From NCBI RefSeq assembly GCF_046483665.1, contig NZ_JAWOCR010000013.1:4129-68128 (forward strand): 64,000 nucleotides of DNA, written 5' to 3'. Position numbers and translations under genes: made by a program. Positions 1 through 64,000 of this stretch are shown piece after piece. Source of the DNA: Thiohalophilus sp. GTDB lineage: Bacteria; Pseudomonadota; Gammaproteobacteria; UBA6429; Thiohalophilaceae. The first letter of the stretch is position 1. Each line of letters opens with the position of its first letter. The notes under the pieces are model-generated. The model was not told the DNA's origin and ran no database searches. It worked only from the letters and a program-made list of their open reading frames with translations.

Positions 1-1036
1 CAGACCAGCGCCGGCCGGGCATGGTGCGGCCGGTAAATTCATCGACGATGACGATCTCATTATTCTGCACGATGTAATCGACATCTTTCTGGAACAGCAC
101 GTGGGCGCGCAGCGCCGCATTGACGTGATGCAACAGACCGATGTTGGTGGCGTCATACAGACTCTCGCCTTCTTGCAGCAATCCGGCCTCGGTCAGCAAC
201 TCTTCAACGTGCTGATGCCCCTCTTCGGTCAGATAAATCTGTTTGTTCTTTTCCTCGACGCTGTAATCGCCGGGGCCATCCTCTTCTTCCTGTTTGATCA
301 GTTTGGGAACCAGGGCATTGATCTTGTAATAGTGCCCGGAGCTGTCTTCGGAAGGGCCGGAAATAATCAATGGTGTGCGTGCTTCATCGATCAGAATCGA
401 ATCCACCTCATCGATCACGGCAAAACCCAGATTACGCTGAAACTGCTCTTCCTTGCTAAAGGCCATGTTGTCGCGCAGATAGTCGAAGCCGAATTCGTTG
501 TTGGTGCCGTAAGTAATGTCCGCCGCGTAAGCGGCCTTCTTCTCCTCGAACGGCATCCCCGAACCGATGGTGCCGACCGTCATACCGAGAAATTCATACA
601 CTTTGCCCATCCACTGGGCGTCACGCTGGGCCAGATAGTCATTGACTGTCACCACATGCACGCCGGTCTGTGGCAGGGCATTCAGATAGCATGGCAGGGT
701 CGCCATCAGAGTTTTGCCCTCGCCGGTCCGCATTTCGGCAATCTTGCCCTGATGCAATACCATGCCGCCAATCAGCTGCACATCATAATGGCGCAGGCCC
801 AGCGCCCTTTGTGCAGCTTCACGCACCACGGCAAACGCTTCAGGCAGCAGTTCGTCCAGTCTGGCACCCTCTGCCAGGCGCTGGCGAAATTCTGCGGTCT
901 TGTTTCGCAGGGCGTCGTCGGAGAGCGACTGAATCCCGGGTTCCAGGGCATTGATCCGTTCGACGTTTTTGCCCATCTGTTTGACCAGCCGCTCGTTGCG
1001 ACTGCCGAAGACTTTCTTGAATACTGTTTTGAGCAT
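1..1036 (-). CDS. secA: Preprotein translocase ATPase SecA (N-terminal part; runs off window start)
   Basis: Hand translation from ATG at 1036: [20 protein letters not shown]..., with [13 protein letters not shown] (Walker A), [21 protein letters not shown] and [17 protein letters not shown]. Not in the ORF track because it is truncated. Confidence 0.98.
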
Positions 1037-1118
1037 ATATTTGCCTGTGGCGAGCCTTCGATGTAAGGACTCACTTACTGATTTAATTACTTACGCAGGG
1101 AAAAACACCTTTGCCCTG

Positions 1119-2273
1119 TTAAAAAGAACTATTGTACCTGCCGTCGCCGGTTTTGTCCGCTTCCGGCACAAAAGGTTCATGACGCGGATAAAGATAACCC
1201 TTACGATCGAACGCCAGCGACGGTGTTGCAAAATCTTCGGCCGTCAGCCGCGCCATGAGCCGCGCCGCCTGTTGCTGCGCATCCGGCACCGGGCCACGCG
1301 GTCGTTGCTGAACAAAAGCATGGATACGCCCCTGCACAAACCGGCCATCGGCGGCCAGCTGTGCCTCGAGTAACGGCGCCAGACCGTTCACACCACGCAC
1401 GCTCATGCCAAGGTACGTGGCAAAATTGCCCAGGCTGTAGGCAATCAGGCGGCCGCGATACAGCTCCAGGGCCCGGGGCACATGGGGGCCGTGGCCGATC
1501 ACCAGATCCGCGCCAGCTTCGACCGCACGTCGGGCAAAAGCGACCACATCGCCGCGTCGTTCTCCATAATAACGCTCCTCGGCAAATGGCAGATGCAGAG
1601 CCGCCTCTCCCTCGGCACCGCCATGAAAGGAGACCAGTACGATATCGTGCTGCCGCTTGAGTCCGTTGACCAGTCCCACCATGCGGGCCGTATCCAGCAT
1701 ATCGTGCGAATTAATAAACGGCGCAAAGGCAATAGCCGCTACCTGCAACCCGTTGACCTCCCAGCGGGCGACATCCCCATGGCGTCCGGTATGCCGGATA
1801 CCGTGCTCGCGCAGGATCCGCATGCTGGCCGAGCGGCCTTCCTCGCCAAAATCGCGGGCATGATTATTGGCCAGACTCATGAGCGTGAACCCGGCAGCGC
1901 GCAGATGGTCAGCATAGCGGGCCGGTGATCGAAACAGATAACAGGCGGATGGATCCTTGCACGTTTTCACCGGCTCCCCGCCATCGAGCAGGACACCTTC
2001 GAGATTGCCGAAGGCGATATCCGCCGCCTGTAGCAGCGGGGCGGCATCGAGCAGTAGTTGAGTACCATCGCGGGGAGGCAGGCGATTACGCGGGAAATCG
2101 GTCCCCAGCATCACATCGCCAACTGCTGCTACGGTAAGCACCGGAGCGGGAAACTGAACGGAAGCAGAAGAAACAGGTTCGGGGCCAGCCGGCGGCGGGG
2201 CGACGCAGGCGCCCAGCCACAACACCGGTAACAGGGCGAATAACCGGGGCAAGCAAAATGACATACCGGTCAA
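1119..2273 (-). CDS. CapA/PGA_cap family metallophosphoesterase, probable lipoprotein
   Basis: Motifs VGDVML, GNLEG, LANNHARDFG, SFHGGAE, IGHGPHV, YSLGNF; lipobox-like WLGAC. Confidence 0.88.
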   Translation of the reverse strand: MTGMSFCLPRLFALLPVLWLGACVAPPPAGPEPVSSASVQFPAPVLTVAAVGDVMLGTDFPRNRLPPRDGTQLLLDAAPLLQAADIAFGNLEGVLLDGGEPVKTCKDPSACYLFRSPARYADHLRAAGFTLMSLANNHARDFGEEGRSASMRILREHGIRHTGRHGDVARWEVNGLQVAAIAFAPFINSHDMLDTARMVGLVNGLKRQHDIVLVSFHGGAEGEAALHLPFAEERYYGERRGDVVAFARRAVEAGADLVIGHGPHVPRALELYRGRLIAYSLGNFATYLGMSVRGVNGLAPLLEAQLAADGRFVQGRIHAFVQQRPRGPVPDAQQQAARLMARLTAEDFATPSLAFDRKGYLYPRHEPFVPEADKTGDGRYNSSF

Positions 2274-2297
2274 CCGGAGTGAGAGTGGAACAACGAC

Positions 2298-3236
2298 TTA
2301 CTTGCTGGCAAGAATATACTTTTTCGGGTCCACCGCGCGACCATTCACCAGCACTTCGAAGTGAACATGGGGACCGGTGGAACGCCCGGACGATCCCATT
2401 CTGGCAATCACCTGACCTTTTTTGACCGTCTCGCCAACTTCCACCAGATGTTCCTTGTTATGGCCGTAACGGGTGACATAGCCTTTGCCATGATTTATCT
2501 CGACCAGCTGCCCATAACCGGAACGCTTGCCGGAATAGGTCACGACCCCGGCGGCGACTGCAACGACATCCGAACCTTCCTTACCGGCAAAGTCGATGCC
2601 CGAATGATGGGCCCGGCGGCCACTGAAAGGATCGGTACGCATGCCGTAATAGGAGGATAACCAGCCACGGGTGATGGGCCGTCCCGCGGGCACGACTTCA
2701 GCCTGCAGGTTACGGGTCATCAGCATGTCTTCAAGTACACCGAGTTGCTCGCCGCGATCCTCAATCTGGGAAGAAAGTTGTTGCAGAGACTGGAGGAAAT
2801 CCGGCACGGCCATGGAACTACCTGCCGCCATTTCATCGCTGCTGGTAAGCGGTCCGCCCTGAGCCGGGGGTTGCTCGAAGTTGAATTCACCGTTATCCAG
2901 GTTGGCCATCTGGGTCAGGCGCTGACCGAGGGCATCCAGGCGCACGACATGGGATTGCAGGTTTCCCAAACGCAATGCCAGCGCATCCATGTTTTCCTGG
3001 GCATTACGGGTCACTTCCTCAATTTTCAATCTTTGCGCATCGAGCTCCGATTGCAGAGCCAGGTTGAGGTCGTCCGGATTGGCTTTCATATGTGCGACCC
3101 CCAGGTAATAACCCGCGCCGATAAATGCGGCCGGCAACACGATAACCGTTCCCAGAACAAGGCTGATCAGGCGGTGCCGGGTCAGGGTCAGCAATCCTGA
3201 ACTTCTTTTATTGCGTCTCAATACGACTATATTCAT
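2298..3236 (-). CDS. M23 family metallopeptidase with N-terminal membrane anchor and coiled coil
   Basis: HSGIDF (HxxxD), YGHN, STGPHVHFEV (HxH); usual position between secA and DUF721. Confidence 0.93.
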   Translation of the reverse strand: MNIVVLRRNKRSSGLLTLTRHRLISLVLGTVIVLPAAFIGAGYYLGVAHMKANPDDLNLALQSELDAQRLKIEEVTRNAQENMDALALRLGNLQSHVVRLDALGQRLTQMANLDNGEFNFEQPPAQGGPLTSSDEMAAGSSMAVPDFLQSLQQLSSQIEDRGEQLGVLEDMLMTRNLQAEVVPAGRPITRGWLSSYYGMRTDPFSGRRAHHSGIDFAGKEGSDVVAVAAGVVTYSGKRSGYGQLVEINHGKGYVTRYGHNKEHLVEVGETVKKGQVIARMGSSGRSTGPHVHFEVLVNGRAVDPKKYILASK

Positions 3237-3318
3237 AGTGACAGCACAGCTCTTGTTATTTTACTGTAAGGTTAAAGTGAATTTTCCGATTAACAGGATA
3301 AATCCTTCATTAACCAGT

Positions 3319-3771
3319 ATGAATTCTCCCAGACCATTGTACAAGCTTCTGCAGGGGGAAAAGAACCAGCTTGCGGACCTCATCACAACCACCCGCCGGC
3401 TGCGTCACCTCAACCAGTCGCTGTTATCGGTACTCGATCAGCCGTTGACAGATCACTGCCGGATCGCACGTTATGATAGCGAACAACTGGTGATTCAGAC
3501 TGACTCTCCGGTCTGGGCATCACGTTTGCGCTATTACGTACCCACTCTGCTGCAAGAGCTTAAGCAAAATATCCCTGATTTACAAGGACTTAAGTCCATA
3601 AAAATCCATGTTGCCCCGGTCACACCGGCCCCGGTGGAAAAGCCCCCGCCGCAACGCGAAATCAGCCCCGCCGCCAGCCGGGACATCTACGCCATGGCCG
3701 AGGCCATCGAGGATCCGGCCCTGCGCGCAGCCCTGCAACGTCTGGGGCGGTCCCGCCGCACTGAAGATTAA
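3319..3771 (+). CDS. dciA: DUF721/DciA family protein (replicative helicase loading partner)
   Basis: ATG at 3319 (MNSPRPL...); LVIQTDSPVWASRLRY and C-terminal IEDPALRAALQRL; divergent from M23 and convergent with lpxC. Confidence 0.8.
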   Translation: MNSPRPLYKLLQGEKNQLADLITTTRRLRHLNQSLLSVLDQPLTDHCRIARYDSEQLVIQTDSPVWASRLRYYVPTLLQELKQNIPDLQGLKSIKIHVAPVTPAPVEKPPPQREISPAASRDIYAMAEAIEDPALRAALQRLGRSRRTED

Positions 3772-3866
3772 GCCGTCAGTTTTACTATATTGAGTAGATT
3801 TTCGCAGATAATCAGACCAAATCACTGCCTTGCGAATTTGTCAGGCAGGCCCGAATAATCATGCAA

Positions 3867-3890
3867 AAACGCCGACGAAAGTCGGCGTTT
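3867..3890 (-). terminator. Intrinsic terminator after lpxC (possibly bidirectional)
   Basis: Perfect 10-bp stem AAACGCCGAC/GTCGGCGTTT with a 4-nt loop, ending in a U-run on the minus strand, between convergent dciA and lpxC. Confidence 0.8.
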
Positions 3891-3919
3891 GAGTTCAGTC
3901 GCTACATTTTTAACAAATT

Positions 3920-4831
3920 TCAGGTAGCCTGCACCGGTTGAACAAAGGAGATCGGCGCCTTGGCCGGATCTTCGAATGTAACCTCTTCCCAGGCTTCCTT
4001 ATTATCCAGCAGGGTACGCAAAAGACGGTTGTTGAGGGCATGCCCCGATTTGTGGCCGCTGAAGGCCCCGATCAGGCTGTGACCCAGCAAATAGAGATCG
4101 CCAATGGAGTCCAGGATCTTGTGTTTGACGAACTCGTCTACATAACGCAGGCCGTCTTCATTCAGTACCCGGTATTCATCCACCACCACGGCATTATCCA
4201 GACTGCCGCCCAGCGCCAGATTATTGGCGCGCAGGGATTCGATCTGGCTCATGAAACCGAATGTCCGGGCCCGGCTCACTTCCTTCACAAAGGACGTAGT
4301 GGAAAAATCGACTTCGGCGGTCTGATTCTGGTCCTTGAAAACCGGATGGTCAAAATCGATGGTGAACGCGACCTTGAATCCATCAAACGGTTCAAATCGG
4401 ACCCACTTGTCGTCTTCTTCGACGACAATCGGCTTTTTAATCCGAATGAACCGTTTCGGTGCTTTCTGTTCCTGAATCCCGGCGGATTGCACCAGAAAGA
4501 CAAATGGTCCCGCGCTACCATCCATAATAGGAACTTCCGGCGCGTTGAGATCAATATAGGCGTTGTCGATGCCCAGCCCGGCCAGTGCCGATAGCAGATG
4601 CTCGACCGTCGAAACCCGCACGCCATCCTTGATCAGAGTCGTGGACAGGGTCGTGTCCCCGACATTCTCCGGAACTGCAGGTATTTCAACGGGTTCCGGC
4701 AGATCCACGCGCCTGAAAACAATGCCTGTATCCGCTGCGGCAGGTCGAAGGGTCAGGTAGACTTTTTCTCCGGTGTGAAGGCCCACGCCGGTTGCGCGAA
4801 TGACATTTTTCAGTGTACGCTGGTTAATCAC
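3920..4831 (-). CDS. lpxC: UDP-3-O-acyl-GlcNAc deacetylase
   Basis: [39 protein letters not shown]; GTG start with AGGAGA RBS. Confidence 0.98.
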
Positions 4832-5053
4832 TAGCCAAATTCTCCTTTGGAAATCCAGGTCTCCCTGTGTGGTGCAAGGTGTGATGCAAGTTTCGGGCCT
4901 GTTTCACTACAAACGCATATATGACGCAAGTATAACACCGTAAGAAAACGTTCATAATAAAACAAGTTCACATCTTACAGCAACTTATACCCATCAGCGG
5001 CGGGTTATCCGAAAACTTGATACCCCGGTCACACATCTTTGCCAGCCGTTTGC

Positions 5054-5072
5054 AGCCCCCTCAGGGGGGGCT
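5054..5072 (-). other. GC hairpin directly after ftsZ stop (RNA stabiliser or weak terminator)
   Basis: AGCCCCC/GGGGGCT 7-bp stem; no U-tract. Confidence 0.4.
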
Positions 5073-5074
5073 AA

Positions 5075-6217
5075 TCAATCCGCCTGACGCCGCAGAAAAG
5101 CCGGAATATCCAGATATTCCATATTTCCGTCTCCCTGACGCCCCTTGTCATCCGCCGTACTCTTGTTGCGCATCACGGTCGGCCGATCCAGCTGGTTATA
5201 ATCAACTTCGCCATCGCTCTTCTTGTTAACCACCAGTTTCGGTTTCTCGCCCTGTTTCAACTCGTTGCCCAGCCCGGTCGCCACCACGGTAACCCGCAAT
5301 TCACCGGACATCCCGGGGTCGATGACGGTCCCGACCACAACAGTCGCGTTTTCCGAGGCAAACTGCTTGACCGTGTTACCCACTTCCTCGAATTCACCGA
5401 TGGACATATCCATGCCTGCAGTGACGTTGACAAGAATCCCGCGCGCGCCGGCCAGGTTGACGTCTTCCAGCAACGGACTGGCAATCGCCGCTTCGGCCGC
5501 CTCACGAGCGCGCTCTTCACCCGAGGCCCGGCCAGATCCCATCATGGCCATCCCCATTTCGGACATCACGGTCCGCACGTCGGCAAAGTCGACGTTGATC
5601 AGACCCGGTCGGGTAATCAGTTCGGCAATGCCCTGCACCGCACCCAACAACACATCGTTGGCCGCCTTGAAGGCATCCAGCAGACTGATGTTCTTGCCCA
5701 GCACACTCAGCAGCTTTTCATTGGGAATGGTAATCAATGAATCGACATACTGCTTGAGTTCCTCCATCCCGGCCAGGGCGACTTCCATGCGCTTCTTGCC
5801 TTCGAAGGGAAACGGCTTGGTCACGACCGCAACGGTCAGTATCCCCATATCGCGGGCGATTTGCGCCACGACCGGGGCACCGCCGGTGCCGGTTCCGCCA
5901 CCCATGCCGGCGGTGATAAAGACCATGTCGGCGCCTTCCAGCACTTCCTGGATGCGTTCACGATCTTCCATCGCGGCATTGCGGCCGGTTTCCGGATTGG
6001 CCCCGGCGCCGAGTCCCTTGGTGACCCCGCCGCCCAGCTGCAACAAAGTCCTGGCGGAACTGTTTTTCATGGCCTGAGCATCGGTATTGGCGCAGATAAA
6101 ATCCACACCTTCAATACTCTGTACCACCATATGTTCAACGGCATTACCACCACCGCCACCGACACCGATCACTTTTATCACGGCGTTCTGACTGTAAGTA
6201 TCCATTAGTTCAAACAT
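5075..6217 (-). CDS. ftsZ: Cell division protein FtsZ
   Basis: GVGGGGGNAV, GGGTGTG, INVDFADV, C-terminal LDIPAFLRRQAD; ATG 6217 follows a GAGGAGG RBS. Confidence 0.99.
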   Translation of the reverse strand: MFELMDTYSQNAVIKVIGVGGGGGNAVEHMVVQSIEGVDFICANTDAQAMKNSSARTLLQLGGGVTKGLGAGANPETGRNAAMEDRERIQEVLEGADMVFITAGMGGGTGTGGAPVVAQIARDMGILTVAVVTKPFPFEGKKRMEVALAGMEELKQYVDSLITIPNEKLLSVLGKNISLLDAFKAANDVLLGAVQGIAELITRPGLINVDFADVRTVMSEMGMAMMGSGRASGEERAREAAEAAIASPLLEDVNLAGARGILVNVTAGMDMSIGEFEEVGNTVKQFASENATVVVGTVIDPGMSGELRVTVVATGLGNELKQGEKPKLVVNKKSDGEVDYNQLDRPTVMRNKSTADDKGRQGDGNMEYLDIPAFLRRQAD

Positions 6218-6276
6218 TTTACCCCTCCTCACTGTCAATGCAGTTGTTGGTACATTGTGTCTACGTCACAAATCCT

Positions 6277-7512
6277 TTAGAAATTTCCCTGAAACCAGCT
6301 CTTCATCCGTCGCATGACGGTTGTAAAACCACCGCCCATGCGTGTTTCCACTTCACGCAAGGCACGATTCTGATAACCAAACAGCAATAATCCGACCCCG
6401 GTGGAGTAAATGGGGTTACGCACCACATCCACCAGGCCACTGACATATTGCGGCAGACCCTGACGAACCGGCATATGGAATATCTCCTCGGCCAGTTCCA
6501 CTGTGCCTTCCATCTTGGAGCTGCCCCCGGTCAGCACGATGCCGGCAGCACACAAATCTTCAAACCCGCTACGCCGCAATTCGGCCTGAATCAGCGTAAA
6601 CAGTTCTTCGTAGCGCGGTTCGACCACCTCAGCCAGGGTCTGGCGCGCCAGACGACGTACCGGCCGCTCACCGACACTCGGTACTTCAATCGTTTCGTCT
6701 GCACTGGCCAGCTGGGTGAGTGCACAGGCGTATTTGATCTTGATCTCCTCGGCATGTTGGGTCGGAGTACGCAGAGCCACGGCAATATCGTTGGTTACCT
6801 GATCGCCGGCAATCGGGATCACTGCGGTATGGCGGATGGCACCTTCGGTGAACACCGCTATATCAGTAGTACCGCCACCAATATCCACCAGGCAAACCCC
6901 CAGCTCCTTTTCATCCTCGGTCAATACAGAATGGCTGGACGCCAGTTGTTCGAGAATGATGTCATCGACTTCCAGCCCGCAGCGACGAACACATTTGATA
7001 ATATTCTGTGCCGCACTCACTGCGCCGGTCACCATGTGTACCTTGGCTTCCAGCCGCACCCCCGACATCCCGATGGGTTCGCGAATACTTTCCTGATCAT
7101 CGATAATGAATTCCTGCGGCATAATATGCAGGACTTTCTGATCGGCCGGTATAGCCACGGCTCTGGCCGCATCAATAACCCGCTCGACATCATATTGAGT
7201 CACTTCCTTGTCGCGAATTGCCACGATACCGTGCGAGTTGAGACTGCGAATATGACTCCCCGCTATTCCGGCATAAACGGAATGAATCTGGCAGCCGGCC
7301 ATCAGCTCGGCTTCTTCCACAGCTCGCTGTATCGACTGGACGGTGGATTCAATGTTAACCACCACCCCTTTTTTCAGGCCGCGAGAAGGGTGCGAACCCA
7401 GTCCGATAATCTCGATATCATTTTCGGGGGTTACCTCGCCGACAATTGCAACCACCTTGGAGGTACCGATATCCAGGCCAACAATCAGGTTTTTTTCTGT
7501 TTTCTTAGACAT
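6277..7512 (-). CDS. ftsA: Cell division protein FtsA
   Basis: GLDIGTSKV, DIGGGTTD, VLTGG; C-terminal WFQGNF. Confidence 0.99.
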   Translation of the reverse strand: MSKKTEKNLIVGLDIGTSKVVAIVGEVTPENDIEIIGLGSHPSRGLKKGVVVNIESTVQSIQRAVEEAELMAGCQIHSVYAGIAGSHIRSLNSHGIVAIRDKEVTQYDVERVIDAARAVAIPADQKVLHIMPQEFIIDDQESIREPIGMSGVRLEAKVHMVTGAVSAAQNIIKCVRRCGLEVDDIILEQLASSHSVLTEDEKELGVCLVDIGGGTTDIAVFTEGAIRHTAVIPIAGDQVTNDIAVALRTPTQHAEEIKIKYACALTQLASADETIEVPSVGERPVRRLARQTLAEVVEPRYEELFTLIQAELRRSGFEDLCAAGIVLTGGSSKMEGTVELAEEIFHMPVRQGLPQYVSGLVDVVRNPIYSTGVGLLLFGYQNRALREVETRMGGGFTTVMRRMKSWFQGNF

Positions 7513-7535
7513 TCACTGCCACTCCCCGAATCCTT

Positions 7536-8288
7536 TTATGCACTTTTTGATTCCCACGCGACCGCCATGCCATTGGTGTAACGCAAATCGATCCGCTTGA
7601 CGTTGCCACGCTCCAGCATCTTGAGCCGGGGATAACTGCGAACAAACCGTGCCAGTCGCTCAAATTCATGTTCGCGTCCCAGTTTCAGACGCATGCCACT
7701 ATGCAAGTCAATCTGCCAGGCATGACGTCTGTCCAGTTTCAACTCGCTGATTTGCATATCCAGCGGCGCCAGCAACCTGGAAAACTGTTGATATGATTTC
7801 AGCATTTTTTCCCGCAGCTTTTCTGGCCCGTGAAATACGGGCAATCCGGATGGGTAGGTCGATTGCGCCGGGCGGAATATCTCGCCACGAGTACTTAACA
7901 AACCGCCCTGTGACCACACCGCAAAAGGTTGGCGCTCGATAAAATGAATCGCCAGGGTCTCGGGCCAGATCCGGCGCACCGTTGCCTGTTCGATCCAGGG
8001 CAGGTTTTCGACCTGTTGCTGGATAGCGTCGACATTGATATCGAAATAACCCACACCTGAGACCTGCTTTGACAATGGTTTCAGCATATTTTCAGTCACA
8101 TTAATAAAGCTGCCCTGTACCCGGATTTTGCTTACCGGGACATTCATCGGATTGAGCAATTGCTCAACAGCCCAGTAGAGCAATACCGCCAGCATTACCG
8201 CAGATACGACAAACAAGCTGCGGCCCGGACGAAATGTCAGCTTCGATAACGTTGATACTGGCAGGGTTTGTCTAGCCTGCGCCGACAT
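7536..8288 (-). CDS. ftsQ: Cell division protein FtsQ
   Basis: Single TM plus POTRA-like LPWIEQATVRRIWP and IDLRYTNGMAV; ATG 8288 after AGGAGG. Confidence 0.93.
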   Translation of the reverse strand: MSAQARQTLPVSTLSKLTFRPGRSLFVVSAVMLAVLLYWAVEQLLNPMNVPVSKIRVQGSFINVTENMLKPLSKQVSGVGYFDINVDAIQQQVENLPWIEQATVRRIWPETLAIHFIERQPFAVWSQGGLLSTRGEIFRPAQSTYPSGLPVFHGPEKLREKMLKSYQQFSRLLAPLDMQISELKLDRRHAWQIDLHSGMRLKLGREHEFERLARFVRSYPRLKMLERGNVKRIDLRYTNGMAVAWESKSA

Positions 8289-9264
8289 GATTGCCCTCCT
8301 GTTGTCGATGGCCATTGTGTCCTGTCAGGGTCCTGGCGAGTATCGCGTAAACCAGCTGGTCGAAATCCATCCCGACGGCCTTCGCAGCCATCGGCACCAG
8401 AGAGTGATCCGTCATCCCCGGCACGGTATTCAATTCAATTACCCATGGCTTACCCTCTGCCGAGCAGAGAATATCGACCCGTCCCCAGTCCCGGGCTCCC
8501 ACTGCCTTGAAGGCCGCCAGCGCCAGGCGTTGTAACTGACCCTCCTGTTCAACTTGCAGGCCACAGGGACACAGATAGCGAGTCTGATCTGACTGGTATT
8601 TGGCTTCATAGTCATAAAATGCATTGGGTGTCTCGAGCTTGATGACCGGCAGGGCCTGTTCACCCAGAATGGTGACGGTATATTCTCCACCCTCGATCCA
8701 GCGCTCGGCAATTACCGCACCGGAAAACTGAGCGGCCGTCGCATATGCCTCGCGCATTTGTTGCGGTTCATCGACCCGACTCATACCGATACTTGATCCT
8801 TCCAGGGCCGGCTTCACCATCAACGGCAGCCCAAGACTGGCCACGACATACTCGGGATCGGTATCGTCATCCAGCACCATGTAATCAGGGGTAGGCAAAC
8901 CGGCCGCCTCAAGAATCATTTTGCTGCGCAACTTGTCCATGGCCAGTGCCGAGGAAAGTACATCGCTGCCGGTATAGGGTATATCCAGGATTTCCAGCAC
9001 GGCCTGAATCCGGCCATCCTCCCCACCGGAACCATGCAGTACGATAAAGGCCCGATCGTAATTGCCGTTCTCCAGTTCCTGCAGGATCGTTTGTTTTTTT
9101 ACATCGATTCCGTATGCCTCGACACCACAGCGCAACAGGGCATCCAGTACGGCCTGTCCGCTGCGCAACGAAACGGCCCGTTCGGACGACCATCCTCCCA
9201 TCAGGACAGCTACCTTGCCAAGGCTCTGCGGTTTGACATTATCGCTGTTATTAATGCGACTCAT
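8272..9264 (-). CDS. ddl: D-alanine--D-alanine ligase
   Basis: VLMGGWSSER, LHGSGGEDG, GSSIG, YDYEAKY, ELNTVPGMT. Confidence 0.98.
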   Translation of the reverse strand: MSRINNSDNVKPQSLGKVAVLMGGWSSERAVSLRSGQAVLDALLRCGVEAYGIDVKKQTILQELENGNYDRAFIVLHGSGGEDGRIQAVLEILDIPYTGSDVLSSALAMDKLRSKMILEAAGLPTPDYMVLDDDTDPEYVVASLGLPLMVKPALEGSSIGMSRVDEPQQMREAYATAAQFSGAVIAERWIEGGEYTVTILGEQALPVIKLETPNAFYDYEAKYQSDQTRYLCPCGLQVEQEGQLQRLALAAFKAVGARDWGRVDILCSAEGKPWVIELNTVPGMTDHSLVPMAAKAVGMDFDQLVYAILARTLTGHNGHRQQEGNHVGAG

Positions 9265-10186
9265 CAGGTTCTCCGACGATTTGCACTTCCTTTACCAGCG
9301 TTATACCCGTTGTCTGTTTGACTTCATCGGCAACATGCTGCATCAGTAGTTCAATATCCCGAGCTGTCGCGGTCCCGGTGTTGATAATGAAATTGGCATG
9401 TTTTTCTGACACACAGGCTCCGCCGATACAGGTATTTTTCAATCCACATTGCTCGATCAGTCGCGCGGCATAATCTCCCGGTGGATTGCGAAATACTGAA
9501 CCGGCAGTGGGCTGACTGGTCGGCTGCGTTGCACCACGTCGTGCCAGGTGTTGTTTGATTTTTTGCAGCCCCTCTTCCGTATTCCCGGTTTCCAGTTTCA
9601 GGGTTGCGCCGACAAACCATTCATCGATGTATCCCTTGACATAGCGATAGCCAGTTTCAAATTCACCAGCCAGCCGGGTTTTCAGGTTCCCCTGTCGATC
9701 AATAACCTGTACCGACTCGACAATACTCCAGGTCTCCCCACCCATAGCACCGGCGTTCATGGCCAATGCACCACCAAATGTCCCCGGTATTCCACAGAGA
9801 AATTCAGCTCCGTGTAACCCTTGCCTGGCGGTTTGCCGCGCCAGCTGCGGCGAGGCCAGTCCGGCTTCAACATAAACCCGGTTCCCCTCCAGCCATTCAA
9901 TCCGGTTGAGTACACCACTGGTACAGATCACGGTGCCCGGCAAACCACTGTCCCGTACCAGCAGATTACTACCCAGGCCGACCCAGAACAGAGGCTCTTC
10001 CGGCGGCAGCTGTTGCAATAACTGCTGCAGATCGGTCAGGTCCGAGGGCTGATAGAAACACTCGGCAACACCGCCTGCGCGCCACGAGGTGTGACGGCTC
10101 ATCGGCTCGTGTTGCTTCATGATCCCGCGTAGCTGCATTATTTCTGCCTCAAACCTGTCCATCGGTAACATCGTGTTAGGTTGCAT
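9251..10186 (-). CDS. murB: UDP-N-acetylenolpyruvoylglucosamine reductase
   Basis: [41 protein letters not shown]. Confidence 0.97.
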
Positions 10187-11624
10187 TTAATTGCTGTTCG
10201 AGTCGGGCCGCCACGGCGCCGATATTCCCCGCTCCAAGAGTTAACAAAATATCCTGATCCTGTAATACCCCATTCAGCACTGCCGGTAACTCATCAAGTT
10301 GCTCGACAAACACCGGCTCCACCTGACCCCGCATACGAATCGCACGGGTTAATGAACGCCCATCGGCGCCGGTAATTGGTGACTCCCCGGCGGGATAAAC
10401 CTCGAGCAAAACCAGAGCGTCTACTTCGGACAACACCCGGGTAAAGTCCTCGAATAAATCCCGGGTACGGGTATAACGATGAGGCTGAAATACGACCACC
10501 AGGCGTCGCTGCGGCCAACCAGCGCGGATCGCCTGAATAGTTGCCGCCACTTCGCGCGGGTGATGTCCATAGTCATCGACATGAATGACACGCCCCCGAT
10601 CCACCTGGTATTCACCATAAATCTGGAAACGGCGTCCGATACCCTGAAAATTGTCCAGTGCCCGTGCAATCGCCTGATTGTCGATGCCAATTTCATGTGC
10701 CACAGCAATTGCCGCCAGAGCATTGAGTACATTGTGATGTCCCGGCATATTCAGCGTAATTTCAATCTCTTCCCCGCTGCTGCGTAACATTACGGTGAAA
10801 TGAGTCTGGTTTGCCGTCTGGGTAATATTGACTGCCCGGACATCTGCTTCTTCATTCAATCCATAGGTAATCATCGGACGACTTATCACGGGCATCAGAT
10901 TACGGATTTCTTCATCATCAATACAAACAACCGCCAATCCGTAAAATGGGAGATGATGCAAGAATTCCAGGAACGTCTGGCGAAGTTTTTCAAAATCGCC
11001 ACCGTAAGTTTCCATATGATCGGCATCAATATTGGTCACAACTGCCATCATGGGCTGCAAGTGCATAAAGGAAGCATCGCTTTCATCCGCTTCGGCTACC
11101 AGGTAACGTCCTGCACCCAGACGAGCGTGAGTCCCGGCACTGTTGAGGCGCCCGCCAATAACAAATGTCGGGTCCACGCCACCTTCGGCCAGAACACTGG
11201 CAACCAGACTGGTCGTGGTAGTTTTGCCGTGGGTGCCGGCCACCGCAATGCCGTAACGAAACCGCATCAGCTCTGCAAGCATCTCCGCTCGCGGAACAAC
11301 CGGAATACGTTGTTCCTGTGCCGCTTTCACTTCCGGGTTTTCCGAAACAATGGCACTGGAGACCACCACGACATCACAGTTGCAAATATTTTCCGCCGCA
11401 TGTCCCAATGTGATACGGGCGCCGAGTTGGGCGAGATGACGCGTCACCGCATTTTCATGAATATCCGAACCGGTCACTTCATAACCCAGATTCAGCAGTA
11501 CTTCGGCAATCCCACCCATACCGACCCCGCCGATACCGACAAAATGAAGACAGCTGATCCGCCCCATACCCGGTTCGCCATGACTGCTCGGCAGATCGGT
11601 TATACGTCGTGCCTGTTTAGACAT
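10176..11624 (-). CDS. murC: UDP-N-acetylmuramate--L-alanine ligase
   Basis: [40 protein letters not shown]. Confidence 0.99.
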
Positions 11625-12705
11625 GCATCACCTCCAGGCAGTGTTGCCCTACCAGCCGGGTTGCATCCGGCATAGCCTGCTGTCGTGCCTGCTGAGCCAT
11701 CGATAGCAGCTTTTCTCGACCCTGTTCAAGTAACTCACGCAATACCGAGGCCAGTTGTTCGCCTGTAAAATTTGCGGCAGAGATCACTCTCGCCGCATCC
11801 GCCCGTTGCAGGTATGCTGCATTGGCGGTTTGATGGTCATCCACCGCATAAGGATAGGGGACAAGTACCGAACCCACTCCGGCCGCGGCCAGTTCCGACA
11901 CGGTCAGTGCTCCGGCACGGCAAATCACCAGATCCGCCCAGCCTAATGCCGCGGCCATGTCATCGATAAACATCGTAATCTGTGCTTTGACACCGGCTCT
12001 GTTATAAGCATCCTGTGTGGCTTCCAGTTTTTCGCGCCCGGCCTGATGCTGTATGGCCACCGGGATATCGGCAGCTAGCTGTGCGATTGCCGCCGGCACG
12101 GTTTCATTGAGCGACTGCGCACCAAGGCTGCCTCCGATGACCAGTATCCGGATCGCTCCTCCATGGGTGGCGAAACGTTTTGCCGGTTCATCGAGCGCGA
12201 CAATCTCTCGACGAATCGGATTGCCGGTATGTAACGCCCGATGTTTCCCGAAACTGTCCGGGAAGGCCTCCATTACCTGCAGAGCCAGATATGAAAGCAG
12301 GCGGTTGGTCAATCCGGGAATGGCATTTTGTTCGTGAATCAGTAACGGCCGGCGCAACAACCAGGCAGCGAGGCCACCTGGCCCGGTAACAAATCCACCC
12401 ATCCCCAGAACTGCATCAGGTTTCAGCCGTAGACAGATAATCAGAGCCTGCGCCAGGGCATAAAACAGTTTGAACGGAGCCAGCAGCAATCCTGGCCATT
12501 TTTTGCCTCGCAGGCCACTGACTGAAATAAAGCGGATATTAAAACCTGCCTGGGGAACAAGCTGTGATTCCATACCCCGCCGGGTTCCGAGCCAGATAAT
12601 TTCGATACCCTGCTCCTGCAAATAGCGAGCAACCGCCAGGGCCGGGAAGACATGGCCCCCGGTCCCTCCGGCCATAATCAATATACGTCGGGAGCCGTGT
12701 TTCAT
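11617..12705 (-). CDS. murG: Undecaprenyl-PP-MurNAc-pentapeptide GlcNAc transferase
   Basis: [38 protein letters not shown]. Confidence 0.99.
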
Positions 12706-13910
12706 GCACGCCTCCCTGCAGGCATCGGATTACGACGATCATATTTACGGGTTTCGTAGTCAATGCGCAGCAACAACGCGATGGCTACACACATGACCAG
12801 CAAACTGCTGCCACCGTAGCTCATCAGAGGCAAGGTCAGGCCCTTGGTAGGCAAGACACCCATATTGACACCAATATTGATAAACGACTGCAGACCAATC
12901 CAGATACCAAGGCCGTACGCGACATAACCGGAGAACGGTTGCTCGCGTTTCTCGGCACGCCGACCGATACTCAGCGCCTTGAAGACCAGAAACAGATAAG
13001 CCAGGATAACCAGTATCACCATGAACAATCCAAGCTCCTCGGCCATCACAGCAAACAGAAAGTCGGTATGCGCCTCCGGCAAATAAAACAGTTTCTGAAT
13101 ACTCGATCCCAGGCCAACACCCAGCCATTCTCCGCGGCCGAAGGCGATCAATGCCTGAGTCAGCTGAAAACCGCTGTCATAGGGATCGGCCCAGGGATTG
13201 AGAAAGGTGGTCAGACGCTGTAATCGATACGGCGAAGTCAGGGCGAGCAGGGCCAGCGCCCCGGCCAGCGACATCAGCAATAGCATAAACTGGCTCAGAC
13301 GTACTCCACCGAGCCACATCATGCCGAAAGCAGTCAGGAACAGCACCACCACCGCACCATAATCCGGCTCCAGCAACAGCAGCAGTCCAAGCAAAGTCAA
13401 TAACACCAGAGGCCGCATAAAACCCATTACACGCGAGCGAACCTCGCCATGATGGCGAACCAGATATCCGGCCAGATAGATAACCGAAAACAACTTGACA
13501 AGCTCGGAGACCTGTAAAGAAAGCGGGCCAAGCATGATCCAGCGCTGACTACCGTTCACTTCACGGCCCAGCCCGGGGACAAACACCAGCATCAGTAAAA
13601 AAATGCTTAACAAGATTAATGTCAGACCACTCTTTTCCCAGGTTTCCAGGGGTATGCGCAAAACTACCGCCGCAATCAGCAAGCCCAATGCCATATAGGC
13701 AAACTGTCGCCAGAAAAAATAAAAAGGATCGTCAACCATTTTATCGGCAATGGAGGTCGACGCGGATCCAACCATGATCAGCCCCAGGCCCAACAAAAAC
13801 AAAGCAACCCCTAGAAGTTGTTTATCAAGAACAGCAAAAAGCCGTACCTGCTCGCTCTTTCCACCAGCTTTGCTGAACAATTTTTTGACAGGGCTCGCTA
13901 AAATCATCAC
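12702..13910 (-). CDS. ftsW: Peptidoglycan polymerase FtsW (SEDS)
   Basis: Multi-TM; LQVSELVK, EPDYG, LPEAHTDF, LPLMSYGGSS. Confidence 0.98.
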   Translation of the reverse strand: MMILASPVKKLFSKAGGKSEQVRLFAVLDKQLLGVALFLLGLGLIMVGSASTSIADKMVDDPFYFFWRQFAYMALGLLIAAVVLRIPLETWEKSGLTLILLSIFLLMLVFVPGLGREVNGSQRWIMLGPLSLQVSELVKLFSVIYLAGYLVRHHGEVRSRVMGFMRPLVLLTLLGLLLLLEPDYGAVVVLFLTAFGMMWLGGVRLSQFMLLLMSLAGALALLALTSPYRLQRLTTFLNPWADPYDSGFQLTQALIAFGRGEWLGVGLGSSIQKLFYLPEAHTDFLFAVMAEELGLFMVILVILAYLFLVFKALSIGRRAEKREQPFSGYVAYGLGIWIGLQSFINIGVNMGVLPTKGLTLPLMSYGGSSLLVMCVAIALLLRIDYETRKYDRRNPMPAGRRA

Positions 13911-15286
13911 AGGCTCCTGACACTCTTGGTAAATGCTTCACCACGCTGTTCAAAGCCGCTAAACAGATCAAAACTGGCACAGGCGGGAGACAGCAACACG
14001 GTGTCCCCGGTCTGAGCAAGTACCACCGACTTGTTAACCGCATCCTGCATCGAACTGGCATCTTCGATTTTCACCAGACCTGCCAGTTCCTGTTGCAACA
14101 AGGGGGCATCTTCTCCTATTAACACGACGGCTCTTGCCCGACGCGCAATCACGTCTCGCAAAGCCCTAAAATCCTGCCCTTTCCCCTGTCCTCCCAGGAT
14201 GACTACCAGCTTCTCGCCCGGCACGCCCTGGATAGCCGCTATTGCTGCCCCCACATTGGTGGCCTTTGAATCATTAATCCAGGTTACTCCTGCTTTTTTC
14301 CGAACCCACTGGCAACGGTGTGGCAAGCCTGCAAAATCCCTTAATGCCTCGAGCATGGCAGGAAGCGCCAGCCCTGCAGCCTCACCCAGTGCCAGTGCCG
14401 CCAGGGCATTGGCCAGATTATGTTCACCTGTAATTTTCAGTTCATCGCAGGCGATCAACGCCTGTTCACCTCGACATAACCAACGCTCATTCTGTTGCAC
14501 GCAAATTCCATACTGATCAGCTTTCGGCATGTCGAGACTGAAACTGATCAGTTTGCGGCCAGCGGCAAACAGTTGTGCTGTGGCCATCACATGTTCATCG
14601 TCGGCATTGACCACCAGTATGCCGGAACCATAGAAAATTCGTGCCTTGGCAGCGGTGTAATCCGCCAGTGTGTCATACCGGTCCAGATGATCCTCGCTAA
14701 TATTCAGTAACACTGCCGCGATTGGATCGAGCGATTCGGTCGTTTCAAGCTGAAAGCTGGAGAGCTCCAGTACACAAACCTGGTTATCTTCCCGCAACAG
14801 ATCCAGTGCCGGTGTGCCGATATTGCCGCCGACGCCCGCCTTGATACCGGACCGGTTAAACATTTCACCGACCAGCGTGGTAACTGTGCTCTTACCATTG
14901 GACCCGGTAATCGCTATCACCGGAACATCAACGAACCAGGCGAACAGCTCTATATCGCCAATAATCCGGGCGCCCCTGGCACGGGCTTCAACAATTAAAG
15001 CTTCGCGCAGAGAGACACCCGGGCTCACGACAATTATATCCGCGCGACGAAACGCCAGCTCATCAAAACCGCCAAGGAATAAAGCCGTTTCTGGTAGCTC
15101 TTGCTGCAGCCTGGTCAGAAAAGGAGGTTCTGTGCGACTGTCGGTAATCGCAACATCAGCATCACAGGCAGATAAAAAATGCGCGCAGGAGAGTCCGGTC
15201 TTGCCAAGACCGACAATCAGGACTTTTTTGTCCTGTAGATACTCTGCTGCTTCCTTTGACTTCATTGTTATGTCCAGCGCCAACAT
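13907..15286 (-). CDS. murD: UDP-MurNAc-L-Ala--D-Glu ligase
   Basis: GLGKTGLS, ITGSNGKSTV, LELSSFQLE, NDSKATN, LLSPACASFD; true start may be a few codons downstream. Confidence 0.98.
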   Translation of the reverse strand: MLALDITMKSKEAAEYLQDKKVLIVGLGKTGLSCAHFLSACDADVAITDSRTEPPFLTRLQQELPETALFLGGFDELAFRRADIIVVSPGVSLREALIVEARARGARIIGDIELFAWFVDVPVIAITGSNGKSTVTTLVGEMFNRSGIKAGVGGNIGTPALDLLREDNQVCVLELSSFQLETTESLDPIAAVLLNISEDHLDRYDTLADYTAAKARIFYGSGILVVNADDEHVMATAQLFAAGRKLISFSLDMPKADQYGICVQQNERWLCRGEQALIACDELKITGEHNLANALAALALGEAAGLALPAMLEALRDFAGLPHRCQWVRKKAGVTWINDSKATNVGAAIAAIQGVPGEKLVVILGGQGKGQDFRALRDVIARRARAVVLIGEDAPLLQQELAGLVKIEDASSMQDAVNKSVVLAQTGDTVLLSPACASFDLFSGFEQRGEAFTKSVRSL

Positions 15287-15290
15287 GTTG

Positions 15291-16376
15291 TTAACGAATT
15301 TTCAAGGTTGCCAGACCGATCAAAACCAGAATGACAGTAATAATCCAGAATCGAACAATAACCCGGGGCTCCGGCCAGCCTTTTAATTCAAAATGATGAT
15401 GCAATGGTGCCATTCGAAATATCCGTTTTCCGGTCAGCTTGTAGGATAAAACCTGCAGAATGACCGAAAGGGTCTCGACCACAAATACCCCACCCATAAT
15501 AAATAACACCAGTTCCTGTCTGACGATAACCGCCAGAACGCCCAGTGCGGCCCCCAATGCCAACGCGCCGACATCGCCCATGAATACTTGAGCCGGGTAG
15601 GTATTGAACCAGAGGAAACCCAGCCCTGAGCCCACCAGAGCGCCACAGAAGATCACCAGCTCGCCGGATTCCGGAATGTTGGGAATTTGCAGGTATTCGG
15701 AAAAACCGGCGTGTCCGGAGGCATAGGCAAAAATACCCAGAGCCCCGCCAACCATTACCGTGGGCAGAATCGCCAGACCATCCAGCCCGTCAGTCAGATT
15801 GACCGCATTACTGGAACCGACAATTACGAAGTAGGTCAGCAGGACATAACTGACCATACCCAGTTCAATTGAAATACTTTTGATAAACGGCATTATGAGA
15901 TGGGTCTCAACCGGTAACGCTGTTTTGTAAAGATATATACCTACTGCAATAGCAATCACAGACTGCCAGAAGTACTTCCAGCGCGCCGCCAATCCTTTTG
16001 GATCTTTTTTGACGAGTTTTTTGTAGTCATCAATCCAGCCGATAACACCAAACAGGAATGTGACCAGAATCACCACCCATACATAATGGTTGGTCAGATC
16101 AGACCACAACAGAGTACTGACCGCGATCGCAACCAGAATCAGTGCCCCTCCCATGGTAGGCGTGCCGGCCTTGGTCAGGTGCGTCTGCGGACCGTCATCA
16201 CGAATTGGCTGCCCCAGATTGAATGTACTCAGGCGACGTATCATCGAGGGCCCTACCACCAGGGAGATTAACAGAGCGGTCAAAACCCCGAGAATCGCCC
16301 GCAACGTCAGGTAGTTGAAAACATTGAAGCCGCTGTAGAATTCCTGCAGGTATTGTGTCAAATGATAAAGCATCAT
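15291..16376 (-). CDS. mraY: Phospho-MurNAc-pentapeptide transferase
   Basis: [38 protein letters not shown]. Confidence 0.99.
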
Positions 16377-17755
16377 CCACCCCTGTCATTTTCTGCGGCA
16401 CACGCGTCAACAACACGTTCCATGTGCATCTGACGCGACCCCTTGACCAGCAGTGTGACATCCTGCTCAAGGTCGTTTTGTATTTGTTCTATCATTTCAG
16501 CATGGCTGTCAAAACAATAAGACGACTCGCCGAATGCCGTTGCCGTATGGCGCGCCAGGGCGCCAAGAGTATACAGACGTGCCACCCCGCTTTGCCGTGC
16601 ATATAAACCGGCATCTTCATGCATCACATCAGCCTCGCCTCCCAGCTCACCCATGTCGCCCAGAGCAAGATAGCGCTTGCCCGGAAATTCGCTCAATACA
16701 TCCAGCGCGGCATACAAAGAGGTGGGATTGGCATTATAGGTATCATCAATAAGACGACTTTCCTTGATACCTTCTTTCAACTGCAATCGCCCGTTAACCG
16801 GCGACAGACTTTCAAGACCCTGTTTGATTGCATGTAAGGGAATATTTATTGCTACGGCAGCGGCTGTTGCCGCCAATGCATTAAGCGCATTATGTTTACC
16901 CAGCAACTTGAGGCTGACGGCTACCTGACCCTGTCCGGTGGTAATGGTCAGTTCCTGCCCGGTCTGCTGGATCTGGATAGCGGCATTGACTTCCGGCTCA
17001 TCACCAAAGCCAAAACCAATAACTTGTCGATCGGCATTTAACTGTTTCCAGTAATCTGCATACTTATCTTCATAATTAACAATCGCGACACCATTATTGC
17101 CGAGCCCGGAATAAATCTCGCCCTTGGCCTGCGCGACGCCCTCGACACTGCCAAATCCTTCCAGATGCGCCATGCCGGCATTCGTAATTACCGCCACATC
17201 CGGTTGTGCAATACTTGTCAGGTAACCAATCTCGCCGTGATGATTGGCCCCCATTTCGATCACCGCAAAAGCATGTCGTTCATCAAGTTCGAGCAACGTT
17301 AAAGGCATGCCGATATCGTTATTCAGGTTGCCATATGTGGCCAGCACTGTTCCCTGGCAGGACAAAATCGCAGCTAACATCTCCTTGACGGTGGTTTTAC
17401 CATTACTACCCGTAATCCCGATTACTTCAACGGATAATTGCCGGCGCCATTGTGCCGCCAGCTGGCCCAGGGCGAGCCGGGTGTCCGGAACAATGATCCC
17501 ATTAATTCCCTTCACAGGTTTTTCTATCAAGCAGGCTACTGCGCCTTTTTCCATAGCCTCGCTAACAAAGTTATGCCCATCAAAATTCGGGCCCTTGAGC
17601 GCTATGAATAATTGCCCCGGTTTGATTTGTCGCGTATCTGTAGAGACACCACGAAAATCAACATCAGCGCCAGGATAATCAGCCCCCAGAAATTCTGCCG
17701 CCTGTGACAGACTCATGTGAATGCCCCGTGCAGTATTGTCTTCCCTGTATGCCAT
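16373..17755 (-). CDS. murF: UDP-MurNAc-tripeptide--D-Ala-D-Ala ligase
   Basis: [36 protein letters not shown]. Confidence 0.98.
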
Positions 17756-19281
17756 TATGCTTCTAACCGCTTCAATTGCAGTTGTGCCTCGGCCAGATCA
17801 CTGAATGGCCGCATCTCATCGCCAACAATCTGGTTATTTTCGTGTCCTTTCCCGGCAATCAATATGACATCCTGTGATTCTGATCCCTGGATCACGGCCT
17901 CAATCGCTCTTTTCCGGTCCTGCTCAACATAAGCCCGATCCGGCATTCTCATACCTGCCAGGATCTGTTCGATAATATCGACGGGGTTATCATGCCGTGG
18001 ATTATCATTGGTCACGATCACCCGATCAGCATACTGCTCGGCAATCTTCCCCATTAACGGGCGTTTTTGTTTGTCTCGCTCTCCACCACAACCGAACACA
18101 CAGGATAAAGTACCTTTGGTGTGCTCGCGCAAGGCACAAAGAACATGCCGCAGCGCATCCGGCGTGTGTGCATAGTCAATCACAACCAGTGGAAGTTCAC
18201 CGCCGCCCAGTGTCTCCATACGACCACTGACCGTGCTGACATGAGCAAGCCGTTCCAGTGCTTCGTTAAAAGCCATTCCTCTGGCAAGCAGCACCCCCAG
18301 TGCAGCCATCAGATTGCTCACATTGAAGTAACCCAGTAACGGGGTTTCTATCTGCCCTTCCCCAAAAGATGATTTCACATCAAACCGCAAACCTTCCGGC
18401 AAGGCTTCTATCTTTTCCGCCAACAGCCCGGGTTCGTATTCCTTTTGTGTTCCGTAGCTAATCACCTTTACCGATCCATCAATAATCGCCAGCAGCTCGC
18501 GTCCGTAAGGATCGTCCTGATTGACTACCGCGGTTTTCAGTCCGGGCATACGAAACAATTTTTGTTTGACCGCCGCATAACTGGCCATATCACCGTGGTA
18601 ATCCAGATGCTCATGGGTCAAATTGGTAAATACTGCACAGTCAAACCGGATATTGTCGACCCGTTGTTGATCCAGCGCATGAGAAGAGACTTCCATGACG
18701 ACGCTGTCGGCACCCTGATCCCGCATTGTCGCCAACCAGTGGTGATTGGCGATCACATCCGGCGTGGTATGCCCTGATGCTTCGAGTTGCCCGTATAACC
18801 CCCGCCCGAGAGTACCGATCACCCCGCAGGCTTGCTTCTGACTCAGGCTCTGGGCCACAAACTGACTGCAGGAAGTTTTGCCGTTGGTACCTGTGATTCC
18901 GACTACAAATAGTTCAGCGGAGGGACTGGCATAAAAACGGTCGGCCAGCATTCCCAGCTTGCCGGACAGATTCTTGATCGCCACTACAGGGACTGTCTTA
19001 CCTGATTTCGAGGTTTGCCAGCCCAGCGGGGTGACAGCACCGTCGTCATTGCGCATCTCGCGCAATACGGCCGTTGCTCCGCGGACAATAGCCTGTTCTA
19101 TATAGTCTTCTCCGTTAACGCTCAGGCCTCTGCGTGCAACGAACAGAGAATCTTCGCTAACCTCACGGGAATCGGCAGTCATGTGCTTGAGTTCGTAATC
19201 CAGACTCGCCGGCACAGATATAATTCCGTCCAGCAATTTACCCAGAGTCATTACAATTTGTTTGACCTGTGCCGGCATCAT
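17755..19281 (-). CDS. murE: UDP-MurNAc-dipeptide--DAP ligase
   Basis: ITGTNGKTS, MEVSSHAL, DYAHTPDA, DNPR, AGKGHE. Confidence 0.98.
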   Translation of the reverse strand: MMPAQVKQIVMTLGKLLDGIISVPASLDYELKHMTADSREVSEDSLFVARRGLSVNGEDYIEQAIVRGATAVLREMRNDDGAVTPLGWQTSKSGKTVPVVAIKNLSGKLGMLADRFYASPSAELFVVGITGTNGKTSCSQFVAQSLSQKQACGVIGTLGRGLYGQLEASGHTTPDVIANHHWLATMRDQGADSVVMEVSSHALDQQRVDNIRFDCAVFTNLTHEHLDYHGDMASYAAVKQKLFRMPGLKTAVVNQDDPYGRELLAIIDGSVKVISYGTQKEYEPGLLAEKIEALPEGLRFDVKSSFGEGQIETPLLGYFNVSNLMAALGVLLARGMAFNEALERLAHVSTVSGRMETLGGGELPLVVIDYAHTPDALRHVLCALREHTKGTLSCVFGCGGERDKQKRPLMGKIAEQYADRVIVTNDNPRHDNPVDIIEQILAGMRMPDRAYVEQDRKRAIEAVIQGSESQDVILIAGKGHENNQIVGDEMRPFSDLAEAQLQLKRLEA

Positions 19282-21005
19282 GGATGCTCTCCCGCCGTTG
19301 TCTCTGTCAAATCAGCAAACTTGAATGTATTTGACTCGACATTATCCGGTGCAATATCAAACAGGCGTAACGCACCTCCCATCACCCGGGAGAAAACCGG
19401 AGCGGCCACCTGTCCCCCGTAATAATCCTCGCCAGACGGCTCATCGACGGTCACCACCATGGCAATGCGCGGATTACTGGCCGGCGCCAGTCCGGCAAAG
19501 ACTGAGATATATTTTTCCGCAGTATAACCATCCGACATGACTTTCTTGACAGTCCCGGTTTTACCGGCAACCCGATAACCGGGAACACTCGCGCGTGTTC
19601 CTGTGCCACCTTCATTCGTCACTGTCTCCAGCATGCGAACCATTATCCGGGCAACATCTTTATCGATAACTCGCGTACCTTTGACGGTTTCATTCACACG
19701 TACAAAACTGACCGGCTTGATTACACCTTGATTGGCAATCGCGGCATAGCCACGTACCAGTTGCAAGGGTGTGATTGCCATTCCGTAACCGAAGGCCATG
19801 GTAGCCTGCTCAATCTCACGCCAGTTGGATGCCGGGTTCAAAACACCACTGGCTTCACCGGGAAAACCACTACTGGTCATCATCCCGAACCCGAGCTTGC
19901 TGTAAACACGCCAGATTTGTTCTGCCTTCATGGACAGCGCCAGTTTACTGGCCCCGACATTACTGGACTTCTGGATGATACGGGTGAGGTTAATCCGTCC
20001 GTAGTTACGAATATCGCGAATGGTATTACGACCGACCTTATAATACCCCGGAGATGTATCGATTACGCTGCCGACGGTATATTTATCACTTTGTAGTGCA
20101 GCCACAACGGTAAAGGGTTTGATAGTCGAACCCGGTTCAAACACATCGGTTACTGCACGATTACGCATTCTGTAGCTTTGCAAATTATTACGATTATTCG
20201 GATTGAAAGCCGGTTGATTAACCATCGCCAGCACTTCACCGGTTTTAACATCCAGAATCACGGCCGAGCCGGACCTGGCGCGATTGTTGATAACCGCACG
20301 CTTGAGCTCGCGATAAGCAAGATATTGCAAACGGCGATCGATGCTCAGAGCCAGGTCTTTTCCGGGCTGCGGTTTTTTCAAAAGCTCCACATGCTTGACA
20401 ATACGCCCCAGCCGATCACGCATAACCCGCTGGCTGCCAGCTTCACCGCTCAACCATTTATTAAAGGCCAGTTCCAGTCCTTCCTGCCCCTGATCATCAA
20501 TATTGGTAAAACCGACCACATGCGCGGCCACTTCACCCATGGGATAATAACGATGATACTCGCGTTGCAGCGAAACTCCGGGTATACCGAGATCCATAAT
20601 CCGGTTTGCCAGAGCCGGCTCGACATGGCGTTTAATATAAACAAACTCACGATTGCTGCGTTTAGCAATGGTTTTGACCAACTTCTGCACATCGATATCC
20701 AGCATGTCGGCCAGCTGGCTCCATTGTGACCTGACCGAGACAAACTCCGCCGGATTCACCCATACCGAATCAACCGGAGTACTGATCGCCAACGGTTCAC
20801 CATGACGATCAGTCATCATTCCCCGATGAGCCGCCAGCGGCAATTCACGCAAATGGCGGGCATCTCCCTGGTTTTGTAAAAAAGCTTTATTCACCACATG
20901 CAGATCAACGGCGCGCCATAACAGCAACAGTGTGATCGACACTAAAGCCAGCATCACCATGATCAGGCGAAATACCGAAGCCGGATTGTAAACTTGCTGT
21001 TTCAT
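19278..21005 (-). CDS. ftsI: Septal transpeptidase PBP3
   Basis: SxxK (GSTIK), SxN (SSN), KTG; RGMMTDR dimerisation region. Confidence 0.97.
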   Translation of the reverse strand: MKQQVYNPASVFRLIMVMLALVSITLLLLWRAVDLHVVNKAFLQNQGDARHLRELPLAAHRGMMTDRHGEPLAISTPVDSVWVNPAEFVSVRSQWSQLADMLDIDVQKLVKTIAKRSNREFVYIKRHVEPALANRIMDLGIPGVSLQREYHRYYPMGEVAAHVVGFTNIDDQGQEGLELAFNKWLSGEAGSQRVMRDRLGRIVKHVELLKKPQPGKDLALSIDRRLQYLAYRELKRAVINNRARSGSAVILDVKTGEVLAMVNQPAFNPNNRNNLQSYRMRNRAVTDVFEPGSTIKPFTVVAALQSDKYTVGSVIDTSPGYYKVGRNTIRDIRNYGRINLTRIIQKSSNVGASKLALSMKAEQIWRVYSKLGFGMMTSSGFPGEASGVLNPASNWREIEQATMAFGYGMAITPLQLVRGYAAIANQGVIKPVSFVRVNETVKGTRVIDKDVARIMVRMLETVTNEGGTGTRASVPGYRVAGKTGTVKKVMSDGYTAEKYISVFAGLAPASNPRIAMVVTVDEPSGEDYYGGQVAAPVFSRVMGGALRLFDIAPDNVESNTFKFADLTETTAGEHP

Positions 21006-21268
21006 GGCTTGAGGATGATAACCTGTTTGTAGTCCAGTGGTTTCATGTTCAGTTTCTTTCGCGCAAGTTCCTCAATACGTCCATGCGTGGCCCAGGTGCT
21101 TTGTTCCAGCTGCAATTGTCCCCATTCAACATTCAGTTCATCCCGCGTCTGTTGGAGTTCGGTCAGTTCAACAAACAACTTGCGGCTATAATGCGTTGAA
21201 TACACAACCCCGATAGCCGAAGCAAGTACAGCAAAAATCAGCGGGATCACTAGCCATGCGGCTTTCAT
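21002..21268 (-). CDS. ftsL: Cell division protein FtsL
   Basis: 88 aa, TM plus coiled coil, WGQLQLEQST, between rsmH and ftsI. Confidence 0.95.
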   Translation of the reverse strand: MKAAWLVIPLIFAVLASAIGVVYSTHYSRKLFVELTELQQTRDELNVEWGQLQLEQSTWATHGRIEELARKKLNMKPLDYKQVIILKP

Positions 21269-22197
21269 GACAGCTTTTCCGCAACCCGCAATACAGCACT
21301 TCGCGCACGCGGGTTGGTTTTTACTTCCTGCTCGCTGGCCTGCTGCGCCTTACCTATCAACTTCATTTTGGGGTTGAGTTGACTCTGGGTAACCGGCATG
21401 TCGATCGGAAAATCATCACCTTTGCTCTGCTTGCGCATGAACTGCTTAACCCGACGATCTTCCAGTGAATGGAAACTGATCACGACCAGCCGACCACCCG
21501 CCACGAGCAGTTCGGTAACCTGCGACAGGCACTCATCCAGCTCATCAAGCTCATGGTTGATATAAATCCGAATCGCCTGGAATGCCCGAGTGGCAGGGTC
21601 CTTACCCTTTTCCCACGCCGGATTGGCGGCCGCGACAATTGCCGATAGCTGACCGGTCGTTGTGATCGATTGCTCACTTCGTGCAGCCACGATGGCCCGG
21701 GCGATCCGTTTGGCAAAGCGTTCCTCGCCATAATCCTTTAATACGCGGGCGATTTCCTTTTCTCCTGCCTCGGCCAGCCATCGAGCCGCGGTCGGACCGC
21801 GGCTGGTATCCATGCGCATATCCAGTGGCCCGTCCTTCTGAAAACTGAATCCGCGAGTAGCATCGTCGAGTTGCGGCGAGGAAACCCCGAGATCGAGCAG
21901 GATCCCGTCGACCTGATTCCAGCCCTGCCCGGCAATGTGGGGCGCCATATGGGCAAAAGAGTCCTGTACCATATGAAAACGTGAATCGTGAGAGAATCGG
22001 TCCTGTGCGATACGCAGAGCCTCGGGATCCTTGTCAAAGGCGAGCAGACGACCCTCGTCACCCAGGCACGCGAGTATGGCCGCACTGTGGCCACCGCGTC
22101 CGAAGGTGCCGTCGATATAACGACCGTCCGGTTTGATATTCATACCCCTTATCGCCTCTTCCAGCAGAACGGGCAAATGTTCCTGTTTGCCGTTCAT
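21265..22197 (-). CDS. rsmH: 16S rRNA m4C1402 methyltransferase
   Basis: HLPVLL, DGTFGRGGHS, DLGVSSPQLD, ISFHSLEDR, NPRARSA. Confidence 0.99.
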   Translation of the reverse strand: MNGKQEHLPVLLEEAIRGMNIKPDGRYIDGTFGRGGHSAAILACLGDEGRLLAFDKDPEALRIAQDRFSHDSRFHMVQDSFAHMAPHIAGQGWNQVDGILLDLGVSSPQLDDATRGFSFQKDGPLDMRMDTSRGPTAARWLAEAGEKEIARVLKDYGEERFAKRIARAIVAARSEQSITTTGQLSAIVAAANPAWEKGKDPATRAFQAIRIYINHELDELDECLSQVTELLVAGGRLVVISFHSLEDRRVKQFMRKQSKGDDFPIDMPVTQSQLNPKMKLIGKAQQASEQEVKTNPRARSAVLRVAEKLS

Positions 22198-22201
22198 GGT
22201 T

Positions 22202-22660
22202 TTATAAAGACAGTGTTTCCAGCTCAGCGGACAGTTCCGATTCCTCCTGGTTTTCCTGGGTAATCCATTGATCGCGCTGTTCGTTCCAGGTCTGCTCGTC
22301 CCAGATTTCGAACTTGTTACCTTGCCCGGTCAGGGCAATGCGTTTATCCAATTTGGCGAATTCACGAAGTGGTGGCGGGATAAGAATGCGGCCGTGACTG
22401 TCCAGCTCCAGCTCGGTGGCATGGCCGATCAGCAGGCGCTGCAGGCGACGGGCTGTGGCGTTGAGGTTGCCCAGCCGAACGAGCTTGCGCTCGATCTCTT
22501 CCCATTCGGGTAGCGGATACAACAGCAGGCACGGATCACTGCGATCGACAGTAATCACCAGTTGCCCGTCGGACTGCTCTAGTACGCCATCCCGATACCG
22601 ACTCGGCATGGCCATGCGGCCCTTGGCATCCAGGCTGAGTGTGTTGACGCCACGAAACAC
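22202..22660 (-). CDS. mraZ: Division/cell wall cluster transcriptional repressor MraZ
   Basis: [18 protein letters not shown] and [11 protein letters not shown] duplicated AbrB-like motifs. Confidence 0.98.
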
Positions 22661-22682
22661 GTTGGTTTCCCCAGGGACGAAA

Positions 22683-22707
22683 TCCCATTAATTCCCACAT
22701 TGATCCA
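22683..22707 (-). promoter_or_regulatory. Three MraZ-type binding repeats
   Basis: Minus strand TGGAT-caatg-TGGGA-attaa-TGGGA, with 10-bp period and 5-nt spacers, just upstream of mraZ. Confidence 0.75.
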
Positions 22708-22716
22708 CTTTGATAC

Positions 22717-22746
22717 ACTATAGGTAGCAATATGCCCGGCTGTCAA
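22717..22746 (-). promoter_or_regulatory. Sigma70 promoter of the mra/dcw operon
   Basis: TTGACA (22746-22741), 18-nt spacer, TATAGT (22722-22717). Confidence 0.75.
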
Positions 22747-22904
22747 GCAAACAGCGCCACAAAAGTGGGAATTCTTTCTTGTCTGACAGTAACTTAGCCA
22801 CGCTCAGGCATGGTGGGAGGGAAACAAAGGCATCTTTTGACGGAAGTTAGTATAACGGAAAAACAACAGGTTATAGAGGGGCGTTAATGTTAATTAATAA
22901 GAAA

Positions 22905-23256
22905 GAGTCGGCCGTTAAGCCGGGTTCTGTCGTGGACAGTCATTCATCTGGGATGCACGTCACCGCGCACCTCTAGCGACCTACCCGGGAACCGTGTGGG
23001 CCACACGTGGCCTTGCGGCCTGCTCCCCTATTTGGTCTTGCTCCGGATGGGGTTTACCCTGCCACCGGTGTTACCACCGGCGCGGTGCGCTCTTACCGCA
23101 CCATTTCACCCTTACCGGCCGCTTGCGCGGCTTGGGCGGTATATTTTCTGCGGCACTTTCCGTAGGCTCGCGCCTCCCAGGCGTTACCTGGCATCCCGCC
23201 CGATGGAGCCCGGACTTTCCTCCCCGCCAGAGGCGGAGCGACTGTCAGGCCGACTC
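22905..23256 (-). ncRNA. rnpB: RNase P RNA, bacterial type A
   Basis: P1 ends GAGTCGGCC/GGCCGACTC; conserved GAGGAAAGTCC near the 5' end and AGAACCCGGCTTA near the 3' end; canonical rsmI-rnpB-mraZ position; TATAAT at 23270-23265 upstream. Confidence 0.97.
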
Positions 23257-23306
23257 TTGCCGACATTATATAATAAGTATGTTCCTGACGGGGGATCGCT
23301 GGCTGA

Positions 23307-24149
23307 TTAATTCTTCATCACCAGTGCCTGTTGATAGAGCAGATTCTTTTTAATCCCCGTAATCCGCGCAGCCAGCGCTGCCGCCTGTTTGACGGGGAGT
23401 TCCTCCAGCAAGACTCCCAGCACCCGTTCGACTTCGGGATCGAGGGCCGCCTCTACGGCCGGTGCCCCCGCTACCAGCAATACTATCTCTCCTTTTTGCT
23501 GATTAGTGTCGCTGCTGACAAAGGCCTGCAGCTCGGCCAGGCTGCCGCCCTGTACAGTTTCAAAGGTCTTGGTCAACTCCCGGGCCAGCACCGCCTCCCG
23601 CTCGCTGCCCAGCATCTCGCCCATATCGGCCAGGCTCTCCAGAATCCGGTGCGGTGACTCGTAAAACGCCAGGGTACAGGGTTCGGCCGCCAGTGCCGCC
23701 AGTCGGTGACGCCGCGCAGCGGCTTTGGCCGGTAAAAAGCCGAGGAACTTGAAACAGTCAGTAGGCAAACCACTGACCGACAGGGCAGCGATCACGGCAC
23801 TGGGACCGGGCACCGGAATCACCCGGAGCCCCTGCAGGCGGGCCTGCTGGACCAGATGAAAACCGGGATCGCTGAGTAATGGCGTCCCGGCATCGGAGAT
23901 CAGAGCCACGCTTTCGCCATTGGCAAGACGTTGTAACAATCTGCTACTCTGTTCCCGCTCGTTATGTTCGTGCAGTGCCACGCACCGGGTTGTCACGGCA
24001 AAGTGGCGCAGCAGACGCGCGCTGTGCCGGGTATCCTCTGCCGCGATCAACGCCACTTGCTGCAGGATTTCCACGGCACGTTGTGACATGTCACCGAGAT
24101 TCCCGATCGGGGTTGCGACAACATAGAGCGCACTGTTTTCAGAGTTCAC
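23307..24149 (-). CDS. rsmI: 16S rRNA Cm1402 methyltransferase
   Basis: LYVVATPIGNLGD, AEDTR, ISDAGTPLLSDPG, YESPHR, ARELTK. Confidence 0.98.
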   Translation of the reverse strand: MNSENSALYVVATPIGNLGDMSQRAVEILQQVALIAAEDTRHSARLLRHFAVTTRCVALHEHNEREQSSRLLQRLANGESVALISDAGTPLLSDPGFHLVQQARLQGLRVIPVPGPSAVIAALSVSGLPTDCFKFLGFLPAKAAARRHRLAALAAEPCTLAFYESPHRILESLADMGEMLGSEREAVLARELTKTFETVQGGSLAELQAFVSSDTNQQKGEIVLLVAGAPAVEAALDPEVERVLGVLLEELPVKQAAALAARITGIKKNLLYQQALVMKN

Positions 24150-24213
24150 GGTATAATTTCCGCCAGAATGGAATTCATCCGCCTTTATACAGCAAAAACA
24201 GGAACCCGATGAA

Positions 24214-26085
24214 GTGAGAATGCCACGTCAACTGATATCCCTGTGGGTTATGATTGTAACGCTTCTGCTGGCCGGTTGTGCCCAAGTGCCGGAAGAACCC
24301 GAGGTCATCGTCAAGGAAACCAATCCGGTTGCCGAAGCGGAACGACTGCTGGCAAGCGGGGGGTTTACCGAGGCGGCCCGGGCCTTTAACGAACTGGCCA
24401 AACAGGCCAGTGGCGCGCAACAAACCAATTTTCTGCTGCGCACCGCTGCTGCGCTGGCACGCGATAGCCGGATTCACAGGAGTCGGCAGATCCTTGAAAC
24501 CATTCAACCTGATTCACGCAACCGGCAACAACTGTTTTTACTGCACCTGACCGAAGCGCATATAGCACTGAGTGAACGTCGGGCCCGGGATGTCCTGCAT
24601 ATTCTGGAGCAGGCGCCACCGCAACAGGTCAAACCGTTCTATCTGGCCGACTATCACCAGTTGCGCGCCGCCGCATACACTATGCTCGGCAACCGGGTCG
24701 ATACCGCGCACGAACTGGTCGAGCGCGAAACGTATCTGCAAAACGAGGGGCTCATTGAGGCAAACCAGCGCGATATCTGGGAGGCCCTGGCCATGCTCAA
24801 TGAGCGCAGCCTGGCCCAGATGCGCATGGCTACCGGAAAAAACGTGCTTGGTGGCTGGATGGAACTGGTACAAATCAGCAAAGCCTACCAGTTAAAACCC
24901 GAAATCCTGAACCGCCGTGTCGATGAATGGCAACAAAGCTATCCCGAGCACCCGGTACAGGAAAATATTCTCAAGGGACTACTTGAACGGCGTCAGCAGG
25001 ACATTCTCACACCGCGTCGCATTGCCGTGTTATTGCCCTTTGACAGCCGTTTTGGCCAGGCGGCCCGGGCCGTTCGCGATGGCATCATCGCCGCCTATTA
25101 CGCCCGCTCCTCGCAATATGAACAACGTATCCGGTTTTACGATACCGGTTCCGATCAAGAAACCGCTCTGGTGGCTTATCGACAGGCCATTGCCGAGGAA
25201 AGCGACTTCATAATCGGTCCATTGAATAAACAGTCGATCGAACATCTACTCGATAAACAGGAACTGGGCACACCGCTGCTGGCACTGAACTATACCCGAG
25301 AACAAAACATTCCGGACAAGCTTTTTCAATTTGGACTCTCCCCCGAAGAGGAAGCCCGGCAGGTGGCCGAGCGAACCTGGCTGGATGGCCATGTCAATAG
25401 TGTTGCGCTGATTCCAGAGGGCAGCTGGGGCGAACGGGTCTATACCGCTTTTCAGCAACGTTGGGAACAGCTTGGTGGCAAAGTGATTGAAACCCGGCGA
25501 TACAATGCCGAGCGCCAGGATTTTTCCGGACCGATTCAGGATATGCTGAATATCACCGAAAGCCAACGCCGTGTCCGGGCCATGCGGCGGCTGCTGGATC
25601 GAGACATCAAATTCGAACCGCGTCGGCGCAAGGATCTGGATTTTATTTTCCTGGCCGCCTATCCGCGCCAGGCACGTCAGATTCGTCCGCAACTCAAGTT
25701 CTATCACGCATCCGATGTGCCCGTTTATGCGACATCACACGTGTTTACCGGCAGTCTGAACCAGGAACGGGATCGCGACATGGATGGCCTGATCTTTGGC
25801 GACATGCCGTGGGTCCTGGCTGGTAGCACCACGCATCGCGGCCTGCGTCCGCAAATCGAGCAGTATATTTCCCAGGCCGGCAGCAGCCTGCAACGGTTGT
25901 ATGCACTGGGCATCGATGCCTATAGCATTATCTTCGCGCTCAACACACTCAAGGCTTATCCCTACGAGCGTTACGATGGAGAAACCGGCAGTCTGAGTCT
26001 CGACCCCATGCAGCGCATCAAACGCCAGTTGACCTGGGTCAAATTCCGCAGTGGCCGGCCGGTAGCGCTGGACGAAGGATTGTAG
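24214..26085 (+). CDS. lpoA: Penicillin-binding protein activator LpoA (LppC family lipoprotein)
   Basis: Lipobox LLAGC, IAVLLP, IIGPLNK, RLYALGIDAY; divergent from rsmI. Confidence 0.93.
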   Translation: MRMPRQLISLWVMIVTLLLAGCAQVPEEPEVIVKETNPVAEAERLLASGGFTEAARAFNELAKQASGAQQTNFLLRTAAALARDSRIHRSRQILETIQPDSRNRQQLFLLHLTEAHIALSERRARDVLHILEQAPPQQVKPFYLADYHQLRAAAYTMLGNRVDTAHELVERETYLQNEGLIEANQRDIWEALAMLNERSLAQMRMATGKNVLGGWMELVQISKAYQLKPEILNRRVDEWQQSYPEHPVQENILKGLLERRQQDILTPRRIAVLLPFDSRFGQAARAVRDGIIAAYYARSSQYEQRIRFYDTGSDQETALVAYRQAIAEESDFIIGPLNKQSIEHLLDKQELGTPLLALNYTREQNIPDKLFQFGLSPEEEARQVAERTWLDGHVNSVALIPEGSWGERVYTAFQQRWEQLGGKVIETRRYNAERQDFSGPIQDMLNITESQRRVRAMRRLLDRDIKFEPRRRKDLDFIFLAAYPRQARQIRPQLKFYHASDVPVYATSHVFTGSLNQERDRDMDGLIFGDMPWVLAGSTTHRGLRPQIEQYISQAGSSLQRLYALGIDAYSIIFALNTLKAYPYERYDGETGSLSLDPMQRIKRQLTWVKFRSGRPVALDEGL

Positions 26086-26089
26086 TGGC

Positions 26090-26467
26090 ATGTGGTCCGG
26101 ACCTGGACGCGCGCAACGCGGTAACCAGGCCGAACAATGGGCTCGCCGCTATCTGGAGCAACAGGGACTGCATTTTGAGCAAGCCAACTTCCGCTGCCGG
26201 CGAGGCGAGATTGATCTGATCATGCGCGATGGCGATAGCCTGGTATTTGTCGAAGTTCGCTACCGCCGTAATGACCGCTACGGCAGTGCCGCCGAAACGG
26301 TCGACCGCCAAAAACAGAGAAAACTGGTGACAACCGCGCTATTCTATTTGCAAAACAACCCGAAACAGGCCCGATTGAGCAGCCGCTTTGATGTTGTTGC
26401 CATCAGTGGTGAGGGGGATGCGCCCCGTATTGACTGGCATCCCGATGCCATCCAGATTCAGGATTGA
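26090..26467 (+). CDS. yraN: YraN/UPF0102 nuclease-like protein
   Basis: GEIDLIM, LVFVEVRYR, RFDVVAI. Confidence 0.93.
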   Translation: MWSGPGRAQRGNQAEQWARRYLEQQGLHFEQANFRCRRGEIDLIMRDGDSLVFVEVRYRRNDRYGSAAETVDRQKQRKLVTTALFYLQNNPKQARLSSRFDVVAISGEGDAPRIDWHPDAIQIQD

Positions 26468-27054
<587 letters not shown>

Positions 27055-27055
<1 letters not shown>

Positions 27056-28449
27056 TGACTTTACCCACTGCGTTTATCAACCGCCTGCAGCAGATTCTCG
27101 GTAACGAGGGCCTGCTGAGCGATCCTTCCGAAACCTGGAACTACGGTTACGACAACAGCCGTCGTCACGCCGCGCCGGAACTGGTGGCGCTGCCCGCCAA
27201 TCACGACCAGGTGGCGGCTGTGGTACAGCTGTGTTATGAGTTCAGTATTGCTCTGACCGCGCGCGGGCGCGGGACCGGCACTACCGGGGCCAGTGTTCCC
27301 CTGCAACAGGGTGTCATTCTGTCCACCGAAAAACTGAACCGGATATGCAAAATTGATCCGGCCAATCGCTACATGGTCGTCGAGCCCGGCGTCACCAATC
27401 AGCAAGTACAGGATGCCGCTGCCGAACATGGCTTTTTCTGGCCGCCCGATCCCACCAGTGCCGCCTATTGCTCTGTCGGCGGCAATCTGGCCTACAACTC
27501 GGCCGGCCCGCGGGCCATCAAATACGGCACACCACGCGATAACACCTTCGGACTGCGCGCTGTCACCGGCGAAGGCAAGAGTATCCGCACCGGCGTTTAC
27601 ACTACCAAAGGGGTGGTCGGTTACGACCTGACCCGTTTGTTGATCGGCTCCGAGGGCACCCTGGCTATCATCACCGAGGCCACCCTCAAATTGACACCGC
27701 TGCCACAAACCAAACGTACCGTACAAAGCATTTATCGGGACATCGACAGCGCCGCCAGGGCGGTATCCGCTATCATGGCCCAGCCGGTGGTGCCCTATGC
27801 GCTGGAATTTATGGATGGTAAAGCCATTGCCATGATTCGCGACTATTCCAATGCCGATTTACCCGCCGGAGCCGGCGCGATGCTGATGATCGAAGTGGAT
27901 GGCTCTGGGGCATCGATTCAACATGAGCTCGATGCCGTCTGTGCCGCCGCCGACAATGAAGGCCTGCTGCAACTCAAGCGTGCCGAAACCGAACAGACAA
28001 TCCAGGCCCTGTGGCAAACCCGCAAGGCCCTCTCCCCCGCCCTGCGCACCATTGCCCCGAAAAAGATCAACGAGGACGTGGTGGTCCCGGTCTCCAACAT
28101 ACCCGCTTTGATCAACGGTCTGTCGGCCCTCTCCGAACAATACGGCATCACTATCGTCAACTTCGGCCATGCCGGCAACGGCAACATCCACGTCAACCTG
28201 CTGGCCAATCCCGATAACAAAGAAGAGATGCAGCGCGCCCATCAATGCCTGGACGACGTCTTTACCCTGGTGCTCGAACTCGACGGCACCCTCTCCGGCG
28301 AACACGGTGTGGGCATCGAAAAACAGGAATTCGTCGGCCGCGAAATCGATCCGGTCACGCTGGAGCTGATGCGACGTATCAAGCAGGACTTCGATCCAAA
28401 GGGAATCCTGAATCCGGGGAAAATGTTCCCGACAGACCAAGAGCTTTAA
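27055..28449 (+). CDS. FAD-linked oxidase (GlcD/D-lactate dehydrogenase-like, VAO family)
   Basis: RGRGTGTTG, PPDPTS, GGNLAYNS, FGHAGNGNIH, GTLSGEHGVG, ILNPGKM; ATG overlaps the gmhA stop (TAATG). Confidence 0.9.
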
Positions 28450-28522
28450 CGCAGTGGCACGAAGTTATAATTTTGAATTTAAGAGCCGGATTCCATTCAC
28501 AATTCAACATTCAGAATTCTAC
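28449..28522. repeat. Composite intergenic repeat, copy 1
   Basis: CGCAG..., TATAATTTTGAATT (28466-28479), then 7-mers attcaca attcaac attcaga attctac; second copy at 61457-61540. Confidence 0.7.
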
Positions 28523-29019
28523 AGTATTTTCTCCAAAACCTGCCGGTAACGCGCCGCATCCTCCTGGCTGAAGGCGCAGGCCACGATGCGTTCGAATTTC
28601 GGTTCATATATACGCATCACCCGCACAGCGATCGCCACGGCCTGGTCCCCGGGATAGCCGTAGACCCCGGTACTGATACCGGGAACGGCAATGGAGCGGA
28701 TATCCCCCTGCTCCAGCGCCACGTCGAAGGAGCGCCGGTAACAACTTTCCAGCAAGGCCGGTTCACCCTGTTCGCCGCCGTGCCAGATGGGGCCGACGGT
28801 GTGAATCACATAGCGGGCGGGCAAATTAAAACCGAGGGTAATTTTGGCATCGCCAGTGTCGCAACCGTTCAGTAGCCGACAGGCTTCGAGCAATTCAGGG
28901 CCGGCGGCATGATGAATGGCACCATCCACCCCGCCACCGCCCAGCAGCGAGTTATTGGCCGCATTGACGATGGCATCCACCTGCAGGCTGGTGATGTCGC
29001 CCTGCACAACCTCGATCAT
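28519..29019 (-). CDS. Macrodomain O-acetyl-ADP-ribose deacetylase (YmdB-like)
   Basis: [42 protein letters not shown]; ATG 29019 after GGGAGG. Confidence 0.95.
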
Positions 29020-29094
29020 AACGACCTCCCGCAATGTGTTGCCGGTACAAGATTCGAGGCCATTATAGCCTGGGCGTGGAGCTCAGTTTGTCTC

Positions 29095-29160
29095 TCGCAA
29101 AGGCGCGATGGTGCAAAGAAAATATCACGTTTTATTCCCAGCGACTTCGCGTCTCTGCGA
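29095..29160. repeat. Imperfect palindrome of the CGCA(G/A)AG type
   Basis: TCGCAAAGGCGCGATGGTGC ... GCGACTTCGCGTCTCTGCGA arms around an AT-rich loop. Confidence 0.6.
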
Positions 29161-29333
29161 TAGTATGCATATAACACGTGCCTGTCCCTATAAGGAGAGT
29201 GTCGCCAGAGTCCAGATGGTCGACACCACCTGCAATCTGCGTGTAAAACAATAGCCTGGGTCAGGTTGCGCTGACGCGCTATCTGACAGTCTCCGTCCGG
29301 AAAAATCGTGGCATCAGAAACCAGGGCAGCACT

Positions 29334-29367
29334 CACAGAGTTTTGTGTTCTTTGTGGCCTCTGCGCT
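29334..29367. repeat. Related CACAGAG/CTCTGCG repeat remnant
   Basis: CACAGAG followed by GTGTTCTTTGTGGCCTCTGCGCT just after the sspB stop. Confidence 0.45.
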
Positions 29368-29390
29368 AAATCAAACTCGCGCTGAAGCGT

Positions 29391-29777
29391 TTACTTGACC
29401 AGCTTGAGGTTGGGTTTGCCGGATTTGTCGTCGTCCGGACCGTCATCGTCGGGCGGCGGATTGTCAGGTTCATTGAACACCATACCCTGCCCGTTTTCCT
29501 TGGCGTAGATCGCCAGAACGGCGGTAATCGGGAAACTGACATCCATCGGTTTGCCGGCAAACCGGGCACTGAAGGCGACGTATTCGTTGCCCAGTTCCAG
29601 GCCGTTGACGGCAATCGGGCTCACATTGAGGACAATCTTGCCGTTTTCCACATAATCACGCGGTATATAGGCGTAATCGTTTTCGGCGTTGACCAGAACG
29701 TAGGGGGTCATCTGGTTATCGACGATCCAGTCATAAATAGCACGAAGCAGATACGGCTGGCTGGGCGTCATGGACAT
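29391..29777 (-). CDS. sspB: ClpXP adaptor SspB
   Basis: PYLLRAIYDWIVDN, IVLNVSP, FSARFAG, GQGMVF, C-terminal PNLKLVK. Confidence 0.97.
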   Translation of the reverse strand: MSMTPSQPYLLRAIYDWIVDNQMTPYVLVNAENDYAYIPRDYVENGKIVLNVSPIAVNGLELGNEYVAFSARFAGKPMDVSFPITAVLAIYAKENGQGMVFNEPDNPPPDDDGPDDDKSGKPNLKLVK

Positions 29778-29794
29778 GGCAATACCTTTCGGAT

Positions 29795-30421
29795 TTATTC
29801 GTCTTTCATTTCCTTCTCACCTTCGGTGAGACTCTGTTTGAAGGATTCCCGTTCAAACATACGCTCGGCGTAATTAATCACCGGTTTGGCCGCAGACGGC
29901 AGCTCTATTCCGTAAGAGGGCAGGCGCCACAACAAGGGGATAACAGTACAGTCGATCAGGGAGAATTCATCCCCCAGGAAAAACAGCTTTTGATCGAAAA
30001 TCGGTGACACCGACATCAAACTGTCGCGCAACTCTTTGCGAACCTTGTCACTGGCCGTGTCCGGATTGCCCAGCTGACGGGCCAGGCGATACCAGTCACG
30101 CTCGATACGGTGCAGCATCATACGATTACGGGCTCGCGAGACCGGATCAACCGGCATCAGTGGCGGATGTGGAAAACGCTCATCCAGATACTCCATGATC
30201 ACCTGGTGCTCGAACAATACCAGATCCCGATCCACCAGGGTGGGAACTTCGTTATAAGGGTTGAGATCCTTGAGGTCTTCCGGAGTGTCGCCAAGGTCGA
30301 CGTTGTGTATGTCGTAGTTAATGCCCTTCTCTGCCAGTACAATACGTACCATATGGCAATAGGGGCAGGTGTTACCCGAAAACAGGGTCATTGCCAAACG
30401 TCGATTGGCCATTTGCGCCAT
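29795..30421 (-). CDS. sspA: Stringent starvation protein A (GST-like)
   Basis: NPYNEVPTLVDRDLVL, EYLDERFPHPPLMPVDP. Confidence 0.96.
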   Translation of the reverse strand: MAQMANRRLAMTLFSGNTCPYCHMVRIVLAEKGINYDIHNVDLGDTPEDLKDLNPYNEVPTLVDRDLVLFEHQVIMEYLDERFPHPPLMPVDPVSRARNRMMLHRIERDWYRLARQLGNPDTASDKVRKELRDSLMSVSPIFDQKLFFLGDEFSLIDCTVIPLLWRLPSYGIELPSAAKPVINYAERMFERESFKQSLTEGEKEMKDE

Positions 30422-30636
30422 AACTTACTCATCCCAGTGCTGTATTCAGAAACAAAACAGGGGAAACCGGTGGGCTCCCCCTGCTTATTATACCGAACTT
30501 GTCCCTTGGTTTGGCGCTTTACGCGGGAAAAATCACGTCTTCTTGAACCCGGGTACCTGATTCGGCGCGGTCCGGCCCGACATCACGTCGCACCGGGCCC
30601 GCTGCTTCGGGGCGCAGCACCCCGTCACAGCGCCAT

Positions 30637-31407
30637 TTAGTGGACATCCCGCCAGTATTCTTTCTTCAGCGCGTAGGCCAGGAAGAACAGTATGACCAGG
30701 AATAATATAACCCAGACGCCAATCTTATACCGATCCAGCTTGGCCGGCTCACCCACATAGACCATGAAATTGACCAGGTCACGCATGGCATCATCATATT
30801 CGGCCGGGCTCATGGAGCCTTCCTTGATGAATTCATAATCGACCACTTCCCTGACCTCTTCGCCATCGTCATTTTCGTGCGTTTCGTAGACCGGCTTTTT
30901 CAGGCCTTCCAGTTCCCACAGCACGTGCGGCATGCCGACCAGCGGAAATGCCTCATTGTTAACACCCATTGGCCGGGATTCATCCACGTAGAAGGTCTTC
31001 AGATAAGTGTAGAGCCAGTCGGGCCCCCGGGAACGGGCCACGACGGACAGATCCGGCACCTTGGTGCCGAACCAGCCCTCGGCCGCCTCGCCGGGCATGG
31101 CATTTTTCATCTTCGAACCGATTTTGGGAGTTTCCCCCTGCGGCAGGTTGGAAAAATCGGCCACGGGCATCAGATTCTGCACCACCTGCTCATCGCTCAG
31201 ACCGAGATCCTCTCCCATTCGGTTGTAACGCATGTAAGAGAGAGAGTGACAGCCCATGCAGTAATTGACATATAACTGGGCTCCCCGTTGCAGGGAGGCC
31301 TGGTTATTCAGGTCAACATCCGCGTCCAGCAGTTTGACGCCCCCGCCGGCGGCCATGGAGACGACCGGTACCATCATCAACAAAAATGCAGTCAATTTTT
31401 TCATCAT
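30637..31407 (-). CDS. petC: Cytochrome c1
   Basis: CMGCH heme motif, PDLS, C-terminal TM and LKKEYWRDVH. Confidence 0.98.
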   Translation of the reverse strand: MMKKLTAFLLMMVPVVSMAAGGGVKLLDADVDLNNQASLQRGAQLYVNYCMGCHSLSYMRYNRMGEDLGLSDEQVVQNLMPVADFSNLPQGETPKIGSKMKNAMPGEAAEGWFGTKVPDLSVVARSRGPDWLYTYLKTFYVDESRPMGVNNEAFPLVGMPHVLWELEGLKKPVYETHENDDGEEVREVVDYEFIKEGSMSPAEYDDAMRDLVNFMVYVGEPAKLDRYKIGVWVILFLVILFFLAYALKKEYWRDVH

Positions 31408-32639
31408 TTGTCAGTCACCCTTTCCGGAACCGGTTTGGTTTTGTCAATTTTGGTGTACCAGGGCATCAGCAGGAAAAACGCAAAGTACAGCGCGGTGAAT
31501 ATCTGCGCCAACAGCGTTTTGACCGGGGTAGAAGGCTGTACGCCCAGGTAACCCAGAACGACAAAACTGATAACAAGGATGGCCAGAGCAATCTTGAACA
31601 ACGGACCACGGTAACGCACTGATTTAACCGGGCTGCGATCCAGCCAGGGCAGGAAGAACAACACCACAATTGCGGCACCCATCACCACGACACCGGGGAA
31701 CTGTGAACCGAACATCGGCGGGATGGCCCGCAACATGGCGTAGAACGGCGTAAAGTACCAGACCGGGGCAATATGTTCCGGCGTCTTGAGCGGATCGGCC
31801 GGCACAAAGTTGGCGTGCTCGATGAAGTAGCCGCCCATTTCCGGGGCAAAGAAAGCCACGGCAAAGAAGAAAATCAGGAACACCACCACACCGGCAATAT
31901 CCTTGACTGTGTAGTAAGGATGGAACGGAATGCCGTCAACAGGCTTGCCGTTGGCGTCCTTGTTCTTCTTGATTTCAACACCGTCGGGGTTATTGGAACC
32001 GACTTCATGCAGGGCCAGAATGTGAGCCACTATCAGGGCAATCAGCACCAGCGGCAGAGCAATCACGTGGAAGGCAAAGAACCGGTTCAGGGTCGCATCG
32101 CCGATAACATAGTCACCGCGAATCCAGATGGACAGCTCCTCACCGACAAACGGCACGGCAGCAAACAGGTTCACAATAACCTGGGCCCCCCAGTAGGACA
32201 TCTGGCCCCAGGGCAGCAGATAACCGAAGAAGGCTTCCGCCATCAGCGCCAGAAAAATCAGCACGCCGAAGATCCAGATCAACTCGCGCGGGTTCTTGTA
32301 GGAACCGTACATCAGGCCGCGATACATATGCAGATACACCACGATAAAGAACGCCGAGGCGCCGGTGGAGTGCATATAACGGATCAGCCAGCCCCAGTTA
32401 ACATCACGCATGATGTACTCGACCGAGGCAAAGGCCAGCCCGGCGTCGGGCTTGTAATGCATGGTCAGGAAGATACCGGTGACGATCTGGATAACCAGCA
32501 CCAGCAAAGCGAGTGAACCGAAAAAGTACCAGAAGTTGAAATTTTTCGGTGCATAATATTCGGACAGATGCTCCTTCCACATCTTGCTCAGCGGGAAACG
32601 GGCATCGATCCAGTTCATCAGGGATTGTGTTTTGGTCAT
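31404..32639 (-). CDS. petB: Cytochrome b
   Basis: RYMHSTGAS, YLHMYRG, PWGQMSYW, PEHIAPVWYF. Confidence 0.99.
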   Translation of the reverse strand: MTKTQSLMNWIDARFPLSKMWKEHLSEYYAPKNFNFWYFFGSLALLVLVIQIVTGIFLTMHYKPDAGLAFASVEYIMRDVNWGWLIRYMHSTGASAFFIVVYLHMYRGLMYGSYKNPRELIWIFGVLIFLALMAEAFFGYLLPWGQMSYWGAQVIVNLFAAVPFVGEELSIWIRGDYVIGDATLNRFFAFHVIALPLVLIALIVAHILALHEVGSNNPDGVEIKKNKDANGKPVDGIPFHPYYTVKDIAGVVVFLIFFFAVAFFAPEMGGYFIEHANFVPADPLKTPEHIAPVWYFTPFYAMLRAIPPMFGSQFPGVVVMGAAIVVLFFLPWLDRSPVKSVRYRGPLFKIALAILVISFVVLGYLGVQPSTPVKTLLAQIFTALYFAFFLLMPWYTKIDKTKPVPERVTDK

Positions 32640-33241
32640 TATGCTGCCCCTCCGTCTTCGCCAACCAGAACCACAGAATCGCTCAGGAATTTGAAAGGTG
32701 GGATGACCAGGTTGGTCGGTGCCGGCACCCCGGCGTAAACGCGGCCGGCCAGATCAAACTTGGAGCCGTGGCAGGGGCAGAAGAAACCGCCTTTCCACTC
32801 CTTGCCACCCATATCCCTGGCGCCCGGTTCGGGACGGTAGGTCGGGGAGCAACCCAGGTGAGTACAAATCCCCACCAGCACGGCAATTTCAGGATTCGTT
32901 TCCCGGGCACGGAATTCATTCTGCGCATATTCCGGTTGCTGCGGCATTTGTGACTGGGGATCCGCCAGTCTGTCATTCAGAGTGGGCAGATCTTCCATAT
33001 TCTGCTCGGTACGCCGCACCACCCAGATGGGCTTGCCTCGCCATTCCACGGTAACCCGCTCACCCGGCGCCAGTTTGCTGACATCCACTTCCACCGGCGC
33101 GCCGGCCGCCTGGGCCCGGGCGCTGGGATTCATGGAATGGATAAACGGAATCGCAATGCCGACCACGCCAGCTGCGCCCACCACACTCGTGGAGGCAAGC
33201 AGAAACCGGCGTCGGCTGGTATCAATACCATCGGTACTCAT
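32639..33241 (-). CDS. petA: Rieske Fe-S subunit of bc1 complex
   Basis: Tat signal SRRRFL, CTHLGC and CPCHGS boxes. Confidence 0.99.
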   Translation of the reverse strand: MSTDGIDTSRRRFLLASTSVVGAAGVVGIAIPFIHSMNPSARAQAAGAPVEVDVSKLAPGERVTVEWRGKPIWVVRRTEQNMEDLPTLNDRLADPQSQMPQQPEYAQNEFRARETNPEIAVLVGICTHLGCSPTYRPEPGARDMGGKEWKGGFFCPCHGSKFDLAGRVYAGVPAPTNLVIPPFKFLSDSVVLVGEDGGAA

Positions 33242-33460
33242 TTGAAAAATATCTCCCCGACTCAGATATGAACGATCACGGCCGTCAACCGGCTGTCATC
33301 AAAAAATGCGCTAGTGAAATCGCTGTGCCCAAATAAGAATTTCAGAATGTGGTAAACATCCGGGATTTCAGGCGCGCATAGTTTCGCGTATCGAGCCACC
33401 GGGGTCAAGAAAACCACGTAGTTCACCCGGTAGTTCAACAAGTTACTGTTTTCCCCGGCC

Positions 33461-34219
33461 TCAGGCCGGATTGTCGATATCGATAAATTGCTGCTCGATA
33501 CCAAAATGTTCTGCCACATGCTCGCCCAGGGCCCATGCCCCGTAACGCTCTGTGGCATGGTGACCGGCGGCAAAAAAATGGATACCATTTTCCCGCGCCA
33601 GGTGCACTGTCTGCTCGGAGACCTCGCCCGTCAGATAGGCATCCACCCCCAGACGAACCGCCTCCTCGATCAGACTCTGGGCCCCCCCGGTGCACCAGGC
33701 CAGGTTACTCACTGGCGCCGTGGTCCCGCCCACATGCAACGGAGCACGTCCCAGCCGCACGGCGATCTCCTCGGCCAGCGCCTCCCCCGACAGCGGCACA
33801 GGAAGACCGCCATACAATCCAATAGCCGGATTCCCCGGCGGCCCAAAGCTGCCCGCCACCTTCAGATCCAGTACCTTTGCCAGTTGCACGTTATTACCAT
33901 AAACCGGATGTGCATCCAGCGGCAGATGATAGGCCAGCAGGCTGATGTCGTTCTCCAGCAGACGGGCAATACGCCGTTTTTTAATCCCCGCGATCGGCGC
34001 CGCCTCGCCCTTCCAGAAATAGCCATGGTGCACCAGCAGGGCATCTGCCCCGGCCTCGACCGCCGCCTCGATCAGCGACTGGGAGGCGGTCACACCGCAC
34101 ACCAGCCGGTTGATCGTCGCGCTACCTTCCACCTGCAAGCCATTGGGGCAGTAATCGGTGAAGCGCTCCACTTCCAGCAAATCATCCAGATACCGCACCA
34201 AATCGCTCAGTTGCACCAT
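33461..34219 (-). CDS. Nif3-like dinuclear metal protein (YbgI/DUF34)
   Basis: DYCPNGLQVEG, LVHHG, YHLPLDAH, YLTGE, GHHATE. Confidence 0.95.
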   Translation of the reverse strand: MVQLSDLVRYLDDLLEVERFTDYCPNGLQVEGSATINRLVCGVTASQSLIEAAVEAGADALLVHHGYFWKGEAAPIAGIKKRRIARLLENDISLLAYHLPLDAHPVYGNNVQLAKVLDLKVAGSFGPPGNPAIGLYGGLPVPLSGEALAEEIAVRLGRAPLHVGGTTAPVSNLAWCTGGAQSLIEEAVRLGVDAYLTGEVSEQTVHLARENGIHFFAAGHHATERYGAWALGEHVAEHFGIEQQFIDIDNPA

Positions 34220-34281
34220 GCGAAACCCGTCTCCATCAGTTATTATCCGGTGAATTCACACAGTGTAACCAATTCCGGAAC

Positions 34282-35448
34282 ATGATGCGCCTGACCCGTA
34301 CGCTTAAATTCATTATCCAGTTCGCCATTCTCGGCCTGGCTGTCGCTTTTGTCGTCCTTTACTTACTCTCTGACAGCCGTCTGCCGTTCGGCGACAAGCC
34401 GGTGGTCGAGCTGCGGGAAGCACCACCCCGCGAATCCGCCAAACGCGGCGAAGGCCCTGTTTCCTATGCCGATGCCGTGGAAACTGCGGCGCCAGCCGTG
34501 GTCAATATCCACACCAAAAAGGTTGTCACCCGCGAGGCCCATCCGTTACTGGACGATCCCATCTTTCGCCACTTTTTTGGCGACAACTTCGGCAGTCCGA
34601 GTGAACGCGAAGAGACCAATCTTGGCTCCGGTGTCATCATCAGCAAGCAGGGCTACATCCTTACCAACAATCATGTCATCAGCGGCGCCGAAGAAATCCG
34701 GATTGCTTTGCCCGATCAACGCAGTGCCAACGCCACCGTGGTCGGCACCGACCCCGATACCGATCTGGCTGTGCTCAAGGTCGAGCTGGAGGCCTTGCCC
34801 GTTATCACCCTGGGGCGTTCCAGCCACTTGCGGGTCGGCGATGTGGTTCTGGCCATTGGCAATCCTTTTGGTGTCGGTCAGACCGTCACCTCGGGTATTG
34901 TCAGTGCTACCGGCCGCAATATGCTTGGCATCAGCACGTTCGAAAATTTCATCCAGACCGATGCCGCCATCAATCCCGGCAATTCCGGCGGCGCTCTGAT
35001 TACCGCCAATGGTGAATTGATCGGCATCAACACTGCCATCTTCTCGCGTAGCGGCGGCTCGCAAGGCATCGGCTTCGCCATCCCGACCAGCCTGGCCCGG
35101 GATGTCATGCAACAAATCATTGAACATGGCAAGGTCAAACGCGGCTGGCTTGGCGTTGCCATCCAGAATATTAATGATAACCTCGCTGAATCGCTGGACC
35201 TTGATGAAGATCAAAAAGGCATCATCATCACCAGTATTCTTAATCAGGGCCCGGCTGACGACGCCGGTCTGCAACCCGGCGATGTCATCACCCGGATCGA
35301 CGATCAGGCGGTGACCGATGTAGCCAGTGCCCTGGATGTCATCAGCAGTCACCGACCCGGTGACAGGATCACTATCTACATTATCCGACAAGGCAAACCG
35401 ATGAAGAAAACCGCCCGGGTCATCCAGCGCCCGAAACAGGAGCAATAA
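34282..35448 (+). CDS. degS: HtrA-family serine protease with one PDZ domain (DegS/AlgW-like)
   Basis: N-terminal TM, TNNHV, DLAVL, NPGNSGG, single PDZ; divergent from Nif3. Confidence 0.85.
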   Translation: MMRLTRTLKFIIQFAILGLAVAFVVLYLLSDSRLPFGDKPVVELREAPPRESAKRGEGPVSYADAVETAAPAVVNIHTKKVVTREAHPLLDDPIFRHFFGDNFGSPSEREETNLGSGVIISKQGYILTNNHVISGAEEIRIALPDQRSANATVVGTDPDTDLAVLKVELEALPVITLGRSSHLRVGDVVLAIGNPFGVGQTVTSGIVSATGRNMLGISTFENFIQTDAAINPGNSGGALITANGELIGINTAIFSRSGGSQGIGFAIPTSLARDVMQQIIEHGKVKRGWLGVAIQNINDNLAESLDLDEDQKGIIITSILNQGPADDAGLQPGDVITRIDDQAVTDVASALDVISSHRPGDRITIYIIRQGKPMKKTARVIQRPKQEQ

Positions 35449-35489
35449 TCCCTGCCATGCCGGGACATAGCAGGCAGCAGGCTAGAGGA

Positions 35490-35867
35490 TCACTTCCTGC
35501 CGGACTCCTGCAATCCCCAGGGCTGGCGCAGTGCCAGTATCAGCAGGGGAATCAGAACCAGGCTCAGCACCAAAGGTCCGTATACCAGCAAACTGACATT
35601 GTAATCAGGCTGCCCCGCGAATCGCACGGCATCGATCATCCAGGCATGTATAATCAATACGACTATCCCGTGCAGGATCACCAGAGCGCCGCTTTTCAGT
35701 GCCACCGCAAGGGAATAGATAAAATAGGGCACAAGCCCGGCCGCCAGAATCCCCGCCTGGAGGTGATAACCCAGCACCGGTTGCGGTTCAAATGACGCGA
35801 TAAATGCCAGTAACACACCAATTACGATTATGCCGTATTCAACTAGTTTTAAACGGGTGTTCGCCAT
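35490..35867 (-). CDS. Hypothetical 4-TM membrane protein
   Basis: ATG 35867 after AGGGGG; four hydrophobic segments; no family recognised. Confidence 0.75.
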   Translation of the reverse strand: MANTRLKLVEYGIIVIGVLLAFIASFEPQPVLGYHLQAGILAAGLVPYFIYSLAVALKSGALVILHGIVVLIIHAWMIDAVRFAGQPDYNVSLLVYGPLVLSLVLIPLLILALRQPWGLQESGRK

Positions 35868-36149
35868 ACAGCCCCCTGTATCATTTAATGAGTTGGACAG
35901 TATTTCTGTCTCAGCAAGTATAGTCGCCTGAGTATGATGTAAAGGCGACGGACCCGAGTGCATAGCTTTCGCACAGAAATTGCCTGAAATTATAGGGTCT
36001 TTCTCCGAACCTAAGCACTTACCCTATCGCAAAACAAGCCCCTGTGACACAAAGTCGGGCTGAATTGCTGCCACGAATTACATTACCGTCTATGCTTGCT
36101 GGATGAGTCGGCTCAAGCATGTCGTACGACCCGTGTGGAGACATGGACA

Positions 36150-38321
36150 ATGAGTGAGTATATCCAGGCAGGCGAATTACAGATCGACCGTCTGTTGTAC
36201 AATTTTATTACGGAAGAGGCCTTGCCTGGCACCGGCATCGAGTCCGGGCAGTTCTGGAGCGCGTTATCCGAGGCCGTCCACCGGTTTGGGCCACGTAATC
36301 ATGAATTGCTCGAACAGCGCGACCGGTTGCAGGACGAGATAGATGACTGGCATCGCCAACATCCCCAGTTTGATGCCCTTGCCTATAAACAGTTTCTGAT
36401 CGATATCGGTTACCTGTTACCCGAAGGGGAAGACTTCACCATCACGACCGCCAACGTAGATGACGAGATCGCGCTTGTCGCCGGTCCGCAACTGGTTGTA
36501 CCGTTAACCAATGCACGTTATGCCCTCAATGCCGCCAATGCGCGCTGGGGTAGCCTTTACGATTCCCTCTACGGCACCGATGTAATCGACAACTCCGGCG
36601 GCGCCGAACAAACGGCCCAATACAATCCCAAACGCGGTGAGAAAGTTATCGCCTGGGCAATGGCTCTGCTTGACGAGATTACCCCGCTGGAACACGGAAG
36701 CCATGCCGATGTGTGTCACTACCGGATCAGAAATGGAACTCTGTTCAGTGAATTGACTACCGGCCACTCCACCTCGCTAAAACATCCGGCACAGTTCAAC
36801 GGATTTAATGGCCATACCGACGCACCCGCGACAATATTGCTGGTCAAGCACGGTCTGCATATTGAGTTGCAAATCGACCGCGAAGACTCTGTTGGCAAAA
36901 CGCATCCTGCTGGCATCAAGGATATCCTGCTGGAAGCCGCAGTCACCACGATCCATGACCTGGAAGACTCGGTCGCCACAGTGGATGCCGAAGACAAGGT
37001 ACAGGCCTATCGCAACTGGCTGGGGCTGATGCAGGGCAATCTCGAAGATACTTTCTCCAAAGCCGGTAAAATGGTGACCCGTCGTCTGAACAGGGATCGG
37101 GATTATCTCTCTCCGGAGGGCCGGCCTTTTACTTTGCATGGGCGCAGCCTGATGCTGGTGCGCAACGTCGGCCATTTCCTCCACACCGACGCGGTCACAA
37201 CCCATTACGGCGCGCCTATACCCGAAGGTATACTGGATGCACTGGTCACCACGCTGATCGCATTACATGACATCCATGGTGACAGTGCGCTCGGCAACTC
37301 CCGCACGGGCAGTGTCTATCTGGTCAAACCCAAGATGCATGGTCCTGAGGAAGTCGCTTTCACAAATGATCTGTTCGACTTTGTCGAGGATCAGCTCCAG
37401 CTGGCCCGCAATACCCTGAAGATGGGCATTATGGATGAGGAACGGCGTACCTCGATCAATCTGAAAGAATGTATCCGTGCCGCAAAAGATCGGGTGGTCT
37501 TTATCAATACCGGATTTCTGGATCGAACCGGCGATGAGATCCACACCAGCATGGAAGCTGGCCCTGTGGTACGCAAGAAAACAATGAAAGAGAGCACCTG
37601 GATTCAGGCCTATGAAAAAAACAACGTTGAAACCGGTCTGGCCTGCGGCTTCAGCGGTAAGGCGCAAATAGGCAAGGGAATGTGGGCCATGCCGGACAAT
37701 ATGCATGCAATGCTGGTTGCCAAAGTTGACCATCCCCGCGCCGGAGCCAGCACAGCCTGGGTCCCCTCCCCCACTGCCGCGGTGTTGCATGCCATCCACT
37801 ACCACCAGATCAATGTCTTTGAACAGCAGGAGACCCTCGTCAGTGATGTTCGCACGCCGCCCGATGATCTGCTGGTCATTCCGCTGATGGATAACGCACA
37901 ACCTGATACTGACGCCATCACACAGGAACTGGAAAACAACGCACAGGGTATTCTCGGTTACGTCGTACGCTGGATAAACCAGGGTATCGGTTGCTCCAAG
38001 GTGCCTGACATCAACAATACGGGCTTAATGGAAGATCGGGCCACTCTGCGCATCTCCAGCCAGCACATTGCCAACTGGCTGCATCACGGCCTTTGCGATG
38101 CCGGACAGGTACTGGATGTCATGCAGCGCATGGCACAAAAGGTCGATCAGCAAAACCGTGGTGATCCAACCTATACTTCCATGGGACCGGATTTCAACAA
38201 CAGCCAGGCATTTCGGGCCGCGTTCGATCTCGTCATCAAAGGGCGTGAGCAGGCCAACGGCTATACCGAACCGTTACTCTATTTGCATCGGCGCATCGTC
38301 AAAGAAAAAAACCGTTCCTGA
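36150..38321 (+). CDS. glcB: Malate synthase G
   Basis: AGPQLVVP, NAANARWGSLYDSLYG, GRSLMLVRNVGH, KPKMHGPEE, INTGFLDRTGDEIHT, GCSKVPDI, MEDRATLRISSQ; about 720 aa. Confidence 0.98.
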   Translation: MSEYIQAGELQIDRLLYNFITEEALPGTGIESGQFWSALSEAVHRFGPRNHELLEQRDRLQDEIDDWHRQHPQFDALAYKQFLIDIGYLLPEGEDFTITTANVDDEIALVAGPQLVVPLTNARYALNAANARWGSLYDSLYGTDVIDNSGGAEQTAQYNPKRGEKVIAWAMALLDEITPLEHGSHADVCHYRIRNGTLFSELTTGHSTSLKHPAQFNGFNGHTDAPATILLVKHGLHIELQIDREDSVGKTHPAGIKDILLEAAVTTIHDLEDSVATVDAEDKVQAYRNWLGLMQGNLEDTFSKAGKMVTRRLNRDRDYLSPEGRPFTLHGRSLMLVRNVGHFLHTDAVTTHYGAPIPEGILDALVTTLIALHDIHGDSALGNSRTGSVYLVKPKMHGPEEVAFTNDLFDFVEDQLQLARNTLKMGIMDEERRTSINLKECIRAAKDRVVFINTGFLDRTGDEIHTSMEAGPVVRKKTMKESTWIQAYEKNNVETGLACGFSGKAQIGKGMWAMPDNMHAMLVAKVDHPRAGASTAWVPSPTAAVLHAIHYHQINVFEQQETLVSDVRTPPDDLLVIPLMDNAQPDTDAITQELENNAQGILGYVVRWINQGIGCSKVPDINNTGLMEDRATLRISSQHIANWLHHGLCDAGQVLDVMQRMAQKVDQQNRGDPTYTSMGPDFNNSQAFRAAFDLVIKGREQANGYTEPLLYLHRRIVKEKNRS

Positions 38322-39154
38322 ATCCGTGCAAGCAACCCTGATATCTGCCCGGAGCAATCACACAGGCAAGCAGCGAAACAAATATTACGAGTGCACAATT
38401 ATTTTTAAAAATATTGCTTCGCAATCAACCAGACAATAATGTCGATACAAACAACAATATGACGAAGCACCCTGTCTGAAATAATATGCTTAACACTTGT
38501 TCAGGGGGAAGGGGCACTTCCAATCACGCTTTGGCATCCAAAAGCTGAACGGGCAACGGGCCACCTCCCCTGTGCAAAATACACGTCCATATCCTGCAGA
38601 AGCTTCGAGGGATTATTGTTTTCAACGATCCTGGCAGTCAGCCTTTCATCCAATGACTTGCCGATACCGCTGTTCTTGTTGACCATCATGCGTTCACTGG
38701 CGCGTGTAACGATTGCGCATAAAGAGTTACCTTCGAGCCTGACAAGTTCAATCCGCCACTATCTCAAATAACAAACAGCGACAACGTCCACTTCTGTACC
38801 TGTCATCATTTCGGGCGACGAGCAAGTCCGGGCATATACTGACGGGTAACAGCCTGCTTTGATTTTTCCCCGTCACCCGCCGGTCTGGCCTGAGCGATAA
38901 GCCAACATCCCGATTAAAATCGGTCCATTACCGCGGTAAATGACGAATTCCTATAGCCAGGGCAAAAAGTACGGTTGCCCCATCTATAACGTCTCCTGTA
39001 ACGCGGTTCTTTGCCCGACCGATGGCCGGAGGAATCACGTTGATTGCTTCTGTCTGTAAATGAGAAACCTCTTCAACGTTTAGTGCCCTCTGGCTCGCAG
39101 GTTATCCATGTTAAATTCCAGTCCGCACCCCGGCCCGCAGCTCATATCCGGACA

Positions 39155-39178
39155 GCTTGTCTGTCATGACGGACAAGC
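39155..39178. promoter_or_regulatory. Near-perfect 24-bp palindrome (candidate operator or hairpin)
   Basis: GCTTGTCTGTCA|TGACGGACAAGC, 11 of 12 positions complementary. Confidence 0.4.
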
Positions 39179-39545
39179 GCTGGCATCGTCTGGAGAAATC
39201 ATTTATCGGATCAAACCAGGATGTACCTGACAGGTATCAAATGTCAGAATGATCCTGCAAGCACAAAGCTTTCTGACGATAAAATTGAACAGATAAACAC
39301 ATCCCCTGGAGGATCATCTACGCCAGAGGAAAGCTTGCTCCCCCAGTGCTCACTTCTCTTATATCCCCAGCCCTTATATTTATAGAGGAATACCCTATGC
39401 CGCAACAGGTTGAGCCTGGCGGCATAAATTGGCGGCAACATTGACGCCAGCGGTTTCAACCTGAGGCAACAGTACCAGGGGCCCGATTGATCATCCGCTT
39501 TACAGGAGGGAATACATTGCTCACAACCATCCGTTTCAATTTGCA

Positions 39546-39577
39546 ATATCGATTTTCATTTATCAAAATTATCTATA
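39546..39577. promoter_or_regulatory. Candidate LysR-type binding region upstream of dabB
   Basis: AT-rich ATATCGATTTTCATTTATCAAAATTATCTATA containing T-N11-A (39563-39575), about 150 bp before dabB. Confidence 0.35.
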
Positions 39578-39723
39578 AACTGGATCGGTAGTGAAGTGAT
39601 TATTTCGCGCCAGATGACTTGAAATGATGACACTACACAGGTCTATAAAAACAATAAACCAGGCCACAGGTTCCCCCTTGCAGGTACAGCCCTGACCTTG
39701 TCCTGTCACAGGTGAGAGACCAG

Positions 39724-41403
39724 ATGGAACATATCATCATACTGATAACGGGTTTACAGATTCTCTCGGCCTTGTTGACCCATCTATTGACCCCCCGCCT
39801 GGGTCGGCAAGTTGCGCGCCTGAGCGTCACCGCAACAGCACTCACTTTCGCTCTGTCTGTCGCTGCCCTGTGGATGGTCCTGAACGGGCACAGCCGGCAA
39901 ACTGTCAACCTGTTCGATTCCGGTATGCTTCTGTTGCTCGACCCGCTAAGCAGCCTGATGGCCGTGCTCATCGCCGGGATCAGTCTGGTCGTTCATGTGT
40001 ATTCCCTGCGTTATATGGCCGAAGAAACCGGTTACAGCCGTTTCTTCGTGCTGCTCGATCTGATGACCGCTACATTGCTGGTGATGGTATCCGCCGGGGA
40101 TCTACTGACTCTGCTTATCGCCTGGCATCTGGTCGGGGTTCTGCTCTATTTTCTGCTTGGCCAGAATACCCGTGATGTCTCGGCGTATCGCTATGCCTTC
40201 TGGACCAAGATCACCTATCGCATCGGCGATCTGCCGTTGCTGATTGCCGCGGTGTTGCTCTACCAGGCCTACGGCACCGGCTCGCTGCCGGCGATATTCG
40301 AACAGATCAGCACCGAACCGGGCCCCCATCAGGTGCTGGGCTGGCCGCTGATGGATTTGGTCGCGGGGCTCATTGCCCTGGCCGCCTTCGCCCGCTCGGC
40401 CCAGTTTCTGTTGCATACCTGGCTACCTTACTCCATGTCGGGACCGACACCGGTGTCGGCTCTGATGCATGCAGGGATCGTTAATGCCGGCGGATTTTTG
40501 ATCAACCGCTTTGCACCGGTGTTCGTGCATAGCTCGGAGATCCTGCACTGGGTCTTTATCGTCGGCCTGTTTACCGCCGTCATAGGCTCGGTATTGATGC
40601 TTATCCAGAACGACATCAAGAAATCCCTGGGTTATTCCACCATGGGCCAGATGGGTTTTATGATCATGGAATGCGGCATTGGCGCCTTCTCCCTGGCCAT
40701 TTATCATTTGATTGCGCACGGTTTGTTCAAGGGTACCCTGTTTCTGGGAGCCGGCGGGGTGATCAATGCCGCACGCAAGAACGATGGCGTGCCCAAACAA
40801 GATCTGTATACCTTCGTGATTGAACGCCGGCCGGTACGACAACGTGTACCCTGGTTATTGATGGCGGCAATCACCCTGGCGGTGCCAATTACTATCCTGG
40901 TATTCGCCCATTGGGTGGTCTCGGAAGATTACTTCCAGAAACAGAGCGCCATCGTGTTGCTGTTTTTCGGGTGGATGACCGGGGCGCAATTAATCTTTGC
41001 AGTTTACCGGATGCAAACCGGGAATCTGCACCGACTGGTTATGCTGAGTATCTTCTCGTTTGCGATAGTTGTTCTCGGCTATACCCTGATAAGTCACGCT
41101 TTTGACCTGTTCCTCTATCCCGATCCGGCATTTCGCGATCAAATCTACGCGGCAGCGGATTTCGAGTTAATCTGGTTCGATGTTCTGGTCATCCTGGTTG
41201 CACTGGTCATCATCTTTGGCTGGATTAGCACCAGCTTTAACGATCAACACTATCATCCCAGGGGCGAGTATCGTCGACGACTGTGGTTATCGTTCTATGC
41301 GCTGATCTCGCGCGAATTGTATATTACCGATCTGTATACACGAATCAGCCGTGCACTGCTGTCTGTGGCCGGACGGCTCAATCTCTGGTTGAGGTGGCTC
41401 TGA
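39724..41403 (+). CDS. dabB: DAB inorganic carbon pump membrane subunit (NuoL/MrpA-like, PF00361)
   Basis: Multi-TM; SAQFLLHTWLPYSMSGPTPVSALMHAGIVNAGG, KKSLGYSTMGQMG, HLIAHGLFKGTLFL; operonic with a DUF2309 gene. Confidence 0.88.
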   Translation: MEHIIILITGLQILSALLTHLLTPRLGRQVARLSVTATALTFALSVAALWMVLNGHSRQTVNLFDSGMLLLLDPLSSLMAVLIAGISLVVHVYSLRYMAEETGYSRFFVLLDLMTATLLVMVSAGDLLTLLIAWHLVGVLLYFLLGQNTRDVSAYRYAFWTKITYRIGDLPLLIAAVLLYQAYGTGSLPAIFEQISTEPGPHQVLGWPLMDLVAGLIALAAFARSAQFLLHTWLPYSMSGPTPVSALMHAGIVNAGGFLINRFAPVFVHSSEILHWVFIVGLFTAVIGSVLMLIQNDIKKSLGYSTMGQMGFMIMECGIGAFSLAIYHLIAHGLFKGTLFLGAGGVINAARKNDGVPKQDLYTFVIERRPVRQRVPWLLMAAITLAVPITILVFAHWVVSEDYFQKQSAIVLLFFGWMTGAQLIFAVYRMQTGNLHRLVMLSIFSFAIVVLGYTLISHAFDLFLYPDPAFRDQIYAAADFELIWFDVLVILVALVIIFGWISTSFNDQHYHPRGEYRRRLWLSFYALISRELYITDLYTRISRALLSVAGRLNLWLRWL

Positions 41404-41404
41404 T

Positions 41405-42166
41405 ATGATCGATACATGGGTATATCTGCTGATCGGCCTGTTCCTGCCGCTATTCCCGCTAAGCATGGGCTTCAACTTCGTACTGGGGCGTAGTCGCTCT
41501 GTCCTGTTGCGCATCCTGTTGTTGCTGTTCTGGCCACAAATCGGTCTGATCCTGTTACAAACAGTGAACAGCCCCGTACCCGGCTGGATGGTCCCCCTGG
41601 CCCTGTTCACTGCCACACTGTATGCCCTGCGCGCCCTGGCCCTGCGCGAGGTGGGACAGTGGAGCGGATTCCTGGCTACTTCGGCCTGGGCCTTGTTGTG
41701 GGTCGTGCTGCGGGGCGATCTGCCGGTACTACAGCTGCATCTTTTTGCGCTGGGCTTCAGTACGCCCCTGGCTTTACTGGCACTGCTTGGTGCCGGGCTG
41801 GAACGCCGCTTTGGCGCCGCGTATACCGGCCTGTACGGCGGACTGGCCGAATCGATTCCCCGATTCAGCACGATACTCGTGCTGGTAGTGCTGGCAATTA
41901 TCGCCACACCGCTGTTCCCGACATTTTTCATCATGCTCGTCACCGTCGTGCAGGCGGTCACGCTCATGCCGCTGGTGGCCGTCAGTGTCGCCCTCGTCTG
42001 GTTACTCTGGAGCTGGGCCGGCGCGCGCCTGTTGCAGGGATTAATCGTCGGCCCCGCAGGAGTCAATAAGGTAATCGACCTGAATCGCTTCATAACCGGC
42101 GCTTATGCGCTGGCATTAACCCTTCTGGTCGCAAGCGGTGTGTACAGCATCGGAGTCCTGTTATGA
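41405..42166 (+). CDS. Third, antiporter-half-like membrane subunit of the DAB operon
   Basis: 253 aa, about 7-8 TMs; GAGLERRFG...YGGLAESIPRF...ATPLFPTF resembles the C-terminal half of NuoM; ATGA overlap with dabA. Confidence 0.75.
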   Translation: MIDTWVYLLIGLFLPLFPLSMGFNFVLGRSRSVLLRILLLLFWPQIGLILLQTVNSPVPGWMVPLALFTATLYALRALALREVGQWSGFLATSAWALLWVVLRGDLPVLQLHLFALGFSTPLALLALLGAGLERRFGAAYTGLYGGLAESIPRFSTILVLVVLAIIATPLFPTFFIMLVTVVQAVTLMPLVAVSVALVWLLWSWAGARLLQGLIVGPAGVNKVIDLNRFITGAYALALTLLVASGVYSIGVLL

Positions 42167-45100
42167 CATTACCACTGGGACAACAGCTGAAAATTCGCAG
42201 CATGATTTACGTGGCCGGCGAACCGATCCCGTTTTTCTGGCCCATGCGTTCATTCATTCACCATAATCCACTGCATGGCCTGGAGCATCTCCCCTTCCCC
42301 GAAGCCGTGGAAACCGGCGCGCAACTGTTTCAGGGGCGTGGCTTTTTATCCCGACACGAATACCAGCGTTATCTGGCACAGGGCAAGGTCGATCGGGGTG
42401 CGCTGAGCGCCGGGATCGCCGACTTTGTGGCGCAGCAGCCGGCAATCACCGGCGTCAATCTGTCTCACTGGTTGATGACATTACTCACCTGCAACGAACA
42501 ACCGGTCATGCGGACCCCCTCTTTGGCCAACACAAACGAAGTGCATGCCGTTATAAACCAAACCGAATACGCCGCGGCGACACTCGATACCGATACCCTG
42601 ACGGCGAGGCTGTATGACACGCTGCTGGGCGCCTGTCCTTTATATGAAGCTGTGGACCGACTCTATGGTACCGGGATCGGCGCTGAACTGGATGAGCTGG
42701 TGATCAAAAGCTGTCTTGATTTCTTCGACGAGGGTCAGTCTGTCTGGCACATGCCCGGCCGCAAGCAGGGCCTGTTCAGGGCCTGGCGCGAGCTGGCCCT
42801 GCGCAACGCACGGCTGTTCATGCGCGGTCTGCATATCGAGCGGATTCTAAAAAATGAACAACACCCCGAAGGTGTGATTGCCTCGGTGATGAGCGAGCTG
42901 GGTGTTCCCGAGGATAAATGGGTCAATTGTTTCTCCCGCGAATTATCCCGCCTGCACGGCTGGGCTGGCTTCATTCGCTGGCGTGCCAACGCCAAACATT
43001 ACTACTGGAGCCAGCGATATCCCGCCGACCTGGTCGACTTTCTGGCGATACGTCTGATTCTGGCCTTCGCTCTGCTCACCGAACGCTCTCGTCAGCGGAT
43101 CACCTTCGACCGGCCGTCGCTGGAAAGCCTTATTCAAACCCGGCCCCGGGAAACCTGGCTGCGCCATGAATTATATAGCGGGGCGATACTGCCAGCCTAC
43201 GCGCAACGCGTGGAACAAACCCTGGCACGGGGACGCCCGGACGCGATTGAACAATGCTTTAACGACTATGTTCTTGCCAAACGCCGTTACGAGGCCGAAG
43301 AGCAGGCCGCCCATCTGCGTCAGCTGGCGACCCGCGCCGATGCGAGTGCATCGCTCGAGACCCTGACACCCGATCAGCTGACCACGCTGGTACAGGTCTT
43401 ACAAAAGTTTGAAAGTGCCGAGGGTATGCTCTGGCTGCGCGCGATGGAGGACCATGCCATGGAAAAGATTCTGGGCAAAGTCAATCTGACGCGACCGGTG
43501 GCGCGCGACAAACGTCCCTTTGCCCAGGCCCTGTTTTGTATCGATACCCGCTCCGAGCGAATCCGGCGCCACCTGGAAAGCGCAGGAGATTATCAGACCT
43601 TCGGCATCGCCGGTTTCTTCGGGGTACCTATCAGCTTCATGGAACTGGGCAAGGGCAGTGAAACCTATTTGTGTCCGGTCCTGCTCAAACCGAAAAACCT
43701 GGTTCTGGAAATGTCGGCCAAAACGGGGGAGGATGTGGCCGCCACTACCGTGCTGGAGAAGGTACTGCACGAACTCAAGGAATCAGTCTTCACGCCGTAT
43801 GTCACCGTCGAGGCGATCGGCATGTTGTTCGGCTTTGACATGATCGGCAAAACATTCATCCCACTAAGTTACAACCGCTGGCGCCAGCGTCTGTATCGTG
43901 ACAAACCCTCGACCCATCTGTTACTCGACAAACTGGATCGCGAACAGGCCGACTCCATCGTTCGTGCCGTGCAACGTGCGGTTGTGGCCAAAGCGGTGGA
44001 ACAGGAGTTTGAACTCGAACCTGAAGCCGTGACCGATAACATGATTCGTGAATTGCGGGAAGTTGCGCTGGATCACGCCATACAGGCCCCGATACTGCGC
44101 GAGACGCTGAACCTGAGCCAGGAAGTCGAACAGGCCTTTATCCAGCGCCTGCGTTCGATCTACCGGATTGAGCCGGCCTTCGCCCGTCTGCAAATGGAAC
44201 AGCTGGCGCGGATTGGTTTCAGTCTCGATGAACAGACCAACTTCGTCAGTCAGGCCCTGCACTCGATCGGCCTGAACCGGGATTTCTCCCGCTTCATCGT
44301 GCTGGTCGGCCACGGCAGCACCTCCGAAAATAATCCCTATGAATCAGCGCTCGATTGCGGTGCCTGCGGCGGCAATCACGGGCTGATCAATGCCCGCGCG
44401 CTGGCCCAGATGGGCAATAACCCCCGGATCCGTCAGCGGCTGCGTGCCCAGGGAATCGAAATCCCCGACGATGCCTGGTTCCTGCCGGCCCTGCACGACA
44501 CCACCACTGATGAGATCAAACTGTTCGATCTCGATCGACTGCCTTCCTCGCACCTGGTCTATCTCGATCGCCTGCGCAGCGGCCTGACCGGCGCCTCACG
44601 GATGTGTGCCCAGGAACGACTCCCCGAATTGCAACTGACGCCGGGACAATGCGATCCGACCGAGGCCAATCGCCGTGCCCGCCGCAACGCAATGGACTGG
44701 TCGCAAGTGCGTCCGGAATGGGGTCTGTCCGGCAACGCCTATTTCATTATCGGCCGCCGTCAGCTAACCCGGCACCGGTCATTAAAAGGCCGCGCCTTTT
44801 TGCATTCCTATGACTATCGCGTCGATCCCAAACGACGTCTGCTGGAGACTATTCTCACCGGCCCGCTGGTAGTTGGCCAGTGGATTAACATGGAACACTA
44901 TTTTTCCACCGTGGATAACGAGCGCTTTGGCAGTGGCAGTAAGGTCTATCACAACGTGGCCGGGCGCTTCGGCGTAATGACCGGCAACCTCAGCGACCTG
45001 CGCACCGGTCTGCCGGCCCAGACCGTACTCGATCAGGGACAGCCCTATCATCAGCCCATCCGCCTGATCACGGTCATCGAAGCCCCCTACGAATATGCCC

Positions 45101-45279
45101 GTCAGGCCATCGAGGAAATCGCTACGATCAAGAATCTGGTGCGTAACGGATGGATACGGATTTTGATCATCGATCCTGAACAACAGACAGCCCATATCTA
45201 CGACCACGACGCCTGGCGGAGCCGGCCGTTATCCAGTGGCCATGCGGATGAAAAACCCACGGAGTCCACAGCCTCATGA
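42163..45279 (+). CDS. dabA: DUF2309/UPF0753 beta-carbonic-anhydrase-like DAB subunit (long form)
   Basis: FIHHNPL, LHGWAGFIRWR, Zn ligands FCIDTRSE, VGHGS, DCGACGG; DWSQVRPEWGL, WINMEHYFS. Confidence 0.95.
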   Translation: MTLPLGQQLKIRSMIYVAGEPIPFFWPMRSFIHHNPLHGLEHLPFPEAVETGAQLFQGRGFLSRHEYQRYLAQGKVDRGALSAGIADFVAQQPAITGVNLSHWLMTLLTCNEQPVMRTPSLANTNEVHAVINQTEYAAATLDTDTLTARLYDTLLGACPLYEAVDRLYGTGIGAELDELVIKSCLDFFDEGQSVWHMPGRKQGLFRAWRELALRNARLFMRGLHIERILKNEQHPEGVIASVMSELGVPEDKWVNCFSRELSRLHGWAGFIRWRANAKHYYWSQRYPADLVDFLAIRLILAFALLTERSRQRITFDRPSLESLIQTRPRETWLRHELYSGAILPAYAQRVEQTLARGRPDAIEQCFNDYVLAKRRYEAEEQAAHLRQLATRADASASLETLTPDQLTTLVQVLQKFESAEGMLWLRAMEDHAMEKILGKVNLTRPVARDKRPFAQALFCIDTRSERIRRHLESAGDYQTFGIAGFFGVPISFMELGKGSETYLCPVLLKPKNLVLEMSAKTGEDVAATTVLEKVLHELKESVFTPYVTVEAIGMLFGFDMIGKTFIPLSYNRWRQRLYRDKPSTHLLLDKLDREQADSIVRAVQRAVVAKAVEQEFELEPEAVTDNMIRELREVALDHAIQAPILRETLNLSQEVEQAFIQRLRSIYRIEPAFARLQMEQLARIGFSLDEQTNFVSQALHSIGLNRDFSRFIVLVGHGSTSENNPYESALDCGACGGNHGLINARALAQMGNNPRIRQRLRAQGIEIPDDAWFLPALHDTTTDEIKLFDLDRLPSSHLVYLDRLRSGLTGASRMCAQERLPELQLTPGQCDPTEANRRARRNAMDWSQVRPEWGLSGNAYFIIGRRQLTRHRSLKGRAFLHSYDYRVDPKRRLLETILTGPLVVGQWINMEHYFSTVDNERFGSGSKVYHNVAGRFGVMTGNLSDLRTGLPAQTVLDQGQPYHQPIRLITVIEAPYEYARQAIEEIATIKNLVRNGWIRILIIDPEQQTAHIYDHDAWRSRPLSSGHADEKPTESTAS

Positions 45280-45602
45280 AAAACCTGAACTTCAGTCCAT
45301 TGAAAAAACTCGAGATTATTCTGAGCGGCGAACACCAGAGCTTTGCTACCGACGTGCTGGATCGGGCCGGCGTCAAGGGATACACCATCATCAATAATCT
45401 CTCCGGCAAAGGCAGTCACGGCTTTCACGAAGGGCACCTCATGTTCAACGAGGATGACGTGCTGATCATGATCATCGCCGCAGTGCCGGAGGAACGGGTC
45501 AGACCGATACTCGAAGGCCTGTCACCCTTTTACAACGAGCATTCGGGGGTGGTGTTTATCTCCGACATTCAGGTGACACGACTGGTGAAATTCAGCGACT
45601 AA
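45276..45602 (+). CDS. PII-like regulator (CPII/SbtB-like)
   Basis: 108 aa; KKLEII, GVKGYTII, SGKGSHG, GVVFISDIQV; ATGA overlap with dabA. Confidence 0.85.
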   Translation: MKNLNFSPLKKLEIILSGEHQSFATDVLDRAGVKGYTIINNLSGKGSHGFHEGHLMFNEDDVLIMIIAAVPEERVRPILEGLSPFYNEHSGVVFISDIQVTRLVKFSD

Positions 45603-45631
45603 GCCTCGTTGCCGTCGCGCATAGAAAGGAT

Positions 45632-46027
45632 TCAGTCCGCAAAGCTCAACTCGGCAATGATCCGGTTCAAACGCCCCTGTTCTCCCTCATCGCCCGGTGC
45701 GGCATGGGCACTGGCTGCCGCACGCGCTTCATTCTCAATACGGGTGATATATTGTTCGTTACAGGCACTGACCACCTGCTTGAGCGACTCAAGCAATGGC
45801 GAAATCTCTTCTGGCAGGCGAACCCAGCTTTCAATAAACAGGCCGCGGGAAGCATCGATCTTGACCGAATGCCCTTTTTTGTCATTCAGTCGATTGAAAT
45901 CCTCACACCAGGCTTTCGGCGCCTGGTGTGAGAGTTTGAAATAGAGATCGATATAGGGCTCTTTACGTATTCGCGGCGGACGCGTCTCATCAATGCCGCA
46001 GATCTTGATATCGCTGATACCTTCCAT
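45632..46027 (-). CDS. Conserved-looking hypothetical protein (131 aa)
   Basis: ATG 46027 after TGAGG; IKICGIDETRPPRIRKEPYIDLYFKLSH; typical codon usage. Confidence 0.7.
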   Translation of the reverse strand: MEGISDIKICGIDETRPPRIRKEPYIDLYFKLSHQAPKAWCEDFNRLNDKKGHSVKIDASRGLFIESWVRLPEEISPLLESLKQVVSACNEQYITRIENEARAAASAHAAPGDEGEQGRLNRIIAELSFAD

Positions 46028-46313
46028 TATTGCCTCACTATCATTGCCCGCCGCTGCGGCGGGCATCCAGCATACGCGATAATTACTCCGGATACCCGAC
46101 AATCCGCTTCCCGGCGGCGCAGAAAAGGATGCGTTTTACGCCTCCCTATCCTGGCATCAAGAATGTGGTGCGCAGACGCAAGCTATCCCGCTTTCCTCTC
46201 TTTGTATCACAGCCTTGTTATAGAATTTTCCGGTAACCGGGACGCGTTTTTTCAAGCCGGGAAAAGCAGAACCTGTTTGGCTCTCACTGCCTGAGGCAAT
46301 GCTTTGCCGGGGT

Positions 46314-47321
46314 TTAATTAAAGGACGCCGCTTCCATTTCCAGATAAATGCGATAGGCATTGCCCCGGTTGCTGGCATCGAAGGCCGGCATGTCTTCGTA
46401 CTTCGACCAGTCGGTATTGCGATAGGCCTCGTCGAAGGGCACAAAATTGCGCGCCGCTTCGCCCATTTTCCGGCGTACGTATTTCAGATAGTCCCGGGTA
46501 AAATTGATTGCCTGGTGCACGTCATCGGAGGCATCGCCATGACCGGGAATGATAAAGTGCGGCGTCGGCTCCATCTTCTTGAGATAGGCCAGTCCCTGCA
46601 GCCAGCGCTCGATATCCGTATCCGGACTGTCCAGGAAAGGAATCCGGCCCTTGTAGATCACATCGCCGCTGAACAGCACGCCGAGTTCTTTGATCAGCAT
46701 GATACTGTCCCCCGGGGCGTGCGCCGGCCCCATGTGCCGCACTTCGAAAGTCAGCCCGCCCTGCTCGAAGGTAGTTTCTTTTTCAAACGTCGTATCCGGC
46801 GGCACCAGATAGGTATCCTCATCCACCCAGGGGAACAATACCTCGCGGCGCTGCTCCAGCCGCCGCTGCGCGGCTTCACCCTGGCTGGCACGATCCCCGC
46901 CGATATAGCCCAGGGCCAGACGCTGGACGATAACCTCGGGACTGCCGGCATGCTCGTCGAACGCCTGCAGGCCATAAATATGGTCAGCATGATAATGGCT
47001 GATCACCACATGCGTGATCGGTTTGTCAGTCACTTCACGGATCCGCTGCAGCATCCGGTAACCCAGTGCCGGGGTGCCCAGCGCATCAAACACTACCACA
47101 CCCTCATTGGTTACCACGAAGCCGGCGTTAGACGTATGCCCCTCGTTCACCGCATCGGGCACGCCTGATTTCCCGATAATGTAATACACCGGCGCCTCCG
47201 GCACCTGATGTAGCTCAAAGGGCAAACTGACCGTCCCATACGGGGTCTTGACCGGTTCGGCCAGGACCGAAACGCTCACCAGAGCCAGAACAAACATCAA
47301 CAAACGCGGCACGTTATTCAC
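46314..47321 (-). CDS. Periplasmic MBL-fold metallo-hydrolase (SoxH-like)
   Basis: Signal peptide, SNAGFVV, HYHADH, PAH, FSGD, IPGHG, C-terminal NRGNAYRIYLEME. Confidence 0.85.
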   Translation of the reverse strand: MNNVPRLLMFVLALVSVSVLAEPVKTPYGTVSLPFELHQVPEAPVYYIIGKSGVPDAVNEGHTSNAGFVVTNEGVVVFDALGTPALGYRMLQRIREVTDKPITHVVISHYHADHIYGLQAFDEHAGSPEVIVQRLALGYIGGDRASQGEAAQRRLEQRREVLFPWVDEDTYLVPPDTTFEKETTFEQGGLTFEVRHMGPAHAPGDSIMLIKELGVLFSGDVIYKGRIPFLDSPDTDIERWLQGLAYLKKMEPTPHFIIPGHGDASDDVHQAINFTRDYLKYVRRKMGEAARNFVPFDEAYRNTDWSKYEDMPAFDASNRGNAYRIYLEMEAASFN

Positions 47322-47593
47322 TCCCCTGCCCCGGTGAACTTCCGGGACAACACATTATAAAGCCAGGCAACAATCACTCCGCCAATTACGCCGTCGGCCA
47401 GACCATACACGCTCCCCAGTAACACCGTACCAACCCCGCCACCGGGAGCAAAACCCGGGTAGATCGAGGCGACCACCTCGAGAAACGCCATGCCATATCC
47501 CGGCCAGATCAGGTTCGCGAGCCCCGTGAGTAAAATCGCTCCGCCCCAGAGAATTCCCAGAGTCAGACCCAGTGCCAGCGCATGTAATTTCAT
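47318..47593 (-). CDS. Small Gly-rich 3-TM membrane protein (family often labelled holin-like)
   Basis: ATG 47593 after AGGAGG; GYGMAFLEVVASIYPGF, GLADGVIGGVIVAWLYN; GTGA overlap with the MBL gene. Confidence 0.8.
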   Translation of the reverse strand: MKLHALALGLTLGILWGGAILLTGLANLIWPGYGMAFLEVVASIYPGFAPGGGVGTVLLGSVYGLADGVIGGVIVAWLYNVLSRKFTGAGE

Positions 47594-47699
47594 TGAGACC
47601 TCCTGTTCACTGCCAACGGATGCCGGCAAGAAATGACCTGTTTATAGAGTACAGGTCCAAACGCCCCGGCACCAATACAGGCGAAGTGCCTCTTGGACC

Positions 47700-48539
47700 T
47701 TATTTGAGTGCGTCATACACGGAAAAGAACTGGCTGCAGCATTCTTCATCGCCCTGATCGTAATAAAGCGTATTGAGAACAAAATCGACCGGCGGATCGA
47801 GCAGCCGCCCCTCCAGCAGCGTGTGATAGGACGCCCCTCCAAGCAATCGATGAACCTGGGTCAGATAGAGGCGATTGATCACCCCGGCCGTTACCAGCGT
47901 CTCCAACACTGCTGTGCCGGCGATGGAATAGATACAGCAAAAGCCCTCGGCGGTGAGCGCATCGAACAACGCCTTGCCTTCAACCTGCCGTCCTTCCCCG
48001 GCGATCAATACTTTCGCCCCGACGGCCTGCAACGTTTTGATACGTTCGGGATCCGCCTGTGCTCCGGTGGCCACATACACCGGTCGATCCAGCTGTTCGC
48101 ACAATACTTCCAGCGGCAGATCCAGACTGGCACTGAGCACCACCACCGCCGGCTGCGGCGGCAAGCCCTGCGCACGGCGCCATTCATGCAGATCCGCGTA
48201 GGCCGAATCGTCACTCAGCGGCAACGCCGCCTGCGCCTCCCCCGCCGCAAAATCCCGCACATAGCGTGCACTGGTCACCAGAATATCCGCCTGCGCTGCC
48301 AGCTCCTGGTACAGCCGCCAGTCGCGCGGATTGGTAATCGCCGCCGGCACCCCCTTCTCCCCCGTCTCAGGGTGGGCTATCGCAATCCGCCCGTCCAGGC
48401 TTTCGATAAAGTTGCTGTACACCAGCGGTGTCTCCTGCAACTGTGCACGATGCAGCGCATGCTGCAGATACAGCCCCTCGAGGGCAACATCTTCCTCGCG
48501 AGAGGGGAACAGGCGGGTAAGTGAGTTGTTAGTCGTCAA
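47700..48539 (-). CDS. RibD C-terminal/DHFR-like reductase domain protein
   Basis: YSNFIESLDGRIA, DWRLYQELAAQAD, AVVVLSASLDLP, INRLYLT; no deaminase domain. Confidence 0.85.
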   Translation of the reverse strand: MTTNNSLTRLFPSREEDVALEGLYLQHALHRAQLQETPLVYSNFIESLDGRIAIAHPETGEKGVPAAITNPRDWRLYQELAAQADILVTSARYVRDFAAGEAQAALPLSDDSAYADLHEWRRAQGLPPQPAVVVLSASLDLPLEVLCEQLDRPVYVATGAQADPERIKTLQAVGAKVLIAGEGRQVEGKALFDALTAEGFCCIYSIAGTAVLETLVTAGVINRLYLTQVHRLLGGASYHTLLEGRLLDPPVDFVLNTLYYDQGDEECCSQFFSVYDALK

Positions 48540-48752
48540 GATGAAACCTTCGGTTGCTAAAAAAAAGTGGCCAAGAATTTAACGCCCCTGTTGCGTTCAG
48601 GTCACGAAAACCGCACTTGATCGAGTTATCCTGAAATAACAAACCCGGGAAACAAGGCATAGATTGCGAATAGAAAATATTTTGCATTGACGCCATTTTT
48701 CCTGTCCTATTATTTAACTTATATTTCTATATATAGCAAAGTTGAGAAGCCC

Positions 48753-49493
48753 ATGCAGATTGGCATTTTAATCATCGGTGATGAAATATTGTCCGGCCGG
48801 CGCCAGGACAAACATCTGGAGTATGTCATTCACACCCTGGCACAGCGCCATCTCACCCTCGCCTGGGCCCGCTACGTGGGTGACGATGAAGCTAACCTGA
48901 TCAACAACTTTAGTAACATAGCGACACAGGGCGATCTCTGCTTCAGCTTTGGCGGCATCGGCGCCACCCCGGACGATATCACCCGACAATGCGTGGCCAG
49001 AGCACTCGACCTGCCCATCGTTCGTCACCCCGGAGCCATCGGCGAAATCGAGGCCCAGTTTGGCGACAAAACCTATCCCCACCGCATCCGGATGGCCGAC
49101 CTGCCGGATGGCGCGGGCCTGATTCCCAACCCCCGCAATCGCATTCCCGGCTTTACCATCGGCCACATCCACTGCCTGCCCGGCTTCCCGGAGATGGCGT
49201 GGCCGATGCTGGAGTGGGTACTGGAAAATCATTACCCCGATCTCAGAGGTACCGAGACGGTACACTACATTCTGAAAGTGCATAACGCCCACGAAAGCGA
49301 GCTGATTCCGCTGATGGAACAGATCCAGCGCGACTATCCGACGCTCAGGATCTCCAGCCTGCCAAAATTCCTGGCCAAGGGTCAGAGTGAAATTGAACTG
49401 GGATTCAAAGGCGATGAAGTCACAGTCAACGCGGCATGTGATGCAATAGCAACCGAGCTGCGGGAGCGCGGCCTGGAAATATCGCCAATGTAA
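48753..49493 (+). CDS. CinA N-terminal-type molybdopterin-binding-fold protein
   Basis: IIGDEILSGRRQD, FGGIGATPDDITR, LPGFPEM; lacks the PncC C-terminal domain. Confidence 0.9.
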   Translation: MQIGILIIGDEILSGRRQDKHLEYVIHTLAQRHLTLAWARYVGDDEANLINNFSNIATQGDLCFSFGGIGATPDDITRQCVARALDLPIVRHPGAIGEIEAQFGDKTYPHRIRMADLPDGAGLIPNPRNRIPGFTIGHIHCLPGFPEMAWPMLEWVLENHYPDLRGTETVHYILKVHNAHESELIPLMEQIQRDYPTLRISSLPKFLAKGQSEIELGFKGDEVTVNAACDAIATELRERGLEISPM

Positions 49494-49523
49494 ATCAGTG
49501 CAAGAGCAGACAGATAGATGTCG

Positions 49524-50315
49524 CTAAAACATGAAGGTCAGACTGGCACTGACAGCATCCTCATCAGTAAAACGCCCCTGGAGATCAATAGCCAAGCGAT
49601 CAGTCGGAACGATTGAGACGCCCGCGAATGCCCCGGCCCGGCTATCCATATCGGTAGAACCCAGCTCATAGGTTTTACCACCGGCAGTCGTCGAAGCCGA
49701 ATAATCGCCACCGACAAACTTGATCCCCGCATACGGGGTCAGGCTGTTGAACTTGTAGCTCAAACCCAGTGCCATCTGCCACTGCTCAAAATCAGCATCC
49801 TGTTCGGCAGTCAGCTGTGAACGCGTATAGGATGTTCCATCGACAACAACCGAATCATAATCGCCAGTTTGTACAGCTCGATACTTCAAGTCCGTATTGA
49901 TAGCCAGGCCGCTGGGGTCTTCATACAGCAAGACAGCGATGCCCGCTCCCCAAGTAAACTCATCCGAACGCTTAAAGGTGACATTACTGCCTCTGATCGT
50001 AGCTGTATACTCCAGCCCACTGGCAACCCCAAAATCTGCGTAGATATCTACCCGTTTGGCTACGGAATAAATAACCTTAATAGTGTTGATGCTGGCTTCT
50101 ATTTTTCCCTGATAGTCACTAAGTTCAATTTCATCGATGAAATTGCTCTCAATAGCCATAGCCAGCTTAGCTTTTGCCCAATCCTCACCACCTTGATGAA
50201 CCGTCCCCTTCAAATTCTTTACTCCTGAGGGAAGCGTTACAGGATCGGCATAAAGCGTCGGGATTAGACTAAAAATAATCAGAAATAATGAGGCCCTTGT
50301 AATAAACATGCGCAT
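49524..50315 (-). CDS. Outer-membrane beta-barrel resembling chlamydial MOMP (OmpA/PorB family)
   Basis: Signal peptide, alternating beta-strands, C-terminal Phe; blocks [43 protein letters not shown] and RFTDEDA..FMF match MOMP blocks recalled from memory. Confidence 0.75.
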   Translation of the reverse strand: [263 protein letters not shown]

Positions 50316-50423
50316 TTCAGTATCTTCTTTTTATAAATTTTCAAACAGCATAAATATTATTCGTATAAAGTTCAATGCATAGGGGAAACCATGAAATTGG
50401 CGTATTTACTGGAAGATTCAAAG

Positions 50424-51284
50424 CTACTCGATTAGACGCCGCCTGTGCTCGGCAAGAGCGAACCCCAGCAGAAGCCAGAAGCCTCCGACAAGAAAACCGG
50501 CGGCAACGTCACTCACGTAGTGCACACTCAACAGCATGCGACTGAAACCCACCAGCGCAATCAGCACGGCAGCCCAGTAGATGATCTCGAAGCGCGGTCT
50601 AATCCCGGCAACACGGGTGGCCAGGATGCAGGCGATGAAACCATACACGGCCATGGCGCTGGTCGCATGTCCACTGGGGAACGAAGGCGTTAGTGCGACA
50701 ACTTCCGTGATAAATTCCGGGCGCGGGCGCGCGATCACGTACTTGCCGGTATAGGTGGTAATCTGTGAGCCGATGAGAGTTAACCATAACGGCGCAATCA
50801 TGTAGCCATGACTACGCCCCCACAACAACCCCGTGGTAACGAGGGCCACGGCAACCAGGGTGGCCGAACTGCCAAGATCAGTGATCCAGGCAAACAGGGT
50901 GATCACCCCGTCCGTGCGCAACGGTGCAAGTTGCTGATTGAGCCACTGATCAAACCGGACGAGCTCGTCAGCCTCGAACAGCTCCTCTACCAGTCCCCCG
51001 AACAATGCCGCGAGGTAAAACGCCGCAATGACCACCAGTGTAAGCGGAAGGCCCGTAAACCGATCCGGTGTCAGTCTGGCGTGAAGGAAGCCGGCTGTTC
51101 GGGGAAACCTTGCTTCGAACTTCGCCCCCAGCGCCGTGATATCGTCCCGCTGTCGGACTTGGCTTATGACCGTGATCAAGCGGGAGAAAAGGTACGAAAC
51201 CAATCGCCATCCCCACCAGGCGATCAGCCTGAGTACCACGACTATCGCCAGAATCACCAGTACTATCGCCACTGTCCAGTTCAT
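50424..51284 (-). CDS. PAP2 family membrane phosphatase
   Basis: KYVIARPRP, PSFPSGHA, SRMLLSVHYVSDV. Confidence 0.93.
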   Translation of the reverse strand: MNWTVAIVLVILAIVVVLRLIAWWGWRLVSYLFSRLITVISQVRQRDDITALGAKFEARFPRTAGFLHARLTPDRFTGLPLTLVVIAAFYLAALFGGLVEELFEADELVRFDQWLNQQLAPLRTDGVITLFAWITDLGSSATLVAVALVTTGLLWGRSHGYMIAPLWLTLIGSQITTYTGKYVIARPRPEFITEVVALTPSFPSGHATSAMAVYGFIACILATRVAGIRPRFEIIYWAAVLIALVGFSRMLLSVHYVSDVAAGFLVGGFWLLLGFALAEHRRRLIE

Positions 51285-51444
51285 CTACAGCCACTTGGTC
51301 AGCATTGATGATTGAAGAAAATGATGACCGCTTATCAAATTATTAACACCGAAAGGCCTCGCGACACGGGCGCAAGTGCCCGCTTTCAGGATTCAGCTCG
51401 TCCGCAGGGCGCTCGTTTTAGTGGAGATTAGCGGGTAACTTCGG

Positions 51445-51473
51445 GAGATTGCCACGCTTCGCTCGCAACGACG
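51445..51473. repeat. REP-like hairpin GAGATTGC...GCAACGACG
   Basis: GAGATTGCCACGCTTCGCTCGCAACGACG; shares its termini with the adjacent hairpin. Confidence 0.6.
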
Positions 51474-51487
51474 ATAGTAGTAAGAAT

Positions 51488-51525
51488 AGATTCCGGATCG
51501 CGCCTCCGGCTTGTCCGGAATGACG
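51488..51525. repeat. REP-like hairpin GATTCCGG...CCGGAATGACG, copy 1
   Basis: 34/38 identical to 56362-56399. Confidence 0.8.
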
Positions 51526-51538
51526 GGCAAGGCAGGAA

Positions 51539-52615
51539 TTACAGAACCTTCTTAAGCGCCGCGAGAAACGCCGCATTCTCTTCCGGCGTGCCGACGGTGA
51601 CGCGCAAACAGTCCTTCAACAACCCGCCGGCTTTGTCGAGATTCTTGATCAAAACACTCTCACCTTTCAGAGCCTCGAAGATATCGGTGGCCTTGCCGGG
51701 CTGGGTGCGAAACAGAATGAAGTTCGCCTGACTCGGATAAACAGTTAACCCGTCGATCTTCTGCATCTCGGCAAACAACAATTCCCGATCGGTACAGATC
51801 TGATCGGTTTGCGCATTCAGCACATCGCGATTCTGCAGGGCAAACCCGGCGCTGGCCTGGGTCAGGCTGCTGATGTTGTAGGGCAGGCGCACCTTGTCGA
51901 ACTCGTTGAGCCAGGCCGGGTTGCCGGCCAGCAGTCCCAGCCGCAATCCGGCCAGGCCCATTTTGGAGACGGTGCGCATCACCAGCATGTTGTCGTAATG
52001 AGTCACCTCATTCATGAACGAGTCACCGGCGAAAGCATGGTACGCCTCGTCGATGATCACCAGCCCCGGCGCGGCATCGATGATCTGCTTGATATCGTTC
52101 TTGTCGAACAGGTTACCGGTTGGATTGTTCGGGTACGCCAGGAAGACCACCGCCGGCTGGTACTGCTCGATGGCGTGCAGGACTTCTTTGCTATCCAGCG
52201 AGAAGTCATCCTGTAGCGGTACGCCGATGTACTGCATATCGGTGAAGGTGGCGATCATGTGATACATGACAAAGCCCGGCTCCACCGACAGCACGCTGCG
52301 CTGTTCGTCGGCCAGGGTCATGAGAATCATCTGGATGATCTCGTCCGAGCCGTTGCCCAGCAGAATCTCCGCACCTTCGGGCACGGCCATCGCCTCGCGC
52401 AGGTGTTGCTTCAAACTGGCGGCGGAGGGATCGGGATAGCGGTTGAGTTCCACCTGGCGCACCACGTCCAGCCATTGATCCAGCAACGGCTCGGGCCAGC
52501 GATAGGGGTTTTCCATCGCATCAAGTTTGATCAGGCCCTTCGCGGGCGGCACGTGATAGGCCTGCAGGCCGTGGATCTCGGGGCGTATCCATTTGTCGAT
52601 GCGCGAGCCGGTCAT
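51539..52615 (-). CDS. hisC: Histidinol-phosphate aminotransferase
   Basis: KLDAMENP, GNGSDE, YPNNPTG, IDEAY, RTVSKMGLAGLRLG, RVTVGT. Confidence 0.97.
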   Translation of the reverse strand: MTGSRIDKWIRPEIHGLQAYHVPPAKGLIKLDAMENPYRWPEPLLDQWLDVVRQVELNRYPDPSAASLKQHLREAMAVPEGAEILLGNGSDEIIQMILMTLADEQRSVLSVEPGFVMYHMIATFTDMQYIGVPLQDDFSLDSKEVLHAIEQYQPAVVFLAYPNNPTGNLFDKNDIKQIIDAAPGLVIIDEAYHAFAGDSFMNEVTHYDNMLVMRTVSKMGLAGLRLGLLAGNPAWLNEFDKVRLPYNISSLTQASAGFALQNRDVLNAQTDQICTDRELLFAEMQKIDGLTVYPSQANFILFRTQPGKATDIFEALKGESVLIKNLDKAGGLLKDCLRVTVGTPEENAAFLAALKKVL

Positions 52616-52624
52616 GGTTTTTTA

Positions 52625-53923
52625 TCAATCCTTGATGCGGTATTCGGCGGAACGGGCGTGCGCGGTGAGGCTTTCGCCGCGCGCCAGCACCGAGGCGGTC
52701 TTGCCCAGTGTTGAGGCACCGTCGGCCGAACACATGATCAGACTCGAACGTTTTTGAAAATCGTACACGCCCAGCGGCGAGCTGAAACGCGCGGTGCGCG
52801 AGGTCGGCAGCACGTGATTGGGGCCAGCGCAGTAATCGCCGATCGCCTCGGCGGTATAGCGGCCCATAAAGATGGCACCGGCGTGGCGGATCTGTTTCGC
52901 CGTCGCTTCGGGATTGTCGATAGACAGCTCCAGATGTTCCGGCGCGATGTGGTTGGCCACCGCGATTGCCTCGTCCATGTCTTTGACTGCGATCAGCGCG
53001 CCGCGATCGGACAGGGAGGTTTCAATGATGGTCTTGCGTTCCATCTCCTGTAGCAGGCGATCGATGCTTTGCGTCACCTGGTCGAGGAAACCGGCATCAG
53101 GCGAGACCAGGATCGACTGGGCGTCTTCATCGTGTTCCGCCTGGGAAAAGAGGTCCATGGCGATCCAGTCGGGGTCGGTTTTGCCATCGCAGACCACCAG
53201 AATCTCCGAGGGCCCGGCGATCATGTCGATGCCGACCCGCCCGAACACCATCGACTTGGCGGTGGCCACATAGATATTGCCGGGGCCGACGATCTTGTCC
53301 ACCGGCGGCACTGTCTCGGTGCCGTAGGTCAGTGCAGCCACGGCCTGCGCGCCGCCCAGGGTGAAGACACGGCTCACCCCGGCGATACGCGCGGCAGCCA
53401 GTACCATCTCGTTGGCCTCGCCGTCGGGCGTGGGCACGACCATGATAATTTCTTTGACCCCGGCCACGTGTGCGGGAATGGCGTTCATCAGCACCGACGA
53501 GGGATAGGTGGCCTTGCCGCCGGGCACATACAGCCCGACTTTATCCAATGGCGTTACCTGCTGGCCGAGTAGCGTGCCGTCGGCCTCGGTAAAGGACCAG
53601 GACTCCATTTTCTGATGCGCATGATAGTTACGCAGCCGCTGCGCGGCGGTTTCCAGCGCTTCTCGGGTTTCGACAGGGATATTGTTCAGAGCCGCTTCGA
53701 GGCGATCCATATCCAGGGTGAGATCAGCCATGCTGGCGGCAGCCATGCGATCGAACTGATTGGTGTATTCGACCAGCGCGGCGTCACCCCGGCTGCGCAC
53801 ATCCCTGAGGATGTTTTTGACCGTGGTGTTGACCGCCTCGTCGGAGACCCCCTCCCAGTCGAGCAGTTCATCCAGCTCGGACCAGAAGCCGGGGTCTGTG
53901 CTGTTGAGTCGTTTGATGTCCAT
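52625..53923 (-). CDS. hisD: Histidinol dehydrogenase
   Basis: [42 protein letters not shown]. Confidence 0.99.
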
Positions 53924-53924
53924 G

Positions 53925-56129
<2,205 letters not shown>

Positions 56130-56255
56130 GGTTCCAACTCGCATCGGGCTGTGTATGAGCTGGCTATTGTATCCGCTCAGCCGCTGGCCGCACAGGGCAA
56201 AACCGGACCGGATTGGAAATTTGGCAGGAAAACCACAGACTTGCCCCGTAATCAG

Positions 56256-56276
56256 GTGCCAGGGACCAGGGGCTAG
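56256..56276. repeat. Short 7-bp tandem array
   Basis: gtgccag ggaccag gggctag. Confidence 0.4.
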
Positions 56277-56361
56277 TGCCGGGATCAGGGGTGTCACGGA
56301 GGCTATCGCCAACCTGACCTGCGCAACGCCCATCCCTCATGCCAGGCATGTCCCGGGATCT

Positions 56362-56399
56362 GGATTCCGGGTCGCACCTCCGGCTTGCCCGGAATGACG
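56362..56399. repeat. REP-like hairpin GATTCCGG...CCGGAATGACG, copy 2
   Basis: 34/38 identical to 51488-51525, including a compensatory A-T to G-C stem change. Confidence 0.8.
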
Positions 56400-56419
56400 G
56401 GTAAAGGGAGTATTTTCCG

Positions 56420-56447
56420 CGTCCCTCGTAACCCGTCCCCCGGACCT
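56420..56447. repeat. Short 7-bp tandem array
   Basis: cgtccct cgtaacc cgtcccc cggacct. Confidence 0.5.
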
Positions 56448-56452
56448 TGTAT

Positions 56453-56755
56453 TTATGCGAGCGGCAGGAGATCTTCCAGCCCACTGATCCGGGCAATATC
56501 CCGTAGCTGATCCGGCAGGTTGCGGAAACTTAGCTTGCGATCCTGCTGGCGGGCGAACTGCATCCACTCCACCAGCAGAGCCAGGCCGGCGCTGTCGCTG
56601 CGGGTGACGGCCTGCAGATCGAAACAGACTTCGCCATGACTGGTGCCCAGGATCGGCTCGACCTGTTGCAACAGGCCTGGCACGGTTTGCATGTTGAGCT
56701 CGCCACTGATGAGATAGCTGTTGTCATTCTGGGGCTTGATGGCAGTGTCACTCAT
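56453..56755 (-). CDS. mlaB: STAS domain protein MlaB
   Basis: DLQAVTRSDSAGLALL; position in the mla operon. Confidence 0.92.
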   Translation of the reverse strand: MSDTAIKPQNDNSYLISGELNMQTVPGLLQQVEPILGTSHGEVCFDLQAVTRSDSAGLALLVEWMQFARQQDRKLSFRNLPDQLRDIARISGLEDLLPLA

Positions 56756-57419
56756 TGGCGGGATCCTCCTGTCCGGTTGTTTGTTCCAGGCGCGCGATCA
56801 GCGCCTCCAGCCCGTGTGCCTTGATCTCGCTGGCAAAACTGGTGCGGTAGTTGGCCACCAGGCTGATGCCATCGACGCTGATGTCATACACCCGCCAGCG
56901 GCCGTCATGCTGCCACAGGGTATAGTTCAGGGCGATGAGCGGCTTGCCCGGCTGGACGATCCGGGTACGTACTGTCACCTCGCCGCGGGCCGGATCTTCA
57001 CGCAGGGGCAAATATTCAATGGTCTGCCCCCGATATTCCAGCAGGGCGACGGCGTAGGTCCGCATCAGCTGTTGGCGAAAGGCGGGGACGAAACGCCGCT
57101 TTTGCTCCAGGCTGGCGCGCGGCCAGTCCTGGCCCAGCACCCAGGCCGACATGCGACCAAAATCGAAATGGGGCAGGACAATTTCGCCAACCAGTTCGTA
57201 AATCAGCGCCGGCTGCTGTTCGAGTTGCGGGCCGTGCTCTTCGAGCGCCGCCAGCATGCGTTCGGTGGTGTTGATCACCCGTTGCTGCGGTTCCGCCACG
57301 GACTGGATCTGATCCCGGCCCGTCTCCTGGGCCGCAGCCTGCGGGATTTCGCCCAGGAACATGGCCAGCAGCACCAGACCTGACAGCCGCTGCCACCGAC
57401 CCCGGTTGCCGACGTTCAC
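56748..57419 (-). CDS. mlaC: Periplasmic phospholipid shuttle MlaC
   Basis: LPHFDFGRMS, WRVYDISVDGISLVANYR. Confidence 0.93.
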   Translation of the reverse strand: MNVGNRGRWQRLSGLVLLAMFLGEIPQAAAQETGRDQIQSVAEPQQRVINTTERMLAALEEHGPQLEQQPALIYELVGEIVLPHFDFGRMSAWVLGQDWPRASLEQKRRFVPAFRQQLMRTYAVALLEYRGQTIEYLPLREDPARGEVTVRTRIVQPGKPLIALNYTLWQHDGRWRVYDISVDGISLVANYRTSFASEIKAHGLEALIARLEQTTGQEDPANE

Positions 57420-57896
57420 CTATTGATCTCCGCTGTCATCCATAAACCGGCTGATGAACTGACCGATCAGTTTTTCCAGCACCAGCGAATCCTGGGTCAG
57501 TTTGATCTCGTCGCCCTGATCCAGCACTTTCATCGCTCCGCCCGGTTCAAGGCCGACGTATTTTTCCCCCAGCAGCCCGGCGGTATAGATGCTGGCCGAG
57601 GTGTCTTTCGGCAGGGTTTCACGATACTGCTCTTCGATACGCAGAGTGACCACCGCCTCGAAGGTTTGCTCATCGAAACCGATCCCTCTTACCCGGCCGA
57701 TGGTCACGCCGGCCATGGTCACCGGCGAGCGGACCTTGAGACCGCTGATATCCTCGAAGCGGGCGCTGATCTCGTAACCTTCGTCGTTACTGTAGGTGTT
57801 GAGGTTGCTGACCTGCATGGCCAGCATGAACAGCGCCGCCAGTCCCGCGGCAACAAAAATTCCGACCCAGATTTCAACCAGACGCGAATTGTTCAT
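57420..57896 (-). CDS. mlaD: MCE-domain protein MlaD
   Basis: GLKVRSPVTMAGVTIGRV, TAGLLGEKYVGLEPG. Confidence 0.97.
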   Translation of the reverse strand: MNNSRLVEIWVGIFVAAGLAALFMLAMQVSNLNTYSNDEGYEISARFEDISGLKVRSPVTMAGVTIGRVRGIGFDEQTFEAVVTLRIEEQYRETLPKDTSASIYTAGLLGEKYVGLEPGGAMKVLDQGDEIKLTQDSLVLEKLIGQFISRFMDDSGDQ

Positions 57897-57898
57897 CT

Positions 57899-58678
57899 TT
57901 ATTCTCCAAACATGAGCGCTGTTAGTACAAAGTCCAGCCCCAGCACAGCGAGCGAGGCATGCACAACCGTCCGGGTGGTGGCGCGACTGATCCCTTCGGA
58001 TGTCGGGGTGGCATCATAGCCTTCGAATACCGCGATCCAGGTGACCACCACGCCAAAGACCAGGCTTTTGATAACACCATTATAAATATCATCGTAGACA
58101 TCGACGTTGGCCTGCATCTGTGACCAGTAGGCGCCCTGGTCCACACCGAGCAGGCCCACGCCGACAAAATAGCCGCCCAGTACACCGACCGCACTGAAAA
58201 TCGCCGCCAGCAATGGCATGGACAAAAAGCCGGCCAGAAAACGCGGCGCCAGTACCCGACGAACAGGATCGACGGCCATCATTTCCATGGCCGAGAGTTG
58301 CTCGGTGGTTTTCATCAGGCCAATTTCGGCAGTCAGTGCCGAGCCGGCGCGTCCGGCAAACAACAGGGCGGTCACCACCGGCCCCAGTTCGCGCACCAGA
58401 CTCAACGATACGATCACGCCGAGCGACTCCTCGGCGCCGAAGTCGACCAGCGTATTGTAACCCTGCAGACCCAGCACCATGCCGACAAAAGCGCCCGAAA
58501 CCAGAATGATCAGCAGCGACAGCACACCCACCGAATAGATCTGCTGGATCACCAGGGTGAATTTGGGTACCAGCGATGGCATGCCTTCGAGAATGCGCAG
58601 TAACAGCAGATGACCGCGCCCCAGTCGCTGGAAAAAGCCCAGCGCCTTGTGTCCCAGTTGTTGCAGCATCGAGAGCAT
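57899..58678 (-). CDS. mlaE: ABC permease MlaE
   Basis: [32 protein letters not shown]. Confidence 0.98.
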
Positions 58679-59496
58679 CAGTCACCTGCCCCGTTCTGAT
58701 CGACCAGATCCTCGGCATATGTGCCGGCCGGATAATGAAACGGCACCGGCCCGTCCGGCAGCCCCTGCATGAACTGCTGCGCCCATTCGGAGTCGGAGTT
58801 GCGCAGGTCCTCGCGCGAACCGTGCGCCACCACCTTGCCCCCGGAGAGCAGATAAATGTCATCGGCAATCTCGGAGGTCTCGGCGATATCGTGCGAGACG
58901 ATCACGCTGGTCAGTCCCAGTGAATCATTAAGATCCTTGATCAGCCGCACCAGCACGCCCATGGAGATCGGGTCCTGGCCGGTGAACGGCTCGTCATACA
59001 TGATCATCATGGGATCCAGGGCAATAGCGCGCGCCAGCGCCACACGCCGCGCCATGCCGCCGGACAGTTCGGCCGGCATCAGATCCCGCGCACCACGCAG
59101 GCCCACCGCTTCGAGTTTCATCAGAACCAGAGTCCGGATCAGGCGTTCGGGCAGTCGGGTATGTTCGCGCAGGGGAAAGGCAACGTTATCGTACACGTTC
59201 ATATCAGTGAGCAGCGCGCCGTTTTGAAACAGCATGCCCATACGCTTGCGCAATTCAAACAGGGCACCGCGCCCGAGCCGGTTCACGTTCTCCCCGTCGA
59301 CCGTAATGTTGCCGGCATCGGGTTGCAGTTGCCGGCCTATCAGGCGCAACAATGTTGTCTTGCCCGTACCGCTGGGGCCCATGATGGCCGTGATGCTGCC
59401 ACGACGAATATCAATATCGATATCATCGAATATGACATTACGGCCCCGACGAAAGCTGAGATTACGAATCTCGACCAGGTTTTCAACTACAGCCAT
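58678..59496 (-). CDS. mlaF: ABC ATPase MlaF
   Basis: [26 protein letters not shown]; ATG 59496. Confidence 0.97.
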
Positions 59497-59625
59497 GCGT
59501 GCGCAATTCCTTGATTGACCATACCGGGTTGGCAGTACCAACATTGGCGGTGCCGGCATTGTGACCCACGGCCCGGGCAATGACAATGCTTGCCGGGTTA
59601 CCGGCCCTGTTCATTAACAACCGGC

Positions 59626-60291
59626 TCACAGTAACTCTTCGATCTGTTTTGCCTGGCGCAGGGTTTCCACGTCAGGCGGTTGACCGTCGAGTACCAGCGC
59701 CACATTACGCGTCGATGAGCTGACAGCCAGGCCGGCCTGAAGATAATCACGTATCTGCCGCGGCGAACAGTCGTCACCCGGCCGGATCACCGCCAGAGGA
59801 CCGAGTGCCAACCCGTCAGTATCACTGTGTGGATTCCAGCTCCAGCCGATGCTCCGTGCCCGCAGTGCATCGCGCCATGCCCCGTCCAGCAAGCGGCAGG
59901 GATCGACGCACAGCGGATAACCGTTGAGGCGGGTCTCGATCTGCGCCAGCCACGCTTCGGGATCGCTGTGCGCTGTCGGATCAAGTGGCAACAATATCCC
60001 TCCCTGACGGGGCAGCTGTTGCAGCAAACCCACAGCCGATTCCAGCCCGGCGTCATTCGGGACAGTCACCAGCACCCACAGGTCCTCGCGACACGCCTCC
60101 ATCTCGGCGGGAATATCCCTCTCCAGCGTCCGTTCGCGTTCGGTGATCACCGCCAGGGGAAACTCGTTGCTGTAATAGCCCAGGCGCCAATCCGGGGGCA
60201 GATCGGCCGGGTAGTAGCTATCCTGCCAGTCCTCATGCTGCCAGCCGCAACTGCCGATCAGCAGGCGATGTGTCTGTTCCGTCATCTCCAC
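59626..60291 (-). CDS. Diverged DUF72-like protein
   Basis: N-terminal IGSCGWQHEDWQDSYYP...LGYYSNEF matches the DUF72 start; the rest is short and divergent. Confidence 0.6.
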   Translation of the reverse strand: MEMTEQTHRLLIGSCGWQHEDWQDSYYPADLPPDWRLGYYSNEFPLAVITERERTLERDIPAEMEACREDLWVLVTVPNDAGLESAVGLLQQLPRQGGILLPLDPTAHSDPEAWLAQIETRLNGYPLCVDPCRLLDGAWRDALRARSIGWSWNPHSDTDGLALGPLAVIRPGDDCSPRQIRDYLQAGLAVSSSTRNVALVLDGQPPDVETLRQAKQIEELL

Positions 60292-60375
60292 TCCCGATGC
60301 TATTCACATAACAAAGCTGACAAACATACCCATTCACGGTCATAATTGAAACGGTATGCATGACGGAAACCGGCC

Positions 60376-60561
60376 ATGGCGGATGTAATTCCCTTTAAAA
60401 AGCCCAAAGCCAGCGAACAACATCGTGGCAAAACCCTGTGCAAAAGCGGTTTTCACAAATGGGAAGTGGTCAAGGGGAACCCGTTTGACGTCAAGCAGGG
60501 TAAAATGGTCACCCGTTATCGTTGCCGCCGCTGCGGTGCCACGCGCACCGAGGCCAAGTAA
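60376..60561 (+). CDS. Small basic putative Zn-binding protein (61 aa)
   Basis: MADVIPFKKP, LCKSGFHKW, YRCRRCG (Cys/His/CxxC). Confidence 0.75.
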   Translation: MADVIPFKKPKASEQHRGKTLCKSGFHKWEVVKGNPFDVKQGKMVTRYRCRRCGATRTEAK

Positions 60562-60576
60562 AAACCAGAGCAAACT

Positions 60577-60603
60577 ACCGAGGTCACAGAGGTTCACAGA
60601 GAA
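60577..60603. repeat. CACAGAG repeat arm
   Basis: ACCGAGGTCACAGAGGTTCACAGAGAA between the Zn-finger gene and mlaA. Confidence 0.45.
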
Positions 60604-60642
60604 AGGGACTTATCCCCTCCTGCCGAAGCTCCGCTTTAACAT

Positions 60643-61446
60643 ATGATAAAAAATAACAACCTGGCCGGTTCTCTCCTGCATGTCGTATTACTTGCCGCTA
60701 CCCTGCTGATATCCGGCTGCGCCAGTACCAATGGCCCTGCCGATGACGGGCAAAGCGATCCGCTCGAGTCCTATAACCGCGCGATGTACAAATTCAATGA
60801 TACGGTCGACCGGGCGGTCCTGCGACCGGTCGCACAGGCTTACAAGGATACGGTTCCACAACCGGCGCAAACCGGCGTATCGAACTTTTTCAGCAACCTG
60901 GATGATGTCTGGGTCATGGTCAACAACCTGCTGCAACTGAAGTTCGAGGCAGCCGCATCGGATTTCTCGCGCGTGGTCTGGAACTCCACCGTGGGGGTAT
61001 TTGGCCTGATTGATGTCGCCACCCCCATGGGCCTGCCCAAACACAATGAGGACTTCGGCCAGACCCTCGGCTACTGGGGTGTCGGCGAGGGTCCGTATAT
61101 TGTGCTGCCCTTCCTCGGCCCCAGCACCCTGCGTGACACCGGCGGGCGGGTCGCCGACTGGGAATATGAGCCGCTACAGGAAATCGAGGACGACGAAGCT
61201 TACTGGAGCGCGGTGGTGCTGCGTGCCATCGATAGCCGCGCCGGCCTGCTCGGTGCCAGCCGTATGCTGGAAAAATCCGGTGCCGATCCCTACACTTTCA
61301 TGCGCGACGCCTATCTGCAGCGCCGCCGCAGTCTGGTCCATGACGGCAACCCGCCGCGCCCCGAACGGCTACAATTCGATCGTAGCGACGAAGATCGGGC
61401 GCTGGAGCGTGAACTGGAAATGGAACTCGAACGCGAGCTGCAGTAG
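60643..61446 (+). CDS. mlaA: VacJ/MlaA lipoprotein
   Basis: Lipobox ISGC, DPLESYNR, NEDFGQTLGYWG, GPSTLRD, DAYLQRR. Confidence 0.95.
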   Translation: MIKNNNLAGSLLHVVLLAATLLISGCASTNGPADDGQSDPLESYNRAMYKFNDTVDRAVLRPVAQAYKDTVPQPAQTGVSNFFSNLDDVWVMVNNLLQLKFEAAASDFSRVVWNSTVGVFGLIDVATPMGLPKHNEDFGQTLGYWGVGEGPYIVLPFLGPSTLRDTGGRVADWEYEPLQEIEDDEAYWSAVVLRAIDSRAGLLGASRMLEKSGADPYTFMRDAYLQRRRSLVHDGNPPRPERLQFDRSDEDRALERELEMELERELQ

Positions 61447-61456
61447 TCAGGTTACT

Positions 61457-61540
61457 CGCCGCAGAGACGCAGAAAATATAATTTTGAATTACTAACAGGC
61501 AGTTAATTCAACACTCAGCATTCAAAATTCAACATTACAC
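61457..61540. repeat. Composite intergenic repeat, copy 2
   Basis: CGCAGAGACGCAG, TATAATTTTGAATT (61477-61490), then 7-mers attcaac actcagc attcaaa attcaac attacac. Confidence 0.7.
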
Positions 61541-61616
61541 AACCCCCTCGCACGCTGGCGACAAGCTGGTATCATACGCGCCGAACAATCCGGCCCATCA
61601 CCCTGAACCTGGTTTT

Positions 61617-62594
61617 ATGCCAACTGACATGCTGCTTTCCGTTATCGCCGTCATTCTCGGTTTTGTCATTGTTATGAAAGGCGCCGACTGGTTCGTGCAG
61701 GGGGCCGGCGCCACGGCGCGCAATCTGGGGGTCTCGCCGCTAATCATCGGCCTGACCATTGTCGGTCTGGGGACGTCTGCGCCGGAGATGTTGATCTCCA
61801 TCATCGCCACCCTGGAAGGCAACAGTGGTCTGGCCGTGGGCAATGCGGTGGGCTCGAACATTGCCAACATCGCCCTGGTACTGGGGATCACGGCCCTGGT
61901 GGTGCCGCTGGTGGTGCGTTCGGAAACCCTGCGCCGTGAATATCCGGTCATGTTTCTGGTTATGCTCGTCAGCCTGATGCTGGTGGCTGATGGCGAGCTG
62001 AGCATGCTGGACGGGCTGATCCTGCTCGTCGGCATGGTATTGATGCTGTGGTGGATGGTGCTGCTGGGCAAGCGCAAGGATCACGACCCGCTGGAGGCCG
62101 AATACGCCAGCGAAATTCCGACCATGACTACGCCCCGTGCGATGCTGTGGCTGGTGATTGGCCTGGTGCTGTTGTTGGCCAGCTCGCGGGCGCTGGTCTG
62201 GGGGGCGGTGAATATCGCCCACTTTTTCGGTGTCAGCGATCTGATTATTGGCCTGACGATTGTCGCCATCGGTACCAGCCTGCCGGAACTGGCCGCCTCG
62301 TTGATGGGCGCGCTGCGCAAGGAGCCGGACATTGCCATTGGCAACGTTATCGGTTCCAATATGTTCAATCTGCTGGTTGTGCTCAGTATCCCGGGTCTGC
62401 TGGGGCCGGTCACACTGGAGACCGCGGTTCTGAGCCGGGATTTCCCGATGATGATCGGCCTGAGTATCGCCCTGTTTGTTATGGCTTACGGCTTTCGGGG
62501 CGATGGCAGAATCAACCGCTTTGAAGGCGGGCTGTTATTGCTGGCCTATGTGGCCTATCTCACACTACTCTATTTCAATATCCAGCAAGCGTGA
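61617..62594 (+). CDS. yrbG: Calcium/sodium:proton antiporter (YrbG family)
   Basis: Duplicated alpha-repeats GTSAPE/GTSLPE and GSNIAN/GSNMFN. Confidence 0.92.
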   Translation: MPTDMLLSVIAVILGFVIVMKGADWFVQGAGATARNLGVSPLIIGLTIVGLGTSAPEMLISIIATLEGNSGLAVGNAVGSNIANIALVLGITALVVPLVVRSETLRREYPVMFLVMLVSLMLVADGELSMLDGLILLVGMVLMLWWMVLLGKRKDHDPLEAEYASEIPTMTTPRAMLWLVIGLVLLLASSRALVWGAVNIAHFFGVSDLIIGLTIVAIGTSLPELAASLMGALRKEPDIAIGNVIGSNMFNLLVVLSIPGLLGPVTLETAVLSRDFPMMIGLSIALFVMAYGFRGDGRINRFEGGLLLLAYVAYLTLLYFNIQQA

Positions 62595-62611
62595 TACAGG
62601 GGCGAACGCTG

Positions 62612-62824
62612 ATGACTGAAACATTGCACATTACGGCACAGAACATCAAATGCGGAGGCTGCGTCGCTGCGATTGAAAACGGCCTCAGGGCCCTGCCCGG
62701 GATCGAACAGGTGGAAGTGACCATCGACAACGGCCAGGTGCGCATCGAAGGCGAGGATCTGTCTGAGCAGACGATTCGCGACAAACTGGCGGAACTGGGT
62801 TATCCCGTCGCCGACCCGTCCTGA
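62612..62824 (+). CDS. Heavy-metal-associated (CopZ-like) domain protein
   Basis: IKCGGC (CxxC), LPGIEQVEV, LAELGYPV; 70 aa. Confidence 0.9.
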   Translation: MTETLHITAQNIKCGGCVAAIENGLRALPGIEQVEVTIDNGQVRIEGEDLSEQTIRDKLAELGYPVADPS

Positions 62825-62861
62825 TTGTTCAGCTGTTCAACCCGTCTCTGGAACTGCAGTT

Positions 62862-63389
62862 ATGAAAGATATCCTTGCCCGCGCCGCCGAGATCAAACTG
62901 GTGGTCTTCGATGTCGACGGAGTATTGACCGATGGATCCCTGTTTGTCGGTGACGACGGGCAGGAATACAAGGCGTTTCATTCGCGCGACGGCTTTGGCA
63001 TCAAACTGCTGCGGCAAAGCGGGGTGCAGATCGGAGTGATTACCGCCCGCAATTCCCAGGTTGTCCTGCACCGGATGAAAAACCTCGGTATCGAGCACGT
63101 TTATCAGGACCGGCTGGAAAAATTACCGGCTTTCGAGGAACTGATTGCCAAGCTGGAACTACAGCCGGAACAGGCCGCCTACGTGGGGGATGACGTGGTG
63201 GATCTGCCAGTCATGCGCCGCGCCGGCCTGGCTATTGCGGTGCAGGACGCTCATCCGCTGGCCAAGCAGCATGCCCACTGGCAGACCCCGCACGGCGGCG
63301 GCCGGGGCGCGGCTCGTGATGTATGCGAACTGATCATGGAAGCGCAAAAGACACTGGATGAACAGCTGAGCAAATACCTGCATGAATAA
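62862..63389 (+). CDS. kdsC: KDO-8-phosphate phosphatase
   Basis: DVDGVLTDG, RDGFGI, YVGDDVVDLP, GGRGAARD. Confidence 0.97.
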   Translation: MKDILARAAEIKLVVFDVDGVLTDGSLFVGDDGQEYKAFHSRDGFGIKLLRQSGVQIGVITARNSQVVLHRMKNLGIEHVYQDRLEKLPAFEELIAKLELQPEQAAYVGDDVVDLPVMRRAGLAIAVQDAHPLAKQHAHWQTPHGGGRGAARDVCELIMEAQKTLDEQLSKYLHE

Positions 63390-63954
63390 ACTGCAGATCG
63401 TCAGCGTCATTTTGCTGGTCATGCTGATCGGCGCTTTCAGCAACTGGCTGTTGACCGACCTGGATACCCAGCCCCGTATCATTCCGCGCGAAGTTCGCCA
63501 CGATCCCGATTATTTCCTGGAAAACTTTCGTGCCACCAGTATGGGCCAGGACGGCAAGCCGCAGCACCGCCTGGTCGGTGATTACCTGGAACATTTTCCC
63601 CACGATGATACGGTCGTCATCCAGCAGCTGAAGCTGGATCTGTTTCGCGAGGGCCTGCCGCCCTGGACGGCCAGCGCCAACCAGGGAATCGTCTATGAGC
63701 GGGGAAAACGTGTCGAATTGAGCGGCGAAGTGGAACTGTACCGGCCGGCTACCGAACACAATGAGGCACTGCGCCTGACAACCGAGGCGCTGACAGTTTA
63801 TCCACAGCGGGAATACGCCGAGACCGACGTGGCTGTTACAATATCCAGCGATCGCAGCAAAACCCGGGCGATCGGTATGCGTCTGGATGCGACTCAGGGC
63901 GTGCTTGAACTGTTATCTCAAACCCGAGGGAGCTATGTTATTACTCCGCGCTAA
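63382..63954 (+). CDS. lptC: LPS export protein LptC
   Basis: N-terminal TM, PDYFLENF, AIGMRLD; position after kdsC. Confidence 0.9.
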   Translation: MNKLQIVSVILLVMLIGAFSNWLLTDLDTQPRIIPREVRHDPDYFLENFRATSMGQDGKPQHRLVGDYLEHFPHDDTVVIQQLKLDLFREGLPPWTASANQGIVYERGKRVELSGEVELYRPATEHNEALRLTTEALTVYPQREYAETDVAVTISSDRSKTRAIGMRLDATQGVLELLSQTRGSYVITPR

Positions 63955-64000
63955 ATCGCTGTTGCTACTGGTCCTGCTGGGCTTCGCCCCTGTCAGTGTC
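63935..64000 (+). CDS. lptA: Probable LptA N-terminus (signal peptide; truncated by window end)
   Basis: ATG 63935 gives MLLLRAKSLLLLVLLGFAPVSV, overlapping the lptC end as is usual; called from position only. Confidence 0.65.
   Translation, partial: MLLLRAKSLLLLVLLGFAPVSV

Follow-up and report, generated by a model that had tools for sequence, protein, structure and literature searches.

The leading vaccine antigen of chlamydiae is their major outer membrane protein (MOMP), whose cysteines cross-link the chlamydial envelope by disulfides. As resolved by cryo-EM, the native protein is trimeric, each protomer being a 10-stranded barrel of shear number 12 whose strands reach above the membrane as a collar and whose variable domains VD1–VD4 build a folded cap that supplies most of the trimer contacts; an N-terminal "stopper" of 12 residues, partly helical, is inserted in the lumen and plugs it from the periplasm (PMC13254160). 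That study places the periplasmic turns at residues 107–109, 179–181, 257 and 340–342, classes MOMP with the OmpT-like barrels and finds no path for sugars or ATP, the tunnel that appears when cap and stopper are removed being only about 4.3 Å (PMC13254160). The porin role of MOMP is now disputed by this first native structure, its authors allowing for a different state in reticulate bodies and describing recombinant MOMP as folding poorly (PMC13254160). MOMP-like multigene families are known only within the Chlamydiae; among the environmental chlamydiae, Simkania has 35 such genes and Waddlia 11. These families and PorB are diverged, often shorter, multi-copy members of the MOMP family (PMC3561449).

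The gene considered here lies in a 64,000-nucleotide stretch (the window) of the genome of a Thiohalophilus species, a free-living halophilic sulfur-oxidising gammaproteobacterium and thus a host unlike that of chlamydial MOMP. Its features are as follows.

49524..50315, minus strand: MOMP-like barrel gene, complete ORF, 263 aa plus stop (Pfam, family profile, AlphaFold)
50247..50315, minus strand: predicted signal peptide, aa 1–23, with predicted cleavage after LYA (sequence reading and model helix)
50211..50246, minus strand: mature N-terminus, aa 24–35, putative counterpart of the MOMP stopper (profile alignment, conservation)
49527..50171, minus strand: 10-stranded beta-barrel, aa 49–263 (DSSP on the AlphaFold model)
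50316..50423, minus strand: AT-rich 108-bp spacer between a PAP2 phosphatase gene and the MOMP-like gene (sequence reading; GC about 40% over 50150–50449)

As the first-pass annotation had described from the translation, the ORF, which begins with ATG and ends in SLTFMF, encodes 263 residues, none of them cysteine, and closes on Phe, as outer-membrane barrels usually do. We regard it as near certain that the product is a true homologue of MOMP (PF01308) in both ancestry and fold. Pfam Chlam_OMP (PF01308) is matched at 25.5 bits (cut-off 20, E 6.4e-6), ahead of the OmpW and OMP_b-brl matches; the aligned part comprises residues 169–209 (41 residues), and homology over the full length rests on the family profile. 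The single sequence reaches C. muridarum MOMP (9oq7) in HMMER at E 8.6e-7, through the third and fourth of four MOMP blocks that the annotation had listed in the same order, and the profile of 72 family sequences reaches it at E 4.3e-30, in four collinear stretches (profile 24–261, MOMP 2–365) that take in all four blocks; the next PDB sequence, OmpX, follows at E 0.05. Chlam_OMP is matched by 60 of the 72 family members (best 2.7e-27) and OMP_b-brl, at weaker scores, by 20. When 1.84 billion cluster representatives were searched exhaustively with phmmer, they yielded 281 relatives at E<=1e-3 and 87 at <=1e-10, nearly all of 250–275 aa. A word-index homology search with the single protein found Thiohalophilus-level relatives only, and little more when the alignment was used; an NCBIfam search of the protein gave no match.

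The likeness to MOMP extends to 10-strand topology, periplasmic turns and C-terminal Phe along the whole length of the two proteins, and to an x-P-V-x-x-P motif at the mature N-terminus (the stopper in MOMP), EWQ..L..SY...PY.G.K and GRF.DE. MOMP differs in being about 100 residues longer, with four variable-domain insertions and a folded trimeric cap that the Thiohalophilus protein lacks; in its eight cysteines, five of them periplasmic, as against none; and in its Mg-binding D311 region, which is not conserved. Relative to the family profile its surplus amounts to some 25–45 residues at four sites between conserved blocks, which fit the positions of VD1–VD4. Neither variable domains nor an extracellular cap are present in the profile alignment and the model turns of the Thiohalophilus protein, and its translation contains none of the MOMP-type conserved cysteines. 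The proposal of a minimal MOMP, free of long variable loops and of cysteines, is thus borne out by Pfam, family profile, model and translation alike, and on the model the protein would amount to the MOMP stem without its cap. Within the Chlamydiae, small homologues of 257–279 aa (L069, L080) can be aligned with the cap-less family over their full length; for one of 262–279 aa from a chlamydial metagenome-assembled genome (MAG), the hhalign probability is 99.8% across 241 columns. The chlamydial members retain several cysteines and occupy long separate branches in the tree, whereas the Thiohalophilus protein groups with Omnitrophota.

The AlphaFold2 model built from the 72-sequence alignment is confident (pLDDT 92.9, pTM 0.84). 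DSSP assigns it ten strands (49–65, 71–85, 89–107, 110–132, 137–158, 161–187, 192–211, 214–235, 241–249 and 253–262), several of them about 20 residues long, with extracellular turns of just 2–5 residues and periplasmic turns at 86–88, 133–136, 188–191 and 236–240, onto which the MOMP turns at 107–109, 179–181, 257 and 340–342 map in the HMMER alignment. The barrel interior carries polar, conserved residues (D142, R146, E178, Q180, R248, D251, E252). C-terminal F is found in 67 of the 72 family members, 27 of the 72 are free of cysteine and most have at most two. The N-terminus has the predicted shape of a Sec signal peptide, with a basic n-region, a hydrophobic helix (2–16 in the model) and a small residue at −1; a conserved Ala directly precedes P-V in the family alignment at the predicted cleavage site. 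The mature N-terminus D-P-V-T-L-P is aligned with L-P-V-G-N-P of MOMP, residues 1–6 of its LPVGNPAEP stopper, the family "PVglPa" standing against MOMP residues 2–9 in the family profile. The columns of A23, D24, P25 and V26 rank with the best conserved in the family (3.0–3.7 bits), V26 and P29 are invariant in a 15-sequence alignment of the closest members, and the model has a short helix of high pLDDT at 30–33. Residues 24–35 are the putative counterpart of the MOMP stopper and would, as in MOMP, lie in the lumen.

Foldseek against a PDB library to 2026-04-08, with no MOMP entry (9oq7) among its matches, ranks barrels of 10–12 strands highest (pOmpT, Pla, OmpT and helix-plugged FapF, TM 0.45–0.51). 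OmpT, Pla and OpcA, each 10-stranded, and the plugged 12-stranded FapF resemble the model in that their strands rise above the membrane, but they share no sequence similarity with the protein (9–12% identity in structural alignments) and are fold-class analogues, not family members. An omptin protease was considered and rejected, there being no omptin Pfam match and a likeness of fold only (TM about 0.5, 11–12% identity); so was the general diffusion porin class of 16–18 strands, with no porin Pfam match, ten strands in the model and TM 0.20–0.26 to the 16-stranded OmpF/OmpC-type porins. The Legionella Dot/Icm "porin I" (PDB 9NH1) is described as trimeric, with 10-stranded barrels and no large extracellular cap, which is the architecture expected of a cap-less MOMP; it gave no match to the family profile at E up to 1 and was absent from the top 50 Foldseek matches.

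The composition of the gene sets it apart from its genome. A hand count of 43 G+C in 120 nucleotides over 50041–50160 proved exact on recount, and the low GC reported on that basis holds for the gene, the drop over the whole ORF being milder: GC is 48.4% and GC3 49.6%, whereas the 1,233 long ORFs of this genome (2.62 Mb) average 57.2% and 67.2% (z −2.2 for GC and −2.4 for GC3, about the 2nd percentile). Because the amino-acid make-up of the protein predicts 55.2% GC under the codon usage of the genome, the deficit is one of synonymous codon choice. Within the gene, GC climbs markedly from 39–43% over the 5' third, which holds the signal peptide and N-terminal region, to 54.5% over the 3' third.

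The gene had been called isolated and convergent with its neighbour. The convergent partner is a CinA-like MoCF_biosynth gene with its end at 49493; isolated the gene is only in part, since the same-strand PAP2 phosphatase gene, itself preceded by hisC, hisD and hisG, lies only 108 bp upstream. As read from its letters, the spacer between the two possibly holds the gene's own promoter; a consensus scan gave no sigma-70 match on the gene's strand, and no convincing promoter or terminator. Nor did we find flanking direct or inverted repeats or insertion scars. The surroundings form a conserved neighbourhood of about 25 kb, comprising hisD-hisC, cinA, PAP2, RibD_C, a metallo-beta-lactamase-fold gene and DabA/DabB, in which the slot of the MOMP-like gene varies between genomes:

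Window: between PAP2 and cinA
G001 and G007: dabB on one side, a PAS-GGDEF-EAL gene on the other
G006: adjoining a GGDEF-EAL gene; an IS element and a group II intron lie close by
83%-identical metagenomic relative: once more convergent with cinA, here with a dCache_1 gene before it

Between genomes the MOMP-like protein is 52–56% identical and the flanking genes 70–93%, a divergence that suits a surface-exposed, fast-evolving accessory gene. In the window, a cluster of DabB, a small ORF and DabA, encoding an inorganic-carbon transporter, occupies 39658–45276 on the plus strand, 4 kb from the MOMP-like gene, and is 84–88% identical to that of other Thiohalophilus genomes; dabB and the MOMP-like gene are transcribed divergently in G001 and G007. 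The IS element (rve integrase) and group II intron reverse transcriptase of G006 (L008 5036–7340) lie a few kb from the pair of MOMP-like and GGDEF-EAL genes and fit a rearrangement-prone region. In the 83%-identical relative (L097/L098), cinA is parted from RibD_C by two genes that the window lacks, an LPG_synthase_TM gene and a gene for a 750-aa GT4 glycosyltransferase; envelope-related accessory genes make the vicinity of cinA a variable islet. We did not accept the GGDEF-EAL neighbour of three Thiohalophilus genomes as a functional linkage, no neighbour being conserved across 74 non-Thiohalophilus loci. The commonest neighbour at these 74 loci is a GGDEF-type protein (19 loci, median distance 4 kb), and PilT, AsmA, FabD and RluB occur at 5–7 loci each.

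Beyond Thiohalophilus, we located the family by scanning one genome per species for a single C-terminal pattern, [QE]GRF[IVT]DE[ETD]A, derived from an 8-sequence alignment, so that the taxon sample is biased to sequences that keep this motif. The scan gave 79 loci, mostly in MAGs labelled Candidatus Omnitrophota or "uncultured Planctomycetia", the others in Desulfobacterota/"Deltaproteobacteria", Kiritimatiellota, Elusimicrobia and two Chlamydiota. At least one copy is present in 36 of 151 Omnitrophota genomes, many of which have 2–5, and three genomes reached through family loci hold 5, 4 and 1 copies. Omnitrophota genomes of 1.4–1.6 Mb may carry 4–5 copies each, and tandem arrays of two or three paralogues occur (L036 5983–8535, L039 5914–8643, L032, L041 and L087; contig C26 of G706 and C31 of G707). 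Contigs labelled Gottesmanbacteria, Patescibacteria, Saccharibacteria and Pacearchaeota (L013, L044, L050, L057) also carry a barrel gene; because these labelled lineages lack outer membranes, the contigs are probably mis-binned Omnitrophota DNA. The "Planctomycetia" sequences (L014–L038, L055, L058 and others) interleave with those of Omnitrophota at near identity, on very short branches, as in L015/L020 and L049/L055, which suggests inconsistent labels rather than transfer.

Among related gammaproteobacteria, orthologues are neither widespread nor syntenic: a match was found in none of 300 other Pseudomonadota genomes, in two of 320 gammaproteobacterial genera (Thiohalophilus and one other) and in none of 24 other genomes of Thiohalophilus's own family. 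The second genus (G141) has a divergent 329-aa homologue (L089, 928–1917, plus strand) that keeps EWQ...PY.G.K and a C-terminal KF and is without the A-P-V motif at the N-terminus. Within Thiohalophilus the gene is present in four of nine genomes. The apparent lack of it in G002, which has the closest PAP2 (87–88% identical), may be an assembly gap, because the contig ends 97 bases past that gene. Contamination or mis-binning of the gene in the window was rejected, its flanks being 70–93% identical to, and syntenic with, those of other Thiohalophilus genomes, including a 3-contig assembly. In an unrooted maximum-likelihood tree of 101 rows, all nine sequences of Thiohalophilus type fall into a single clade (SH-aLRT 100). 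This lies within a larger clade of 34 rows (support 98), made up chiefly of Omnitrophota and otherwise of "Planctomycetia", one deltaproteobacterial MAG and metagenomic sequences. Family loci elsewhere have a median GC of 42%, the closest Omnitrophota loci 37–39%, which matches the direction of the compositional anomaly of the Thiohalophilus gene.

Three other explanations bear on these observations, one of which concerns the origin of the gene. Under it the gene would be an ancient gammaproteobacterial one, inherited vertically but lost from nearly all lineages, and its low GC would stem from expression level or protein constraints, not from a foreign source. Such a history sits well with the single Thiohalophilus clade, with the presence of the gene inside the same 25-kb neighbourhood in four genomes and with the lowered GC that all Thiohalophilus orthologues show, but it would have to accommodate the lack of any match in the 300 other Pseudomonadota genomes and in the 24 other genomes of the family, a single other genus of 320 in the class with a divergent copy, the nesting of the clade among Omnitrophota sequences and a codon-level GC deficit that amino-acid content does not explain; we therefore consider it very improbable. 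Horizontal acquisition, as the first-pass annotation had suggested, is by contrast very probable in view of the nested clade, the distribution, the atypical GC and GC3 and the codon-level deficit; that the gene passed into Thiohalophilus rather than out of it is suggested by the breadth of distribution elsewhere, as read from an unrooted tree and from loci collected with one peptide pattern.

The two remaining alternatives concern what the protein is. Some family members bear the JGI label "opacity protein-like surface antigen", OMP_b-brl is matched by 20 of the 72 and Opacity or OmpW by a few, as might be expected of an ordinary 8-stranded barrel of the OmpA/OmpX/OmpW/Opacity kind whose likeness to MOMP was a chance local match. 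A full-length, collinear match between profile and MOMP at E 4e-30, as against 0.05 for OmpX, ten strands in the model and the 241-column alignment to the small chlamydial homologue at 99.8% probability leave this reading effectively refuted on sequence comparison. The other alternative is a working diffusion porin, in which the cap-less barrel would be a minimal MOMP-type channel for small solutes. In its favour, older liposome and bilayer studies reported porin activity of MOMP and PorB (cited in PMC13254160, PMC3561449), and the conserved barrel interior is polar (D142, R146, E178, Q180). We nevertheless think it unlikely: both the model and the MOMP structure have ten strands, the MOMP tunnel without plug and cap measures only about 4.3 Å (PMC13254160), the plug motif is conserved in the Thiohalophilus protein, the gene is present in only four of the nine genomes of its genus and no transport-related neighbour is conserved. 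Moreover, Porin_4 genes are found in all nine Thiohalophilus genomes, with 1–7 matches per genome; the genome of the window has four, two of them full length, located elsewhere. The idea that the protein is a porin feeding solutes to the neighbouring functions consequently finds no backing in a plugged MOMP (PMC13254160), a model with the same ten strands and plug motif, the ubiquity of Porin_4 and the lack of a conserved neighbour, and we lean, with some reserve, towards its not being a diffusion porin at all.

Taken as a whole, we judge it highly likely that the gene encodes a cap-less MOMP-family barrel, horizontally acquired and accessory, whose lumen is probably self-occluded rather than that of a diffusion porin. 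One could envision the following course. The family of about 260 aa is common and multi-copy in Omnitrophota, and present also in other PVC-group and Desulfobacterota-type MAGs and in environmental Chlamydiota; one copy would have been acquired horizontally by an ancestor within Thiohalophilus and would then have moved between slots of the variable 25-kb neighbourhood while diverging faster than its flanks. The product would be exported by Sec and inserted into the outer membrane by BAM, which its C-terminal Phe would fit, to form a 10-stranded barrel. The conserved N-terminal segment would pack, as in MOMP, against the polar, conserved interior of this barrel, which would be too narrow for a general porin role. 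Because of that narrowness, and because classical Porin_4 genes are present in all nine genomes, we read the protein as most likely an accessory one of the outer membrane, with a structural or surface role and a lumen that it occludes itself. By analogy with MOMP, it is possibly trimeric.

That these proteins match PF01308 is already recorded by annotation pipelines: the match is precomputed for them, and UniRef names one "Major outer membrane protein". Our full-text literature search found no paper on a non-chlamydial MOMP family. What appears undescribed is the cap-less, cysteine-poor architecture when read against the 2026 MOMP structure; the concentration of the cap-less family in Omnitrophota and the transfer of the family into a culturable gammaproteobacterium likewise appear to be undescribed.

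We offer tentatively, as a proposal about which we are more doubtful than confident, that the cap-less form of about 260 aa is both the ancestral MOMP and a principal outer-membrane protein family of Omnitrophota, trimeric and self-plugged, to which the Chlamydiaceae later added loops and cysteines. If this is true, four grafted loop insertions together with cysteines built the antigenic cap and the cross-linked envelope, and the Thiohalophilus copy would provide an expressible, Cys-free stand-in with which solute conduction by the MOMP barrel could be tested. To use the protein as a simple structural model of MOMP, as suggested at the outset, is still a reasonable idea, and with a cap-less, Cys-free homologue, such as the orthologue of the culturable, non-pathogenic T. 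thiocyanatoxydans, the barrel, the plug and trimer formation could be investigated. The MOMP fold extends beyond the chlamydiae; it belongs to a broad family that is enriched in Omnitrophota and that has very probably crossed into a gammaproteobacterium.
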